Source: Lophium mytilinum
Lineage: Eukaryota
Assembly: GCA_010093605.1 (NCBI GenBank)
Contig: MU004184.1
Location: 940,801-1,004,800, forward strand
DNA: 64,000 nt
Reading direction: 5' to 3'
Every line of letters begins with the position of its first letter. The stretch's first letter is position 1. This document shows positions 1-64,000 of this stretch, piece after piece. The notes beneath the pieces are model-generated. The model saw only the letters and a list, made by a program, of their open reading frames with translations. It ran no database searches and was not told the DNA's origin. The translations under genes and the position numbers were made by a program.

Positions 1-597
1 GGATCTCAAGCGATGTACAGAAAGCCCAGAGACAGTATTTCACCCGAGTTTTCTGCTGCAGTTCATATCACTCATCGCTTTCTATTAGTTGCCGCCCTGT
101 CGATAACGTAGGTAGAGCGAAATGTGACGGAAACGCGGGGCCATGAATAAGATGGCACACTCTTAGTCTGCTTCTCGTCTTTGCATCGAATGGCAACAAA
201 ACTTCATGCAAAGCGAGCACACGAAGCATTCTGCCGCGTGTTCCACTGCTTGAACCGCTTCGACATGTTTCCCCTTAGCTTAAAGCACAGAGTTTCTATC
301 TCGTTTGTCTTTTAAAATTATATTGAAGCTATACGTAGCGGAAGGTAGGTACACAAGATAAAAAACTTGCTGAGTACCTACGTTTTCCATGCCCACCGCG
401 ACGGGTAAGGGTATACTTCGTACTACTATTTTCATCGTGCTACATTCAGTGAGGGTATGCAACGGACAATGGGATATGGTTTGAACAGAAGATGAAACAC
501 GCGGAATAGAATACGTGATAGTTGAGAAATAAGATTCGTCATAATATATATCCAACACCGAAAAACACCCTAACACTCCCACCACCAAAACCCCTCC

Positions 598-1778
598 TCA
601 AACTAGGTCACTCAACACACCTCCACCCCCCTCCCCCACCTCCTCCTCATCCTCCTCCCCCTCCGTCCTCTCCCCATCCCCAAACACGGGCCGAAACACC
701 CCATCATAACTCCTCCACACCCCATTAAACACCACCGCAAACATCCCCACCACCCACCGCGGACTCCGCCCCTTCTCATCCTTAAACCGCTCCTGCAACA
801 CAAACATAAACGCCAAAATCGGCATCCACACATTCAAAAACACCGCCCGCCCCACCTCCTGCCTCTTTCTCGTAATCGTATACGTCCGGATCCCCTGCAA
901 GTACTCCAAATACTCCCCCGGCAAGCCCCGCTCCACCGCCCCGTCCGTGATGAGCTTCAGGTAGCGCGCGGAGGGCTGCGCGTACGACGGGTCCGGGCGG
1001 AAGAGGCGGTCGCCGTCGTCGCGCTCGGCGGAGTCCGGGTCTGGGGCGGGCGCGAAGAGCGTGTGTGCGCGGAAGGGGGGTGTGGAGGGGGAGGTGGGGA
1101 CGCAGGGGGTTGAGGGGGCGAGTGGGTGGCAGGCGACGACGATGTCGTGGTAGCCGGCGCCGCCGCCTTCGGTGGCGATGATGTGGGCGTAGTCGGTTAG
1201 GGAGACCTCGTAGACGGTGCCGACGAGGGGTTTCTTCCAGTGGTCTTTGTGGTAGTCGCGGGTGGGAGAGAGGGAGGGGGTGCGGACGCGGCGGGCGGTG
1301 TTGGCGAAGCAAGGCTCGTTGTAGGGGATGCCGGGGAGGTCGAAGGTTAAGCGGAGGGAGGGCTGGGGGAGGGGGATTAGTATAGGTGGGTGAGATGAGG
1401 GAGGGCGAGCGGAGAGCGTACGACTAGGACGTTGAGTTGGGAGAGGGGTTTTATGCCGCGTCTTCCCAGAAAGGTTTCATCGCAAAGGTTGGAGCCGTAG
1501 GCTAGGTATAGAACTGTTGTTCTTTTTTCATTCTGTTCTGGTATATATTGGGATGTAAAGGTATCGAGGTTATATGGCTCCTCCGTCATGGAGCTGTCCA
1601 GGCGGTCTTGGGACGGAGCCGGGAGCTTCGGGGCGGGCGACACATGGTGAGGTTGTTTCCGGGAGTACTGATATTCGTTGTAGAGGTTTTGAAGCACTGC
1701 GTACTTCTGAGCCGACGTTGGATAGAATGCTCGTCGGTCGAGGTTGGAGGTGGTATGTGCTTCCAGGCGTGATGACAT
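598..1778 (-). CDS. GliK-like gamma-glutamyl cyclotransferase family protein (2 exons, intron ~1364-1420)
   Basis: YLAYGSNL..FLGRRGIKPLSQLNV; after the intron PSLRLTFDLPGIPYNEPCFANTA..HIIATEGGGAGY..YAQPSARYLKLITDGA, with a C-terminal hydrophobic segment. The start codon is uncertain (1778 or ~1589). Confidence 0.75.
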
Positions 1779-2409
1779 GGTTGTTCTTACGTGCTCAAGA
1801 CGTCCTACCCACAAGGTTTAAAGCTATTGGATGCTCTAGAAATAAGCTATATCTTGGTATTTAGACGTCTGATATTGTATAAGAACGACGGAAATTGATT
1901 TTGGTTGTAGAAGGGTTCAAGGAGTCTTTGAATGCGGAGAAATACACTACTACGAAGTACATCCTATCAAGACCCTGATTTCTCATCCACGGAGGTTCCC
2001 TCGTCCGACAGACTCCAGCACCACTGCGTACATCTCAGCATAGTACATGCTTCTTCGCGCTTGCAATGGTCAGAATTGAGTTGTGGAGATATTAAACAAA
2101 ACACTTATCATTTTAGAAGGCTCAAGCAATACCACATAGTGATACCTGAATAATAGTGCAATTGTGCCAGCATCATGAGGAGCCGATGAGACAAGTGCCT
2201 TCCAAGAAACTTGGACCTTACTAACTAGACTTTCCGAGAGATTGGCGCGGTAAGGTATAGCAACCCCCTCTCACACATTGTACGGGCGTAACATATGACA
2301 ACATAGCGCAAACAGGGATTGTTGGAAGTAAATACAATGGAAAAGATGATATATCTAGAGGGGTATCAAACTCATCAATCTTCGCCTAAGGACACCGAAC
2401 CTTCATCGA

Positions 2410-3588
2410 TCAGACCTCTCCCGTATCTGCCGTCTCAACAATTTCCCCCACCATCCTTAGAAACCTCTCTCGATACTCTCCCGCAGTCGTAGTAATAGAC
2501 ATCGGCCCATTCCCCTTCCCCCTCTGGAAGAAGTTCCAGCTGTTCACCAATCCCGTCAGCACCATTGGCTGGAGCGCATCCTTCGACCCTAGTTTCAATT
2601 AGCTGAGCCACCCCAATGAAGACAAGGCGGAAGGTATCCCAAACTCACAGAAGAAATCCAGCAATACAGCCCTATACACCCATTTCCCATCCTGACTAAC
2701 CACGCCATTCCGCCACGCCGAAACCCTCCCCGGCGGATGCGCCACCTCCTCTCCCTCCAGATACGGATACCGCACGAGAAACAAGCTGTAATCCACCGCA
2801 TTCGCCTCCTGCAAGATCTTTGTGTCCTGTGTCAACGTATACACCAGCGCCTCCTTCTCATCCACCCCGACCCGCACCTTGTCCGGAAACGTGTCAATCA
2901 GCCGCTCCTTCACGCTCTCCGGCGCCAGACGCCCGCCCGCGATGTCGCGCTCTGGGAAGAAGTAGTCGCTGGGCTTGAGGTCGTAGGTTTCCCAGTCCTG
3001 CTGGCGCTGCTCGGAGCAGGACGACTTGCCGTACAGGATGTTTTCCATGACGATGTGGTGGGAAGGGGTGGTGCCAAGGACGATGCCGAGGGCGGGGAGG
3101 GGCGCATGGAGCAGGTCTGTGATGCGCACGAGCAGGGAGGAGGGGAGCGTGGCGATGTGGGCGGCATAGGGGGCGAGGAGGCGGTCGCGGAAGAAGTTTT
3201 GTTCGAAGGCGCGGGGAAGGGATTTTAGGAGGTATTTGCTGTTGGCGGTTGTGAAGAAGGTCTGTGATAAAGGATTAGCCCGTGTCAGTAGGGTTAGGGA
3301 TGATGAACCTACGGAACCGCTGTAGCCCAGGTCCCCTACTGAAACTAGTCCTCCGCTCTTCTTCTCAGACCTGAAAGATTCGGTGTATTCATCTTCGTCG
3401 ATTTCCCATACTTCGTTTCGGAGCTTCTTGAACAGCTCTGGCTTGTAACGAGCGAGCGCGAGCTGGAATAGAGAGAAGAACGCGATTATCCTCGCAAGGA
3501 GTGTTGGGGGTTTGTTGGATGGATGTTCTGGCGCGCGGAAGATCGCATTCAGAATCGATCTGCTAATGGACTGCTGGCGGCGCCCCAT
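2410..3588 (-). CDS. Phosphatidylinositol-phosphate kinase (PIP5K/SAICAR synthase-like fold) family protein
   Basis: GDLGYSGS/TFFTTANSKYLLKS, SLLVRITD, VMENILY, YDLKP, NAVDYSLFL, LDFF and PMSITT..YRERFL motifs. Introns at ~3265-3312 and ~2595-2648. Confidence 0.8.
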
Positions 3589-4140
3589 AATGCTGCAGAT
3601 TGACGCAGGGAATTGAGGTGTGTTTTGGGCAGCTCTAGCAGAGCTGAGGAAAGTTGGGAAAGTTGTTTGGAGTTTCCCGAAACGGTACGTCATCGTCGAG
3701 TAGTCCGAGGTTCCGCCGCGCAGTTCTCATTGGCCATCGTAGGTACCTTCACATTTAGGTAACGTGATGACGCGACGCAGGTAAGCTCAATTCAACGCAA
3801 GATCACAGTCACCAGATGGAATACACAGTTTAAACGAATGCTCATCGCGTTCTATTCAATGAAGGACTCTTGTCTCTTCAACCGCTCCTATGCAATCGAA
3901 CAGCTCTACACCTTCATGAACTAGGCGGACCCGTACCAGCCTATATGGGATATCATATCCGCCCACGCTAATAATTACAAACCGAGCCTCAAAGAAAATG
4001 TAGATACAATGAAAGGTGGGTATAAACCAGGAACATGACCAAAAATCGCTAATGAACGTATGCACAGTAAAAGGACAAGGTCTAACCGGAAAATGTGATG
4101 CAGATGGTTCATGATAAATGGGAGATGCAAAACTTTCCGC

Positions 4141-6714
4141 TTATACGGCGTAGTTCTCAGCATGCAAGAAGAGCTCGTCTTTGTTGGGATCGCTCCAGAT
4201 CTCTTTCTGAAGTTCGGCGATGGTGTTTGAGACGTCGATACGCATGGTTGGGGGCCCGCAGACGAAAACGCAGGTTCGACGCCCGAAGTCTTTGCTGAGT
4301 TGCTTGAGGGTGTATGGGATGTCGGGGCGTCCATACTCGGTGCTCCATCCGTCCTTCTTCTTGACGGCGGCGGGTAGGAAGGCGAAGCGCATCAGGTTCT
4401 TCTGGAACTCGGTTGGCGTGCTCGGGAAGCCGAAGTCGAAGCCAGCTGGGTTGACAGGCGACACTTGGTTTCCGGTATTGAGTGCGACGGTGTCGAGACC
4501 GCCTGGGATAGTGGCTTCGAGAGCGCTGGGCACGTCGACGCTGAGGTTGCGGTTGCGGCGGCGGGCGTGAAGGGGGAGGGTCGGTGCAGGTGCGGCAATG
4601 GCAATGGCCTTAGAGTTGGTAGAGGGTTGGTTGGTGGAGTCAAGGTTGGTTTTGGAGCCGGCGACACGCACGTGAGCTTGCGGGAGGGCGGTGATGGCGT
4701 CCTCGTTCTCAGCGCGGAGTTCCTTTTCGCGGTCTTCGTCGCCAGCGGCTTCATCTCTTATGAGAGCGGAGTGGCGTTTCGTGGAGAAGCGGGAGTCGCG
4801 CTTATTCGCGATGTCTTGGAAGGCATCGTTGACTTTGTCGTGGAAGTAGAGACTGACCGGGCGGGTAGGGGTGCGGGCTGAAACGAGCTGACCCGTTTGG
4901 GTCATCCGTTTCGCGGCGGTGATGTAAAACTCGCAGCGGACGGTGTCTGGAGGAGCGTACTCGCGGCAGATGCGGAGTTCTTCTTTGAACCATTCCATGG
5001 TCTCGGGGCGCTTCAGTGCCCAGATGACGTGAATGTGCTTTGTGACTGCCTTCCCGTCACGCATGCGCTTGATGAGGTCGAGGAGTTGAGAGACAATTGC
5101 GGTGATCCCGCTACCGCCGGCAATGAGGACAACGTGATCGAAGGCTTCGATGCGGCGTTGCATGCCTCCATAGGGACCATCGAGAAAAGCCCTGTATGTG
5201 TGCCAAGGACCGTGTTCGATAGCTTTGCGGAGGACCTTCTTGGTGAACCCTCCGAAGGGGCGGAAAACGAGGACCATGTCACGGTAACCTTCGCCATATT
5301 CCGAGGGGAAGTCTTCGCTGCAAAGAGAAGCGATGGTGAAGGGGTGGTTTTCGAAGACCGAAATCCCCGGCATTCTCAGATACACGTATTGACCTGGCCT
5401 CCACCGCATCTGGGTAGGAACGGTAATCTTGATGGCGTTCTCGGGCATGATCGTAACGGCAGCCTCGTCGCCGACTAGCCAAGCCAACTTGAACGGGTTG
5501 GTCCAGTTGAGAAAGAACAAGCGAATGAGATAAGATGTCAACCAGATTGTAAGCGTTGCCCAGAGATAACTCCAGGAAGTAAGGTAATTGTTGCAATGCC
5601 AGAAAAGCATTCCCAAGAACACGAATGAGACCGGGACGTGAAGAGTCACAAAGAGTTCATACATCCTGTTCCGCAGCTGTGGGAGAGAGTGAACGCAGAG
5701 GAAGATCAAAGGGACCAGCGAGGCGACACCTGATGGACATTAGCCTTTTATTCTCATGCAGTGTTTAGGAGAAAACTTACCAGTTCCATAGACGTAGAAA
5801 TTCCCATTTCCCTTGAACAGCGATTTGTAGAACTGCAGACCACCTTGATCCCATACAGGGGTGATGTAAAATGGAATTGTGTGGATGAGACTGAGGAAGA
5901 GGCACAGATAGCCTCCCCATCGATGCAGCACATTCAGACGCTCATGCCCAATGCCAGTAATCAAGGAGATGATGTTGGCCTTCATGGAGAGCCCGACGAT
6001 CCAAGGCATCATAGCAACCGCGAGCATCCCCGCGCGAATGGCCAAAGGAGGGCTCCCAAAGGCAATGCTATCCCAGTACAGAGGCTGAGGGACGAAACAG
6101 TACAGCGTGACGAACACCAACGCCGCAAAAACAATGATGGTGACCGCCAACGATGGGAACACGATAGGCGCCCAACCTTTTCGTAGCCTGATCTGAGGAA
6201 CTGGCCGATAGAAGATGTATCTGAAAAATGCAATGGTGTAGTTTACTGGTCGTAACGAGGACACAGATGATTGCTCCTTATTTGGCTTTGGCTGCTGCGG
6301 GAGGATCCCCGAGCTTGGGAAGAACGATTTCGTGGATTTGGCGGTGTATAAGTTTGCCAGCTCGTAATCCGTTGGTGAGCTGTTCTCTGAGACTTGTTTC
6401 AACTGCTCCTGGTGTAGAACAGTCCGTATTTTGTCCGTAAAAAGGTGATAGTAGCGGAGGAGCGCCGACGCAACCAGTAATATCAAGCAGAAGTACACCA
6501 TTCCCAAGGCATATTTCCCCGATTTGTTCCATGGATCCCGCGTGTTCGCTTCTATCAAGCCGGCCGGACTTGAGCTGTTGTAGGGGATGTTTATGCGTTT
6601 CGCCAGTGTTGAAACAATCTCGGAAACCTCCCGCTCGGCGATCGACACGGCAGACTCGAAGCGGTGGAAAGCCTCGCCCGCCCGCCGTGCTACAATCCCT
6701 TCAATGGCTGGCAT
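4141..6714 (-). CDS. Ferric/cupric reductase (FRE family transmembrane metalloreductase)
   Basis: Heme-histidine motifs LNVLHRW..LIHTIPF and LHVPVS..FWHC; FAD motif HPFTIAS; NADPH motifs DGPYGG and LIAGGSGIT; FVCGP; C-terminal LHAENY. One intron ~5731-5780. Confidence 0.92.
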
Positions 6715-9616
6715 GGTGTCGAAGTGTGTGGTTTTCAACTCGGGAGCTCTTATCTAGCTCTTTCTACCCGTCGTAAACTTCTGCCGGCAGAAGCTGATGG
6801 AGTTCGTCTCGTCCTCAATCCAACGCGAATTCGACCGGTATAAAAAACCCTCGGGTCCTCTACATGCGAGCAGAGTCTGTTATAAAAAGTTGCATCAGAC
6901 GTTGCGGTGTGGGAATGCGCTCGGACGATGATTGGGGCGCCGGTATGAAGCACCAAAAGCTCGCAACACGTAGGACAGCAGCGTGGTCTCCAGTACAATC
7001 GGGGCTCCAGCAGATCGGAATGGTGGACAATTAGCGAGCGGGGAGAGAGCACGAAGATGACACAAAAGACGAGAGAAAGAACAGCAGCTCAGAAAGACGG
7101 AAGCACAGCAGCGAAATGGCGATAACGGCAGGTACGGGAGCTTTAGGCCTTATGTTCCTGCGGGGACGCTCGCATGCAGACATGGATGGGCCGTCTCGCA
7201 GCCAGTCGATGGCCATGGGCAGCCGCTGGAACCACACCCACTATTGGGCCAAGATATGTGATGGGACCCTCATCACAGCCCGCCCAGCCTATCCGCCCGG
7301 ACACCTCGCCCACTGCCCTTCGCTTGCCCCCAGCGAAAGGAGTAATCCTTCGACTCAACGAGGACCTCTTTCCTCACGCTCCTCCAACGGGATCGAGACG
7401 GCTCGCCCATATGGCGCTATCGAGGAACGGACCGACGACAGGGAGCCCAGGGGCCACGGCCTGCCCTGGCCAAGCTCCCCCTCATCGCCGCCGCTCGCGG
7501 GAGGCGTTCGTCGTCTTGCATGCGGCACAGCAGCGGAACGGCAACATCACCGTGGGCCTCTCTTCCGCATCGCGATCATCGCATCCGAGGGTTGCACGGC
7601 GTCGAAGTTCGCAGGCCTCCATTCTGCGGCAGGCTGCCCCTTGCTGGAAGTGCCCCCCATCGTGACCCTCCCGCATACGAAGAGCCCTCGAATCGCGTCG
7701 TGGGCCGGTAAGACACGCGCTCGCAGCCGGCTCAATCGAATGCGCCCGCGTTCGCATAGTGGGAAGTGCCGGTCGAATAAGGGCACGATGTGCAGAGGGG
7801 AGATGCGTGGCGGACAGCATTTTCACCGCATGAGCAAAAGCACTTGCTGGGGGCGTGAAGTGGGAACGCACCAATGACCGGCTTGAAGAGATGCTGGAGC
7901 AAGATGCGCTTGCACGCGTTGGGATGGCCGGCGCTTAGGGAAAGTCAAGCTTTTCGGGCGCGGGCCAGAGCTCCACTGTCCGTTTCTGTGCGCTCGACCA
8001 CCGCCAACGGCCTGGCACCGCTTCGGGGAAACCACAGAGTCGTATGCGCATGAATTCACACTGTCTTGCCCGCTGTGATATCGCGACTTCAAACCGTGAA
8101 AGTGCTCCTATCACCATCATCAGCCGCCGTGGCCGTATTCGAGACCATCTTGCCCCCGTTATCACATCCTTTCCGCTCCCCATCCATCCAACATTTGATT
8201 ACCTGCACCTCCAAGCGCCGTGGCCCTCTCTCTGACCCCCCAGGCCCAGCCCAGCCCAGCATGAAGCTCTAGCCAGCCCGCATACCCGCCAGCCCTACGA
8301 CTCTCAGCCACGCGCGTCAAACCCCATCTTTTCCCATGGCCGCACGCGCCCGACCACGCAGTGGAGCACGCCGCAGGGTGGGTGGGCGAGGGTGAGTGGG
8401 TCACCATGTCTCGATCCCCAAGATCAAGTGTTGGCCCTTACCCCCTTCGAGCAGCGATCGAAGCGATATGCTTCCACAACTCTGACGATCCGACGTCTTC
8501 GCTGCACCAGCCCAGCGCTTAAGTGCCTACAAACTGCCGGGAGTCGTGTTGTACCTGGTAGGGCTTCACCACGCCCGCGGAAGCGGCTGGCCCTCCCTTA
8601 CCTCACAGAGCCGCTGGCAGACCCGATCCGGCGGCGCTGGAGATTGTTGGATGAGTCCCGCTGGGCTGGGTTGGGGCGTGTAGGCGCTGGATGGCTGGAT
8701 GGGGGATGGGGATGAGATGCTAGGTGGGTAGTGGAGATACGTTCGGCTTTTGGGGACGGGAGGGTTGTGAGGCTACTCGGGGAGTTGGCTTCGCTATGTA
8801 GAGCTGGGGGTTTAGATGAGTTGAAATGCGAGATGGGTTACAGATTAGGAGCCATGGCATGCACCGCTGTTCTTCGCATGTGCATGCAATATGCGTAGGG
8901 ACGGGCTATTGGTAGGGCGATGGTAGGCAAGGCGCATGGTCTTGCCAAAGGCGGGTTACGTAGGGAATGAACTAGCTAAGATAAGATTTTAGAGGCACGA
9001 AACTTAGTGTAAACGCATTACCATGAAAGTGGGCTAATGTTTATGCTCCGCTCATGCAAATGCCATACGCATCGCGGTCGTCTATAAAAGTTTACCGAAA
9101 AGCCTGTCCAAGTAGCCGCACCGATATATCCAGACGTGATGCTTAAGCGTCCAACTATCTCAGGACAATCGGGATTCCATCGTCTTCGTGAACGCTAAAT
9201 AAGATATGCATTGGAAGCAGATAGGAAATTGAAGAGAACAGTGCAGTAAAAGAAAATGGATATCCTCGCAGCGAACGAATGCATGCCGCTTATCCTTGCT
9301 GCAGTGAACGAAGATAGAAAGTGGAAAAGAAGAAGGGTGGTGCACGCAGAGTGACATCTTCACGGCGCAACCCGTTTGCAGACATCACAAATGCCTACAG
9401 GAAGCCCTCTGGATGACTTTGGGCATGAAAGATGGAGCTGAAAATTGCCGGGCAAAGAAAGTAGAAGTAGCAAAAATAAAGGCAAACGAACGTTGCCAAT
9501 AGCGTCAGGCTGCTAATAGATACTAGACAGACGTCAAAATGCAATCGATTGCATACAGCGACTTCGACGTGTGGTGTGCTTTGCGAGTATGCTCTGCAAG
9601 TACGTGGAGGGTCGCT

Positions 9617-12423
9617 TCAATCTTTGGTTAAGTCCACGTGTTCGGTGGCCTTGAGGAGGTAGGAAGATGCCCCGTGGCGTGACGTAGACTTAGAAAGGGT
9701 TGAAGGCTCTTTTGCGGATCCGATATGAGGTCTGCCCACAGGGTCACGGATTGACGACGAACCCATATATCCGTTCGTGCTCGGGGCCAGAGGCAAAGCC
9801 GGTCGATTCGTCGCAGTAGCCCACGGGGAGAAGGGGGCGCGACTAGGAATTCTGGACGGAGTGCGTGTCATCAGTGAGCTTTGGAAACTACGCTGATCCG
9901 ACAATGGGGAAGAGCTCGCAGAGCTGCTTGATTGGGACTTTCGAGGGGCCGGCGGAGAGTCGTCGGTTAAATCAATGAGTCCAAGGCCCTTGAGAGGGCT
10001 GATGGAGGAGCTACTTCCGTATCCGCTTGTTTGAGAGCTTGAAGGCGTTGGGGGGTCGCTTCGTGAACATTGAGTTGGGGAGTGGCCTGGTCTGCTCTGG
10101 GAACGGAAAGTCCGTCGAGATCCGAACGTGCGATTCGGAAGTCGACATTTGAGGCGCGGAGTGATCGATCCTCCAAACAACCGTCGTTCAGATTTCACCC
10201 GACTGCTAGGCGATGAAGGGAAGGAAGGGGGGTTCACTTCCTCGTCTGAGGAGTCGATGCTGATCGGGTCCTGTCGGTTCTTCGTCTTTGAATGCAGGAA
10301 AAGACGAAGTTCCTGAATGTCGGATTCTTCAACGTCGAACGGTAACAGCGTGTCTTCTCCGCCAATCTTGCCCCCATCGAATGCTTCCAGAGTATGCCTA
10401 ACCTGTTCAAAGACCGCCTTAGCCATAGTAGGCGGCCAAGCATTGCCAACCACGCGTAAGGCTTCCGTCAGGCTTCCAGTGAGGTGAAACCCAATTCGAA
10501 AGTCTTGCAGGTACGCAAACTCCCGGACTGTGAAGTTTCTCCTTCCGTCATAATGCCAGTTGTCTCCTCCGTTGCATGTTATTGTCGGGAGTATCTTGGT
10601 TTTCGGGTCGTAAGGCTCTTTATAAAGCCTAGCTTTAGCTTCCGGGTTGTGATAATAATCATCTCTAGCGGGGTCCAAGCGAAGGGGCTCCAAAGCGTCC
10701 CAAATAGACTTGAAGCGCTTGAGCCCAGACCCAGGCACTCCATGGGTAGGCTTTGGGAATGGCGGCAGCGGAGTCCCGCGACTAAGCACAATTCATTAGT
10801 GTCTATGTTGCAAATTTGGTGTTGAAATTTGACTTACCGCGCCATGATTATGATAAGTCGCTTCCGCCTCTGGGCGACACCGAAGTCTGCTGTATTCATA
10901 ACCTTCCACTTGAAGTCGTAGCCAGCTTCTCTGATGAGACAGAACATTGATTTCATGATGTCTTTGTGTATCGCGATGAGCCCGTCCGACTCTTCAATGG
11001 TCGCAACTCGAGGTTTGATCTGCCGAAGTAGATGACCCACAAGAAACAGAATATCGTAGTTCGCCTGGTCATCCTTGCCGGTACGTGTGTGTGGTCTAGC
11101 GACGAACGGGCACGGAAAAGAGAGGTGACACAAGTCCGCGCGAGGGTTCTGGGGATCAAAGCCGTTCGGTGGGAATAACTGTGCTGCCATTTTGAGACAC
11201 TGGACGCCTGGATGATTGAGTTGGTAAGTCTCGCAAGCATTCTTGTTGAAATCGAGCGCCAGTTGAACTCTGAAACCAGCCATTTCAGCTCCGTCCGAAG
11301 TAGCCCCACCCCCTGAAAAGATATCAAAGAATCGATACTTAGAGGATTTCCGGCCAAAGGCAGCCCGGCTCCTCTTTGGACCAGAGCTGATCAGTTCTAT
11401 CGAAGGTTGCCGCTTGACAACAATATTCTTAGCCTTCAGTGAGGTGAAGACCGTCTTGAGTTCCCTCGGATTGTCGTTGTCGTCAACGGAAATGGGCTGA
11501 TTTTGATTCCCCTCATTTCCCATGCTCGGAAAACCACTCTCGGTTCCATGGTCTGCCTCTTTATGGTATAACCTCCTGATCTCTCCGGAGTACGACTTGC
11601 TTTGTCTACGCCGATGAGTGGCATTATCCCAATAGATGCTCTCAACATATCGGCAAATCAATCTACCACGGTGGAAGATCTTCATTAGATTATCGTCTTT
11701 GTCTTCAGTGAGATTGATGTTTGCTAGGGAGCTGTGGTCCTGAGTGAAGGATAGATTTGGGTAGTCGGTGTTTGTCATGATCATGTTCCTCTTTCTAACA
11801 ATTCGGTCAATTGGAATATCTTCCATGGCCTGAACGAAAGCCGGCCGATCATCGTCCTCGTCAATATTGAGCACCATCACTAGCTCATTCATCTTCTTTG
11901 GGTAGACGTTCGCGCTGTGGAACACATGTTCCTGGACTTCGCGGTCGCGTTTGGGGCTAGCCATATATTTTGTCCTTCGAAAGATGTGGCCTCGGAAGAA
12001 GATCTTGTCATCGGTTCGACAGTCTTGGAAGATGGCACTTATTCTTAGGAAACTCCCGCTGTGACGACCAGGTGGCAATTCTTTCTCGGGTAGCAGTTCA
12101 ACTGTATCGCCCGGCTGGACATTAACGCCCCCGGGTATCCTGGCGTATTGTAGTTGGGCAAAGGGAGGGGCAATCGGCAGGTTCCGCTCTGGCACCTTTG
12201 GCCTTGGCGTACTCGGAGACTCTTGGGGTTCGTCCTTGATGATCGCTTGCCTGAATTGCTCCAGCAAGCGCTGTTGGGCTGCCGGGTCTTTCTCCTCATC
12301 CTCAAGAGAATCCCAAAAATCTGACGCTTGATACCCGGGCTCTTCATCGTCCGATATATATATGTTCTCCTCTTCATCGTCCAACAGGTCGATGATCTCA
12401 AGCGCTGGTGCCATTTTCGACAT
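9617..12423 (-). CDS. rid: C5 DNA methyltransferase of the RID/Masc1/DmtA family (2 coding exons, intron 10782-10837)
   Basis: Motif I FFDIFSGGGA, IV HLSFPC, VI ATIEES (RID-type EQT/EET-like, not ENV), VIII FGVAQRRKRL, IX RNFTVREFAYLQDF, X VGNAWPP. N-terminal GDTVEL..FLRI..RGHIFRR region; long Ser/Pro-rich C-terminal tail. Confidence 0.82.
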
Positions 12424-12469
12424 TATCGTGGGTTCAGGATAACTGTCAATCTGACAATCTTGGGAGATT

Positions 12470-12712
12470 CTAGTGGGTATGGTTGGCGTTGGAAGAAACC
12501 GTCTTCGTCTAAGAGGAGTGAGCCGAGGTAGCGAGTAGATGTGGCGCTGGTAAAAACGTAGAAGTGGACAGGCTGCGGGCTCACTTACGCAGAACTCGGA
12601 CGACAGAGCTGAGCAGACCGTCTCGGCCTCAGAAAGCCGGCCCCGTGTCTATAGGGTTTGTACGTCGTCTTGATGGAGGTCAGAGGTGACGAGATCTTAC
12701 GCTGTTAATCAT
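12470..12712 (-). other. Putative spliced upstream ORF (36 aa) in the rid-like 5' leader
   Basis: ATG at 12712; GT-AG introns 12649-12700 and 12509-12588 with CTGAC/GCTCAC branch sites; TAG at 12472-12470, 47 nt before the main ATG. Confidence 0.4.
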
Positions 12713-14162
12713 GATGAGAGGTTGAGGCGGAGGATGAGGTTGAGAGGTGCGGTGGAGAGAGTGAAGCGAGTGAGGTAGAAGACTTGGCGTAAAGAGAGTG
12801 AGAGGTGTGAGGCGAGACGTAGCGGGGCAGGTGTAGACACCCGAAACACCAGTACGCCCTCTACAAGTCCTGTAAAAGCGAAACGGTAACCGAGAGAGTA
12901 CAGAGGTGATAGATCAGATGAAAGCAGTACTCACCGACGCGGTGGGTTGCCGCCAGGACAAACCTACGGGGGAGAGATAGAGAAGACTAGGCAACCATGC
13001 AGGTCGCCGGGGCAAGACGCGCATGATATGCAATGTGGATCTTTCCATCTTGAAGATTGCTCTAGGAATCGGGTGAAGATACTCTCTGGGGAACATTAGC
13101 CGCCCAGTACCTGTAGATAGAAGCGCGTCCCTGATACCTTACATTCTATTGTGATCTGAGATGCTATAATATGGGAAACAGTCCCTCACAAGGAAAGATG
13201 GCCCAGCGAGAGCTGTCCTTCATGATGATCTATCCCACTCGCCGGTAAGGCTGCTGGAAAGAGGTGTACGTGAAGAGATTATATGAGATTTATATTAATG
13301 GTCAAGGGAAGCTGGCACGTTGCTGCAATGTATATTCATGCAGAGAATTTGAAAATGAAAGACGTGAAGACACAGGAGCAGCGGCATTATGGCGGATGAT
13401 GGTGTTGCAGACGTTGGAAGAAGTTGGCGCGCCTCGGGAAGTGGCTGGGGTTACACAAACGTCTGATTGGCTGCAGGGAAGCCTGCAGGAACACCCGGTT
13501 TTGTGCAGAATGTCTATGGCATTGGCATGTCTGGTAGACTCGTATATCGACTTGGTGGGCATTTCTCCTTTGGCATCTCCGTATGATTAGAAGAGGAATG
13601 AAGTGGAGTGGAGTATTATCCGAGAGTCGAAGTAGAATGGATAGAATACCCGACAAGAACCGGGAGCTTGTAAACGGACAGCGCTTGGCATGTATAAAGT
13701 TCTGAGCTTCAATCACGCAACACCGGGAATGTGCCCTCGAAGGCCCATTGGCGTGGCCCTTAGCCTTTACATAAGACAAACATCATCATGCAAAATGTCT
13801 CATCTGCGATGTTGGGATGTTGATACTTGGTGGTTGCCAAGAGTGGTCAGTTTACAGCTACCCTAGCCCTAGACCGATAGCGGCGAAACCGTGGAAAAAA
13901 TTGGACCTCCACCTGGATCAAATATCCCGTCGCCCCCCACTACTCGATTTTTAACACCATGCTCTACTTCCATGAAAAATTGGGCCTCAAGCCCCAGAAC
14001 ACGCGACTTCGCCCTCTATTCTCCGACTCACCCTACAACTCGTCGTGGACATGCGCTCCTAGACGGCTGCTCCGGTTCCCCCATACCGCAACCTCCCTTG
14101 ATCCGCCATCCGCTCGGGACGTCCATGTGAGTGCATTGGTGCTGCTCTTATCTTTCTCCTAC

Positions 14163-14248
14163 CTCTATGATGATGAACTTGTGTATTTTAAAGATGTTAG
14201 ACTGAGCTATCCTTCGGGAAATGGCATACGAAGCACTTTTCTGAAATC
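14163..14248 (+). ncRNA. Intronic box C/D snoRNA, snR58-like candidate
   Basis: C box ATGATGA 14167-14173; AGATGTTAGACT 14192-14203, complementary to the 25S rRNA segment AGTCTAACATCT (recalled, not checked); CTGA 14202-14205; internal cc-TTCG-gg hairpin; D box CTGA 14241-14244. Lies inside an intron GTGAGT(14127)..GCTAAT(14293)..TAG(14312). Confidence 0.72.
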
Positions 14249-14473
14249 GACCTTGGGCTCCTCTTATACCTTTTCAACTAGAGAATCACAGCGCTAATAG
14301 ATGTGTACTTAGATCGTCAAGAGACTCAATCCCCATATTTCACCTTCTGCCGCAGCCGCTAGAACCCGTAGAGCCGCGCATTCTCACCGGGCGTTTCGAT
14401 AATTGCCTGAGTTATCCGACTTTGGTCCCTTACCTATAAATCTCCACTACAACAACTTTGATCTACGATCATC

Positions 14474-16442
14474 ATGTGTGGCATAATTGGGGTTATCTTG
14501 GGGAATACTACCTCGACGTCCGCTGCCGTCGAGATTCATGATGTGGGGTCCATTGGCATGAGAAGCTGCCGAGATGATGCTAATTTGGTTGGTTCATAGG
14601 CCCTATATCTTCTTCAGCACAGAGGCCAAGATGCCTGCGGTATAGCTACGTGCGCCACAGGTGGTCGGTTCTTCCAGTGCAAGGGAAATGGTACGTCGGA
14701 CTTGTGACCGAGGTTCTGTTTACGACCTAACAAATTGTAGGAATGGCCTCCAAGGTTTTCCACGATGGGTCCCGCGTGGCAGATCTGCCCGGCTTCATGG
14801 GCCTTGGTCATCTGCGTTACCCCACTGCCGGCTCCAGCGCGAACTCCGAAGCGCAGCCTTTCTATGTGAACAGTCCCTATGGAATCTGTCTCACCCACAA
14901 CGGGAATCTCATAAATGCACCCGAATTGCGCGAGTTCCTTGACCAGGATGCACACCGCCACATCAACACGGAAAGCGATTCTGAGTTGATGCTCAATATC
15001 TTTGCCAACGAGTTGAATGAGACCGGCAAGGCTCGTGTGAATGCCAATGACTGTTTTGCGGCACTGGAAAGGATGTACAAACGTTGCGTTGGAGGCTGGG
15101 CATGCACTGCTATGCTTGCAGGTACGCGAGACATGGGATGATATGTGACCCTAGCTGATTTGTGGAAGGTTACGGACTTATTGGGTTCCGGGATCCCTAC
15201 GGCATCCGTCCTATCGTGCTAGGCTCGAAAGCATCTGAAGGCGGGTCTGGAATGGACTATATGTTGGCCAGCGAATCTGTCGCCCTCGTTCAGTGCGGCT
15301 ACAAGGACTTCGTGGACATCAAGCCTGGTGAGGCCGTCATAATTGAGAAGGGCAGGCCACCGGTCTTCCGCCAGGTCCACCCGCAGCTGGGATATACTCC
15401 AGATATATTCGAATATGTCTACTTCGCCCGGCCGGACACCATCATTGACGGCATCGACGTGGACGAGTCGCGCCGGAATATGGGCTTCAAACTTGCGGAG
15501 ACCATCAAAACTCAGCTAGGCCCGGAGATCCTCTCTAGCATCGACGTTGTAATGCCCATTCCAGAAACGAGCATCACTTCCGCGCTCTGCGTTGCTGAAA
15601 GCCTCGGCATCGAGTACTGCCAAGGCTTCGTGAAGAACCGCTACATCTTCCGCACTTTCATCATGCCCTCGCAGAAGCTGCGGCAAAAAGGTGTCCGCGC
15701 CAAACTCAACGCAATGCGCAAGAAGTTCGAGGGTAAGAACGTCCTCCTTGTCGACGACAGTATCGTCCGCGGCACCACCTCCCGCGAAATCGTCCTCATG
15801 GCTCGCGAGGCCGGCGCAAAGAAAGTCTACTTCTCTTCCTGCGCGCCACCGATCACACACGCCCATATCTACGGCATCGACCTAGCCTCGAGCTCAGAAC
15901 TCATCGCCCACCACCGGGACTCCCGCGCTATCGCCCAGATCATCGGCGCCGACGACGTCGTGTATCAAACCCTCCCCGATCTCGAAGCTGCCTGCGCTGC
16001 CCTCTCACCCCGCGACCCGAAAACCCAGAAATTCGAGGTCGGCGTCTTCTGCGGCAAGTACGTCACACCCGTAGACGCGTCATACTTCGAGCACCTCGAG
16101 CGCATCCGCGGCGAGAGCCGCAAGCTCAAAGTCATGGAGAGCGCGCGCGAGGCGGTCGTGCAGGGCGTCGCTGGCGAGACAGAAGTCCGCATGGCTGCGA
16201 AAGGCGTGGAGGTCGATCGCTACGGAAACGTCATTCCAGCCGATGGGGGCAGTCCCGAAGACTGGCCTACGAATATTGGACAGTCGAATGGGAACGGGGC
16301 TGGCGTCGGGATCGCGAATGGAGCGGCGAGTCGGCCAGGGGATTATGAGACGAGGAATAGATTGAACAGCGATGATCAGGTCAGGGTGAAGACGAGTCAG
16401 GATATTAGTCTTCACAACTTCAATGACTTTGATGGCCATTGA
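14474..16442 (+). CDS. ADE4: Amidophosphoribosyltransferase (glutamine PRPP amidotransferase)
   Basis: N-terminal MCGIIG (Ntn Cys), [32 protein letters not shown], and PRPP motif [13 protein letters not shown]; three introns. Confidence 0.97.
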
Positions 16443-17338
16443 GGTGGGCCTGGAGAGGATATTGGATGAGAGACTGGTTTCTTGAGGATTCGAAATGGGT
16501 GGCTCTTTGAGGGTACTTGGGAGTTCTTTGGGTTGGATTGGTCTGGATTGGCCTAGCTTCTTTTCACCCCTGCGCTCGAAGTACATATCTCCTCGATCGA
16601 CAGAAAAGCGGTGGGTGGTTTCTGATTTAGAATCGCAGCTAGGAAACATAGCGACATAATAAATGCGTCTATGCCTCCGATGCCTCCGCCCTCGCGACTT
16701 CGCTATATGTCTGATATCTTGGGACGTCGACATTTACACTACTTTCTCTAGTGCGCTCACCTTACACTTATAGCATATAAACCGTTTTATATGGTTTGAA
16801 ATTGCGCATGTTGAATCTACTACGTAGTCTTATCTACACTTTGTATCTACACCTCCTTAAATCCCCTTAAATCAGGAGGCCTCCAGTACACTTTTATACT
16901 GCTCGATTTCGCCGAGCTGATTCACGACCTCGGGGACTATACATTTGGTTCACTCATTTCCCATTGTCCGGGAGTCCTGCAACATAGTATCCACTGCCCC
17001 AAAACGCTCGCCCACATCTCACAATTGCGAGAGCGCTGGAAAAATGCGTTCACGCAGCTTAATACTTCACAAAAACTGGTACTAGTTACAACTTCCACCA
17101 AAAACAACAACAACCATTGTGAACTAATTGGGCCAAAAGACACTACCAATTCCATTTAGTGACACCTATATCTAATCTCCCACAACACTGCATCCCTAAA
17201 GACGACCCAATACAGGCCACTTTGGAAACAACGTTGGCACACTGCCCTTTTCGGGCATATGTTCTCCCGAAAGCGCAACGCGCAAAGCTAGTGTTCTTAG
17301 GTGCCCGTGCCTACCCACTGTATCCACCTCTCAGTGTA

Positions 17339-17405
17339 TTTCGCACGCGACAGCAGCAAGGTAGCGTCTTTCGCACGCGACAGCAGCAAGGTAGCGTCTT
17401 TCGCA
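17339..17405. repeat. 30-bp tandem repeat, ~2.2 copies
   Basis: tttcgcacgcgacagcagcaaggtagcgtc repeated twice, plus a partial copy. Confidence 0.9.
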
Positions 17406-19789
17406 TCCGATGGGGTGGGCGGGAGAGTGAGAAAGGTTGTGTGAGGGTTTGGGAGGGGCCAGACGCGGTTTTCTTTTGGGAGAGTGAGGACGTCTGAGAT
17501 GTGTCGATATGAGCGAATGCAGCGTTCGGAGTAAGGGTGTAGGACGTGGGAATGGCTGTGAGATCTGATTCGATTAACGATTTCAGCTGAGGAAGTATGG
17601 GGGTGTAAGCAGGTGAGAGAAGATCAGGTATTTAAGACTAGGTTTTGATTTTGAGATTGAGCGGACTATCAAGGGTATTGGCTCTGCTAGAGTTTTCTTT
17701 TCCTACTTAAGTTAGTTCATTGCATTAGTATGTGCAAGCTTGAGATTATCTTGAGGGCTGCGCTCTGTCTAGCACAACTGGATAAGGACCGAAGCATTCA
17801 GAACAGGTGGAGTATAGAAACAGCCCAAGGAACCTATGATAGGAAAATGAGTTTAGGGAATGAGAGGTCAGAGGCATTGGGGAGATTGATTAAACCGTGC
17901 CACCCGAGGAACCATAGCACATAGACCTTGCAAGCTGCATCTATGCATGTGGTCTCTTGTTGTAATGTCAGGGTGAGCTTGGGCGGACGCTTGAAGTCTG
18001 AACAGCCTTCGGATGCGCATGCCACAGATATCTGGCTAGACTTCCAGGATATCCGTGCGTCTCACGCACTTACAGTTGGGCACAGATATTTGAGATATGT
18101 TGAAGCATGTGTTCTTCCTTATCGTGCTCGGGCGGACTCGGGTGCGAGGTTGAAGTGTTAGGGGCTATCGGATGCATTCTAGAACATATACCGGGCTAGA
18201 CGGATAGGGTCTCGGCGCCTACCATAAGCAGCAAACAACTGATTAGAAGCTGTGAAAGTAGAAATCTAAATTCAGCATTCAAGCCAGAATTCTAGGTTGC
18301 AATCTAGTTTGTCAGCCGCAAAATCTCGTGCCTCAAGACTCGAGGTCAGTGTTGCACGGAAGGTGTACAGACATACTCGGGGCCAGCCCCCACTCTGTTA
18401 CTAAGCATGAACAATGTAATGAAGCACTGATGGATTCTAGACTCCTTGGACCCTTTCGACAACTGTGTATGGAATATGGAAGTTGCCTCGGCTTGACGTG
18501 GTGGTTGTAGTGATAGAGAGGGGATTGAAGTTGGTTTTGAGCCCGCCGAGACGAAGACGATTACGGAGATGAGCTAGGCTGGCTAGGTCACCGCCACTGT
18601 GAGCGCGGCTCAGCGCGATCCATGCTTGCCAGCGCCGGGGTACGATTGAGTGCTGACAGGGGAGCTAAGGGTTAGCCAACACTTTGTACGCACTTCTCCT
18701 GGCACTGTGATGCTCTAAAACTCGGGTCCTGACACTTGGGAGCGCGAACCATGGCTGCTGAGGAAGACGAACGATGACGAACGATCCTTGGGCGACGACC
18801 GGTGCCCTCGATAGCGGCAGGTGGAGAGGCAAGGGAGGTAGAGGATGGCAACCCAATCGGCTCATGATGCTACTCTCGATGCCGGCCAGACCCCGCTGCG
18901 ATCCCAGTTCTGCCCACCTGCACGGAGTAGGGTATGTCTTCCATCGCTTAGGACCAGACTGTTACAAGATGATTAGCAAGACTCAGACTTCCGGGAGAAG
19001 GGAAGCGGTCCTGCAGGAATGTGATGTGGGCATGAGGAAGTGAGAACGCGGTCAAAAGTCCGCGGCCACACCTGAACGTCTCACACCATGGTGGTGACAT
19101 GGAAAGTCCTGGGCAGTCGTAAGATTCGGAGAACTACCGAGGCAGGTCGAGATTTGCATCGACCATCACGGTGATGTGCAGTAAGTGCCACACTAGGGGG
19201 CGGATAGGCCGTACGCTACCCCGGATTGTCCTTGCTCCGCTAGTTTATGCGCCATAACATCCCCCACAGTCTGCTTCTGCGGGGAAGTCTTTTGGCAATG
19301 GTGGCGGAGGGGAAAAAGCCTCGGTATCTTTCCACATTCCTGTCTTGCTCCCCTCGTGGTGATGGAAACAAAGCAACGCCCCGGCGCATCCAGTTATATG
19401 CACCTATCAGAGGGGCAAAAGATAGATCGCGTACTCCGAAGAGCACGGGAGGCGTTCCTGGAGTGCAGTGTGGCCGCTGCGGTGGCTCCTTGGCCCGCCT
19501 GGATGGGACATGTTGGATCTGTTGCCCGTGCTAGTAGCCAGTAGAACGGAGATGATGGGCGGAGAGGTATGGATTCGGTCTTAGCAGGAAACACCCAGCA
19601 CCTGCCGCTGGGTCTTTGGAATAGTCGCGTGGCCCGGCCTTCGTAAGGTCGATCGCAGGACCAGGGCACGCCTATATGTAACACAGCCCGTCACCGTGCG
19701 TTATCTGTTGTCTTCAAGCTCTCCGATTCCACTGCTTCATTCACTTCTGTCAACTTCCCGTCTCGCCTTCGAAGAGCCATTGACCCACC

Positions 19790-21969
19790 ATGGCGCCTCA
19801 CGACACTGCCACGCACAGCTCAGACGCTTCTCTCGATGCTCCCCTCGACGTTGAGAAGCGTGGCACCAATACCCTCGAAGTAGTTGACACCAATCTCAAC
19901 CCAGTCCCCACGCATGACCGCGTCCCCGGACACCAGAACTACTACGAGAAGAATGGCCTGCGTACTTACGGTATGTATATACTTGTAGTCCTGACCTAGT
20001 TCCCTGCATTGGAAACTGACTTGCGACATAGGCGACGGACTGGATCATGACCATGAGGGTCCAATGACAACAAAACGCCTCATGGCGCTGGTAGCCATGG
20101 TTTGTGTATTTTCACATCTCCAATTGACCATATGCTGATCAGTCATGCAGGCGTTCCTCTGGACTGCTTCCCAGATTCCCGTGTATCTGTTCGGAGGCGT
20201 CCCACCCTACATCTACCGAGGTTTGTGACGATCGCTACATTCGAGTCAGGCATCATCTTTTCTAACCCGTGCCTACAGACATCGGAGGCGCAGACCGCTG
20301 GATCTGGTTTGTCCTCGCCAATCTTCTCTCACTTGCCGCTGTGTGCCCGTTCGTTGGGTCACTCTCTGACCTTCTCGGTCGCCGATATGTTGCCTTACTT
20401 GGTGCCTGCTTTATTATGTTGGGAATGATCATAACTTCCACTGCACACTCCATGAACATCTTCATCTGTAAGCTCTGAATACTACTCCTATATACCTTTT
20501 TGGTACTTACAACATCCAGGTGGCATGACATTTGCGGGAATTGGGGCTGGAATTAACGAGCTGACCGCGCTTGCTGCTACTTCGGAACTCGCCCCGACAG
20601 CGAAACGTGGGAAATATGTTGGTAAGTGCCTGCGTGGTTTATCTTCTCTCTGGCTCTGCTGACTTTTGAAAGCAATCCTCGTCTTCACCATCATCCCGTT
20701 CTGTCCATCCGTACTCTGGGCCCAACTCATTTCTCACTACTCCACTTGGCGCTACCTTGGGCTTCTCGCGGGTCTCTGGGCCTTCGTTGGTTTTGTGCTT
20801 ACCGCCATCTTCTACTTCCCACCACCTCGAGTGAATAGCCAGGGACTTTCACGCCGCGAGATTCTAGGTCAAATCGATTACGTTGGAGGGTTCCTGAGCA
20901 TTAGCGGAATGCTGTTGTTCATGATGGGCATGCAATGGGGAGGCTATCAGTATAAGTGGCACACAGCTCACGTGCTCGCTCCCCTCATCCTTGGTTTCCT
21001 CCTTATCGTCGCTTTCCTTGTCTGGGAGATGTTCTTTGCGAAGTTCCCCATGTTTCCCCGTCGACTGAATCAAGCCCCGAGAATCTTGATCATGACTCTG
21101 ATCATCACTTTCATCTCTGGCGGTACGTATCTTCGCTTCTGAAGCCTCCGATATTCTGCTAACACAAAGCAGCCAACTTCTTCAGCATTCTCATGTTCTG
21201 GCCGACACAAGCCTTCAATGTCTACGGACATGATCCCGTTGGCGTCGGAATCCGCGGTCTCCCAGTCGGCTTCGGCATCCTCACAGGCGCTTTCGTCGTC
21301 CTCTGGCTCCTCTCGACCTTCCGCGGCCACAACAAGGCCCTCATGATCGTCTCAAGCATCATGATGACCGCCGGGTGCGGCGCCATCGCCGTAGGCACCG
21401 CCGACAACCTCTACCGCCTCTGGGGCATCCTCATCGTAGCCTCCTTAGGAATCGGCGGGATCGTCGTCCCCGCATCCATCATGACAACCATCATCTGCCC
21501 CGACGACCTGATCGCCACCGTCGCAGCCTTGACCCTCTCTATCCGCGTCATCGGCGGCTCGTAAGCACTCCTCTTCCTTCCCCAAAGCCTTCGCATAGAC
21601 GACTAACACGACCGTAGAATCGGCTACTGCGCCTACTACAACGTCTTCATCAACAAATTCGTCCCAGCCGCTACCTACTACATCGGCGGCGTCATGGTCA
21701 CCAAACTCAACATCACAGACCCGGTACTCATCGGCGATGCCATCAAGCTCACCGGCGCCAGTTTGATCGAAGACCTCCGAGCCATCCCGGGCCTGGAGAG
21801 TGACCTCGCGTACGAAGCCGTTGTGAAGGCCGGCCAGATGGCGTTCGCGGAGGCGTATAAGTGGGTGTATTACTCGAGTATTGCGTTTGGCGGCGTGAGC
21901 ATTATTGCGGCGTGCTTCTTGGGTGATATTAGCAAGTACATGGATGATCATATTGCGGTTGTTATGTGA
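19790..21969 (+). CDS. MFS transporter, fungal trichothecene-efflux pump (TRI12-like) family, multi-exon
   Basis: YYEKNGLRTYGD..DHE; WIWFVLANLL..PFVGSLSDLLGRR; ELTALAATSELAPTAKRG; WRY; IDYVGG; many TM segments; C-terminal YMDDHIAVVM. Confidence 0.88.
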
Positions 21970-22699
21970 GGGGTGGGCTTTTGCTGTATGCATGCTTGCG
22001 TTTGCTGGCTTTGGATTGGGACGTGGGGCTCTTGGGTTTGATCGAAGTGAGCGAGATGGACAGGAGGGGTGGCAGAGCTGTCCATTCATCTCGACGGATG
22101 GAAGGTTGATACCAAGGGCGGATAGCCTGCGTGTACGATGATGAGAGCGGAGAAGAGCTTTGGTTCATGAAAATACTTACGAATTACTAAATTAATGAAG
22201 TATGAGACTGAAGCTCTCCACACGTGCTTGAAATTACTTGAGCCTAGCTAGGGAATCACGTAGAGTACTAGGCCATGAGTCTAGGCACACATTTGCTGCT
22301 ACTAAGGTGCCGCTTTTTGGAAGTTGAATACCAATGTCAGGGGCGGCTTCATTGACATGAAGCCGTTCAGTCAAAAGGCAGTTCACATTGCGCTGCGCAA
22401 GGTTTGACATCGCATCTGGAGTTCGGAAAAACCGTGGGGGTACCCTGGCAGTGGCGGATTAATGTGCATAGACTTATGGCCAGTTGCTGGATGGTAGTAT
22501 GTTATGAATTTGAGGGCATGGATATACTACGTCTCTAGCTTCGACCTCGCTCTCTTAACACCACTGTCAGGAGTGCCCTGGGCAACACGACTTTGGTCGA
22601 TCAAAGGATGGTCTGATTTGCACTGGGGTGAGCTTCATGTTGAATTTCGAGGGTCTAATTTCAGGCAGTCCCCGTCTTGTATACTCGCCGTTCTATGTA

Positions 22700-23232
22700 C
22701 AAAGGGTGCGGCGCGGAGCACAATCACATTACGTAAGCACCTCACCAAAATCTAAGATGTACCTACATAGCAACCACAACGACCCAATAATTTTTCTCCT
22801 CGGGAGGAATGTAATAATTAGGCCTTGCTAGGTATTTCCAGCTTTTCAAATGCTTACTATCTCGTTGTGGGGTTGAGATATCGGCCTCGGAAGCTACTAG
22901 TTTCGGCGATTTTGATGTTCCTCGCCTCGCGTAGCTGGTGGAGTTGTGATTGTGCTCCGAGCCGCACCCTTTCACGCGGGTGACAGAAAAACGCGTACAC
23001 TAAATCACTAAAATCGCTTAGATTAGCAAAAGACACCTGAAAGTAGAGCATCTTCCAACCACCAAATCTGATTAGTATTATATGAAAACTAGATCGTTGT
23101 ATAGAGCTCCTTCTGAGGATTACTTTTATCTACTTGAGGATATTGTTCTCTCAGAAAGTGGCAGCTGTATTGCCTACCGAAAGCGACAAGTGGTTTTGGT
23201 GTACGCGTTTTTCTGTCAGCCGGGTGCCTTTG
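22700..23232. mobile_element. Tc1/mariner-type MITE (outer element), TA target duplication
   Basis: Left TIR caaagggtgcggcgcggagcacaatcaca (22700-22728) preceded by TA. Right TIR tgtgattgtgctccgagccgcacccttt (22945-22972) plus g at 23232, followed by TA, once the inner insertion is removed. Confidence 0.85.
22973..23226. mobile_element. 254-bp MITE with CAC..GTG termini and 5-bp TSD, nested in the right TIR of the outer MITE
   Basis: TIRs cacgcgggtgacagaaaaacgcgtacac and gtgtacgcgtttttctgtcagccgggtg; direct repeat ccttt at 22968-22972 and 23227-23231. Confidence 0.88.
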
Positions 23233-23989
23233 TAGCCTCGCCGTAATGACAGTGGATCACGTTGATAATACCTTGTATACTCGGCATTTATTACATCCTC
23301 GACATGGAGAGTTTTGATCACGTTAATAGGGTCTTATATACTCGCCGTTTACTGCAGCCTCACCATGAAGCTCAACACTCTATACTGTAGGCATCTTCAA
23401 CTCTCCGTATTGTGCCAAATTGAAATAGTAACGTTTCCGTTGTGGTTACAACTACTATGACACAACAATTTGTTCCCGTTCAAGCTCGGACAGTTTAGAA
23501 GAAAAAGATATGGCGGTATGTAGAAGGAAAGCGCACCTTTGGTCTTTCCTAAATAGTAGTTCCCTCTTCATCACCCCTCAAGTCTACCTCCTCACCATCT
23601 CCCACTACCAGTTCGTTAGATATCGCGCACGTTACATCGTGGCCCGCAAGATGGCATTCGTCGAAAGCAATGGAGAGAGATCGAGGAAGCGGGCTCGAGT
23701 TTCTACCCTACTTGAAGCATGACATGGCCTGTTACTTGACCAAAGCTTGCAGATTGGGAACGATTTAACTGAAACGCCATCGTCGCTAGTATAAATTCCA
23801 TCACGGCATGTCTCATCTTTCATGTACTTACCTATGCATAAGACCAGTCAATATACACATAACATGTTGAGCCCATCCAACATCAACCCCGTGCTAATTA
23901 TCCTTTCTTCAACACCTTCTCGCCCGACCACCTCACCCAACGACGGTTTATCTACATCAAGACTGCCGTCCCCGCTATCATCTACTCTA

Positions 23990-26900
23990 GTATATATGCA
24001 CCCTCTTGCTATACTTCACTTCTTACTTACTTTTACCCCAGTCACCTACACCAACGCCCTCTCCTGCAGAGTGTAGATGGACGCTGTGCATGTTGTCGGC
24101 GTTATGTACCAACAAGCTCATTAACATGCTCAGACTAAACAGTTAGAAGCTCTACAAAGACCTCGCCAATAAGCGGCGTGGGTTTATAGCCTCAACCGAG
24201 GAGAAGTGCTCAACATCGGCCAAACACCCCAGCGATTGCAACAGCAATCGCTCAGTACGCCTTCACATCTTCTCTCGAGAATGTTGCTGATCACCTTCAG
24301 GTAGACCACGAACTCCAAACTCCATTCGTCCGTGGGCTCGACTTTGTTGATGCCACACTCCGCTCCATGTGGAAGACGACTCTCATGGTTATTAACACCT
24401 CCCATGACAAGAGACTGTCGAAGGGTTTGACGACTAGTCCTCCGCCACGACATTGGACCAAATAGGATGCCTTTTTACACTTCCCATAGGTGTCATTGTT
24501 TGCCAGTTTTGTAACTCTCCCCAATCCTGTCCTAGAAGCCTTGACGAGTGCTAGATAGAAAGGGGGAGCGCTTTTATATTTGGGAAAGAGGGAAAGGAGA
24601 GGAGATACGTGGATGTCATGTGAGTTCAACCGGGTTCTAGGGCAGTGAGGGAGATTTTGCTTGGTAGGGCTGGGAAGAACGGTAGAGAGGTCTCGTGATA
24701 CCCACGTGCTACTTATTTCTTCCGGGTATATAACATCTTCCACCTCCCGTCCTCCTTGCTCTAAGGTAGAGAAGGAGATGGTGGAAAAGGATCAAAAACA
24801 GATATACTTAGTTACCATGTTCGTTGCGTGCGTCTTAAACGCATTGACAAAGACGACTATGGTGTCTCCGGAACTTGGGGTGTTGCAAAAAAGGCTATAG
24901 TACAACCGTAGGGTGGTGAGGCGAAGACGCTAGCATCGCGATACTGACCGTTATCTTCTCCTGCTCCCTATTACGATCAGGTGTAAAGCGCTTAGTATAG
25001 TAGAACCCGCTAGTACACGTGTTTAAGAGGTGGAAGTGGTGGAGAGTATTATGAGACCTAATGGCTGTTCCACCGCCCGCCATTCTCTATTGCTTGGTGG
25101 CATGGACGTTGTTGAACACACACCCGGCCCAGCAAACTCTATTGCTTTTAGTATATATTTTTTGAACAATCACACTGCCATAGCCTAGTAGTAACTGTAT
25201 TGTTGAACAAAACGAAGACCCATAACATATATGGCAGACTAATTTTGCATCTCCCCTGAGGCTGCAACTGCTCTAAGGTTTCGAAGGAGAGGATTGGAGA
25301 GGCTTTAATACTCGCGAAGGAGAAAGCGAAGGAAGTAGCACGTGAGCATTATGTGGATTAGTCGGATATTTGATATAGAGAGGTAGAGGAAGAGACGACA
25401 GCTTGCGAGCGAGATAAGCAAGGAAAGGGGGCGTGATGGTCACGTAATAGCTAACTTTAGGGGGTATAAAATCTCTTCGTAGCTCTAGAGATGGTTCCTC
25501 TTAAAGCGAGGAGGAAGAAGTCTAAGGTGGAGGAAGCAAAACACATAACCGAGTGTACCATATGCGATGTTCGCAAGCGGTTCCTGGGAAGTTAGCGCGA
25601 GGCGCTTGCGCTCCCTTTTAACCTTTACTGGTAATCTCCACCACTTCTCTTTGCTCCTGCTTATCGAAGTCTGCTCCAAATCCTACTCTCCGGTGTCCAG
25701 CGTTCTTAGTAAGCTTTATCCATGCCTTACGGAGATTCTTACCATCGTTAGCCTATCCACTCAAACCGGCCCCCCTATTAGTTCATTGCATCCTGCTTTT
25801 ATTCCCACCGCTCCATTGGGCTTTCGCATTCTCAATTTGCCCACCTCCCATTGAAGCCCACTCTCCAGTGATGTGAAACCCACCTCACATCCTCCGAGAC
25901 ATAGAAATTGATCTCTGGCAGTTTTGAGCACCTCTCATGATGTACAACACGATGATGTAGTATTTCGAAGACTACCGCAACACCCCACCACATGGAATGG
26001 AGATTTTGCAAGAGTTCAAACCATGCGGTGCTTGATCTTTGATTTTGATCCCACAGACACCGGCCACATCCAGAGGTGTGTCTTTTCCTTTTGCACCTCC
26101 TCGAGGTTGCAACTGTCCTGTGGATCAAAAAGAAGGAGACCAGAGAAGTTTTTAACCCCACCGCTAACAGTACCCACGTGCCTTCCACGTGCTTCCCTCA
26201 TCCCCGCTGGTAGAAGAGAGAACCGCACCTAGGCCCATCCCCCGGGGAGATAGCGGGCAGGAAGGACAATGGCCACGTGATTACGTAGTTCTATATATAT
26301 AAAACCTTTCCCAGCTCTACAAGACATCTTCTTCCAGGTCAAGAAGAGAGCAAAGGAGCAAAGGAAATTAAAAAGGAACCTCAAACGGCGACATGTCCGT
26401 CGTTTCTGAGGTAAACTCTCCACACTTCGCAAAGCTATGGTGCAGCTGTTCCGGGGAAGTTTGTTGGATTATGACAATCACCCACAGCAATCAATGCTAG
26501 TAGCAAACAGGGTCGTTCCATGTACATAATGTAGCGTCCCAACCTAATATCAGATGCTACGGCCTACAATCAACAAAGTTTGAGTTTCTGCGTATTGCTG
26601 CTACTCTCCACCACTTGATTACCCTGCTGCTGCTGCTCGGAAACCGCTCTCGATCTCACTGCCTGGTATCTCGACATCTTAATGAGCTCTGACTCTGCCT
26701 TTTCATGCTGCTCTTCGTCATCGCTACGTGAAGTGTAGCTCCAGACCTCCTCCATTGTGTCTGTTTCAGTGCCGGTTTTGCTCCCGCTGCTCCATTAATG
26801 CCATCTCCATTGCCTTTTGCACGCCTCCCCCCATATGGGAACAGGCTGCAGGTTTTTTGAGACCCACTGCCACAGATCTGCCCCCACATTGGTCGAATTC

Positions 26901-27016
26901 TTCTCTTTCTTTGAACCACTGGCGAAGCTATCTTAAAAACCCTTGAGAAACCTAACTCGCAGGAGGTGGGAAACTATTTATACCTACCGAAGGAAATAAT
27001 TTTCTAGGGTCACGTG
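23990..27016. other. Array A: alternating-orientation CACGTG+TATA promoter modules with non-coding spacers
   Basis: TATA-like boxes at 24572-78(-), 24727-33(+), 25304-10(-), 25465-71(+), 26149-56(-, degenerate), 26298-304(+), 26975-82(-). CACGTG at 24703, 25016, 25339, 26175, 26186, 26274, 27011. No convincing CDS; left boundary uncertain. Confidence 0.7.
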
Positions 27017-27152
27017 TCGATTATGACTAAGACTCAAACCCCTATACACAACACACACCATCTTGAAACCTCCCCGTAAATGTTAAAACTTTGAACGATT
27101 TTCTTGAACATCTACACCATGTCAGCTATACTACACCACCCCCACTCCCTGT

Positions 27153-29137
27153 CTAAAACGTCGTCTCCGTATTCCCCTCCCCCATACTCTTACTCCCACT
27201 ACTCCCACTCTGAATCGCCCCCAAAATCCCATCAATATACCCCGCCCCACTCCACTTCTGATGCGTCAACACATCACACCCAATCTCCTTCTCCCTTCTC
27301 TGCACCAAATTCACATACGCCAGCATCCCCTCATCCTTAAACGCCTTACTCAACTCACACGTGATCGTCGCCGTCGAATGCAGTCCCGCGAGACTAATCA
27401 ACTGCAGCACAAACCCATGCTTCGCGAGGTCCCACACAAACGACTTGAGCGACGCCTCCGAGAACCCGTGGCCCATCCAGTTGAATGAGGGGGAGAGGTT
27501 GTACACGAACTTCTTCCCCGGGTACTGCGAGCGGATCTCGCCGGCGAACTTGCCGGCTTTCTCGACGGAGGGGTCGGCCGTTTCGACCCAGAGGAGGTCG
27601 GCAAAGGGCGCGAATTCTTTGGCGCGTTTGGTCGCGGCGGCCATGCCGGCGCGGTAGTGGTAGAAGCCTTCGCGTGTGCGGGGCACGTCCCAGTTGAAGT
27701 AGACGGGGGATTTTGTGAATTTCGCGGCGAGGGCGCGGCGTTTGAGGAGGGAGAAGTTGGGGTTGGCGGCGGATTCGGAGACGTAGGTGTCGATGGTTGA
27801 TTGGGGGGCGGATTCAGACTTGAGATGGGCTACGACAGCTGTGGGGATGTTAATAAGTTGGGAAGATGGAAAGGGGGTATGGTTAAAGGGGTACCAACCT
27901 TCGTCGAACGTATAGAGCTTGTTCTTCTTCACCCACGCCGCTTCGTAGGCGTCGATTTCCGCACCGGGCGCCCCTGCGGCTTCCATGTCTTGCAGCACTT
28001 CGGACAGCGGCTCGGCTTCTTCGGTCACGCCGAGGATGAATTCGTGGTCGCGCACGTCGACGGCGCTGCTGATGAGTTTACCGCTTTCTGAGTCGGTGCG
28101 CGCGATGACGAGGTTCTCGCAGCCCATCATGTCCCACTGAAAGCGGGCGGCGACGAGGCGGTTGATGTGGTCGCCGACGGGCACGAGGACCTTGCCGGCG
28201 AGATGGCCGCATTTCTTGCCGCCGTGGAGCTGGTCCTCGAAGTGGACGGCTGCGGCGCCGTTTTCGGCGAAGAGTTTGGCGAGTTTGATGACGGCTGAGA
28301 GACCGCCGTGACTGAGGGTTTAGTTAGTTTATATCATGGAGTTGCGGAGTTTGAGCACTCACCCAGTATCACCATCCGCAATAATAGGCCTCATGTAGTC
28401 CACATAAGGAGTCTTGGCACGCTCTTCAGCGCTCAGTTTCCTCCGATTATCCCAATTCCTGCGGTCATGGAGCTGCTGGGCCTTGAAAAGCCGCTGAACC
28501 TGGTTCGGCACAGTATTGTACGGGTAGTCACCAAAATCAGCAGACACCTCGTTGGTCGAAGTCAACACGGACGAGCAGGCCCAGCCCGAGATGTACAGCA
28601 CCTCTTGGTTCGGGGCCTGCTGGGTCATTTGCACGGGGTCAATGGCACCCACTACAATGATAGAAACAAATGTATTAGTTTATGATATATTGTACAGCTA
28701 GTTAGGAGGTCATGGGACGCACTCGTGTGGACGGGCTCCCCCTTCGCGGCCCGCTCCTCGAACAGGTTGAACAGCTTCCGCGCCATCAACGAGCTTGGGT
28801 ACGTCTGCTGGAGCGCTCCCCGCTTGCTGACCACATCCTCCGCTGAGTATGGCCGCTTGATGTCCTTGTAGCGCGGCGATGCCCACCATTCCTTCACCTG
28901 TTGTACTTGGGTGTCGAAGAGGGCATCTTCGGCTTCGCCAGCTTTCGAAGCTTCCGAGAGCAGCTGGTATGAGTCGGCGGGGAGGGCTATGGATACGGGA
29001 GGGTTTACTGGGGCGAGTGCTGAGCTCGACATGCGGTATGCTGTGGTGGAGAGTGGTCGGAGTAGTGAGGGCTGCTTGTTAGCGATCTTAAGGTGACGGC
29101 TTTGTCGAGCAACTGATCGTGAGACGGTTCGCAACAT
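27153..29137 (-). CDS. mclA: Mitochondrial 2-methylisocitrate lyase (isocitrate lyase family)
   Basis: Arg/Ser-rich targeting peptide; [77 protein letters not shown]. Three introns. Confidence 0.93.
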
Positions 29138-29730
29138 GACGCCTGGAGTCTTGGTAGAGTCTCAGACAGTGAAGCAGCGGACCAAAGGCTCTATAACGGC
29201 AGACGAAGGCGAATATCCGTCAGCGTGCACTGCAGCTTCTCCGCGGCCGTGAATTATAGAATGCCCTGGGTCCTCGGGATTGGCTCGGGTATTCTATCGT
29301 GAAGGAAGTCGTAGGGCGCGGAGGGAATCGTCTGGTGTCTTCTGCGAACCACGGCGGCCGTGTCTTTCTCTTGTGGGCCTGGCACGGTTTAATGGCTGCT
29401 CGGGTTCTGTTTGTTTGTGTGTGCACATCCAGGAACGGCGAGGATATGTTTCTCCCCTCCGCAGGTCGGACCGAACACCCGAGGTATGCGAGTGTAACCA
29501 TCCCGCCAGACCGTCTTGGTCGGCCATTGCCGAGCTTGTTGAACCACACGAAGGCTGGAACGTGGGCCATGTTGCCATCTGCTGGCTTCTGATCCCGCAA
29601 ATTTTCTGCTCTTATAACCCCAATTGCCGCCCCGCGCCCGGTGAAAGCTTGAAAAGAGACTGTTCGCCTCCCCACAAACTTCAAAACAGCCACAGCTACC
29701 CCGCGGTACCTACCCCACACTCCAATCGTC
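29138..29730. promoter_or_regulatory. Bidirectional promoter of the methylcitrate genes, with FarA/FarB(CTF1)-type CCTCGG sites
   Basis: Divergent ATGs at 29137(-) and 29731(+); CCTCGG at 29272-29277 and CCGAGG at 29479-29484. Confidence 0.55.
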
Positions 29731-31382
29731 ATGGCATTGAGCGCGAGATCCGCGTCGAGAGCTCTGAGGGCTGTCAAGGTGCGTGCCGGAGACATGGAGA
29801 GCCTTGATCATGTAACTAATAACGCGCGTAGCCCTCTACGCTGAGACCTTTTGCTTCTGGTGGGTCCTTTGAAGCTGTGTCCAGCCGACCCACGATGCTG
29901 ACCCCACCACAGTCCAGAGCTGCAGCTATGCGACATCCTCGGAGCCAGATCTCAAGGAGACTTTCAAGAAGGTCCTGCCTGCGAAGAAGGAGCTCCTGAA
30001 GAAGGTCAAGGCCAATGGCGACAAGGTCATCGGCGAGGTCAAGGTTGAAAACACCTTGGGCGGCATGAGGTACACACGGGATCACAGTTATTCACCTCCA
30101 ACAAACACTAATTTAATTCTAGAGGTCTCAAGGCCATGATCTGGGAAGGCTCGGTCCTAGACGCCAACGAGGGTATCCGCTTCCACGGCAAGACAATCAA
30201 GGACTGCCAAAAAGAGCTCCCCAAGGGCACCTCCGGCACTGAAATGCTGCCGGAAGCCATGTTCTGGCTGCTTCTCACCGGCGAGGTCCCAAGCGTAGGC
30301 CAGACCCGCGCCCTCTCCCGCGAGCTGGCCGAGAAGGGCCAGATCCCCAAGTTCGTCGAGAAGATGCTGGACGACTTCCCCACCGACCTGCACCCAATGA
30401 CGCAGTTCGCCTGCGCTGTCTCAGCCCTGAACTACGAGTCCAAGTTTGCGAAGGCGTACGCGGACGGCATCAACAAGGCCGACTACTGGGAGCCCACCTT
30501 CGACGACTGCATCAGCCTGCTCGCGAAGCTGCCCACCATCGCGGCCAAGATCTACCAGAACGCGTACCGCGGCGGTGGAGCTCTCCCCGCTCAAATCGAC
30601 CTCGAGCAGGATTGGTCGTACAACTTCGCCGCCATGCTGGGCAAGGCCGGCAAGGAGAACGAGGGCTTCCAGGACCTCCTCCGTCTATACCTCGCGCTCC
30701 ACGGCGACCACGAGGGCGGCAACGTCTCGGCCCACGCCACTCACTTGGTCGGCAGCGCCCTCAGCGACCCCTTCCTCAGCTACTCCGCCGGTCTACAAGG
30801 TCTCGCTGGTCCCCTCCACGGCCTCGCCGCACAGGAAGTCCTCCGCTTCATCCTGCAGATGCAGGAAGCTGTCGGTGAGAACTTTTCCGAGAAAGACGTC
30901 TCTGACTACCTCTGGAGCATCCTCAAGTCCGGCCGCGTGATCCCCGGCTACGGCCACGCCGTGCTGCGGAAACCCGACCCTCGCTTCGAGGCGCTGATGG
31001 ACTTTGCGGACGCCAGGCCCGATATTGCGAAGAACCCGGTGTATCAGCTCGTCAGGAAGAACTCGGAGGTTGCGCCGGGGGTGTTGACTGAGCATGGAAA
31101 GGTAAGATATAACCCATATTTGTACAGTTATCGAGTTTGGAGGGATGAGGGCTAATGTGTGGCGTCTAGACTAAGAACCCCTTCCCCAACGTTGACTCCT
31201 CCTCCGGCGTGCTCTTCCACCACTACGGCTTCCACGAGACTCTCTACTACACCGCTACGTTCGGCGTGTCGCGTGGCTTGGGACCGCTTGCGCAACTTAT
31301 TTGGGACCGCGCGTTGGGCCTGCCGATTGAGAGGCCGAAGAGCATTAACCTCGCTGGTATTTTGAAGCAGATTGGCGCATAA
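29731..31382 (+). CDS. mcsA: Mitochondrial 2-methylcitrate synthase (citrate synthase family)
   Basis: [87 protein letters not shown]. Divergent from the methylisocitrate lyase. Confidence 0.93.
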
Positions 31383-31577
31383 GCGACGACTTTACGAATG
31401 AAAGAAAAGGGATGAAGATGGGAACGTCTTGTATATAATAAATAGCTAGAGCGCTAGGATTTCAATGGAATTGGTTTGAAAGAACGCTGCGGGACTGAGA
31501 GAGGTGTGTTTGGCTATCATGTTTGCGTGTGCGGAATGCAAGGGGTCTGGCTCTTTTAAGGGAAGTCAGATGGCTTT

Positions 31578-34500
31578 CACGTGATTCCGCTCCTCTCGTT
31601 TTCTTGTTCTCCTATGGAAGGCTTACCGGCTCTCGCTTTCTTGGTTCTTTAGAGGTTTCATGGGGTTTGATAAAAAGTTACACCAAGGTGCTTTGTGATG
31701 TTGGAGGAGGCTCTGTGGTGCAACAACTTGAAGGGACGGTTTGATGGGTCGGGTTTGGTCTCGCGTCGACTAAAGCACACACCTACCTTATGGGAGTGGA
31801 GGAGTCCGCGGGGGATCAAAAACAAAGGAGGGAAAGAACCGATGGTGGCGAGAGTGGTGGCGGCAGTGCTATCACTTCCTGATAGTCAGCACCACTACGC
31901 AGGCCTAATGGAAACTACATGTAACAGACGAGGCTACCAAGCAACAATGACAACAAGAGCCAGATAAGGGGAGGGTTACGAGATGGTGGTGAGCATCTCC
32001 AACTTCGCGTACTGCTCAACAGTCATCGGGGTCCTCTTGCTCCAGTTTGACACTCCCACCAAGATCCTCCTCCAGCTCCATGGTGTTATGATGCCCCTCG
32101 TTTTACCAGGAAGCCGCACACATCAGACGGTGGTGCAAATTGTTTTGCTTTCCGGTTCCTCCGCTCTCTCTGCGCAAAAGAAAATGTGTTCTGTGGTGGG
32201 CTTTTATACGTGTCGACGGGGGGGTTGAAGCTATCACGTGGGTATCACCGGAGTACCCCTTTCCTCTCTTACCCTCCTACCAAGACCGTCGCCTAGCAAG
32301 CGAGCAGGAGGCACGTGAAACCCGAGGGAGCACGTGGAGAACACGCGCTGAATTTCAGTGGTGAGGTATAGAATCTTCCCCCCACTTGTTGTTCCTATCG
32401 TGAAGACAGTTGTGGCCTCAAAGGAGGTGCAACAAGCAAAGGATACCAGAAGAAGTGTCCACTCTCTGCAAAAATCCAACTGCGCATCAATACATGTTCG
32501 TGGAAGAAAACTAAATCTACACTCCTTCAATGGAAGCATTTGGGAGTCGGTGTGGTATTCACGAGAAGGGACTAGATGGAATAGCTGGGGTCAGTACTGG
32601 GGCCATCCCTAGTGGACTGTCTGATGGTGAACTTCAGGGATTAGTTGTAATGGAGACGTGGAGCAGGACATAAGGTTGTTGGCTAAATGAAGTCTTGGAG
32701 CTGGGGGAGAATAGGAGGAGTAGAGAATGGTGGTTAGTATCTTTACTCTTTCATATTCTCTTCCCCAACTCCATTGCATCCTAACCTTGTCATCTTTGAT
32801 ACTCCCACCAAGAACCTCCAGCACCCATTGCGAGTTGTCCCTCGCGTTTGACAAGAAAGTCAGGCACATTAGACGCTTGTCTGGACTATTTTACTTTCCA
32901 ACTCCCTTCGTTCCTCTGTATGAAGAAAGCTGTATTACAGAGCGGAGCTTTTATACCTGTCGAAAGGGAGAAGTGAAGCTGTCACGTGGGGGCCTCGTGA
33001 CTACTCCCTTTCCTCCTGAGCAAAGTCATCGCAGAGTTTGGTACGTTTCTATCGTCAAATCGTCGAAATCACGACATCTCGTGCCCCTCACGTGCGTTAC
33101 GTCTCTACCTTCCCTCATCTCCTATATAAACCTCGCTAAGTCCTGCTTCTTAAGTTCCTCAGAGGTTTGGTGGGGGGCTCGGGCTTGTTCAAGATAACAC
33201 AGCCGGGGACCCCATGTTGTGGTGGAGCTGGGAGGTGAAAACGAACAGCGAAGATGAGAATGGCTTCGGCCATTGTTTGGTTTCGCTTTGAGCAAAACTG
33301 CCTCTTGGACTTCTTGATGATTGTGAAAAGAAAGGAGATCAGGACAAGTGAGAGCGTGGTGGGGTCGGGTGTGTTCAAACCATGACAAGTGCCATCAAAT
33401 GGCAAATGGAGATAGCTGGTGGAGAGTTCGGGGCTGGAGGACGAGATTTTGGATGTGGTGGTGATAAGTATGTTCGACGGATTAAAACAAGGAGTACAGA
33501 ATAATAAAGCTGCTACTAAACACCGAGCTTCAGAACTGAGAACAAGAAACGGGACTAGTAGATAGTGGTCAGCAGCATTGCGAGGATCGAACAGTCCGCC
33601 CTCAACTCGTGCGATAGTGGACAACGTCGTTTTGCACACCCCACCCAGACTCCCACGCCATGAGAGCACCCTCACTCCAGATTTTTGCTCCCCTCCACCC
33701 AGCCCATGGTTCGGTCGTGTCACATAGTTTGCACAGTGGACCCAGATCCCACACCATGGACATGCAGCTATTCCATTTTTTAATCCCTCCCGCATTCCAA
33801 CCTCCTCCCTGCAAAAAAGCCCTCGTCCACAACGGCGGTGGAGGTTTTATACCCAGACAAAATCGACCGCACGTGAGTCTCACCTGACCTCCCCTTCTTT
33901 CTCCGTTCCCACCCTCGCAGAATCACATGCAATAGCCACCGTCTAGGTAGCGAAGTCGCGTGACGCACACATGACTTCCTCCAATTTCCCTTCGCCGGCA
34001 GGTATATAAACCTCGCCAGCTTCCACCTCTCAAGCTCTCCAGAGGTGTCGGGCGTCGGTTTTGGTCTTGTTCAAATATTAATTAAGAAGAAACTAATGGT
34101 AGAGTTGTTGTGGACAGTGCAAAAACCCTTCGTCCCAGCCAGCCATGGAGTGCGTGCGAAAGAAAAACATGGAGCGAAAGTCGCCTCATGGAGTAGCGGG
34201 AGCAACTGGAGTCGGAAATAAACACGATCCTAGCAAAAGGCAATGGAGAGGTGGAGGGAAGGATAAAAAACGATTGGGGCGTAGCGAGGGAAGTTGGAGG
34301 TGGTGCAGGGAAGAATCGTGGTGGTCTTCACCTCTTACTTTTGATAACGAGGAAGAGTGGAGAAGGAAGCCGATACCTCGCAACGAAGTAGCGAGTAATA
34401 GATAGAATGGTTCTAAGTAGATGGTGAAGGGAATTACTAGTGTGCGGGGGATATTCCGAATAGCCATCGGACTGGAGATGCTCATCGATTGCTGGCTCCT

Positions 34501-34663
34501 CCAGACTCCCACTGGTCCATCCAATACTTGAACCGTGGTTTTGACAGCAAACAACGCGCTTCCATAGGGTATTGCTCGGTCTAGTTTGTTGACTCCAATT
34601 TCCTGCTGCTTCTAGTTGAGGGGTCTGTAGAGAACATGAACGAGGTTTTATAGTAGTCACGTG
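31578..34663. other. Array B: four tandem ~750-900-bp units bounded by convergent CACGTG+TATA promoter modules
   Basis: TATA-like boxes at 31613-19(+, degenerate), 32202-08(-), 32367-73(+), 32949-55(-), 33123-30(+), 33845-51(-), 34003-10(+), 34646-52(-). CACGTG at 31578, 32235, 32312, 32331, 32983, 33089, 33870, 34658. Units are visibly paralogous. Confidence 0.78.
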
Positions 34664-35079
34664 AATAACATCACCCCTAACACACCACCTCAAAAAAACA
34701 CGTCTCAAATTTTCTAGGACAGACGTAGGTATGGAGCGCAGCGCAAGCTCCCTCCTACCATCCTCCGTCCGATCGCAAATCCCTAAGCGGAAAAACATCC
34801 TGTGGGCGGGTATCGCATTCAACATCAAGATACGACCGAACCCCACTCGTCTATAGAAGCGCGTCATCCATATCCAAGCAACCCTTGACATTACCCGGAC
34901 AGAAAAAGCAGTCAACAGCCAGAAGCCCCCATCTATAAGTGACGCCGAGAAATGCAGTGAATCATGAACCAGAAAAGATAGTACGGAGCCAGAGCTCGTC
35001 TCTATAAGCCACTCGGTCCCATGAAAGTGACTAGATTTAAATCAGTGATTTTCATGATACATTGTCGTGGTCACCATGT

Positions 35080-38000
35080 CTATGCGTCATCTTCGGAGTC
35101 TGGCGGGTGGGGTGTGCCCTAATCAACACAATTAGTACTCGAATTTCGTTTGGCATATGGTGTGAGAGGGGATTAGAACGTACTTTAGGGCTATTAAGCC
35201 ACTCGATATGCCTCAAACGACGCCTAACTTCTCTCTCCTTCAGCTGCGCACGGGTCAACTTCTTCTTCTTGCGCGCGCGGAACTTCATATCCCCGTTCCC
35301 TTCAGCTTCAGAATTGACAGCACTGGCAGCCGCAGACGCAGCAGCAGACGAAACGTTAGAGCTAGCAACACTGCTACCGGGACGGCTGGAATCCTCGAAG
35401 CGGTCCATGGAGACAGCGAGGAAGCCCTTTTGCACAACACGGCCGTCGGCAACGTGCCACTGCTCGGGACAGAGCGCGCCGACGAACTCTTCGTTATGGG
35501 AGATCATGACGACACCGCCCTTGTAATCGCGAATAGCGACGGCGAGACCGCCGAGGGAGTCGCGGTCCAAGAAATTGGTAGGTTCGTCGAGCACAAGGAG
35601 ATGGGGGTTGTTCCACATAGCTCCAGCGAGGACGACCTTGACTTTCTGGCCACCGGAGAGACCGGAGATCTCATTGTGGTTGGCGATTTCAGGGTCTAGA
35701 CCGACGTCCTCGAAGTGCTTGGAGATGACCTTGGGTTCGAGGACACGGAAACCGAGACCTTCACGGGAAGCTTCGTGATCGTCGAATTCCTGAATGAGCT
35801 TCTGGAAGCCGAGTTTGAGGAGAGTCTCGCGAGAGATCATGGTGTTGTACTTGGGAAGCATGTTGATCCATTTCCTGAATACTCGTTAGCTTTTGTGATT
35901 ATTGAACCCTAAGGACAGTCGAGCACTTACACTTCATACTGAAAGCTCTTCTTGTACTTCTGTCGGCCAATCAAAGCCTCAATCTTCTTCGCACCTTGTC
36001 CGTCACCAATATCGACGGGGGTTTCCATCTGGGCCTTCTCGTCAGCGGACATGACACGAGTCTGCTTCATCAGCACCTCGCGGTCATCTCCGTTGGCATA
36101 ACGCCACTGCAAGTACTGATTGGGAGTCTTTTCCATGTGCATCTCGACGTGCTCTAGAGCATGCTGCTTGATGTAACCGATACGCAAGTTAGGATGCTTC
36201 TCGACCTTACCCTCCTGAGGGACGACTTCGCCAGTGAGAATTTTGATGAGAGTGGATTTACCGGCACCATTGGCACCAATAATGGCAGTTCGGGACGACA
36301 GCGTCAGCGAACAGCTGACATCATGGAGAGAAGGCTTCGATGCTCCAGGGTAGGTGTAGGTACAGTTGGTCATGCGCAGGATAGATCGGCTCATAGACTT
36401 GACACCAGTCAGAATACCAGGAGGCGGAAACTTGAAAGATACCTGGGAAGCAGAGAGCGTGTAGTAGCTCTTAGCTTCGGGTTTCTGCCTGACGAAAGCA
36501 GCGAGATTGCCCTTGTAGCAAATCAACTTCTTTTGCTCGTAGTGGTAAATGTCTGTGCACACATCATCCAAGAAACCGGAGTCGTGAGAGACGATCAAGC
36601 TGGTGATATCGGTGTGAGACTTGAGATAGTCCTGGAGCCACTTAACGTTTGCAACGTCCAAGTGATTGGTGGGTTCGTCAAGGAGTAGGACATCAGCTCG
36701 CATCAACATAGCTCTGGCCAGAGCCAGTTTCATCTTCCAACCACCGGATAGAGAGCCGACTTTGTGGGATTGCCTGCCTTCGGGACCGGAGCTGAAGCCG
36801 ACTTCTTCCAAAACCGCGATAACTCGATCTTGGCCTTCAGAACTAACATCGGGATCCTTAGAGACGAACTCGAGAATACTGAGATCCGCATCTTCACCCT
36901 GGTTGTGCTCTACGAAGCAAGTCTTGACTTCGTCCTGGGGAGGGAAGCCCTCAAGTTTGCCGCCAGCGATACTTCTCATCAATGTTGATTTACCGGCACC
37001 ATTTCGCCCGCAGAGACCGTAGCGATGGCCCTTTAGAAGTCTGAGGTTTGTGTGAGAGAGCAAGAGCATACCACCGTATCCGAGAGAGAAGGTCGCGTTG
37101 ACGATTTCGACCTCGCCATCGTCTTCCTTGACTGGCTGACCGAACTTGCGGTGGTCCTCGTCAACGTAGTACTTGTGAACAGATTCTGCGACTTTAGCAC
37201 CAGAGTCACCGTTCATCAACGGAGACAGATAAGGCTCGATGCAAGCCACTACTCGCTGAAGCTGGCGCTGGTTGACATCTTCGGCAACCATTTCCGCGAT
37301 GTAGCCCTTAGCGAGTGCGAGAACCTCTGCATCTCCAGGGAAGTTCTGAAGGCCTCCAACTGAGTTTATGTGCTTTTCCAGAACCGGTGTGACGTCGGCT
37401 GCCACCATTCGGCTGATGGCATCAGCATTGACCTCGCCTTTGATAGCCATGGCGTTATCAATGACGTCCAGTGCTCTTCCTGCGATCTCACGGACTTCAG
37501 GAAGGGAAGCGCGGTTGACAACAGACGTGACACCGGGCTTGAGCTTCGGCAAGAAAGCGCGTGCTTCAATGGGATCGTGAACAAGCTTTGTCAAGTTCTC
37601 TACGACTACAACCGTCTGTCGCAGCACTTCTTGAGATGTGGCAGGTGTGTTCAGAGAACGCTCTAGAAGCGGTGTAAGCAGCGCAAGAACTGGCGAAGTG
37701 ACGATGGCCACGAAAGTAGTCTGCGATAGAGCATGGATCGCCTTTTGTTGAGATTGTGTAGAAGGGTTTTCCATCGCTTTGATCAAGATCGGGATTCGGG
37801 GAGCAACATCGTCGTTTTGTAGGAGGGTGGTAAGGCCGGTCATAGTTTTCGAGGCTTGCTTTCCAACCTGTTGTATCCAAATTAGCAACGGCGTGAATCC
37901 TGAGATTGATAGAGATACTGACCTCTGCCTTGAGATCGTGCATTCCGCTTTCTACGATAGGAATGAGACCCTCGAGTTTCTTGCCCATAGACTCGCGGAG

Positions 38001-38618
38001 GATATCCTTCTCCTTCTCTTCCTCAAAACTTCCCATACCCATCTTCGCTTTGTCTGCCATGCGGCCCAGCAGTTCGAAGGCGCCCACAGTGCCTTGCCAT
38101 TTTCCAGATTTTTTGCCCAAATATTTGGACAAGACTGGCAGAAGCCCGTCAACCTTGCCCTCGGGAGTGAGGTTATCGAAAAGCGCATCCAATGCGTAAG
38201 CGGCTGACTCTCTGACAGTAGGAGTCTTATCTGAGAGGGCGTCGAGGGCTAGCGGAACCAGGTACTCTTCTTGTAGCATGAACACGACCTCACTGAGTTT
38301 CTGAGCCCGCGGGAAGCGCTCGAAGAGGGCACCAAGCGCGAACATGGCACCTTCTCTGCGAGCCGGGGTCTTCTTATCACCAGCCGCCTTCTTGATCTCC
38401 TCAAGGACGCCATAGCCCTTCAGGCCGCGGAAGCCGACCGAGTTCTGGAGGAGAGTGGTGAGGGCATAAGAGTTGTCTAGAGAGGCTTGCGAAGTCTTGG
38501 CCGTGAAGATGGCGGAGAGGACGGAAGAAACCTCATCTTGGGTCGGGGGAACAGTGGACGACTCGGAGGATTTAACCACAATAGCGGGGGCCATGGGTGG
38601 CGATTCGAGATGTGGCAT
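35080..38618 (-). CDS. NEW1: ABC-F / eEF3-like protein New1/Elf1 (HEAT repeats, two ABC domains, chromodomain insert)
   Basis: GRNGAGKST, LSGGWKMKLAL, LLLDEPTNHLD; GANGAGKST; chromodomain IEALIGRQKYKKSFQYEVKW; LSGGQKVKVV; basic C-terminus. Three introns. Confidence 0.9.
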
Positions 38619-39790
38619 CTCCCACAGGCGGGATGCGAAGGAGAGCGAGTGTAGGCTGTATCGGCGTGCTGTCCGCTGGTAAAAGGATTTCGCAGAGCGT
38701 TATCGATAGAAGTCTTTGTGCGAGAGAAAAGACGTCTCGTATATACGGCGCGGGCTGCACTCTGAGGATACGAGTAGTTTTACCGGAGTAAACCCAGATC
38801 AGAGCGGCCTGCACTCTTGAGGGGGTAGAGTGGAGATTCTTTGTAGGTGAGGAGAAGAAGGAGGGAGAGGCGGAAGGGAACGAGACGGTGGAGGGGCTGA
38901 CTGAGGAAATAATTTTTCTTGGCTTTCCAGGCTTTGGCCGCCGCCGCCCAAAGCGCTGGGGGTCCGTCCGGCAGCCACTCAGCCCCTCGGCTTTAGAATC
39001 CGCTTGTGTGGCCCCTTGCAAATCTAGTTAGGTAGCATCTGCAGAGAAATCTCGACCAGTGGATATTCACGGAACGTCTTACAGTATCATTATTCACGGT
39101 GCTGAGACTCTTCACTGATTCACATACTACTAGTTATCTTTCTAATTTCGTCATCAAGATCATGCTTGAATTGAAAGACTTAGGAAAGTCGTACGGGATC
39201 GGGTAGGGCTGAGGAAATCTGCCCTGTGGCGGCAAATTCTAGTCGCGGCGCGGGCCGTCAGTTCATCTTTTTAGGGGTTGGATGGCTGCTGAACTCTTCA
39301 AACGCCTCGAGATACATACTCGTGCTGAATTGTCTGATCCTAGGTGCTAGAAAGGAACGTTGTGTCTGATTGTATTTCTAACTGTTGAAGTGAGCCTGAC
39401 GGCGTCGACTAAACTGTCACGAACGAACAAGTAGACCTCCGATTATCAGGATTGGGACATCGAAACTGTTCACTCAGTATATTGATGATCAGAAGTACTC
39501 CTTACGATGGCAACAAGTAGATAAACTCAAAGAATTGAGTTGAGCGGTTATGACTATTACATTGTATGTGTCATATTGCAATCTCTTCCAAACTCCTCCA
39601 AAACATCTACGTTATCTACAGCCATCATCAAAAGGGCACTCAATCTAGCCTCCCTCCCAAACCAAACTCCAGAATTCCCGATAGAGCGCCTAATCCCTAA
39701 ACAACCTGATGAAGCAACAAAAGTACTTGAAGCCCCAAAGCCACAAATATTAACTAATAATCTTGCGCCTAATTGCGTCTACCAGCATTA

Positions 39791-40357
39791 CTACCTCTCA
39801 CCCTCCATTGTCCCCTCGGAGTCCATCGTTTCCTCCGAGCCCTCTTCCGAGTACCGCTTCGAGTACCACTTCGCGTACCCCTTCGAGTCCCCCTCCGAGC
39901 TCCCATCGCAACCCTCATCCTCCTTAACACCCCCCACATCCCACTCCTTCACCCCCGCCCTCCCCAAACACCTCCTATACCTTTGCACATCGAGGCCCGT
40001 CTCCCTCAACTCCTGGGTCTTCGCATTATACGCACCCCGGCACGCCGAGCAAAACGACATATTATCAATACACCGAATCCCATAAGCCCTCAGGGTGCCG
40101 AGAAGCTTGTGCTCATACTCCTTAGCGTGCTCCTTATGGAACCAGCCCCCAAAAGGGCAGCCCTTGTTCTTGCCATTCGGGCCCTGGCAGCGCACCGTCA
40201 TCGTGCGGTCGTAGTGGTCTTGTGCACAGAAGCAGTACGTCTCCTCTGCGTGGACGACCGCAGGGGGGGTGCAGATAAGGTCGATGGTTTTGTTGTGCGT
40301 TACCAGCACGCGGTGGGTGGCGTTGGCGGTGGTGATGGTGTGCTTGGTGATGGCCAT
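39791..40357 (-). CDS. Small protein with an atypical ING-type PHD-like zinc finger and acidic tail
   Basis: YCFCAQD..MTVRCQG..GCPFGGWFHKEH..FCSAC; ATG at 40357. Confidence 0.6.
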   Translation of the reverse strand: MAITKHTITTANATHRVLVTHNKTIDLICTPPAVVHAEETYCFCAQDHYDRTMTVRCQGPNGKNKGCPFGGWFHKEHAKEYEHKLLGTLRAYGIRCIDNMSFCSACRGAYNAKTQELRETGLDVQRYRRCLGRAGVKEWDVGGVKEDEGCDGSSEGDSKGYAKWYSKRYSEEGSEETMDSEGTMEGER

Positions 40358-41377
40358 CTTGCCGGTTTGGGGGGTTGAGTGGTAGGAAAAGGGGTAGTCT
40401 TGTGAGTAAAGAAACGGGTTTGGTGAGCAGAGCAAGGGACGTTGTGTAGTTGTATCTGGTGAAGCTTGCTGCGGTTGTATGGTGGTGAGTAGTTTTGGAG
40501 TCAATTGTGCGGAAGTGACTCGACCACCCGTCTTATGTCAAAGAGCCTGAATCATCAGAACGCGGCAAACCAGGGAACTGAATGGTAGCATGATTTCGTG
40601 GTGGTGGCGTACCACGGAAACCCAACATCAGAGCGTCAGCCTATGGCAGCCAGACATCGCTGTGAGGAGCAGCCCCGTCGCCAGGACGCTGGCTGGTCGA
40701 AAGGCAGCTTGGACTCCACCGCATGGAATTTGACATCGCGCCTGATTTCCTAGGACCGCATAGGAGTACCCCAGCAGTGGGAAACGAAGGTGCACATACT
40801 CATGGCCTGTTGTTATAGCGAGTCGGAACCCGCTGATAATTGCGCCTGCAAACAGAGTGTAGAAGCATGATATAATTGAAAAAACCTCGTTGGCATTTGA
40901 AAAGACAAAACTGACTCCTGAGAGACTGAATCTATACTGCGAGATCTGTGATGCTGTCACCGTATACCTTGCTTGTTTTCTAGTAGTCAATGGGATACCG
41001 CTTCCTCATGCTGCTCGGCAGCGCCTCTGACAGTATGTGCGGTTGCTTCCCAGATCATGCTCGGGATGAACGACGAGGAGGGAAACACTTGGTTCACAAA
41101 GCAAGGCAAGGCAGTAGTCAACGCAGCTTCTACTTCCTGTATTGATGGTTGACTAAGCCTGCCCGCCCATAAAAGCTCGCCTTCTGCTCTTCTGCTCTTC
41201 TGCTATTCTTCTTTTCCTTACCACTTTCGACTTTTTGTTGCATCGACCAACCTCTTTCATTGCTCATCTTGTGTTGCATCGATCAACCTCCTCTTACTAC
41301 GGCACGGTCACTACTATCGACCGATCGGCCGACCGATCTACTCTAGCCAGAGTCGACACCCCCTACCAAGCTCAGCC

Positions 41378-41769
41378 ATGGCCCTGTCCCCAGCAGGAGC
41401 CTCATCATTGCAAGGTAGCGTGCTTTTCATTCTTCTTCTCATCACTTGCCGAGACCCATGCTCGATACTAACTCAAGATGCCCCCAGGTAACCCGCTGGG
41501 ACTGGCGCCACCCCACCTGCTCAGGTATGGTCCCGAAGGTCCTTCATCATTGCAAGGTAAGCAGTCCCTCTGAAGCTGACCCATGCCTGCAATGCTAATC
41601 CATGCTACCTACAGGTAACAATCCCACTGACACGTTTGCGTCCGTTCTGCATCCCCTAATGACCGCCACCATTTGCGTTTGCGCGCCTGCTTCTGATCCC
41701 CTTGGGGATTTGATCAAACCAATGGGCCTCCGAGCACCTCTGAGATTGGGACCCAACCTGCAATGCTAA
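41378..41769 (+). CDS. Putative 86-aa spliced orphan gene (introns 41415-41487 and 41557-41614)
   Basis: TATA-like cataaaag at ~41168; two canonical GT-AG introns with ACTAAC/GCTAAT branch sites keep the frame open; exon ends are duplicated (tcatcattgcaag|gta). Confidence 0.4.
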
Positions 41770-41923
41770 TCCATGCTACCTACAGGTAACAATTCCACTG
41801 ACACGTTCGCGTCCGTTCTGCATCCCCTGATGACACCCACCATGCGCCTGCTTCTGATCCCCTCGGGGATTTGATCAAAACAATGGAGCCTCTGAGCACC
41901 TCTGAATTTGGGACCCAACCTGC
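41587..41923. repeat. ~170-bp tandem duplication (2 copies)
   Basis: cctgcaatgctaatccatgctacctacaggtaacaat..gatttgatcaaa..gagcacctctga..ttgggacccaacctgc occurs twice. A separate ~38-bp repeat, gtgaagctcagt..agtgagta, is at ~42018 and ~42160. Confidence 0.9.
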
Positions 41924-43159
41924 CAACTCATTGCACACATCTTTTGGCTGCATGACGCTGGCGAGAAACAGGTCCAACCCCGCTCGTGGTCGTTTCCAAC
42001 CATGTCACCGAAGCGACGTGAAGCTCAGTGTGTTCATCATCGCTTCGAGTGAGTACCCCAACCGTTCTTTCATCCTTCATGATAGTTGCTGACTTGCCAT
42101 ACTGGTCAGGTCGATTGAGTCGGGCAGCAAAATTCGACGAGCCGCTGCTATCGACACAAGTGAAGCTCAGTTTGACCATCATTGCTTCAAGTGAGTAAGC
42201 AAACGCTGCTTCCAACACTCGCAGGTCCTTGCTGACATGACGTGCTGGTAGCATCTATCGACTCCAACATCGAACTCAACGAACCGCCGTCACCGAAAAT
42301 ATGCCGACTCACACAACGTCGGCACCTGGCTTCGATCGGTGGCAGTTACCTGTTGGTCTGGCTGATGGCGATGGACAATGATGCTGGTCAGGCGGTGGTC
42401 GGCAGTACTTCGTTACAAGTGTCGGTTACTGTTGGAGACCTGGGATTGTTAGCTAGTCATAGCGAAAGACAAAGGTGGAAATGGAGATGATCTCTTCCTC
42501 AACTGTTCGGAGCATTATCGCGCATCTGTCATCTTTGCATCGACAGGAACTTCGCAACTCTCGTGCCCTGGTGCTTTCCATTTATGCGGCCAGGTGAAGC
42601 CGCATTGGCAGAATAAAGAAGAGATGGCAATGAGATTAGTTTGTGTGCATGATAAGCTTTCGGGAATGGAGCTGACCCAAGGTTGCCATCTCGAGGCACC
42701 GAGGTCGGAGTTGGGAGCGACGCGAGAACCACGCGTGGCAGCGAACAGATGTAGTGCAGTTTGAAGTTCCGAAACGAATGAATTTGCAAAGAGAACGATC
42801 CTCGGGCTCTAATTTGCAGTACTCCACGTTCCAGGGATGTCGCGTTGAAAGACGCCATTGGCCTTCAAACCTAATCTTGGAAGACGCGCTTGAAGAATAT
42901 TGCGCGATCGGTGAATTATAACTATGCTCGATTTGAATCGTGATTCGCTCCGCCGTCATGCTTCCCGGTACCGAAGTCGGTCTAGGTTTTATTGACGAGA
43001 GTGAGAGATGGAACCGTGGTTCGATCCCATCGACCCAAGAGAGCGTGCAGCACTCTTGTCATAACTCAACAACTCTTCCCAAGGTCTGAGCCTCTCAGAA
43101 ATTTTCCAATGCTATCTCAGCATGACACAACGACTCCCTGGCCCATGTTTCACATTCAC

Positions 43160-43537
43160 CTAATCCTCCAACACCCCTTCAAGCACAACATCCCAAGGCT
43201 TTGCACTTCTCACCACCTTTAGACTCTCCTCCACCTCTTCAGCCCCAAACTTCCCGCCGTATAGATGGGCAAACACCCCAGAGCTCCCCGCGGGCTCCCA
43301 CCGTACCTCTCCCGTCCCCTCTTTTAGTGTTTGCAGCCTGATCTTCAACAACCAGAGCTCGGTCGCGTCGGCAAAGAACCGCCCACATGTTCCCGGGACC
43401 TGAGACGCGGTGGAGAGGTGGATGAAGCCGTCATTGGCGTCGAGGTCTGAGAGGGGGAGGACATCAGGAAGAGGGGTTGGCGGGGCGCTGGGGAGGATTT
43501 TGTAGACGTAGGTAGGGAGTGGGTTCGGGGCAGACAT
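43160..43537 (-). CDS. DUF952 family protein
   Basis: YVYKIL..LSDLDANDGFIHLSTASQV..FF..LWLLKI..VRWE..FAHLYG. Confidence 0.88.
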   Translation of the reverse strand: MSAPNPLPTYVYKILPSAPPTPLPDVLPLSDLDANDGFIHLSTASQVPGTCGRFFADATELWLLKIRLQTLKEGTGEVRWEPAGSSGVFAHLYGGKFGAEEVEESLKVVRSAKPWDVVLEGVLED

Positions 43538-43933
43538 CGTGGGCAATTCCAGGAGTGTGTCTTGAAGATGTATAGGGAGTCGTCTGCTCAATTGAGGTGA
43601 ATTGTGCGCAGCTGTCGCGGTGAATGGTGAGCTGTTGTCAAAGCTAGCTTTCCGAGATCGGTAACGCGGAATGCCCGTAAATCAACGGCCCGGTTCTTCC
43701 TACCTACCCATGCTTCATCCGCTGCGTCACTGTCATGGTAATCACACGCGCATTAGGCGTTTTGCATTGGAAATGCATGCCACCATGCTGCATTGTCTGG
43801 AGCAGTACCGCCAGTAATCACGCGCGTGGCCCTTTTTGACGATTTATAATGCATGGCTGAATTGCATACATATTCCCCTCGACCCCTCTCCTGACTTGTT
43901 AGCTTATCCGCCAGCTTCAAAGTAACAACTGCA

Positions 43934-45171
43934 ATGGCTCCAATTCGAATTGGCCTCATCGGCCTCAGCGCTGCTGGTAGCTGGGCTTCTCAAGCTCATC
44001 TGCCATACCTCAAGGGTAGCGAAAAGTATACCATTGTCGCCCTCTGCAACACCTCGGTTGAATCCGCGAAAGCTGCTATCAAGGCACACGACCTTCCGGC
44101 TTCAACGAAAGCCTACGGATCCTACAAAGACCTCGGCAGTGATCCAGATGTCGACCTTGTGGTGTGCTCGGTACGAGTGGACCGCCATTACGATGCTATC
44201 AAGCCCGCGTTGGAAGCTGGGAAGGACGTCTACTGCGAGTGGCCATTGGGCAAGAATCTAGAAGAGGGACTAGAGCTTGCTGCGCTGGCGAAGAAGAAAG
44301 AGGTGCGCACAATGGTGGGTCTCCAGGCGAGGCAGTCTGCGTTGGTGAAGAAGATCAAGGAGATTGTAGACAGTGGGCGGATTGGAAAGGTGCTCAGTGT
44401 GTCTTTTGTGGGCGCTGGATACAATCTTGGAACAGCTGAGATGGAGAAATATCAGTACCTCAATCATAGGGAGGTAGGTGGCAATCTTGTAACGATACAT
44501 TTCTCCCACGGTAGGCTACTCTTTGGCTCAGCTCGATCCTGATATAAACCTAAGCATGGATCTAACAATTTTTGCTAGGATTCTACGGTCTCCTCTACGC
44601 TCTCGGCGAGTTGAAGAATTACAGTTCTATCCTTGAAGTAAAGCGGCCCAAGGTCGACCTCCTAGACAAGCAAGTCTCAGACCCTGAAGCTAAAGTCGTC
44701 GGCACCACCACCCGCACCTCCCACGATCAAATCCTCATCCAAGGCCACCTTGAATCTGGCGCTCTTCTTTCATATCATCTCCGCGGCGGCAAAGCGTTCG
44801 CCGATACGGAGGGCATGCTGTGGCGCATATACGGCGAAACAGGCGAAATTCAAATCAAGGGCCCAAGTCCCTCGGTACAAATCGGTAACAGCGGCACGAA
44901 AGTTGAGGTTCAAGACATCTCCACTGGTAAGGTCGAGGAGATTACCCTCGATCAGGACGAGTGGGATGAACTTCCGGGGCCTGCTCCTAATGTCGCCCGG
45001 ATGTATGAGGCGTTCGCGGATAAGAAGACTACCGAGTTCCCGGACTGGGAAGAGGCTGTTATTCGGCATAAGCTGGTCGACGAGCTCTACCGCAGGGAGA
45101 CCGACCGTACAGAACGTGCTGCGCATTATCTGCCCACCCACAAAAGGAAAAATAGTCTGTGGACGAAGTGA
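43934..45171 (+). CDS. Gfo/Idh/MocA family oxidoreductase (Gal80-like), 2 exons
   Basis: IRIGLIGLS..WASQAHLP; DPDVDLVV; KDVYCEWPLG; GLQAR; TIHFSH; WRIYGETGEI. Confidence 0.88.
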
Positions 45172-46263
45172 AGTAGGTATCAATGAGACTGGCTTACAAG
45201 TTGGTTTAGTCAACGCTCACGTGATTTTTGACCCGTATGGCTACAAAGAGAATCTATACTTGATATATGGTAACCTACCCCTTTCCAGAAATGTGATTTC
45301 CATCTCATTTCGATTGTTCTCCTCTGTCGAGGTCCATCAACTACCTCCTTAAGCGGCTTGAAATAATCGTTTGAAGGAAAAGTAACCCCTGGAAAATGGA
45401 CGACAAGAATTCACTGAGCCCCTTCCCAGCCCAATTCACATGCGCGGTACCTTTGCTTCAACCCCGCCCCCTTCAACTTTTCCTTCACACAATAGAAGTA
45501 ATGAGCTGTTCAGCATCGTAGCACAAGCATGGAGACATGAGCTGTAGTTGGTCGAGCAACACGTCTCTCCAGCATCTCCCATATGTTTACTTGTAACCCT
45601 AGAAATGTACCGAGTGGTGTGATTATATTGCTACGGGCAACCTCAGGTCTAGGGGGCGTGATGAATAGTGAGAAGCCGAGCAAGTGAAAGGGGTTTACGA
45701 GATTTGTTAGCGTAGGCTTGTTGTGAAAGAAGTTGGTCGACTAATGAGTCAGAACCCCAGACTCAGAAAGGGGTGTCTTGGAAAAGTTGATTGGCGCTAA
45801 GCTATGAAGTTCTCGGCACTTGCTGGATTACGGGCTGGGGCTCCGTGTAGTTGAGTTCTTCATTTGAATGGCTATTGAATGATCTATTACATATCTCATT
45901 ATTGTCGAAGGGTGGGTATGAGTTAAACTGTACAGGTCACGTGACCCTTAAGGTAACGTTCCTCGATACATATCGATCTTCAGATCTCAAACCACATGCG
46001 CAACCCTGAAGGAATGCCTGCACCCGCGTCTGTTTCATCTCGTCCCACAGATCTGCGAAGATTGATTACGCTCGATGCACAATGACGGCACTGGCGCCTA
46101 CGCTCACTTCTTTGTCCTCTTGAGTCTTTGAAGTGTGAGAAAGCGCTTTCAGAACCTCGAGATGGCTTTCAGTGCGATGACTATGAATCAACGGCCATTG
46201 ACGCATCAAACCCTCAGCTAACTATTGCATGTAACCAACAGTACTCTCTAGAGTGGTACCGAG

Positions 46264-47500
46264 ATGTTTGAAAATCTTCCTACCTACCTGAACGTCCTGA
46301 CGTACCAATGCCTTTGGATCCCAGAGCCACCGATGAGCGAGAAGAACGTCCCCGACCTAGGTGGGAAAGTGCTTCTCGTAACCGGAGGTGATACTGGAAT
46401 CGGCTACCATTTATGCAGAATACTCTACTCAAAGCACGGCTCCGTCTATCTGGCCTCTCATAACGTCAAAAGAGGCGAAGCTGCCATTAAGAGGATCAAA
46501 GCCGCCTACCCTGCGTCACTGGGTCGTATACACGGTCTATACCTTGACCTCGAGGACCTAGCATCTATCAAAGCTTCCGTCAAAGCCTTCACCGACCGCG
46601 AGTCCCGCTTAGATGTCCTTTGGAACAACGCGGACGTTATGACGCCGTTAGTGGGGAGCAAAACGAAGCAAGGGCATGAGATGCAGTTGGGCACGAATTG
46701 TCTCGGGCCTTACTTGCTAACCGAGCTTCTGAAGCCGTTATTACAGAAAACGGCCGCGATAGCCCCTCTGTACACCGTGCGTGTGCTATGGGCCGGTGCG
46801 GCTTCCATCGTCTTCTTTGCGCCGACCGGGGGTGTGCAGATGGACGCAGGCACAGGCAACGGTAAAGACGCGAAACCAGTGCCACAGTGGAGCCAAATCC
46901 AAAACTATGCCCAGAGTAAAGCCGGCAACCTCTTCCTGGCAGACGGGTTCGCGAAGGAGGTGGTGGGCAGTGGGATTGTTAGCGTCGTAAGTTCTTCCAC
47001 CCGTACCACGGACGCCCCCAATAGTGGCGCTGCATTGGTTCTAACGATCTTAGTGCTTCAACCCTGGCAGCTGCTTCACCGAATCAGGCTGGCATATGAG
47101 CGGATCAGAGCTCCTGCAGCGCCTTATCCTGTACCCTGCCGAAAAGGGCGCCTACGCTGAACTGTATTGTGGCCTCTCGCCCGAATTGACAGCCTGGCAC
47201 AACGGGAAATACTTTGCGCCTTGGGGTTGTCTGTCTCGCACGAGGAAGGATATTGATGAAGGTCTTGGAAGCGGAGAATCCGATGGTAAAAATAACGCCG
47301 GCAAGGGAGATGCTGGCAAAACCGTTGCTGGTCAAAAAGGAGCTAGCAAAAAAGACGAAGTTAGCGTTGCTGGCACAAAGGATAATGCTGGCAAGGCGAA
47401 TGGCGCTGATAAAAAAGAGGCGCCTGTCACAAACGTCGAAAGAAATGCGCCAGACGAGTTTGTGGAATATTGCAGACGAGAGACGGCAGCATACCTCTGA
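46264..47500 (+). CDS. Short-chain dehydrogenase/reductase (retinol dehydrogenase-like), 2 exons
   Basis: LVTGGDTGIG, LDVLWNNA, QLGTNCLGPYL, YAQSK, GAYAELYCGLSPE..YFAPWG. Confidence 0.85.
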
Positions 47501-48605
47501 TAAGGCTACATCAGGGCACGGTAGCCGCCCAGCAGCACGTCGACATCATGGCATTCATGGGGTTTCGCATCTTTAATATAAGGACGCCGGGAATGCCGTC
47601 ACTCCACGTGTCTTTCGTTTGGAATGCTGCCCCCAGCGACACGCAGCACTCATCGTATGGAGAGCTCGGGCACGCAGCGGATGCCGATCCCAGACAGATC
47701 GCGATGCTCTCCTTGTCATGCAGACGCGGGACAGCGCGTGTCGCCCACCGCTGCGGTTCCACAACGGAGGCAGCTCCTTGGAGCCTTCCGGTTGGAAAAG
47801 GGTCCGCGTTAGTAACCTGACAGTGAAAATCGCTCTCAGCCACACATATCATATGCTGCCTATGAATCGCTGGCGAAACGCTGGGGAATGTTGATCAATG
47901 GGATCAGCCTTGCGGGACAGACAGCTTTCCCCCTTGGGTGGCCCAAGCAGCTTCCATGACAGCTTCTCCCCCTCGATCCGGGCGGCCTGAAGACTCAGTT
48001 CCTCCTCGCCCCAAGAGTTTGCCGCATAGCCACGATAGCCCGGCTGAGCGGGGTCCCAGAAGAATCAGCAGACTCCAACGTACGATGTGCTAGAGCGTTC
48101 GAACTGTCAGAGCCGAGAAAGGACCAAGGTTCTTGTGTGGCGACGCCCTCCGCTCCATCCGGTAGCTGTGCAGCCCAGTGAATCTGATTGGGCCGGGGAC
48201 GAAACACTAGCGGGTAGGAGCATGATGGATTGGCGAACACCTTGGCTGATCGTCCACGGTCCCCCCTGAGAAGCCGGGCTGGGGAATCACCGCTGAAAAC
48301 AAGGCCGCGCGTGGGCCACCAAGAGCATGGGTAAGCTTGCCCAGCACTGCTTGCCTAGAGATAGAACGTCATGTGAAATGCGAGATGCTATTTCGGTTGC
48401 GAGCTAGAAACATGTTTCCCCACCCGCCAGGCGAACTTCTTCTTACTGCTGCCTCCAGACCTTTCTCACCTATCCTTTACGCTGCCAACTGTCTTTGCTG
48501 TCTTTACTGGTACTCGTCCATTCTCGCGCTCTCTACACCCAGAAATGAACCTTAACTTTTAACACTATCATCCCTCATGTGACACTCGCATCCGCGAAGC
48601 CAAGA

Positions 48606-49862
48606 ATGGACATACATCAGCCTGAGGCTACCCTCTCGCTGACACCACCACGACCGACCTTCAACAGGCAACGAAGCAATTCCGTACCTCTTACCGAACC
48701 ACTACAATGTACAGCAACAGAGGCAGCTATAATGTTCGCTGCCGAACGAGCTGTTCTCAGCCGAAGACGAGCTCCATCTGAAGACGCAGCGACCGAGAGA
48801 AGGAGGCCACTATCAGCCCGAGATCCCAGGAGGAACCAGCAAGATAATATTAGACACTCAAGACGAAGACCACTGTCCAAAGATACACATAGGGACATAT
48901 CCAGCGGGGAAGAGAGCGATAGCGACGATATAGAAAACGATACAGATCATCGGCAGCGCCAAGCCCCACGACGGCCTAATACATCCACTATCAAAGAAAA
49001 CATCAACTCTAATTCAGCACCGGCAACCACTACTCTAGGACGTTCGAATACCAGTCCAACCGCCATGTACTCCGCCGGCCTTGCCAAATTTATCCAGGGT
49101 CGTCTCGTCTCGTTGAATTCACCACCCGGTGGTCAACCGATTCCAAATCCTCGGTCCTGTCCCAATTTCTCCCAAGTACCGAGGAAGTCCCGCTCTCAAC
49201 CAGACGAACGTCGGCACATCGATAATTCAGGCTTCATCAGGCGACCAGTGTTAAGAAGCAGCTTCTCTGCCTGGAGCACACCGGGAGACAGTTCTGCTTT
49301 CGAGGAAGATGAAGACGATATGCCCGTGACTAGCGACACGGAGAAGCCGAAGCAGTACGGCCTCGCAAAGACCTCGACGAACACTTCTACGCCGTCGATT
49401 CTAGACTTCTACCAGACCTCAGCCGCTGGCTCGTCGTTCTTGCTACCAGATACACCCGTCGACCAAGACGGCCAAGAGGAGGAGGCAGATGGCTATCTCT
49501 CCTCCCCCGCTCCATCCACTATAAAGCACTGCCCCATCTCCCGATCGGCGTCAACATGCACTACATCCACCCACGCATCATCGAATCAAGCAGGAGAGTC
49601 TCAGCCTCGCCACACTCCAGGCCCTGCGTCCACATTCAACCTCAGTATTCCAGAGAAGCGCAAATCCTACTTCGCTGCCGCCCCAAGGCCCTTCAAGACC
49701 CTCATGGCTATCTCGCCCTATGAAGGTCAAGCACTGACGCGGGTCTACGACATGCAAGTCCACGGCTCGAAGCGGATTGTTACCGAAGGAATGGCATTTG
49801 AGATGTTCAATGATCTAAAGATGCCTGCGCGGCACTCGATGGCCATGGCGACCCCCATCTGA
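48606..49862 (+). CDS. Hypothetical intrinsically disordered Ser/Arg/Pro-rich protein
   Basis: Uninterrupted ~418-codon ORF with LRSSFSAWS and a more ordered C-terminus (MAISPYEG..EGMAFEM). Confidence 0.65.
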   Translation: MDIHQPEATLSLTPPRPTFNRQRSNSVPLTEPLQCTATEAAIMFAAERAVLSRRRAPSEDAATERRRPLSARDPRRNQQDNIRHSRRRPLSKDTHRDISSGEESDSDDIENDTDHRQRQAPRRPNTSTIKENINSNSAPATTTLGRSNTSPTAMYSAGLAKFIQGRLVSLNSPPGGQPIPNPRSCPNFSQVPRKSRSQPDERRHIDNSGFIRRPVLRSSFSAWSTPGDSSAFEEDEDDMPVTSDTEKPKQYGLAKTSTNTSTPSILDFYQTSAAGSSFLLPDTPVDQDGQEEEADGYLSSPAPSTIKHCPISRSASTCTTSTHASSNQAGESQPRHTPGPASTFNLSIPEKRKSYFAAAPRPFKTLMAISPYEGQALTRVYDMQVHGSKRIVTEGMAFEMFNDLKMPARHSMAMATPI

Positions 49863-50757
49863 CAAACCGTCTCCCTTTTCTTACTAATATCAACCTTCTT
49901 TCTACATTAGAGTGTGCTTACCAAGATGCCGGCCGTCCTCGGAAGTACAACTCTGTTCTTATTACCTTCATTTCTTTTGTCCAGTACTTCCTTGTAATTG
50001 TTTCCGTACATATTACCACGCCTTCTGAAATTGCTACTTATAAGCGAAGGCGAATGGTTTGGTTGGGTTTGAATGGATTATGAAATAAAAATAGACTTGG
50101 CAAAAGGCGTCTATTCGGGGAATTTAAGGGTATATCCACTCGGCGGGTGGGCTTTCTGGTGTAGCTGGAGGATTTTAAGTATATGACGCTGCTCCAATAT
50201 GCAAGTGAGCATATACTGCGTATCGAGATTGAATAAATACGAGTTCAACTTGCATACTCCAAATTCTGTTAATGTGCGTGTAGGTATAACAGTTTGCGCA
50301 GGGTACCTTGGTAGGCTGATTTAAAGATGCGGTGAGCCAATCTAATTTGCGCCCTCCACAACCTTACACCATGCGCGGCATTTTTCAATGGGTTGGAGGA
50401 CATCTTACCACGTCAACGACGTGACACGAACCTTGCAACTGATTCACAATATGCAGGGTTATGGCAAAAGAAAGATTATAAGCACCAAAAGTGAGATTCT
50501 ACCATGAGGCTATCTACCACGCCAGGTGACGCAAAGCCTACCCTATCTGCTCCCCCTTTCCGTTAGAAATACGCCCAACAGCCCCATCAAGAGCCGCCTA
50601 TTTAGCCCCTTTTTGTAATATGAATACTCGACTAACCTCACAAAGACTCCCCCCAAATATAGCACTCCGTGGCCTCTCCCAAGCCTTTTAGTAACGCCAG
50701 CGTAGGCCCTGCAGCTGCTAGAAGACCAAAACTCCCTTATTGTAACCCACACTTCGT

Positions 50758-51807
50758 CTAGAAAGAAGCCCGCAACTCCTCTTCCGAGAGCTTCTTCCGC
50801 AATTTCTTCGCCGCCTCACGCTCTGGGTCCATCTGGTGCAACTCCATCCACTCTATCGCGAACTCGGCCCCGTCATCCACCAGCGCCTTCGGCATGATGT
50901 TCTTGTTGTTGTCGAAATAGTACTCCGCGACACCATGAGCAGTCCTCACAAGCCCGCAAACGTCCAGTGACCAGATACGCCGCCTGAGGATCTCTGCGTT
51001 GATTTCCCGCTCAAAATCCGCCATCTTGTCGAACCCCCCCTTCCACCCTTTCCGCACAAGCCCCGCGAAAGCGAACGCATCGTCCTCAAACTTCGGAAAC
51101 TCGACAAACTCACCCAAGTCCGTGAGCTCGAAAACAGCATCCCGCCCCTTTTCCAGGAAAAACAGCGTCGACGCAAACGCAAACTGCTCCGTCGCGACCC
51201 CCGCGCGATCCATCCCCGGCAACCCAAGCCAATACGGCATCCTAACCTCCGGCAACGGGCGGCCCTTCTTCACGCTATTATCGAACCCCGCGAGCTTCAC
51301 GCACCACGTCTCCGCCTGAAGCAGCACATTCGACGGGCGAATCTCCCCATGCACAAACCCCAACTTCTCCACCCACGCCGCCGCCGCCGCGATCTGCCCC
51401 GCCCACAGCATCTTCTGGTCCCACTTCACCGGATGATGCGCCAATTTCGTCAGGCGCTCGTGGAGCGAGAACGCGGCGCGCTCCACGAACAGCCCCTCCG
51501 GGACGGCGAGGAAGCATTGCAGGATGTGCGGGTGCGGGTGGTGCTGCAGGAAGGCGTAGGCGCGCTTTTCGCGCTTTTGGGCGCGCCAGGAGGCTTTGGC
51601 TTCGTCCCAGCGTGAGTCGATGTGGATGAGCATGTTGTGTAGGATAGTGACTTTTAGCACGACGCGGCGGTCCAGCTTGAAGATTATGCCGTGGGTGCCG
51701 TGGATTGTTTCGTAGGGGGAGGTGGTTAGGGAGAGGTCGGAGAAGGGGAATTGGAGGGCGGGGATTGGGAAACCCATTACTGAGAGGTCGAAGGGACCTG
51801 GGTCCAT
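50758..51807 (-). CDS. Protein kinase-like protein, probably a pseudokinase
   Basis: VVLKV, REKRAY..HPHILQC, VHGEIRPSNVLL, VKLAGFD, TEQFAFAS. An upstream exon is possible. Confidence 0.75.
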   Translation of the reverse strand: MDPGPFDLSVMGFPIPALQFPFSDLSLTTSPYETIHGTHGIIFKLDRRVVLKVTILHNMLIHIDSRWDEAKASWRAQKREKRAYAFLQHHPHPHILQCFLAVPEGLFVERAAFSLHERLTKLAHHPVKWDQKMLWAGQIAAAAAWVEKLGFVHGEIRPSNVLLQAETWCVKLAGFDNSVKKGRPLPEVRMPYWLGLPGMDRAGVATEQFAFASTLFFLEKGRDAVFELTDLGEFVEFPKFEDDAFAFAGLVRKGWKGGFDKMADFEREINAEILRRRIWSLDVCGLVRTAHGVAEYYFDNNKNIMPKALVDDGAEFAIEWMELHQMDPEREAAKKLRKKLSEEELRASF

Positions 51808-52364
51808 TGGGGAGCTTTTGGTGCGGATGGGCTTGGAGTTGAGTTGCTTGACCCTGTGGGTTGCGGAGGTAGATATGGACTTGAAGGGCTCCTAGCTTTT
51901 ACAGAAATGACAGGGTAGATGTTGCGGATGTGGTGGTGCAGATGTGGTGGTAAGGTTGGTGGTGGAGTATTGATTATGGGGGGAGTTTGCGGACGAGGAC
52001 GAGGAAGTAAACACTCTAGGTTTTTATATGGCAGATATGCGTTGCGAAATATTCACCAGCCAAAGCGGCATAGAGAGCGGGAATCGTGGAGGATATCCAG
52101 TTGTAGGTGGCGGGTAGTATAGGCAGTGAAAGCTGTCTATGCCGTTGGTCGTAGCGTTGGCTGTCACCGCCAGCAGAGTGAGATGGGCGAATGCGTCGGG
52201 ACGAAAGACTTCGATATGGACTTTATCGACTAGAGGAATCGCAGCCGAGACAACTATCTGAGGTATTATCCTTCCTCTATGCTCGCTATAAGGCTTGTCA
52301 TGAGAATGGACTGGGTGTGAATGAATTTACCTCTTGGAACCTCTGATCTCAACTCCTCAAAGTC

Positions 52365-53780
52365 CTAAGCTTTCCAATGCATAGCTAGATTTGCTGGCCA
52401 CGGATATCGTTGCCGGTCCTCTTTCATCCATCCCTGGAATATCCCAATCGCTCTTTCCGGGCCTAGGAAGCACGAATGGGCAACACGCCTCACAAGACGG
52501 TCCCTATATCGGACAAAATTAGGAGGCATCTCCGGATTTCCAAGCGCCCCGTCCGGTGCTCGCATACATTTGACAGCTTTCTTCGCTGCTAAATCTAGCG
52601 CTTCTTGCATTTGGTCTACTGACGCTACTTGTCCATGCCAATTTCGCAGCTCAGCTCTAAGAGCTTGGTGGACGACACGAGACTCGAGAAAAGTCACGGG
52701 GTTATCAAGCTGGTATCCGTACGGTAGGACCATCTCGACGTAGATGATGACCTCATCCATGAAATGGATGGCATTGTTTGCACTGACTCTAGCCCGTCTG
52801 TCCGGTAGCAGATGCACACCAAGGGATATAAGTGGGAAGCTGTCGATGTCTACAAGCTGTTCCTCGAGTTTTCGATATCGCCAGAATGCTTGTTCTGCCG
52901 GCAGCGCAAAGCTTAAGCGCTTCAGTACTGGATGTTCCGCACGGCACTGTGGGCATCGTGCATAGCCCTTTAGTCTTGTATCCGGCTGATCGAGCAGGGT
53001 CTCGAAGCACGTGATGCACATATGATGCCCCTTCTCTTTATCGCAAGACAAGATCACGGGTCTATCCTTGTCGTCGTAGTCGTCTCCACAGCCAAAGCAG
53101 GTTCTGTTGTCTTTTGGTAACGCACTAGGACTCGAGGGTTTGAACCTCTCAACATCCGGCCGCCTTGCCCATTTGTACCACGGTGCCCGTAACCCAAGCG
53201 CCTCTATCCGCTGCCTGACGCATAAGCATGCGCGGTCGGTGTTACCTTTGAAGAGGTCGTCCAGTCGGCGCCACCAGTGGTCGTGCTCTGGAGCATTTGA
53301 CGGCTTCAGCTTCTCCCATTCCGCCAGCGGGATCTTGTAGAGCGCCGAGTCTTCTTTGCTTGTCTTGTTGTCCAACCTGAGAAGCGTTCTCCGCTGTATG
53401 ATGATCCAAAGCAGTCCCGCTTTGCCGATGACAAAGATACCTGCTTCAAGAACAGTATTTCCAACAAAGCGTGTAGCTCTGCACATGGCGATATCGAGAG
53501 GCTCGGGGCCGGTGCCGCTTGCGATCGCTTTGGCGGCGTATTCGGCGGCGCTGGGAAGTGGGCGGAGCGTTGGGGAGATAGTAATGAAGGCAGTATCCAT
53601 GTCAGCCTCGCCTTGGGGACGGCGGCGGTTTTCGTGGTTCATGGGAGGAAGAAGACGGAGAAAGTTGGGCTTCTTGCCTAGATGCGAAGGGTAGATGTAT
53701 TTCGTCATATGGTGGCGTTGGGCGACGGTCCCGCCTGTTTGGAACTTGCATCGCGACATCTTCTCCCTATCTGTTTCCAC
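52365..53780 (-). CDS. RING-finger domain protein
   Basis: CFGC..LSC..GHHMCITC..CPQCR. True start uncertain. Confidence 0.7.
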   Translation of the reverse strand: METDREKMSRCKFQTGGTVAQRHHMTKYIYPSHLGKKPNFLRLLPPMNHENRRRPQGEADMDTAFITISPTLRPLPSAAEYAAKAIASGTGPEPLDIAMCRATRFVGNTVLEAGIFVIGKAGLLWIIIQRRTLLRLDNKTSKEDSALYKIPLAEWEKLKPSNAPEHDHWWRRLDDLFKGNTDRACLCVRQRIEALGLRAPWYKWARRPDVERFKPSSPSALPKDNRTCFGCGDDYDDKDRPVILSCDKEKGHHMCITCFETLLDQPDTRLKGYARCPQCRAEHPVLKRLSFALPAEQAFWRYRKLEEQLVDIDSFPLISLGVHLLPDRRARVSANNAIHFMDEVIIYVEMVLPYGYQLDNPVTFLESRVVHQALRAELRNWHGQVASVDQMQEALDLAAKKAVKCMRAPDGALGNPEMPPNFVRYRDRLVRRVAHSCFLGPERAIGIFQGWMKEDRQRYPWPANLAMHWKA

Positions 53781-55032
53781 TGGGGGTGTGGGATAAATGA
53801 GCGGTATCGAGCACGGTTATCTGGTGTCGCGGGAAGGGGGGCGAGGACAATTTATCTCTGAGGCCGCAAGGCTTGTTATGTGTGAGCTGTGCACTCGTTG
53901 TTAGCCAGCGCAGAGCTCGAGAGACTATTTTGCATACCTCAGTATCCCGCATCACGTATACTTCGGTATATAATGGCTTTACCATTGCGAAGAAGGCTAC
54001 CATAGCATGACGCGACATCGTCTCTGTGAGTTGTGAATGAGATGTCTCGGATTTCTTTCGTCCACGAAATACGTGGTCACCATGTTAACATTTCAAATCA
54101 AATGAGTAGAAAAAGTAGGACATTGGGAATTCTAGAGCGATAGGACGTAATAGCTGTGCACGGTTGCAATACTATTGTGCTATCAGACTCCAAGGAGGTT
54201 CTCGTATCAGTCAACGAAGGCCACGCGATGTGAGACGAAGTAGACATACCCAAGATTATGCACCTGTAGGAAGAATACAATTCTATACATTTAGTTGCGT
54301 ATCATAGTACCGCTGTCTTCTGCCACATGGAGAGTATGAGGACATGGTAAACGCAGGCGTGCGAAGGGGCCACGCATCGCTTCCGCTGTGAATGCGCGAT
54401 TCTAGATAACGGGATCCTCGTGAAGAATTCACTCATATCTTTCGACATCATCGCGAGACTACAGAAACAGGGAGACGCGCCAGGTCATATGCAACACCAT
54501 GTGGAAGACACGGAGCCGTGGATCAAGGCTCGGCCGCGCGGTTGTTCCTCAATGGCTGCTGCACGTACGCGTAGGATTTCTGACTTAACACAACCTTTTT
54601 GACGCTGAAATATGATGGGGCGAATGCTTTGGGGCTTTCGATGTTGTGATGTGAGCGCGTTGTTTGAAGGTTGAAGGGTGTGGTTGAAATGACGAAGGCT
54701 ACGTAACCACCGCCAAAATGGATTCCACGCCTTCTCAGCACAACAACCTCTGTTTATTGAGACTGTTGAACAAAGCCGTAGATAAAGCTGTTATCTAAAT
54801 TTTAACTTGGCAGACTTATGTTCTCCGGTTTAATTTGGTGGTGCTAGCGAAAAAGAGAGGGTTGTCAAGCTTGAGCGTGGCTAAGACGTTCTGGGTTAGC
54901 AAGATTGTACCCTGAAACTACACAAAGAATCCTAGCAAATAATCACCCGGCAACCTGCGTTCTGGCCGAAAGATCCGAGTGCAACAGGATCTACAGTATA
55001 TAGGCATTTCAATTTTCAAACTTGATCAAATA

Positions 55033-55117
55033 GCCCGGCTGGCACAATTGGCTAGCGCGTGAGACTTTTATTCATTAAGAGATCTCAAGGTTGAGAGTTC
55101 GAGCCTCTCGTCGGGCG
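55033..55117 (+). tRNA. tRNA-Lys(UUU) with 11-nt intron (55071-55081)
   Basis: Acceptor stem GCCCGGC/GTCGGGC; anticodon arm TGAGA-CT TTT A^A-TCTCA; T arm GAGAG-TTCGAGC-CTCTC; downstream T-runs. Confidence 0.92.
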
Positions 55118-55824
55118 ATTTTACTTTTGTTTTGCCACCCTCTTGTTGGTAGGGTCTAGCTTTTGCTTCATAGGGACGTGAATGAGCGTTTTTGAGGCCG
55201 GCAGGCTTTTTGGGTGGCGGTTCCTTTTGGTTATTTGCCAGCCCCGTAATAGTGAGAGGGAGGTTTGTATCCACTGCCCTACTTTTAAGGAAGACGATAG
55301 CAATGATGTGAATGAAGATAAATCTAAGTTGATATGTTCCGTTTCGATTGGCGGTGCTTGAGCCTATTCGAAATTGACTGTTGGTAGAAACCTCATCGAG
55401 CTTAGCTCATGACTCTGTACATCTATACAACCTCATGGATTCCGTGAGCTGCCTCACTTAGCCTAGGAGCTCGTTGTCAGCCAGCAACTAGTAGCTCGTA
55501 CGCTTATATCACGTTACTTTGTTTACTGAACACCTCTATATATATCTTTATTCACTTCAACATAAACTCATGTTTAACTCAATGTATCTTAAGAACTCTA
55601 GATATTCCGCTAGCAATCAAAAACAAGCCCCTGAGACGCAACGGGTTCAGATATACTCATGTGTGCTTCAGAAAGAGGGAAACCATTGCATTCCAAGATT
55701 TCCTATAAGATGAGTACTACACGATCCTAGAACAGCCAAGTTGAAGTTCAAATGGCCTCTTGCTAATCTTCAAACCGGACTTCCTCCTCGATACCAAGCT
55801 CCTTCTTGTATCCACCTACCCTAC

Positions 55825-56838
55825 CTAAAGGTGCTCATGAAAGAACTTCACGACAGTAGCATACCCCTTCTCATAATCCGCCTTACCCTTCGGATCCTTC
55901 AAATCCCCACGGCTAGTCATCCACCCATGCGGCGCCTCCTCATATCTCTCCACAAGCTTCGGAACTGTCAACGCATCTCCAAAAGCCTTCACAGCTTCTG
56001 CTTCCTCATCCTTAGACGCCAACATGCAGAGCGGAACTGTGATCCCCGGCGCATCAGCCGTATCAAGGCCGGAGGGGTGGAGTTCGACACCGGCCGCGAA
56101 GGGGGTGTCTGCCGCGCAAGAGAGGGAAACAATCTACGTTTTGACAAATGTCAGCAAATCCACGTCGTAAGTGAGGCAGCGTAGTCAGAGGACTCACCTT
56201 AGCACCCCAGCAGTATCCAACCACGCCCAGCTTCTTCATAGTGTCAGACTTCTTGACAGCATCTACTGCACCCAGCAGCTGCGTTAGCATTTTTGGTGCA
56301 TTGCCGGGCCCTTGAGGGCCGAAGTAGCCGCCCATGAGTTTGCGTTTCTCGGGAGTGTCTGGTGGGAACCATGCTGGGTTTGCGAGGTTCCCGGCGAGGA
56401 AGTCGGGGATCAGGACGCGGTATGAGTGCTTGGAGGGGTGGGCGAGGAGGTCGGCGCCCTGGGAGGTGTATGGTTAGCATCATTAGATAGGAGATACTCG
56501 GTCCAAAGAGCCGGAGGATGTCCTGGGTGCTTACTTGGAGGATCTGAGGACTGAAGCCGAAGACGTCGTAGATTAGGATGATGACGGTCGAGGCGTCTTC
56601 GGGCCCGGTGGAATATAGGTACCTTGTTAAGATTGTTGCAACAAGACGAGTATGGCGAGAGGGAAGGCATCATGAACTTACAGGTTTTCAGACCATTGAG
56701 CTCAATGAATTCGCCCTTCTCCGTATACTCGGCTGAGACGGGCGGGATCGTGCAGCATGCCTACCCCGCTTCAGTGATGAATAGGCCCAACTCCCTAAGG
56801 GGAAGGTCACTCACTTCGCTGTGTGCTTGTTGAGCCAT
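55825..56838 (-). CDS. Dienelactone hydrolase family protein, multi-exon
   Basis: MAQQAHSE/ACCTIPPV; IYDVFG; LIPDFL; GVVGYCWGAK nucleophile motif; HGWMTSRGDL. Confidence 0.9.
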
Positions 56839-57598
56839 AGTGTATTCGTTTGCCGAGAGTTAATAAGGGCTAATTGCTAAAGTGATGATGAGGGAAAGAG
56901 GTGACGGCTGCTTGGTTCTATTTTATGATCATCTTCGAGCTCTCAGCCCCCAACAGGACACGTAGATCCCAGCGGCAAAGCAGAGCGGGCACCATAATAG
57001 AAGCGCCCGACCCTCATCTAGCTTTGGAATACGTAGAGATTATTGGGTAGCCACCAATTCTCCTTGCAGCCCGCTAAGGGTCCACATCTCCAACTGCACT
57101 TACTTAAGGCAGCTCGCATGGCTTTGTCATGGCATTATAGACTTCAACCAACATGCCGCCTGTCCATAAACTGACTCCCAACACGTCTTGAATGACCCTG
57201 ATTCGTTCAATGGTGATTGTTGTGGCGCGGAGACCACTCGGAGAAGTGAGTCGGAGCCGCAGAACAAAAACGCCGATGTCCACGATTGACACGATTTGTA
57301 AGAAAGAAACCTTGATATTTGTGGTGGCAAATCTGAATATGGTCTTGTATGTTCAGCTGAAGTGCCTTGCGGTCAGAAAGTCTACGAATGCAATGTGCCA
57401 CGCGGACCTGGTGCCTTCACCGAAACGCCGCACTATAATTCTTGGCACCATTTGATTGGTCAAACATATCTGCCGCTTGGACGTCACATTGCTTTCTCTT
57501 ATCTGCCTTGTATGCAGTTCTCTAGCATGGGAATAGTGTCTTTCGAAATCAGCTTTCTCCTCCGGAGGTTTTTCGGGGGCTCCGCGCTTGCGTAGCTG

Positions 57599-59814
57599 TC
57601 AGTGTGTCTCAAGTAGCTCAATTCCCTTTGCCTTCGCCAGATTCCGGAAATTTCCCAGAGGCGTAACCATGAATGGAATATCCGCCCATGCCGTAAGAGC
57701 CTCGTAGACCATGGAGATAGCAGCTGGGATCTCGTCTAGTACTGTGCCGCAAATGGGACTAGGGTACACCAAAAGCAGGATCATCGTTACAGCGCAAGTG
57801 CTACGCAAAGTAGTATGCGAAACAATGGTTTTGTGTAGAAGTGTCCCTTCGACAGTACGTAGATGTAAGATACATATCATCAAGCACTCTTTGGCTTGAG
57901 CTTCGACGTCCGGATCCACGGCATGCCCACGAGAGAAGCCTGGGGAGGTTGCGGAGTGGTGACTTGTCTCCAGCATCCGAAGAAGAAATGGCCAAGATAT
58001 TGTAGCGATGAGCCCAAAGTATTGAGTGCGTAGGTGTGCTTTATGAGGATCGAATACTGTCGATGTGTCGATCGGGAACTTGAGTGAAGGCGGGAGGTGG
58101 TTGTACCATGATTGGAGCTGCGATCGTAATTCGAGTGCTACCAGCGGGGCGTATATTGCAGACCCAGACTCGAATCCCACAGTCTCCACGGCATCAGTCA
58201 AAAGGCGGCGGAGAGTAGCTATGGCCAGAAAATAGTACAGGCCACTTCCTTGTCCCAAATCACTGACGCAAGCCGCACCAGATGGCAGGGGGATATCTGC
58301 CTGGAACGCTCGAAGCCCGGTGGGCTGGAGCTCTAGGCAAATCTCTAGCTCGTTTTCCAGTACATAGCAAGCCCAGTACACCCGCGCGACTTGATTTTGG
58401 AAAGCCTCGTCTCGGCTACGCCAAGCAGTCTTCAGAAGTAGCATACAGTCTCGTGATGCCGTTGAAATGCAAGACCAAGCTCGCAGTGGCCGCATTGAGG
58501 AAAGCATGTAGCCAGCTTGTAGAATTCGACATACGATCCTTTCGATACCAGTATCATCTAAAGACCATTGCAATTGCTCTAGTATGAAGGTCGCATGGTT
58601 GAACCACAGCTCTTCATCTTTGACATCGTGTCCTCCATCATACAGTATATCTTTCTTTTCGAGGACCGCAGCTATCGCATAGCTGAAAAGCGTGATGCAC
58701 GTCATAGAGTCTGTGTTTTGGAACATATGAGCTTCGGCGTATCGTGCATAGGATGAATATGTCTCGCTGTCAAGCAGTGGCATCCACGATAGATAATCGG
58801 AAGCGAAGATGGATTGAAGAGTCCGTTGCCGTCTTGCAGAGATGTGAAGCGAGTCTAAGCGTGCGAAGGTAGCACGCCCATGATCACGCATTCCATTCTC
58901 TAATGATAGTTGCGATTCAAAGAACTTTGCGGTGTCGTTGTAAGTAAATGACCCTAGAGAAGGTGGCCCATTGAACGTGAGAAGTGTGGGCATTCGGTGA
59001 CCGAGCTGCTGTCCGTTAGGGTTCGACCGCCGGGGACTGTAGATTGCAGGCCGTAGCATCTGATATTGGGTTGGGACGCTACATTATGTACATGGAACGA
59101 CCCTGTTTGCTACTAGCATTGATTGCTGTGGGTGATTGTCATAATCCAACAGGGACGGGTCATTTGGGACAGCGGCGGCAAGGTGAATTTCACATTCGAC
59201 TGGCTTTCTGCATGGCGTTTTCCCATCTCCGAAGGCTGTGAGACTCGAGCTATAGCAGCAGTGGTATGCGAACTTGCAATCGTTTCCGGGGGCGAAAAGG
59301 CTGCTGCGTGAACTTGTTCGTCGGTTCTTGATAGAAGTCTGTCCAAGTTGGCTAAGAGAGTTTGCAGAGAATCTTCCACGTTTTCTAAACGACTTTCGAG
59401 ACGAGTTAGAACGTCTTTGGTGGCGCTGAGTGGCTCTCTGGATGTTCAAATTAGCCTGCATCCATCACTGGCAAAGTCAAGGAAGAAGAGCGGCTCGTAA
59501 GAACTAAACTGGAACAGCGGACAATAATGACAAAACACATACCTATCCCAAAGGTTCGGCTTTCGGTAGTTACAAGTAATTCCATTATCAATGCAATAGG
59601 AACACGCGGGTTTCTTCGCATCGCATCTTGTTCTCCGCGAGCGGCAAACTTCACACTTGAAGGTATGTCGGGTCAGCAAGAATTGTCGGTTATGTTTTTT
59701 TAGTCTTACTGCAATGGACACGCGTTTTCTAGGGTAGTCGACGCCTTTGCTATTTTGTTCTTCGATTGGAAAGGTCGGATTATTTTGTCGACTCTCTGGG
59801 GAGGTATCGTTCAT
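57599..59814 (-). CDS. Zn(II)2Cys6 transcription factor with fungal-specific middle homology region
   Basis: YPRKRVSIA/CEVCRSRRTRCDAKKPACSYCIDNGITCNY; RVYWACYVLENEL; YYFLAIATLRRLL. Internal exon structure partly uncertain. Confidence 0.88.
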
Positions 59815-60112
59815 ACTGTCAAAAGTTCTTTTTTCTGCCAATTTTTGATGTGTATATTGAAGGATGGGATATCCTGGTGGAGACGTCGTGTCGAACTCCG
59901 CGTTAATGTGTCTGGGGTATTTCCCCGCATCCGCATTTAGCTTGGGGCGATCTAAGATCGCTTTGAGCAGTGTTCGCGACCGGGATCGCTTTTCCGTGGT
60001 ACTACGGGGTCGTGAGGCATATATAAATAAGTTGTTACCAGTTTGTTAGAACTGACGTTAACCTGAAGTATTCCTTTCAATTGTATATCTTCTATCAAAC
60101 ATCATCGACTCA

Positions 60113-60563
60113 ATGCCGGGTGAAAAGCAGAAGTACATCAAGCTGCAGGTGTATGTACTGAAGAAGGATGATATATCTGACGATGAATTCCACAAGCATT
60201 GGGCCATTATCCATGGCGACGAATGCAAGAAGGCAAGTCTCGGGATTAGCAGCCTTTGGAGATTTATAGAAGACTAACATCCAAGTGTAGATACCAGAGT
60301 TCAACAAGTATGTGAAACGGTATCAGCAGTTTCACCAGACACCACAGGACCGTGAACTAGCAAAGTCAGTTCTCGGTGACGAGACCTTGCCCTACGACGG
60401 GTGTGCTGAGTTCTGGATGGAAAGCCTCGAGGACTTCAAGAAGTTCCGCGATTCTGAGGGTTTCAAGACGATAGCTATGGCCGACGGCGCGCATTTCATC
60501 GGGGCAGCCCCAGTTTGCATGGTGGGTTCTGAGTGGCTTCAACTCGGTCCAAAAACGTTTTGA
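60113..60563 (+). CDS. EthD-domain (dimeric alpha-beta barrel) protein with GC-AG intron 60233-60290
   Basis: KKDDISDDEFHKHWAIIHG..|..YVKRYQQFH..YDGCAEFWMESLEDF..DGAHFI. Confidence 0.85.
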
Positions 60564-61636
60564 ATCTGCTAGGTGACGGTGAGCCTGTGAGGACTGCTTG
60601 GTGGTGAATACCGTGTATGCATCTAGAAATTTCATCCATAATTCAATACCAAGCACTATGAGAATCTACTATGTTGCGTGTACTGGGTTGAAGTTCGTTC
60701 GACACACCGGGATAGATGGAGACACTCGTTCATTGCTGCAGCGATGGGAGACACATGAGAACGTGGTGGATAGCTTCATGGATATTGGCAATATTGGCGT
60801 ACTGTCGCGATGACGGGCGACGAGAACGTCATATAGGTAATAAGTATGCCTTCGAAACGAACAAAAAGCCGCCAACAAGCGTGTATAAACTTTGAGTTGA
60901 TAGAAAGTTGTATGAACTATGGTAGAGCATGGAGGCAGGGGTATTCAGGTCGATGCCAAGAAGCACAGACGTTCGTATCGACGACTGTGTGGAAAGTAGC
61001 TGCACTCATCAACGCCATCACAGCACCGGATAATGACATCTTCAAGGCGATGCGGCCCTTTTCATCTGCGTTCTCGAGCTCTAGTAGTCCTTAAGTATCG
61101 TCAGAATGCCTTTCGATGTATGGCGAACGGATACTGGCGCCCTAGGCACACCTCGTCACTCTATGTCATGCTCCGAGGGGAGGGACTTATAGAAATGCCT
61201 CGTCCCAGACGACCCTTGATGCTTGATTGACTACCATGTAGCCTGTAGCTAACTAGAGCTTTAGTACTGATCATCGCAGTGTGCTTATCCAGAGTAGTAC
61301 CACCTCGTCCGAGCAGACATTGATAGCCTTCCTACATTACACCCTGCACCTCTCCCTACGATGCTTCCGTACAGGCAATCCTCGAGATGTGTAAAATCGA
61401 CACTACAGCTACGCCGTCTGCATCGACGCGCCCCCCTCTATTGCGAACACGGACCTGAGGAGGCCTCCTCTTGACAGCGTGACGTCAAGGCTCGTCACCA
61501 GACATATTCCACACCTTCCGTATATTTCCCGTCATTGAACCCGACCACCTGCGCTTCAACCTCACCCAGGCACAGAATTCCTCTCCTTCGACCACACCTC
61601 AACCCTCTCCCCGCCACTCGAGCCAACTATTCCACA

Positions 61637-62609
61637 ATGTCGAACAACCCGGAGTTCCAGCTCAGCGAAGTGTTCAATGTCAAGGACAAGGTGGCCCTTG
61701 TTACGGGCGGTGGCTCTGGCATTGGGCTGATGTGCACACAAGCTCTCGCGGTCAATGGTGCAAAGGTCTATATCGTTGGCCGGACCGAGGAGAAGCTGGA
61801 CAGGGTAGCGGAGGTTCATGGAAAAGACATTGCAGGAGAGATCATCCCTATTGTCGGCGACGTGACTGACAAGGACGACGTGAGGTAAAGATACCTCTTG
61901 GTCCTTGGATATCGAGCAGCAACTCACCGAAAGTATAGGAAGCTTGTCGAGGAGATTGAGAAGCGGGAGAAATGCCTCTGCATCCTGGTCAACAATGCTG
62001 GCATCGCGGCTGAGAAGACAAGCGTTGAGGGCAAGGACGCTGAGGAGGTTCGCAAGAATCTCTTCGATCCTACCACGTAAGCAGACTTGACCCCATCATA
62101 TGAGTCTCTGCTAACAAGGTCCCAGAGTCGAGGAGTGGACTTCCATCTACGCGACCAATGTGGTCGGGCCTTACCTAATGACTACTGCCTTTCTCCCACT
62201 GCTCCAGAAATCGACCGACCTCCACAAAGGGTACTCTGGCTGTGTCATCAACATCACGAGCATATCCGGCCTCGTCCGCATCTCGCAGGGCCATTTCTCC
62301 TACAACGCGAGCAAGGGCGCTGAGATACACCTCAACAAGATGCTCGCTACCGAAATCGCAAAGGCTGGTCTCAAGATTCGCATTAACAGCATCGCACCTG
62401 GCGTGTTCCCAAGCGAGATGACAACGCAGGAGAGCAAGGACAACCAGAAGAGCGAGATGCCAAAGGAGCATAAAGGAATGCTGCCTTCCCAGCGACCAGG
62501 CAACGATCGAGACATGGCTGCTGCTATCCTCTTCGCTGCTAGCTGCCAATACCTCAATGGGCAGACTATTCCTGTTGACGGCGGCTATTTGATCCAGGTG
62601 GGACAGTAA
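61637..62609 (+). CDS. Short-chain dehydrogenase/reductase, 3 exons
   Basis: VALVTGGGSGIG, LVNNAG, VINITSISG, YNASK, IRINSIAPGVFPSEM, YLNGQTIPVDGG. Confidence 0.92.
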
Positions 62610-63719
62610 GCGGAGTCGGTCAGTTGCCAATGTGGAGCCGAAGGTTGAACAATTCATTGGTCAGCTACCAACGTGGGGCCCGTAGCTTGAATAACGTTAT
62701 TCCTCTCAAACGGGGGTACTAGGGACAAAAGCTATGTATGGCGCACTGGGCCTGTAGATTCACAGAATGAACAGTATTCTGCCTGAATTGAAACTTGTTT
62801 ACATTGTATGCTTATGGCTAGTGCACCGTTTGTTTCTCGTTCCCCAATTTTGAGTGTACGGGCATATGTTGAAGCAGCCACGTGATGTTGTTGTCTAATT
62901 AAGATGAAAGTATAGCCGACCCCCCTCGGCAGCTTTAGTTTCTCTCTAGAGTCCTTCGAATCCTTCCATAGGCAAAAGCAAATCCATGAAACAGCGTCGA
63001 CTGATCCCTCGGATTGGTCGTTCGAGAAGGTCCATAACTCGCGCCCTCTTCTAACCTTACGATGGTTTGCAGGCTTCTACGCTTTCGCAACGTGCAGTTT
63101 TTCGACAGTTCGAGCCCCAATAGTTCATATTATTGTACACGAGTAAGGGAAGTAGAGTTTTCTCGTGAACTCAATCTGGCCTGCTAACCCCAGCACATCC
63201 CCCTCACTCCGCCCCTGATGCACTTTTAGCGTACCAGCGATTCGGGATCGACCGTCCCGTGCTGACGGATGTTGGAAAAGGTTCCCCGCGTCCTTTAGGC
63301 CTCTCTACGGTGACTACACTACGCAGTCTTGTCAGTCAATTTGAGCATAGACAGAGGTGTAGATAAGCCATGCATTGAATTCTGCATTGGAGATATCCAA
63401 GACGCAGGCGCGGGCTGTACAGGATCGACTTCGTTCTTGGCACTCGGTTTCAGTCAGCGCATGGGCGTCATATCGACCTGGTCTCGGCCTTCCTGTGGCG
63501 CAAGACGGCAACACTTGCACCTCAGCTCAGGACGACGAAACCCTCCTTTGTTTTTAACTCCAGCACGCCCAAGGCACCAATCGTCACCGCAAGTCTCTGG
63601 CCAAGGATCCCAAGCTCTTCTACGAAGCAGATTTCGTTTCTTCAGTTTTCAGCTTCGCAAATGCACTTTGATCGACCGGGAGTGGCCCTCTGAACGCCCT
63701 TGTCCATGTTGCCACTCTC

Positions 63720-64000
63720 ATGGGATTGCCGATGCGTGGACAGTCCATGGCCTCCATGGAGACTCCCGACGATCTTCAGTTGCTTACAGCATTCTTCGAT
63801 CATGATGAAAGACCTACAGTGGTTGTCACTCGATCTCTCGAGCAAGCCGGCGGCGCCGTTTGTCCTTCAATTGCGTACTACAACGAAGCTTTCCGTGGCC
63901 ATTTCAGTATTGCCTCCTCCGAGGGAATCAACACTACAGCCTTGGAGTCCGGATTCAGAGAACTGGCCACCAACCCAGCTACATGGGCCTCTATCAAAGA
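63720..64000 (+). CDS. 5' part of a gene truncated by the window end; resembles N-termini of fungal hybrid histidine kinases
   Basis: Open frame to the window end: LLTAFFDHDERPTVVV..IAYYNEAF. Family call rests on pattern recall only. Confidence 0.4.
   Translation, partial: MGLPMRGQSMASMETPDDLQLLTAFFDHDERPTVVVTRSLEQAGGAVCPSIAYYNEAFRGHFSIASSEGINTTALESGFRELATNPATWASIK

Follow-up and report, generated by a model that had tools for sequence, protein, structure and literature searches.

The methylisocitrate lyase gene (mclA-like) and the 2-methylcitrate synthase gene (mcsA-like) of Lophium mytilinum, a conserved propionate-metabolism pair of the methylcitrate cycle, are divergently oriented and are flanked symmetrically, on both of their 3' sides, by arrays of promoter-like modules. 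Within the 64,000-nt stretch of DNA that was analyzed (the window, to which all positions refer), the two arrays together occupy 6121 nt (~6.1 kb), and the neighbor beyond array B is the gene for eEF3, described as highly expressed.

23990 to 27020, unstranded: array A, units A0 to A3, with three bidirectional blocks and one single promoter beside the 3' end of mclA
27153 to 29137, minus strand: methylisocitrate lyase gene (mclA-like), located between the arrays; RNA joints confirm its three introns
29733 to 31383, plus strand: 2-methylcitrate synthase gene (mcsA-like), divergent from mclA; RNA joints confirm its four introns
31575 to 34665, unstranded: array B, units B1 to B4, with three bidirectional blocks and two single promoters, the latter at the array ends

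Exact copies of the E-box CACGTG are strongly concentrated in the arrays, which hold 15 against 1.3 expected (Poisson P ~1e-11), and the remaining 57.9 kb of the window holds 10. The total for the window, 25, compares with 13.75 +/- 3.0 in 100 shuffles. This recount agrees with a preliminary description of the locus, made from its letters, which had reported 15 copies in about 6 kb (with ~1.5 expected), 14 of them in promoter intervals; the sole exception, at 25016, falls within body A1. Ten of the 15 carry a T flank (TCACGTG). CACGTG is the E-box bound by Cbf1/Pho4-type bHLH factors, and a factor of this type is the candidate for the arrays.

The 15 TATA-like boxes previously listed are all present and alternate strictly between strands. 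Canonical TATAWAW makes up 11 of them, and the other four are degenerate in sequence and positionally homologous (TATTAAA at 25310-, GTTAAAAA at 26156-, TATGGAA at 31613+, and TATAGAA at 32367+); an extra canonical TATA occurs at 25152+, inside body A1. Back-to-back boxes are 142 to 168 nt apart, exactly as first given, and face-to-face boxes are 583 to 728 nt apart, a correction of the ~570 to 715 nt first given. In unit A3, a 114-bp repeat insertion makes up part of the 684-nt spacing. A strict scan for CACGTG-N(8-45)-TATWWAW recovers eight modules in the arrays, one in the rest of the window, and one when applied to 829,660 nt from related fungi. The CACGTG-TATA pair in the rest of the window, at 47578-, was rejected, as it lacks the array layout. 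The putative promoters are as follows.

24572 to 24733, unstranded: bidirectional block P1A, with TATA at 24578- and 24727+, an E-box at 24703, and CACGTA 33 nt upstream of 24578-
25304 to 25471, unstranded: bidirectional block P2A, with TATTAAA at 25310-, TATA at 25465+, an E-box at 25339, and CACGTA 24 nt upstream of 25465+
26149 to 26304, unstranded: bidirectional block P3A, with GTTAAAAA at 26156-, TATA at 26298+, and E-boxes at 26175, 26186, and 26274
26976 to 27016, minus strand: single promoter 26982-, with an E-box at 27011, 137 nt past the mclA stop codon
31578 to 31619, plus strand: single promoter 31613+, with the degenerate TATGGAA and an E-box at 31578, 195 nt past the mcsA stop codon
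32202 to 32373, unstranded: bidirectional block P1B, with TATA at 32208-, TATAGAA at 32367+, and E-boxes at 32235, 32312, and 32331
32949 to 33129, unstranded: bidirectional block P2B, with TATA at 32955- and 33123+ and E-boxes at 32983 and 33089
33845 to 34009, unstranded: bidirectional block P3B, with TATA at 33851- and 34003+, an E-box at 33870, and CACATG 35 nt upstream of 34003+
34646 to 34663, minus strand: single promoter 34652-, with an E-box at 34658, just 11 nt upstream

The modules follow a common layout, which proved tighter than originally described. An exact CACGTG is situated 11 to 36 nt 5' of the TATA box in 12 of the 15 modules, and the other three have a one-mismatch variant, CACGTA or CACATG, at an equal distance. 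Spacings between E-box and TATA form two classes, one of exactly 24 nt (5 modules) and one of 32 to 36 nt (10 modules), with both represented at 26156- and a single outlier of 11 nt at 34652-. In every module, the region from +7 to +40 relative to TATA is pyrimidine-rich, a NAG, the candidate start, occurs at +35 to +40, and the region from +40 to +190 is purine-rich with a positive GC skew; this strand asymmetry sets in ~40 nt past each TATA and persists for 150 to 400 nt. Seven of the 15 modules also have KCAAMA at +60 to +71. When the six bidirectional blocks are aligned, mean column identity is 58%, and the invariant columns fall on TTTATA, ACGTG/CACG, and the second TATA. A composite E-box and TATA core promoter is defined by the constant distance that separates its upstream factor site from TATA, and the modules, which have this feature, look like a battery of such promoters under purifying selection.

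Between face-to-face promoters, the sign of the GC skew flips sharply in the middle of the body, and it does so at a conserved, oriented motif, TGGTGGNNAGYA, that marks the meeting point of the convergent arms. Matches to this motif number 24 in the window, 9 of them in the 6.1 kb of arrays, whereas 6.9 would be expected in the whole window. The mid-body matches, together with a dispersed repeat foreign to the array system, are listed below.

25037 to 25048, plus strand: unit A1 copy of the motif TGGTGGNNAGYA, where the GC skew changes sign
25632 to 25643, minus strand: motif of unit A2, with one mismatch
26462 to 26575, unstranded: dispersed repeat of 114 bp, inserted in unit A3
26602 to 26613, minus strand: motif of unit A3, within the RNA contig that begins at 26588
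31984 to 31995, plus strand: motif of unit B1
32728 to 32739, plus strand: motif of unit B2, in the loop of a strong local hairpin (32675 to 32795, z = -3.4)
33563 to 33574, plus strand: motif of unit B3, with one mismatch
34422 to 34433, plus strand: degenerate motif of unit B4, with three mismatches by eye, at the skew switch

The mid-body flip in GC skew fits abutting arms better than it does long overlapping transcripts, and some overlap of transcripts at the motif is possible. The extent of overlap bears on whether the arrays are siRNA loci resembling the disiRNA loci of Neurospora, in which overlapping convergent 3' ends would form double-stranded RNA and enter the RNAi pathway. The arrangement is suggestive: seven promoter pairs face each other with no gene between them, the conserved motif sits exactly where the arms meet, RNA contig cover in unit B4 passes the meeting point by 130 nt, and a 37-bp hairpin in B2 is centered on the motif. 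However, the sharpness of the flip argues for abutting rather than long overlapping arms, and the hairpin is confined to one of eight units; a scan of all bodies found no recurrent hairpin at the arm junction besides that of B2 (B1, z = +0.33). Nor is 11-mer complementarity between the arrays and mclA/mcsA enriched, at 9 and 5 matches per 2 kb compared with 3 to 18 in other bins. We regard small-RNA loci of this type as unlikely. The motif as found in array A is complementary over 12 nt to the 5' coding region of mclA (29043 to 29054), which is within chance.

The bodies show no sign of encoding proteins, and on this point the analysis of reading frames, codon usage, Pfam domains, and database searches is unanimous with the preliminary description, which saw no credible open reading frames (ORFs) after the modules. 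Aligned paralogues share no conserved frame, since the same DNA is read in different frames and the indels are not multiples of three. The first-ATG ORFs of the units are unrelated to each other, and a six-frame peptide comparison of the units revealed nothing beyond their DNA similarity. The best codon-usage scores of the bodies (0.08 to 0.33) resemble those of intergenic DNA (0.11 to 0.36), with exons at 0.25 to 0.68, so that bodies and exons overlap at 0.25 to 0.33. None of the 77 array ORFs of at least 45 amino acids (aa) matches Pfam. Two ORFs were queried against large protein libraries: the longest (236 aa) has no match among 5.8 billion proteins, and the most protein-like ORF, of 91 aa in A0, was rejected after an exhaustive search yielded three weak matches, the best of them to an unrelated protein of 1680 aa whose 7-fold repeat inflates the score. 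A search for CaaX pheromone-type ORFs gave two chance matches, neither of them behind a promoter.

Very small or fast-evolving proteins, with each promoter driving its own micropeptide, orphan gene, or de novo gene, could escape some of these searches in principle, and orphan gene clusters are common in fungi. An ATG does occur within ~50 to 130 nt of each promoter, several in good context (e.g., CACCATGG at 32208-), and ORFs of 20 to 219 aa are present. Yet several upstream ATGs precede the longer of these ORFs, and no frame, start, or peptide is kept even in the best-aligned paralogues. Along with the intergenic-like codon usage, the lack of peptide-level similarity between units, and the failure of the Pfam, library, and CaaX searches to provide a domain, a credible relative, or a pheromone candidate, this makes protein products quite unlikely.

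Searches for known RNA classes were similarly unrevealing. At gathering scores, the only Rfam 15 match in the window is a tRNA at 55033, and raising the E value limit to 10 brings up only subthreshold noise from miRNA and lncRNA models in the arrays. Box C (RTGATGA) occurs in none of the 15 predicted transcripts, which are not of the box C/D snoRNA type by this measure, and the 15 transcripts, predicted at 200 nt each, show no excess folding (mean z = -0.29). Nothing in structure or Rfam points to a specific RNA function for the predicted transcripts.

The units are paralogous, and array A is a mirror image of array B. Promoter blocks match in mirror order, P1A with P3B (24546 to 24744 versus 34039 to 33834, 61% over 208 nt, E = 6e-7) and P3A with P1B (26054 to 26199 versus 32468 to 32324, 65.5% over 148 nt, E = 1e-8). 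Paralogy extends to the bodies, which have diverged: identity is 65% between B1 and B2 over 315 nt and 58% between A2 and A3 over 313 nt. The bodies also have 11 short sequence islands in common, above the 0 to 1 found in shuffles. The family would have originated through tandem duplication and one inverted duplication, resulting in the mirroring of A and B around mclA/mcsA. After duplication, the bodies would have diverged until they could hardly be aligned, with the E-box, TATA, spacing, and strand asymmetry retained throughout. Genes of the lncRNA type should show such a pattern, since what counts in them is controlled transcription or a few short RNA motifs and not an encoded protein.

The synteny comparison at mclA-mcsA that was proposed at the outset shows the arrays to be lineage-restricted: they are absent from all 80 related fungal loci carrying mclA, where blastn also finds no matches. 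Long ORFs occupy the array positions in the five relatives examined, and these are ordinary genes in all three of those checked, with GH3 and methyltransferase genes filling the positions. Decay of these two genes was considered as the origin of the arrays and rejected, there being no trace of either in the window. An origin from mcsA was also rejected: a weak similarity over 38 aa between one frame of A0 and the mcsA of relatives (E = 0.16 to 0.4) was not upheld when the window's own genes were compared by tblastn and blastn, which detected no mclA or mcsA remnants in the arrays.

The same searches bear on whether the units are decayed remains of mobile elements (solo LTRs or MITE-like units) or of neighboring genes. 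The inverted CACGTG-TATA ends of the units formally resemble terminal inverted repeats, one true small repeat (the 114-bp insert) is present in A3, and the TpA/ApT ratio is mildly raised in the arrays (1.0 in A and 0.85 in B, compared with 0.75 for the window). But that insert aside, no part of the arrays has a copy elsewhere, either in the remaining 58 kb of the window or in the 830 kb searched from relatives, Pfam detects no transposase, reverse transcriptase, or integrase domains in the arrays, and the supposed ends share just two short motifs rather than similar terminal repeats. Repeat-induced point mutation (RIP) is not convincingly indicated, with a second index of 1.09 to 1.12, outside the RIP range, and a transition/transversion ratio of 1.1 to 1.4. 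The units match no repeat elsewhere in the window or in relatives and carry no element protein domain; with no GH3, methyltransferase, mclA, or mcsA remnants either, decayed elements or gene copies are a very improbable source.

Strong conservation is limited to DNA motifs and the distances between them, and the bodies have drifted; the conserved parts could act without productive transcription. The arrays would then form a nongenic chromatin or regulatory structure, in which factor-bound nucleosome-free islands insulate, roadblock, or tune mclA/mcsA, or separate the pair from eEF3, and RNA is a by-product. Their symmetric placement on both 3' flanks, with the first E-boxes 137 and 195 nt past the stops, agrees with such a role, as does the T flank on 10 of the 15 E-boxes, which is preferred by Cbf1, a nucleosome-excluding factor. 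However, the strand asymmetry in all 15 modules is a trace of transcription or of selection on transcripts and is not that of a pure binding platform, and oriented motifs are kept inside the bodies. Moreover, no CACGTG is found in the mclA/mcsA promoter itself, and relatives operate the same gene pair without arrays. An array that acts mainly as DNA is on balance unlikely.

Direct evidence of RNA comes from the contigs of a single unstranded transcriptome, in which neither starts nor levels are readable and which was treated as RNA because its contigs are spliced. One contig (26588 to 27838) runs from mclA into A3, where it covers 26588 to 26982, including the long arm and the motif, and another (34288 to 35117) runs from eEF3 into B4, where it covers 34288 to 34652, including the short arm, the motif, and the 130 nt beyond. 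In B4 this strandless cover extends past the point where the arms meet, and in A3 it comes up to that point. Both contigs are continuous with genes and could be read-through or long 3' untranslated regions, such that array transcription is weakly supported by them. Contig cover is lacking in bins 23335 to 25335 and 32006 to 33339 and is slight in bins 25336 to 26002 (mean depth, 7.0) and 33340 to 34006 (2.4), which, in one run, is silent on expression either way. The many partial contigs at 26462 to 26575 are attributable to the dispersed 114-bp repeat.

The arrays are best read as a lineage-specific, co-regulated family of ~15 short noncoding transcription units with no protein product, an interpretation in which our confidence and our doubt are about evenly balanced. 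It builds on the geometry of the modules and its conservation, on paralogy, on the absence of coding signal, and on lineage restriction. The noncoding battery put forward in the preliminary description survives in its promoter-like modules, its lack of protein genes, and its distinctness from repeat copies, with the two contigs as the weak support for its transcription. In this family, each ~150-bp block would be a compact bidirectional promoter whose two core promoters are built from identical parts, with a palindromic E-box at a helical-turn-spaced 24 or 32 to 36 nt from TATA, followed by a pyrimidine tract. Transcription, presumably by Pol II and coordinated through one E-box factor, would initiate at or near the NAG 35 to 40 nt past TATA, and the RNA would begin purine-rich and G-skewed. 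Each body would comprise a long arm of ~270 to 470 nt and a short arm of ~130 to 230 nt (the long arm of A3 starting from promoter 26982-), which would meet at TGGTGGNNAGYA, where 3' ends probably form. Any biological role is conjectural; a new regulatory device, in which convergent noncoding units under one E-box factor are mirrored around the methylcitrate pair and collisions or duplexes at the motif give rise to small RNAs or to a transcriptional barrier and thereby control or insulate the genes between the arrays, strikes us as unlikely.

Should the arrays be silent or merely read through, they amount to an oddly regular intergenic region in a single, poorly studied fungus. Should the modules fire as predicted, they would constitute a naturally occurring series of 15 minimal promoters, paralogous to one another, with fixed geometry and diverged surroundings, and would offer a ready system for the effects of the bHLH site, helical phasing, and TATA on promoter strength and direction in filamentous fungi. 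They would also represent a clean case of a young noncoding gene family, generated by tandem and inverted duplication, that has replaced ordinary genes beside a deeply conserved metabolic pair, and would allow a direct test of whether convergent noncoding arrays influence their neighbors.

Several known systems resemble the arrays in part. The disiRNA loci of Neurospora, also a filamentous ascomycete, are noncoding with two Pol II promoters facing each other, as in the arrays, which differ in forming a regular paralogous set with fixed E-box/TATA geometry and in a skew that suggests abutting arms rather than broad overlap. Yeast CUT/SUT-type divergent transcription usually has a protein gene on one side and a cryptic side without dedicated elements. 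The ~150-bp array blocks likewise point in both directions with short noncoding RNAs as predicted products, but they have an E-box and TATA on each side, are coding on neither, and are arrayed and kept as paralogues. Targets of Cbf1/Pho4-type bHLH factors, such as phosphate and sulfur genes, encode proteins and have few E-boxes each, sometimes a single one; the arrays have the same exact CACGTG near TATA, with the T flank in 10 of 15 cases, but concentrate 15 sites in 6 kb without genes. In plant snRNA promoters, the USE-TATA spacing is rigid, and one helical turn separates Pol II from Pol III. The arrays differ from these in their upstream element and show no homology to snRNAs or snoRNAs, and they share with snRNA-type promoters an upstream element at a fixed TATA distance, two spacing classes 10 nt apart (24 versus 32 to 36 nt), and short noncoding products, as predicted.

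In the portion of the literature covered by our search, no described equivalent of the arrays and no work on the topic in L. mytilinum was a match. The arrays are like lineage-specific lncRNA gene clusters of fungi, such as the sexual-stage lncRNAs of Fusarium graminearum (PMC6094484), in their putative Pol II noncoding transcription, narrow lineage, and promoters better kept than bodies. They are unlike these lncRNAs, which to our knowledge and in our searches are scattered single loci, in being mirrored tandem arrays of one promoter design.

In the dothideomycete Lophium mytilinum (Mytilinidiales), both arrays of E-box/TATA promoter modules flank a divergent pair of metabolic genes, and array B ends ~415 nt short of the elongation factor 3 (eEF3) stop codon. 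Exon 4 of the citrate-synthase-family gene, mcsA, is 100% identical to a protein assigned by NCBI to this species.

Arrays and the gene pair between them
23990-27020, array A, beyond the 3' end of mclA
27153-29137, minus strand, methylisocitrate lyase gene (mclA), central, divergent from mcsA
29733-31383, plus strand, 2-methylcitrate synthase gene (mcsA), central, divergent from mclA
31575-34665, array B, beyond the 3' end of mcsA

In the synteny check foreseen in the preliminary description, 39 related loci spanned 9 kb or more, and all but three of them keep the divergent pair; arrays occur in none of 80 related loci. Five of the ten closest loci were examined, and each has long open reading frames (ORFs) at the array positions; in the three loci checked, these are GH3 glycosidase and methyltransferase genes. 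In the closest related loci, the glycosidase gene lies between mcsA and eEF3 and the methyltransferase gene downstream of mclA; both are absent from the window without a trace, and decayed neighbor genes were therefore rejected as the source of the arrays. Synteny is rearranged across 31383-35082 relative to the closest related loci, in one of which (L006) eEF3 is reversed.

The window contains 25 copies of CACGTG, as opposed to 13.75 in shuffles, and the 15 occurrences counted by the preliminary description within the arrays (6.1 kb) compare with 1.3 expected (P ~1e-11). Fourteen of these lie directly upstream of its TATA-like boxes, all 15 of which are present and alternate in strand (11 canonical, and 4 degenerate at homologous positions). 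Back-to-back TATA boxes are 142-168 nt apart, as originally given; face-to-face boxes are 583-728 nt apart rather than ~570-715 nt. The shared layout of the modules proved even more regular than had been perceived. The E-box starts exactly 24 nt upstream of the TATA in five modules and 32-36 nt upstream in ten, with one module having both spacings and a single outlier at 11 nt; three of the 15 modules carry a one-mismatch variant. The form TCACGTG is found at 10 of 15 E-box sites, and the factor involved may be of the Cbf1/Pho4 type. In every module, NAG begins at +35 to +40 relative to the TATA, the 33 nt from TATA to NAG are pyrimidine-rich, and the 150 nt past NAG are purine-rich with positive GC skew; 7 of 15 have the word KCAAMA at +60 to +71. 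Outside the arrays, the remaining 58 kb of the window has a single instance of the strict E-box-TATA pattern, with the rest of the layout missing, and the 830 kb of related fungal DNA searched also has one. To the left of array A, a ~60-nt tandem duplication (GATCACGTT...TATACTCG, 23256-23352) has CACGTT beside a TATA-like word in each copy, without the array layout, and its word CTTGTATACTCGCCGTT reappears at 22672-22690.

Alignment identifies the array units as paralogues. Among six aligned bidirectional blocks, invariant columns cluster on both TATA boxes and both E-boxes, and the bodies between face-to-face promoters are nearly unalignable. Blocks of array A align with inverted counterparts in array B (24546-24744 with 34039-33834, and 26054-26199 with 32468-32324) that follow in mirrored order, and neighboring units also match (B1 and B2, 65% over 315 nt; A2 and A3, 58% over 313 nt). 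The family therefore grew through tandem duplication together with a single inverted duplication, which placed copies on either side of the gene pair.

Short oriented islands recur among the bodies at a higher rate than in shuffled sequence. The clearest, TGGTGGNNAGYA, has 24 matches in the window when one mismatch is allowed (6.9 expected window-wide), nine of them inside the arrays. It coincides with a change in the sign of the GC skew in six of seven bodies, such that each body has a long and a short arm meeting at this motif. Long arms are G-rich, extend 308-511 nt from TATA to motif as read from one promoter, and in A2, A3, and B1-B4 are directed outward relative to the gene pair, with A1 the exception; short arms, read from the opposing promoter, are 167-304 nt (190 nt without a 114-bp insert).

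As far as the sequence tells, the units are not protein genes, and the earlier failure to see credible ORFs behind the promoters agrees with the tests applied. The best-aligned paralogues carry the same DNA in differing frames, with indels of lengths not divisible by three; first-ATG ORFs are mutually unrelated; codon-usage scores of the bodies are on par with intergenic DNA; and six-frame peptide comparison between units brings no gain. None of 77 array ORFs matches Pfam, and the longest has no relative in 5.8 billion proteins. Micropeptide or orphan genes are an improbable explanation. Unit A0, which may differ in nature from A1-A3, has a 91-codon open frame (24190-24462, plus strand; best codon score, 0.29) that is more protein-like than other bodies, and its database matches are spurious, with no credible homologues.

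A known RNA family is ruled out by the lack of Rfam matches at gathering score and of box C within the arrays, and by fold stabilities of the 15 predicted RNAs that are no better than shuffles. The sole Rfam match at gathering score in the whole window is a tRNA gene (55033-55117). In B2, a 37-bp imperfect hairpin (32675-32795; -44.8 kcal/mol, z -3.4) is centered on the mid-body motif and matches several miRNA-precursor models, all below threshold; the paralogous B1 site shows no folding.

Nor are the units a recognizable mobile element: a search for repeats in the window and its relatives recovered only a 114-bp sequence in A3, element proteins are lacking in the arrays, and RIP signatures there are weak. 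Relics of such elements are a very remote explanation. The 114-bp repeat (26462-26575, inserted in A3, and 59038-59151; 97% identical, opposite orientation) is MITE-like, with short imperfect terminal inverted repeats, and many partial, loose-ended RNA contigs are stacked on it, so the genome carries copies at other, transcribed sites.

RNA evidence comes from contigs of the single available transcriptome, which are unstranded and without start sites. A contig from mclA reaches 26588, 565 nt beyond the stop, taking in the 26982 minus-strand promoter and the long arm and motif of A3; one from eEF3 reaches 34288, ~790 nt beyond the stop, taking in the 34652 minus-strand promoter, the short arm and motif of B4, and 130 nt further. 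RNA covers units A3 and B4. Contigs from this one sequencing run skip short GT..AG introns in four window genes, and one spans the mclA/mcsA spacer (29137-29733) unbroken, which implies overlapping 5' ends or a transcribed spacer. Within the spacer is CCTCGG (29272-29277), the site of the fatty-acid regulators FarA/FarB.

That module geometry is conserved while its surroundings have decayed suggests that each E-box and TATA would be in use as a promoter, and the strand asymmetry beginning at a fixed point past every TATA suggests that transcription would run from there. We accordingly lean, with about even confidence, toward a lineage-specific family of ~15 short, co-regulated, non-coding Pol II units arranged in divergent pairs, with neighbors converging on TGGTGGNNAGYA as a conserved 3' motif. 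The same sites might form a DNA-level insulator or factor platform with RNA as a by-product, which we consider unlikely. Somewhat less likely still is the dsRNA/siRNA system originally proposed from the convergent promoters; abutting skew domains oppose extensive overlap.

The E-box, TATA, bidirectional promoter, and non-coding units are familiar parts, and comparisons were made with disiRNA loci, yeast cryptic transcripts, and plant snRNA promoters. What is unfamiliar is the arrangement: a regular, mirror-image set of paralogues around a conserved pair of metabolic genes, with a conserved motif at the point of meeting. The literature accessible to our search held no described equivalent, in line with the earlier view of the architecture, and its coverage of L. 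mytilinum was confined to taxonomy and comparative genomics. Eleven kilobases from array A, two adjoining minus-strand ORFs (9620-12648), one matching the C-terminal half and the other the N-terminal half of the C-5 cytosine DNA methyltransferase family, are probably a single intron-containing gene.
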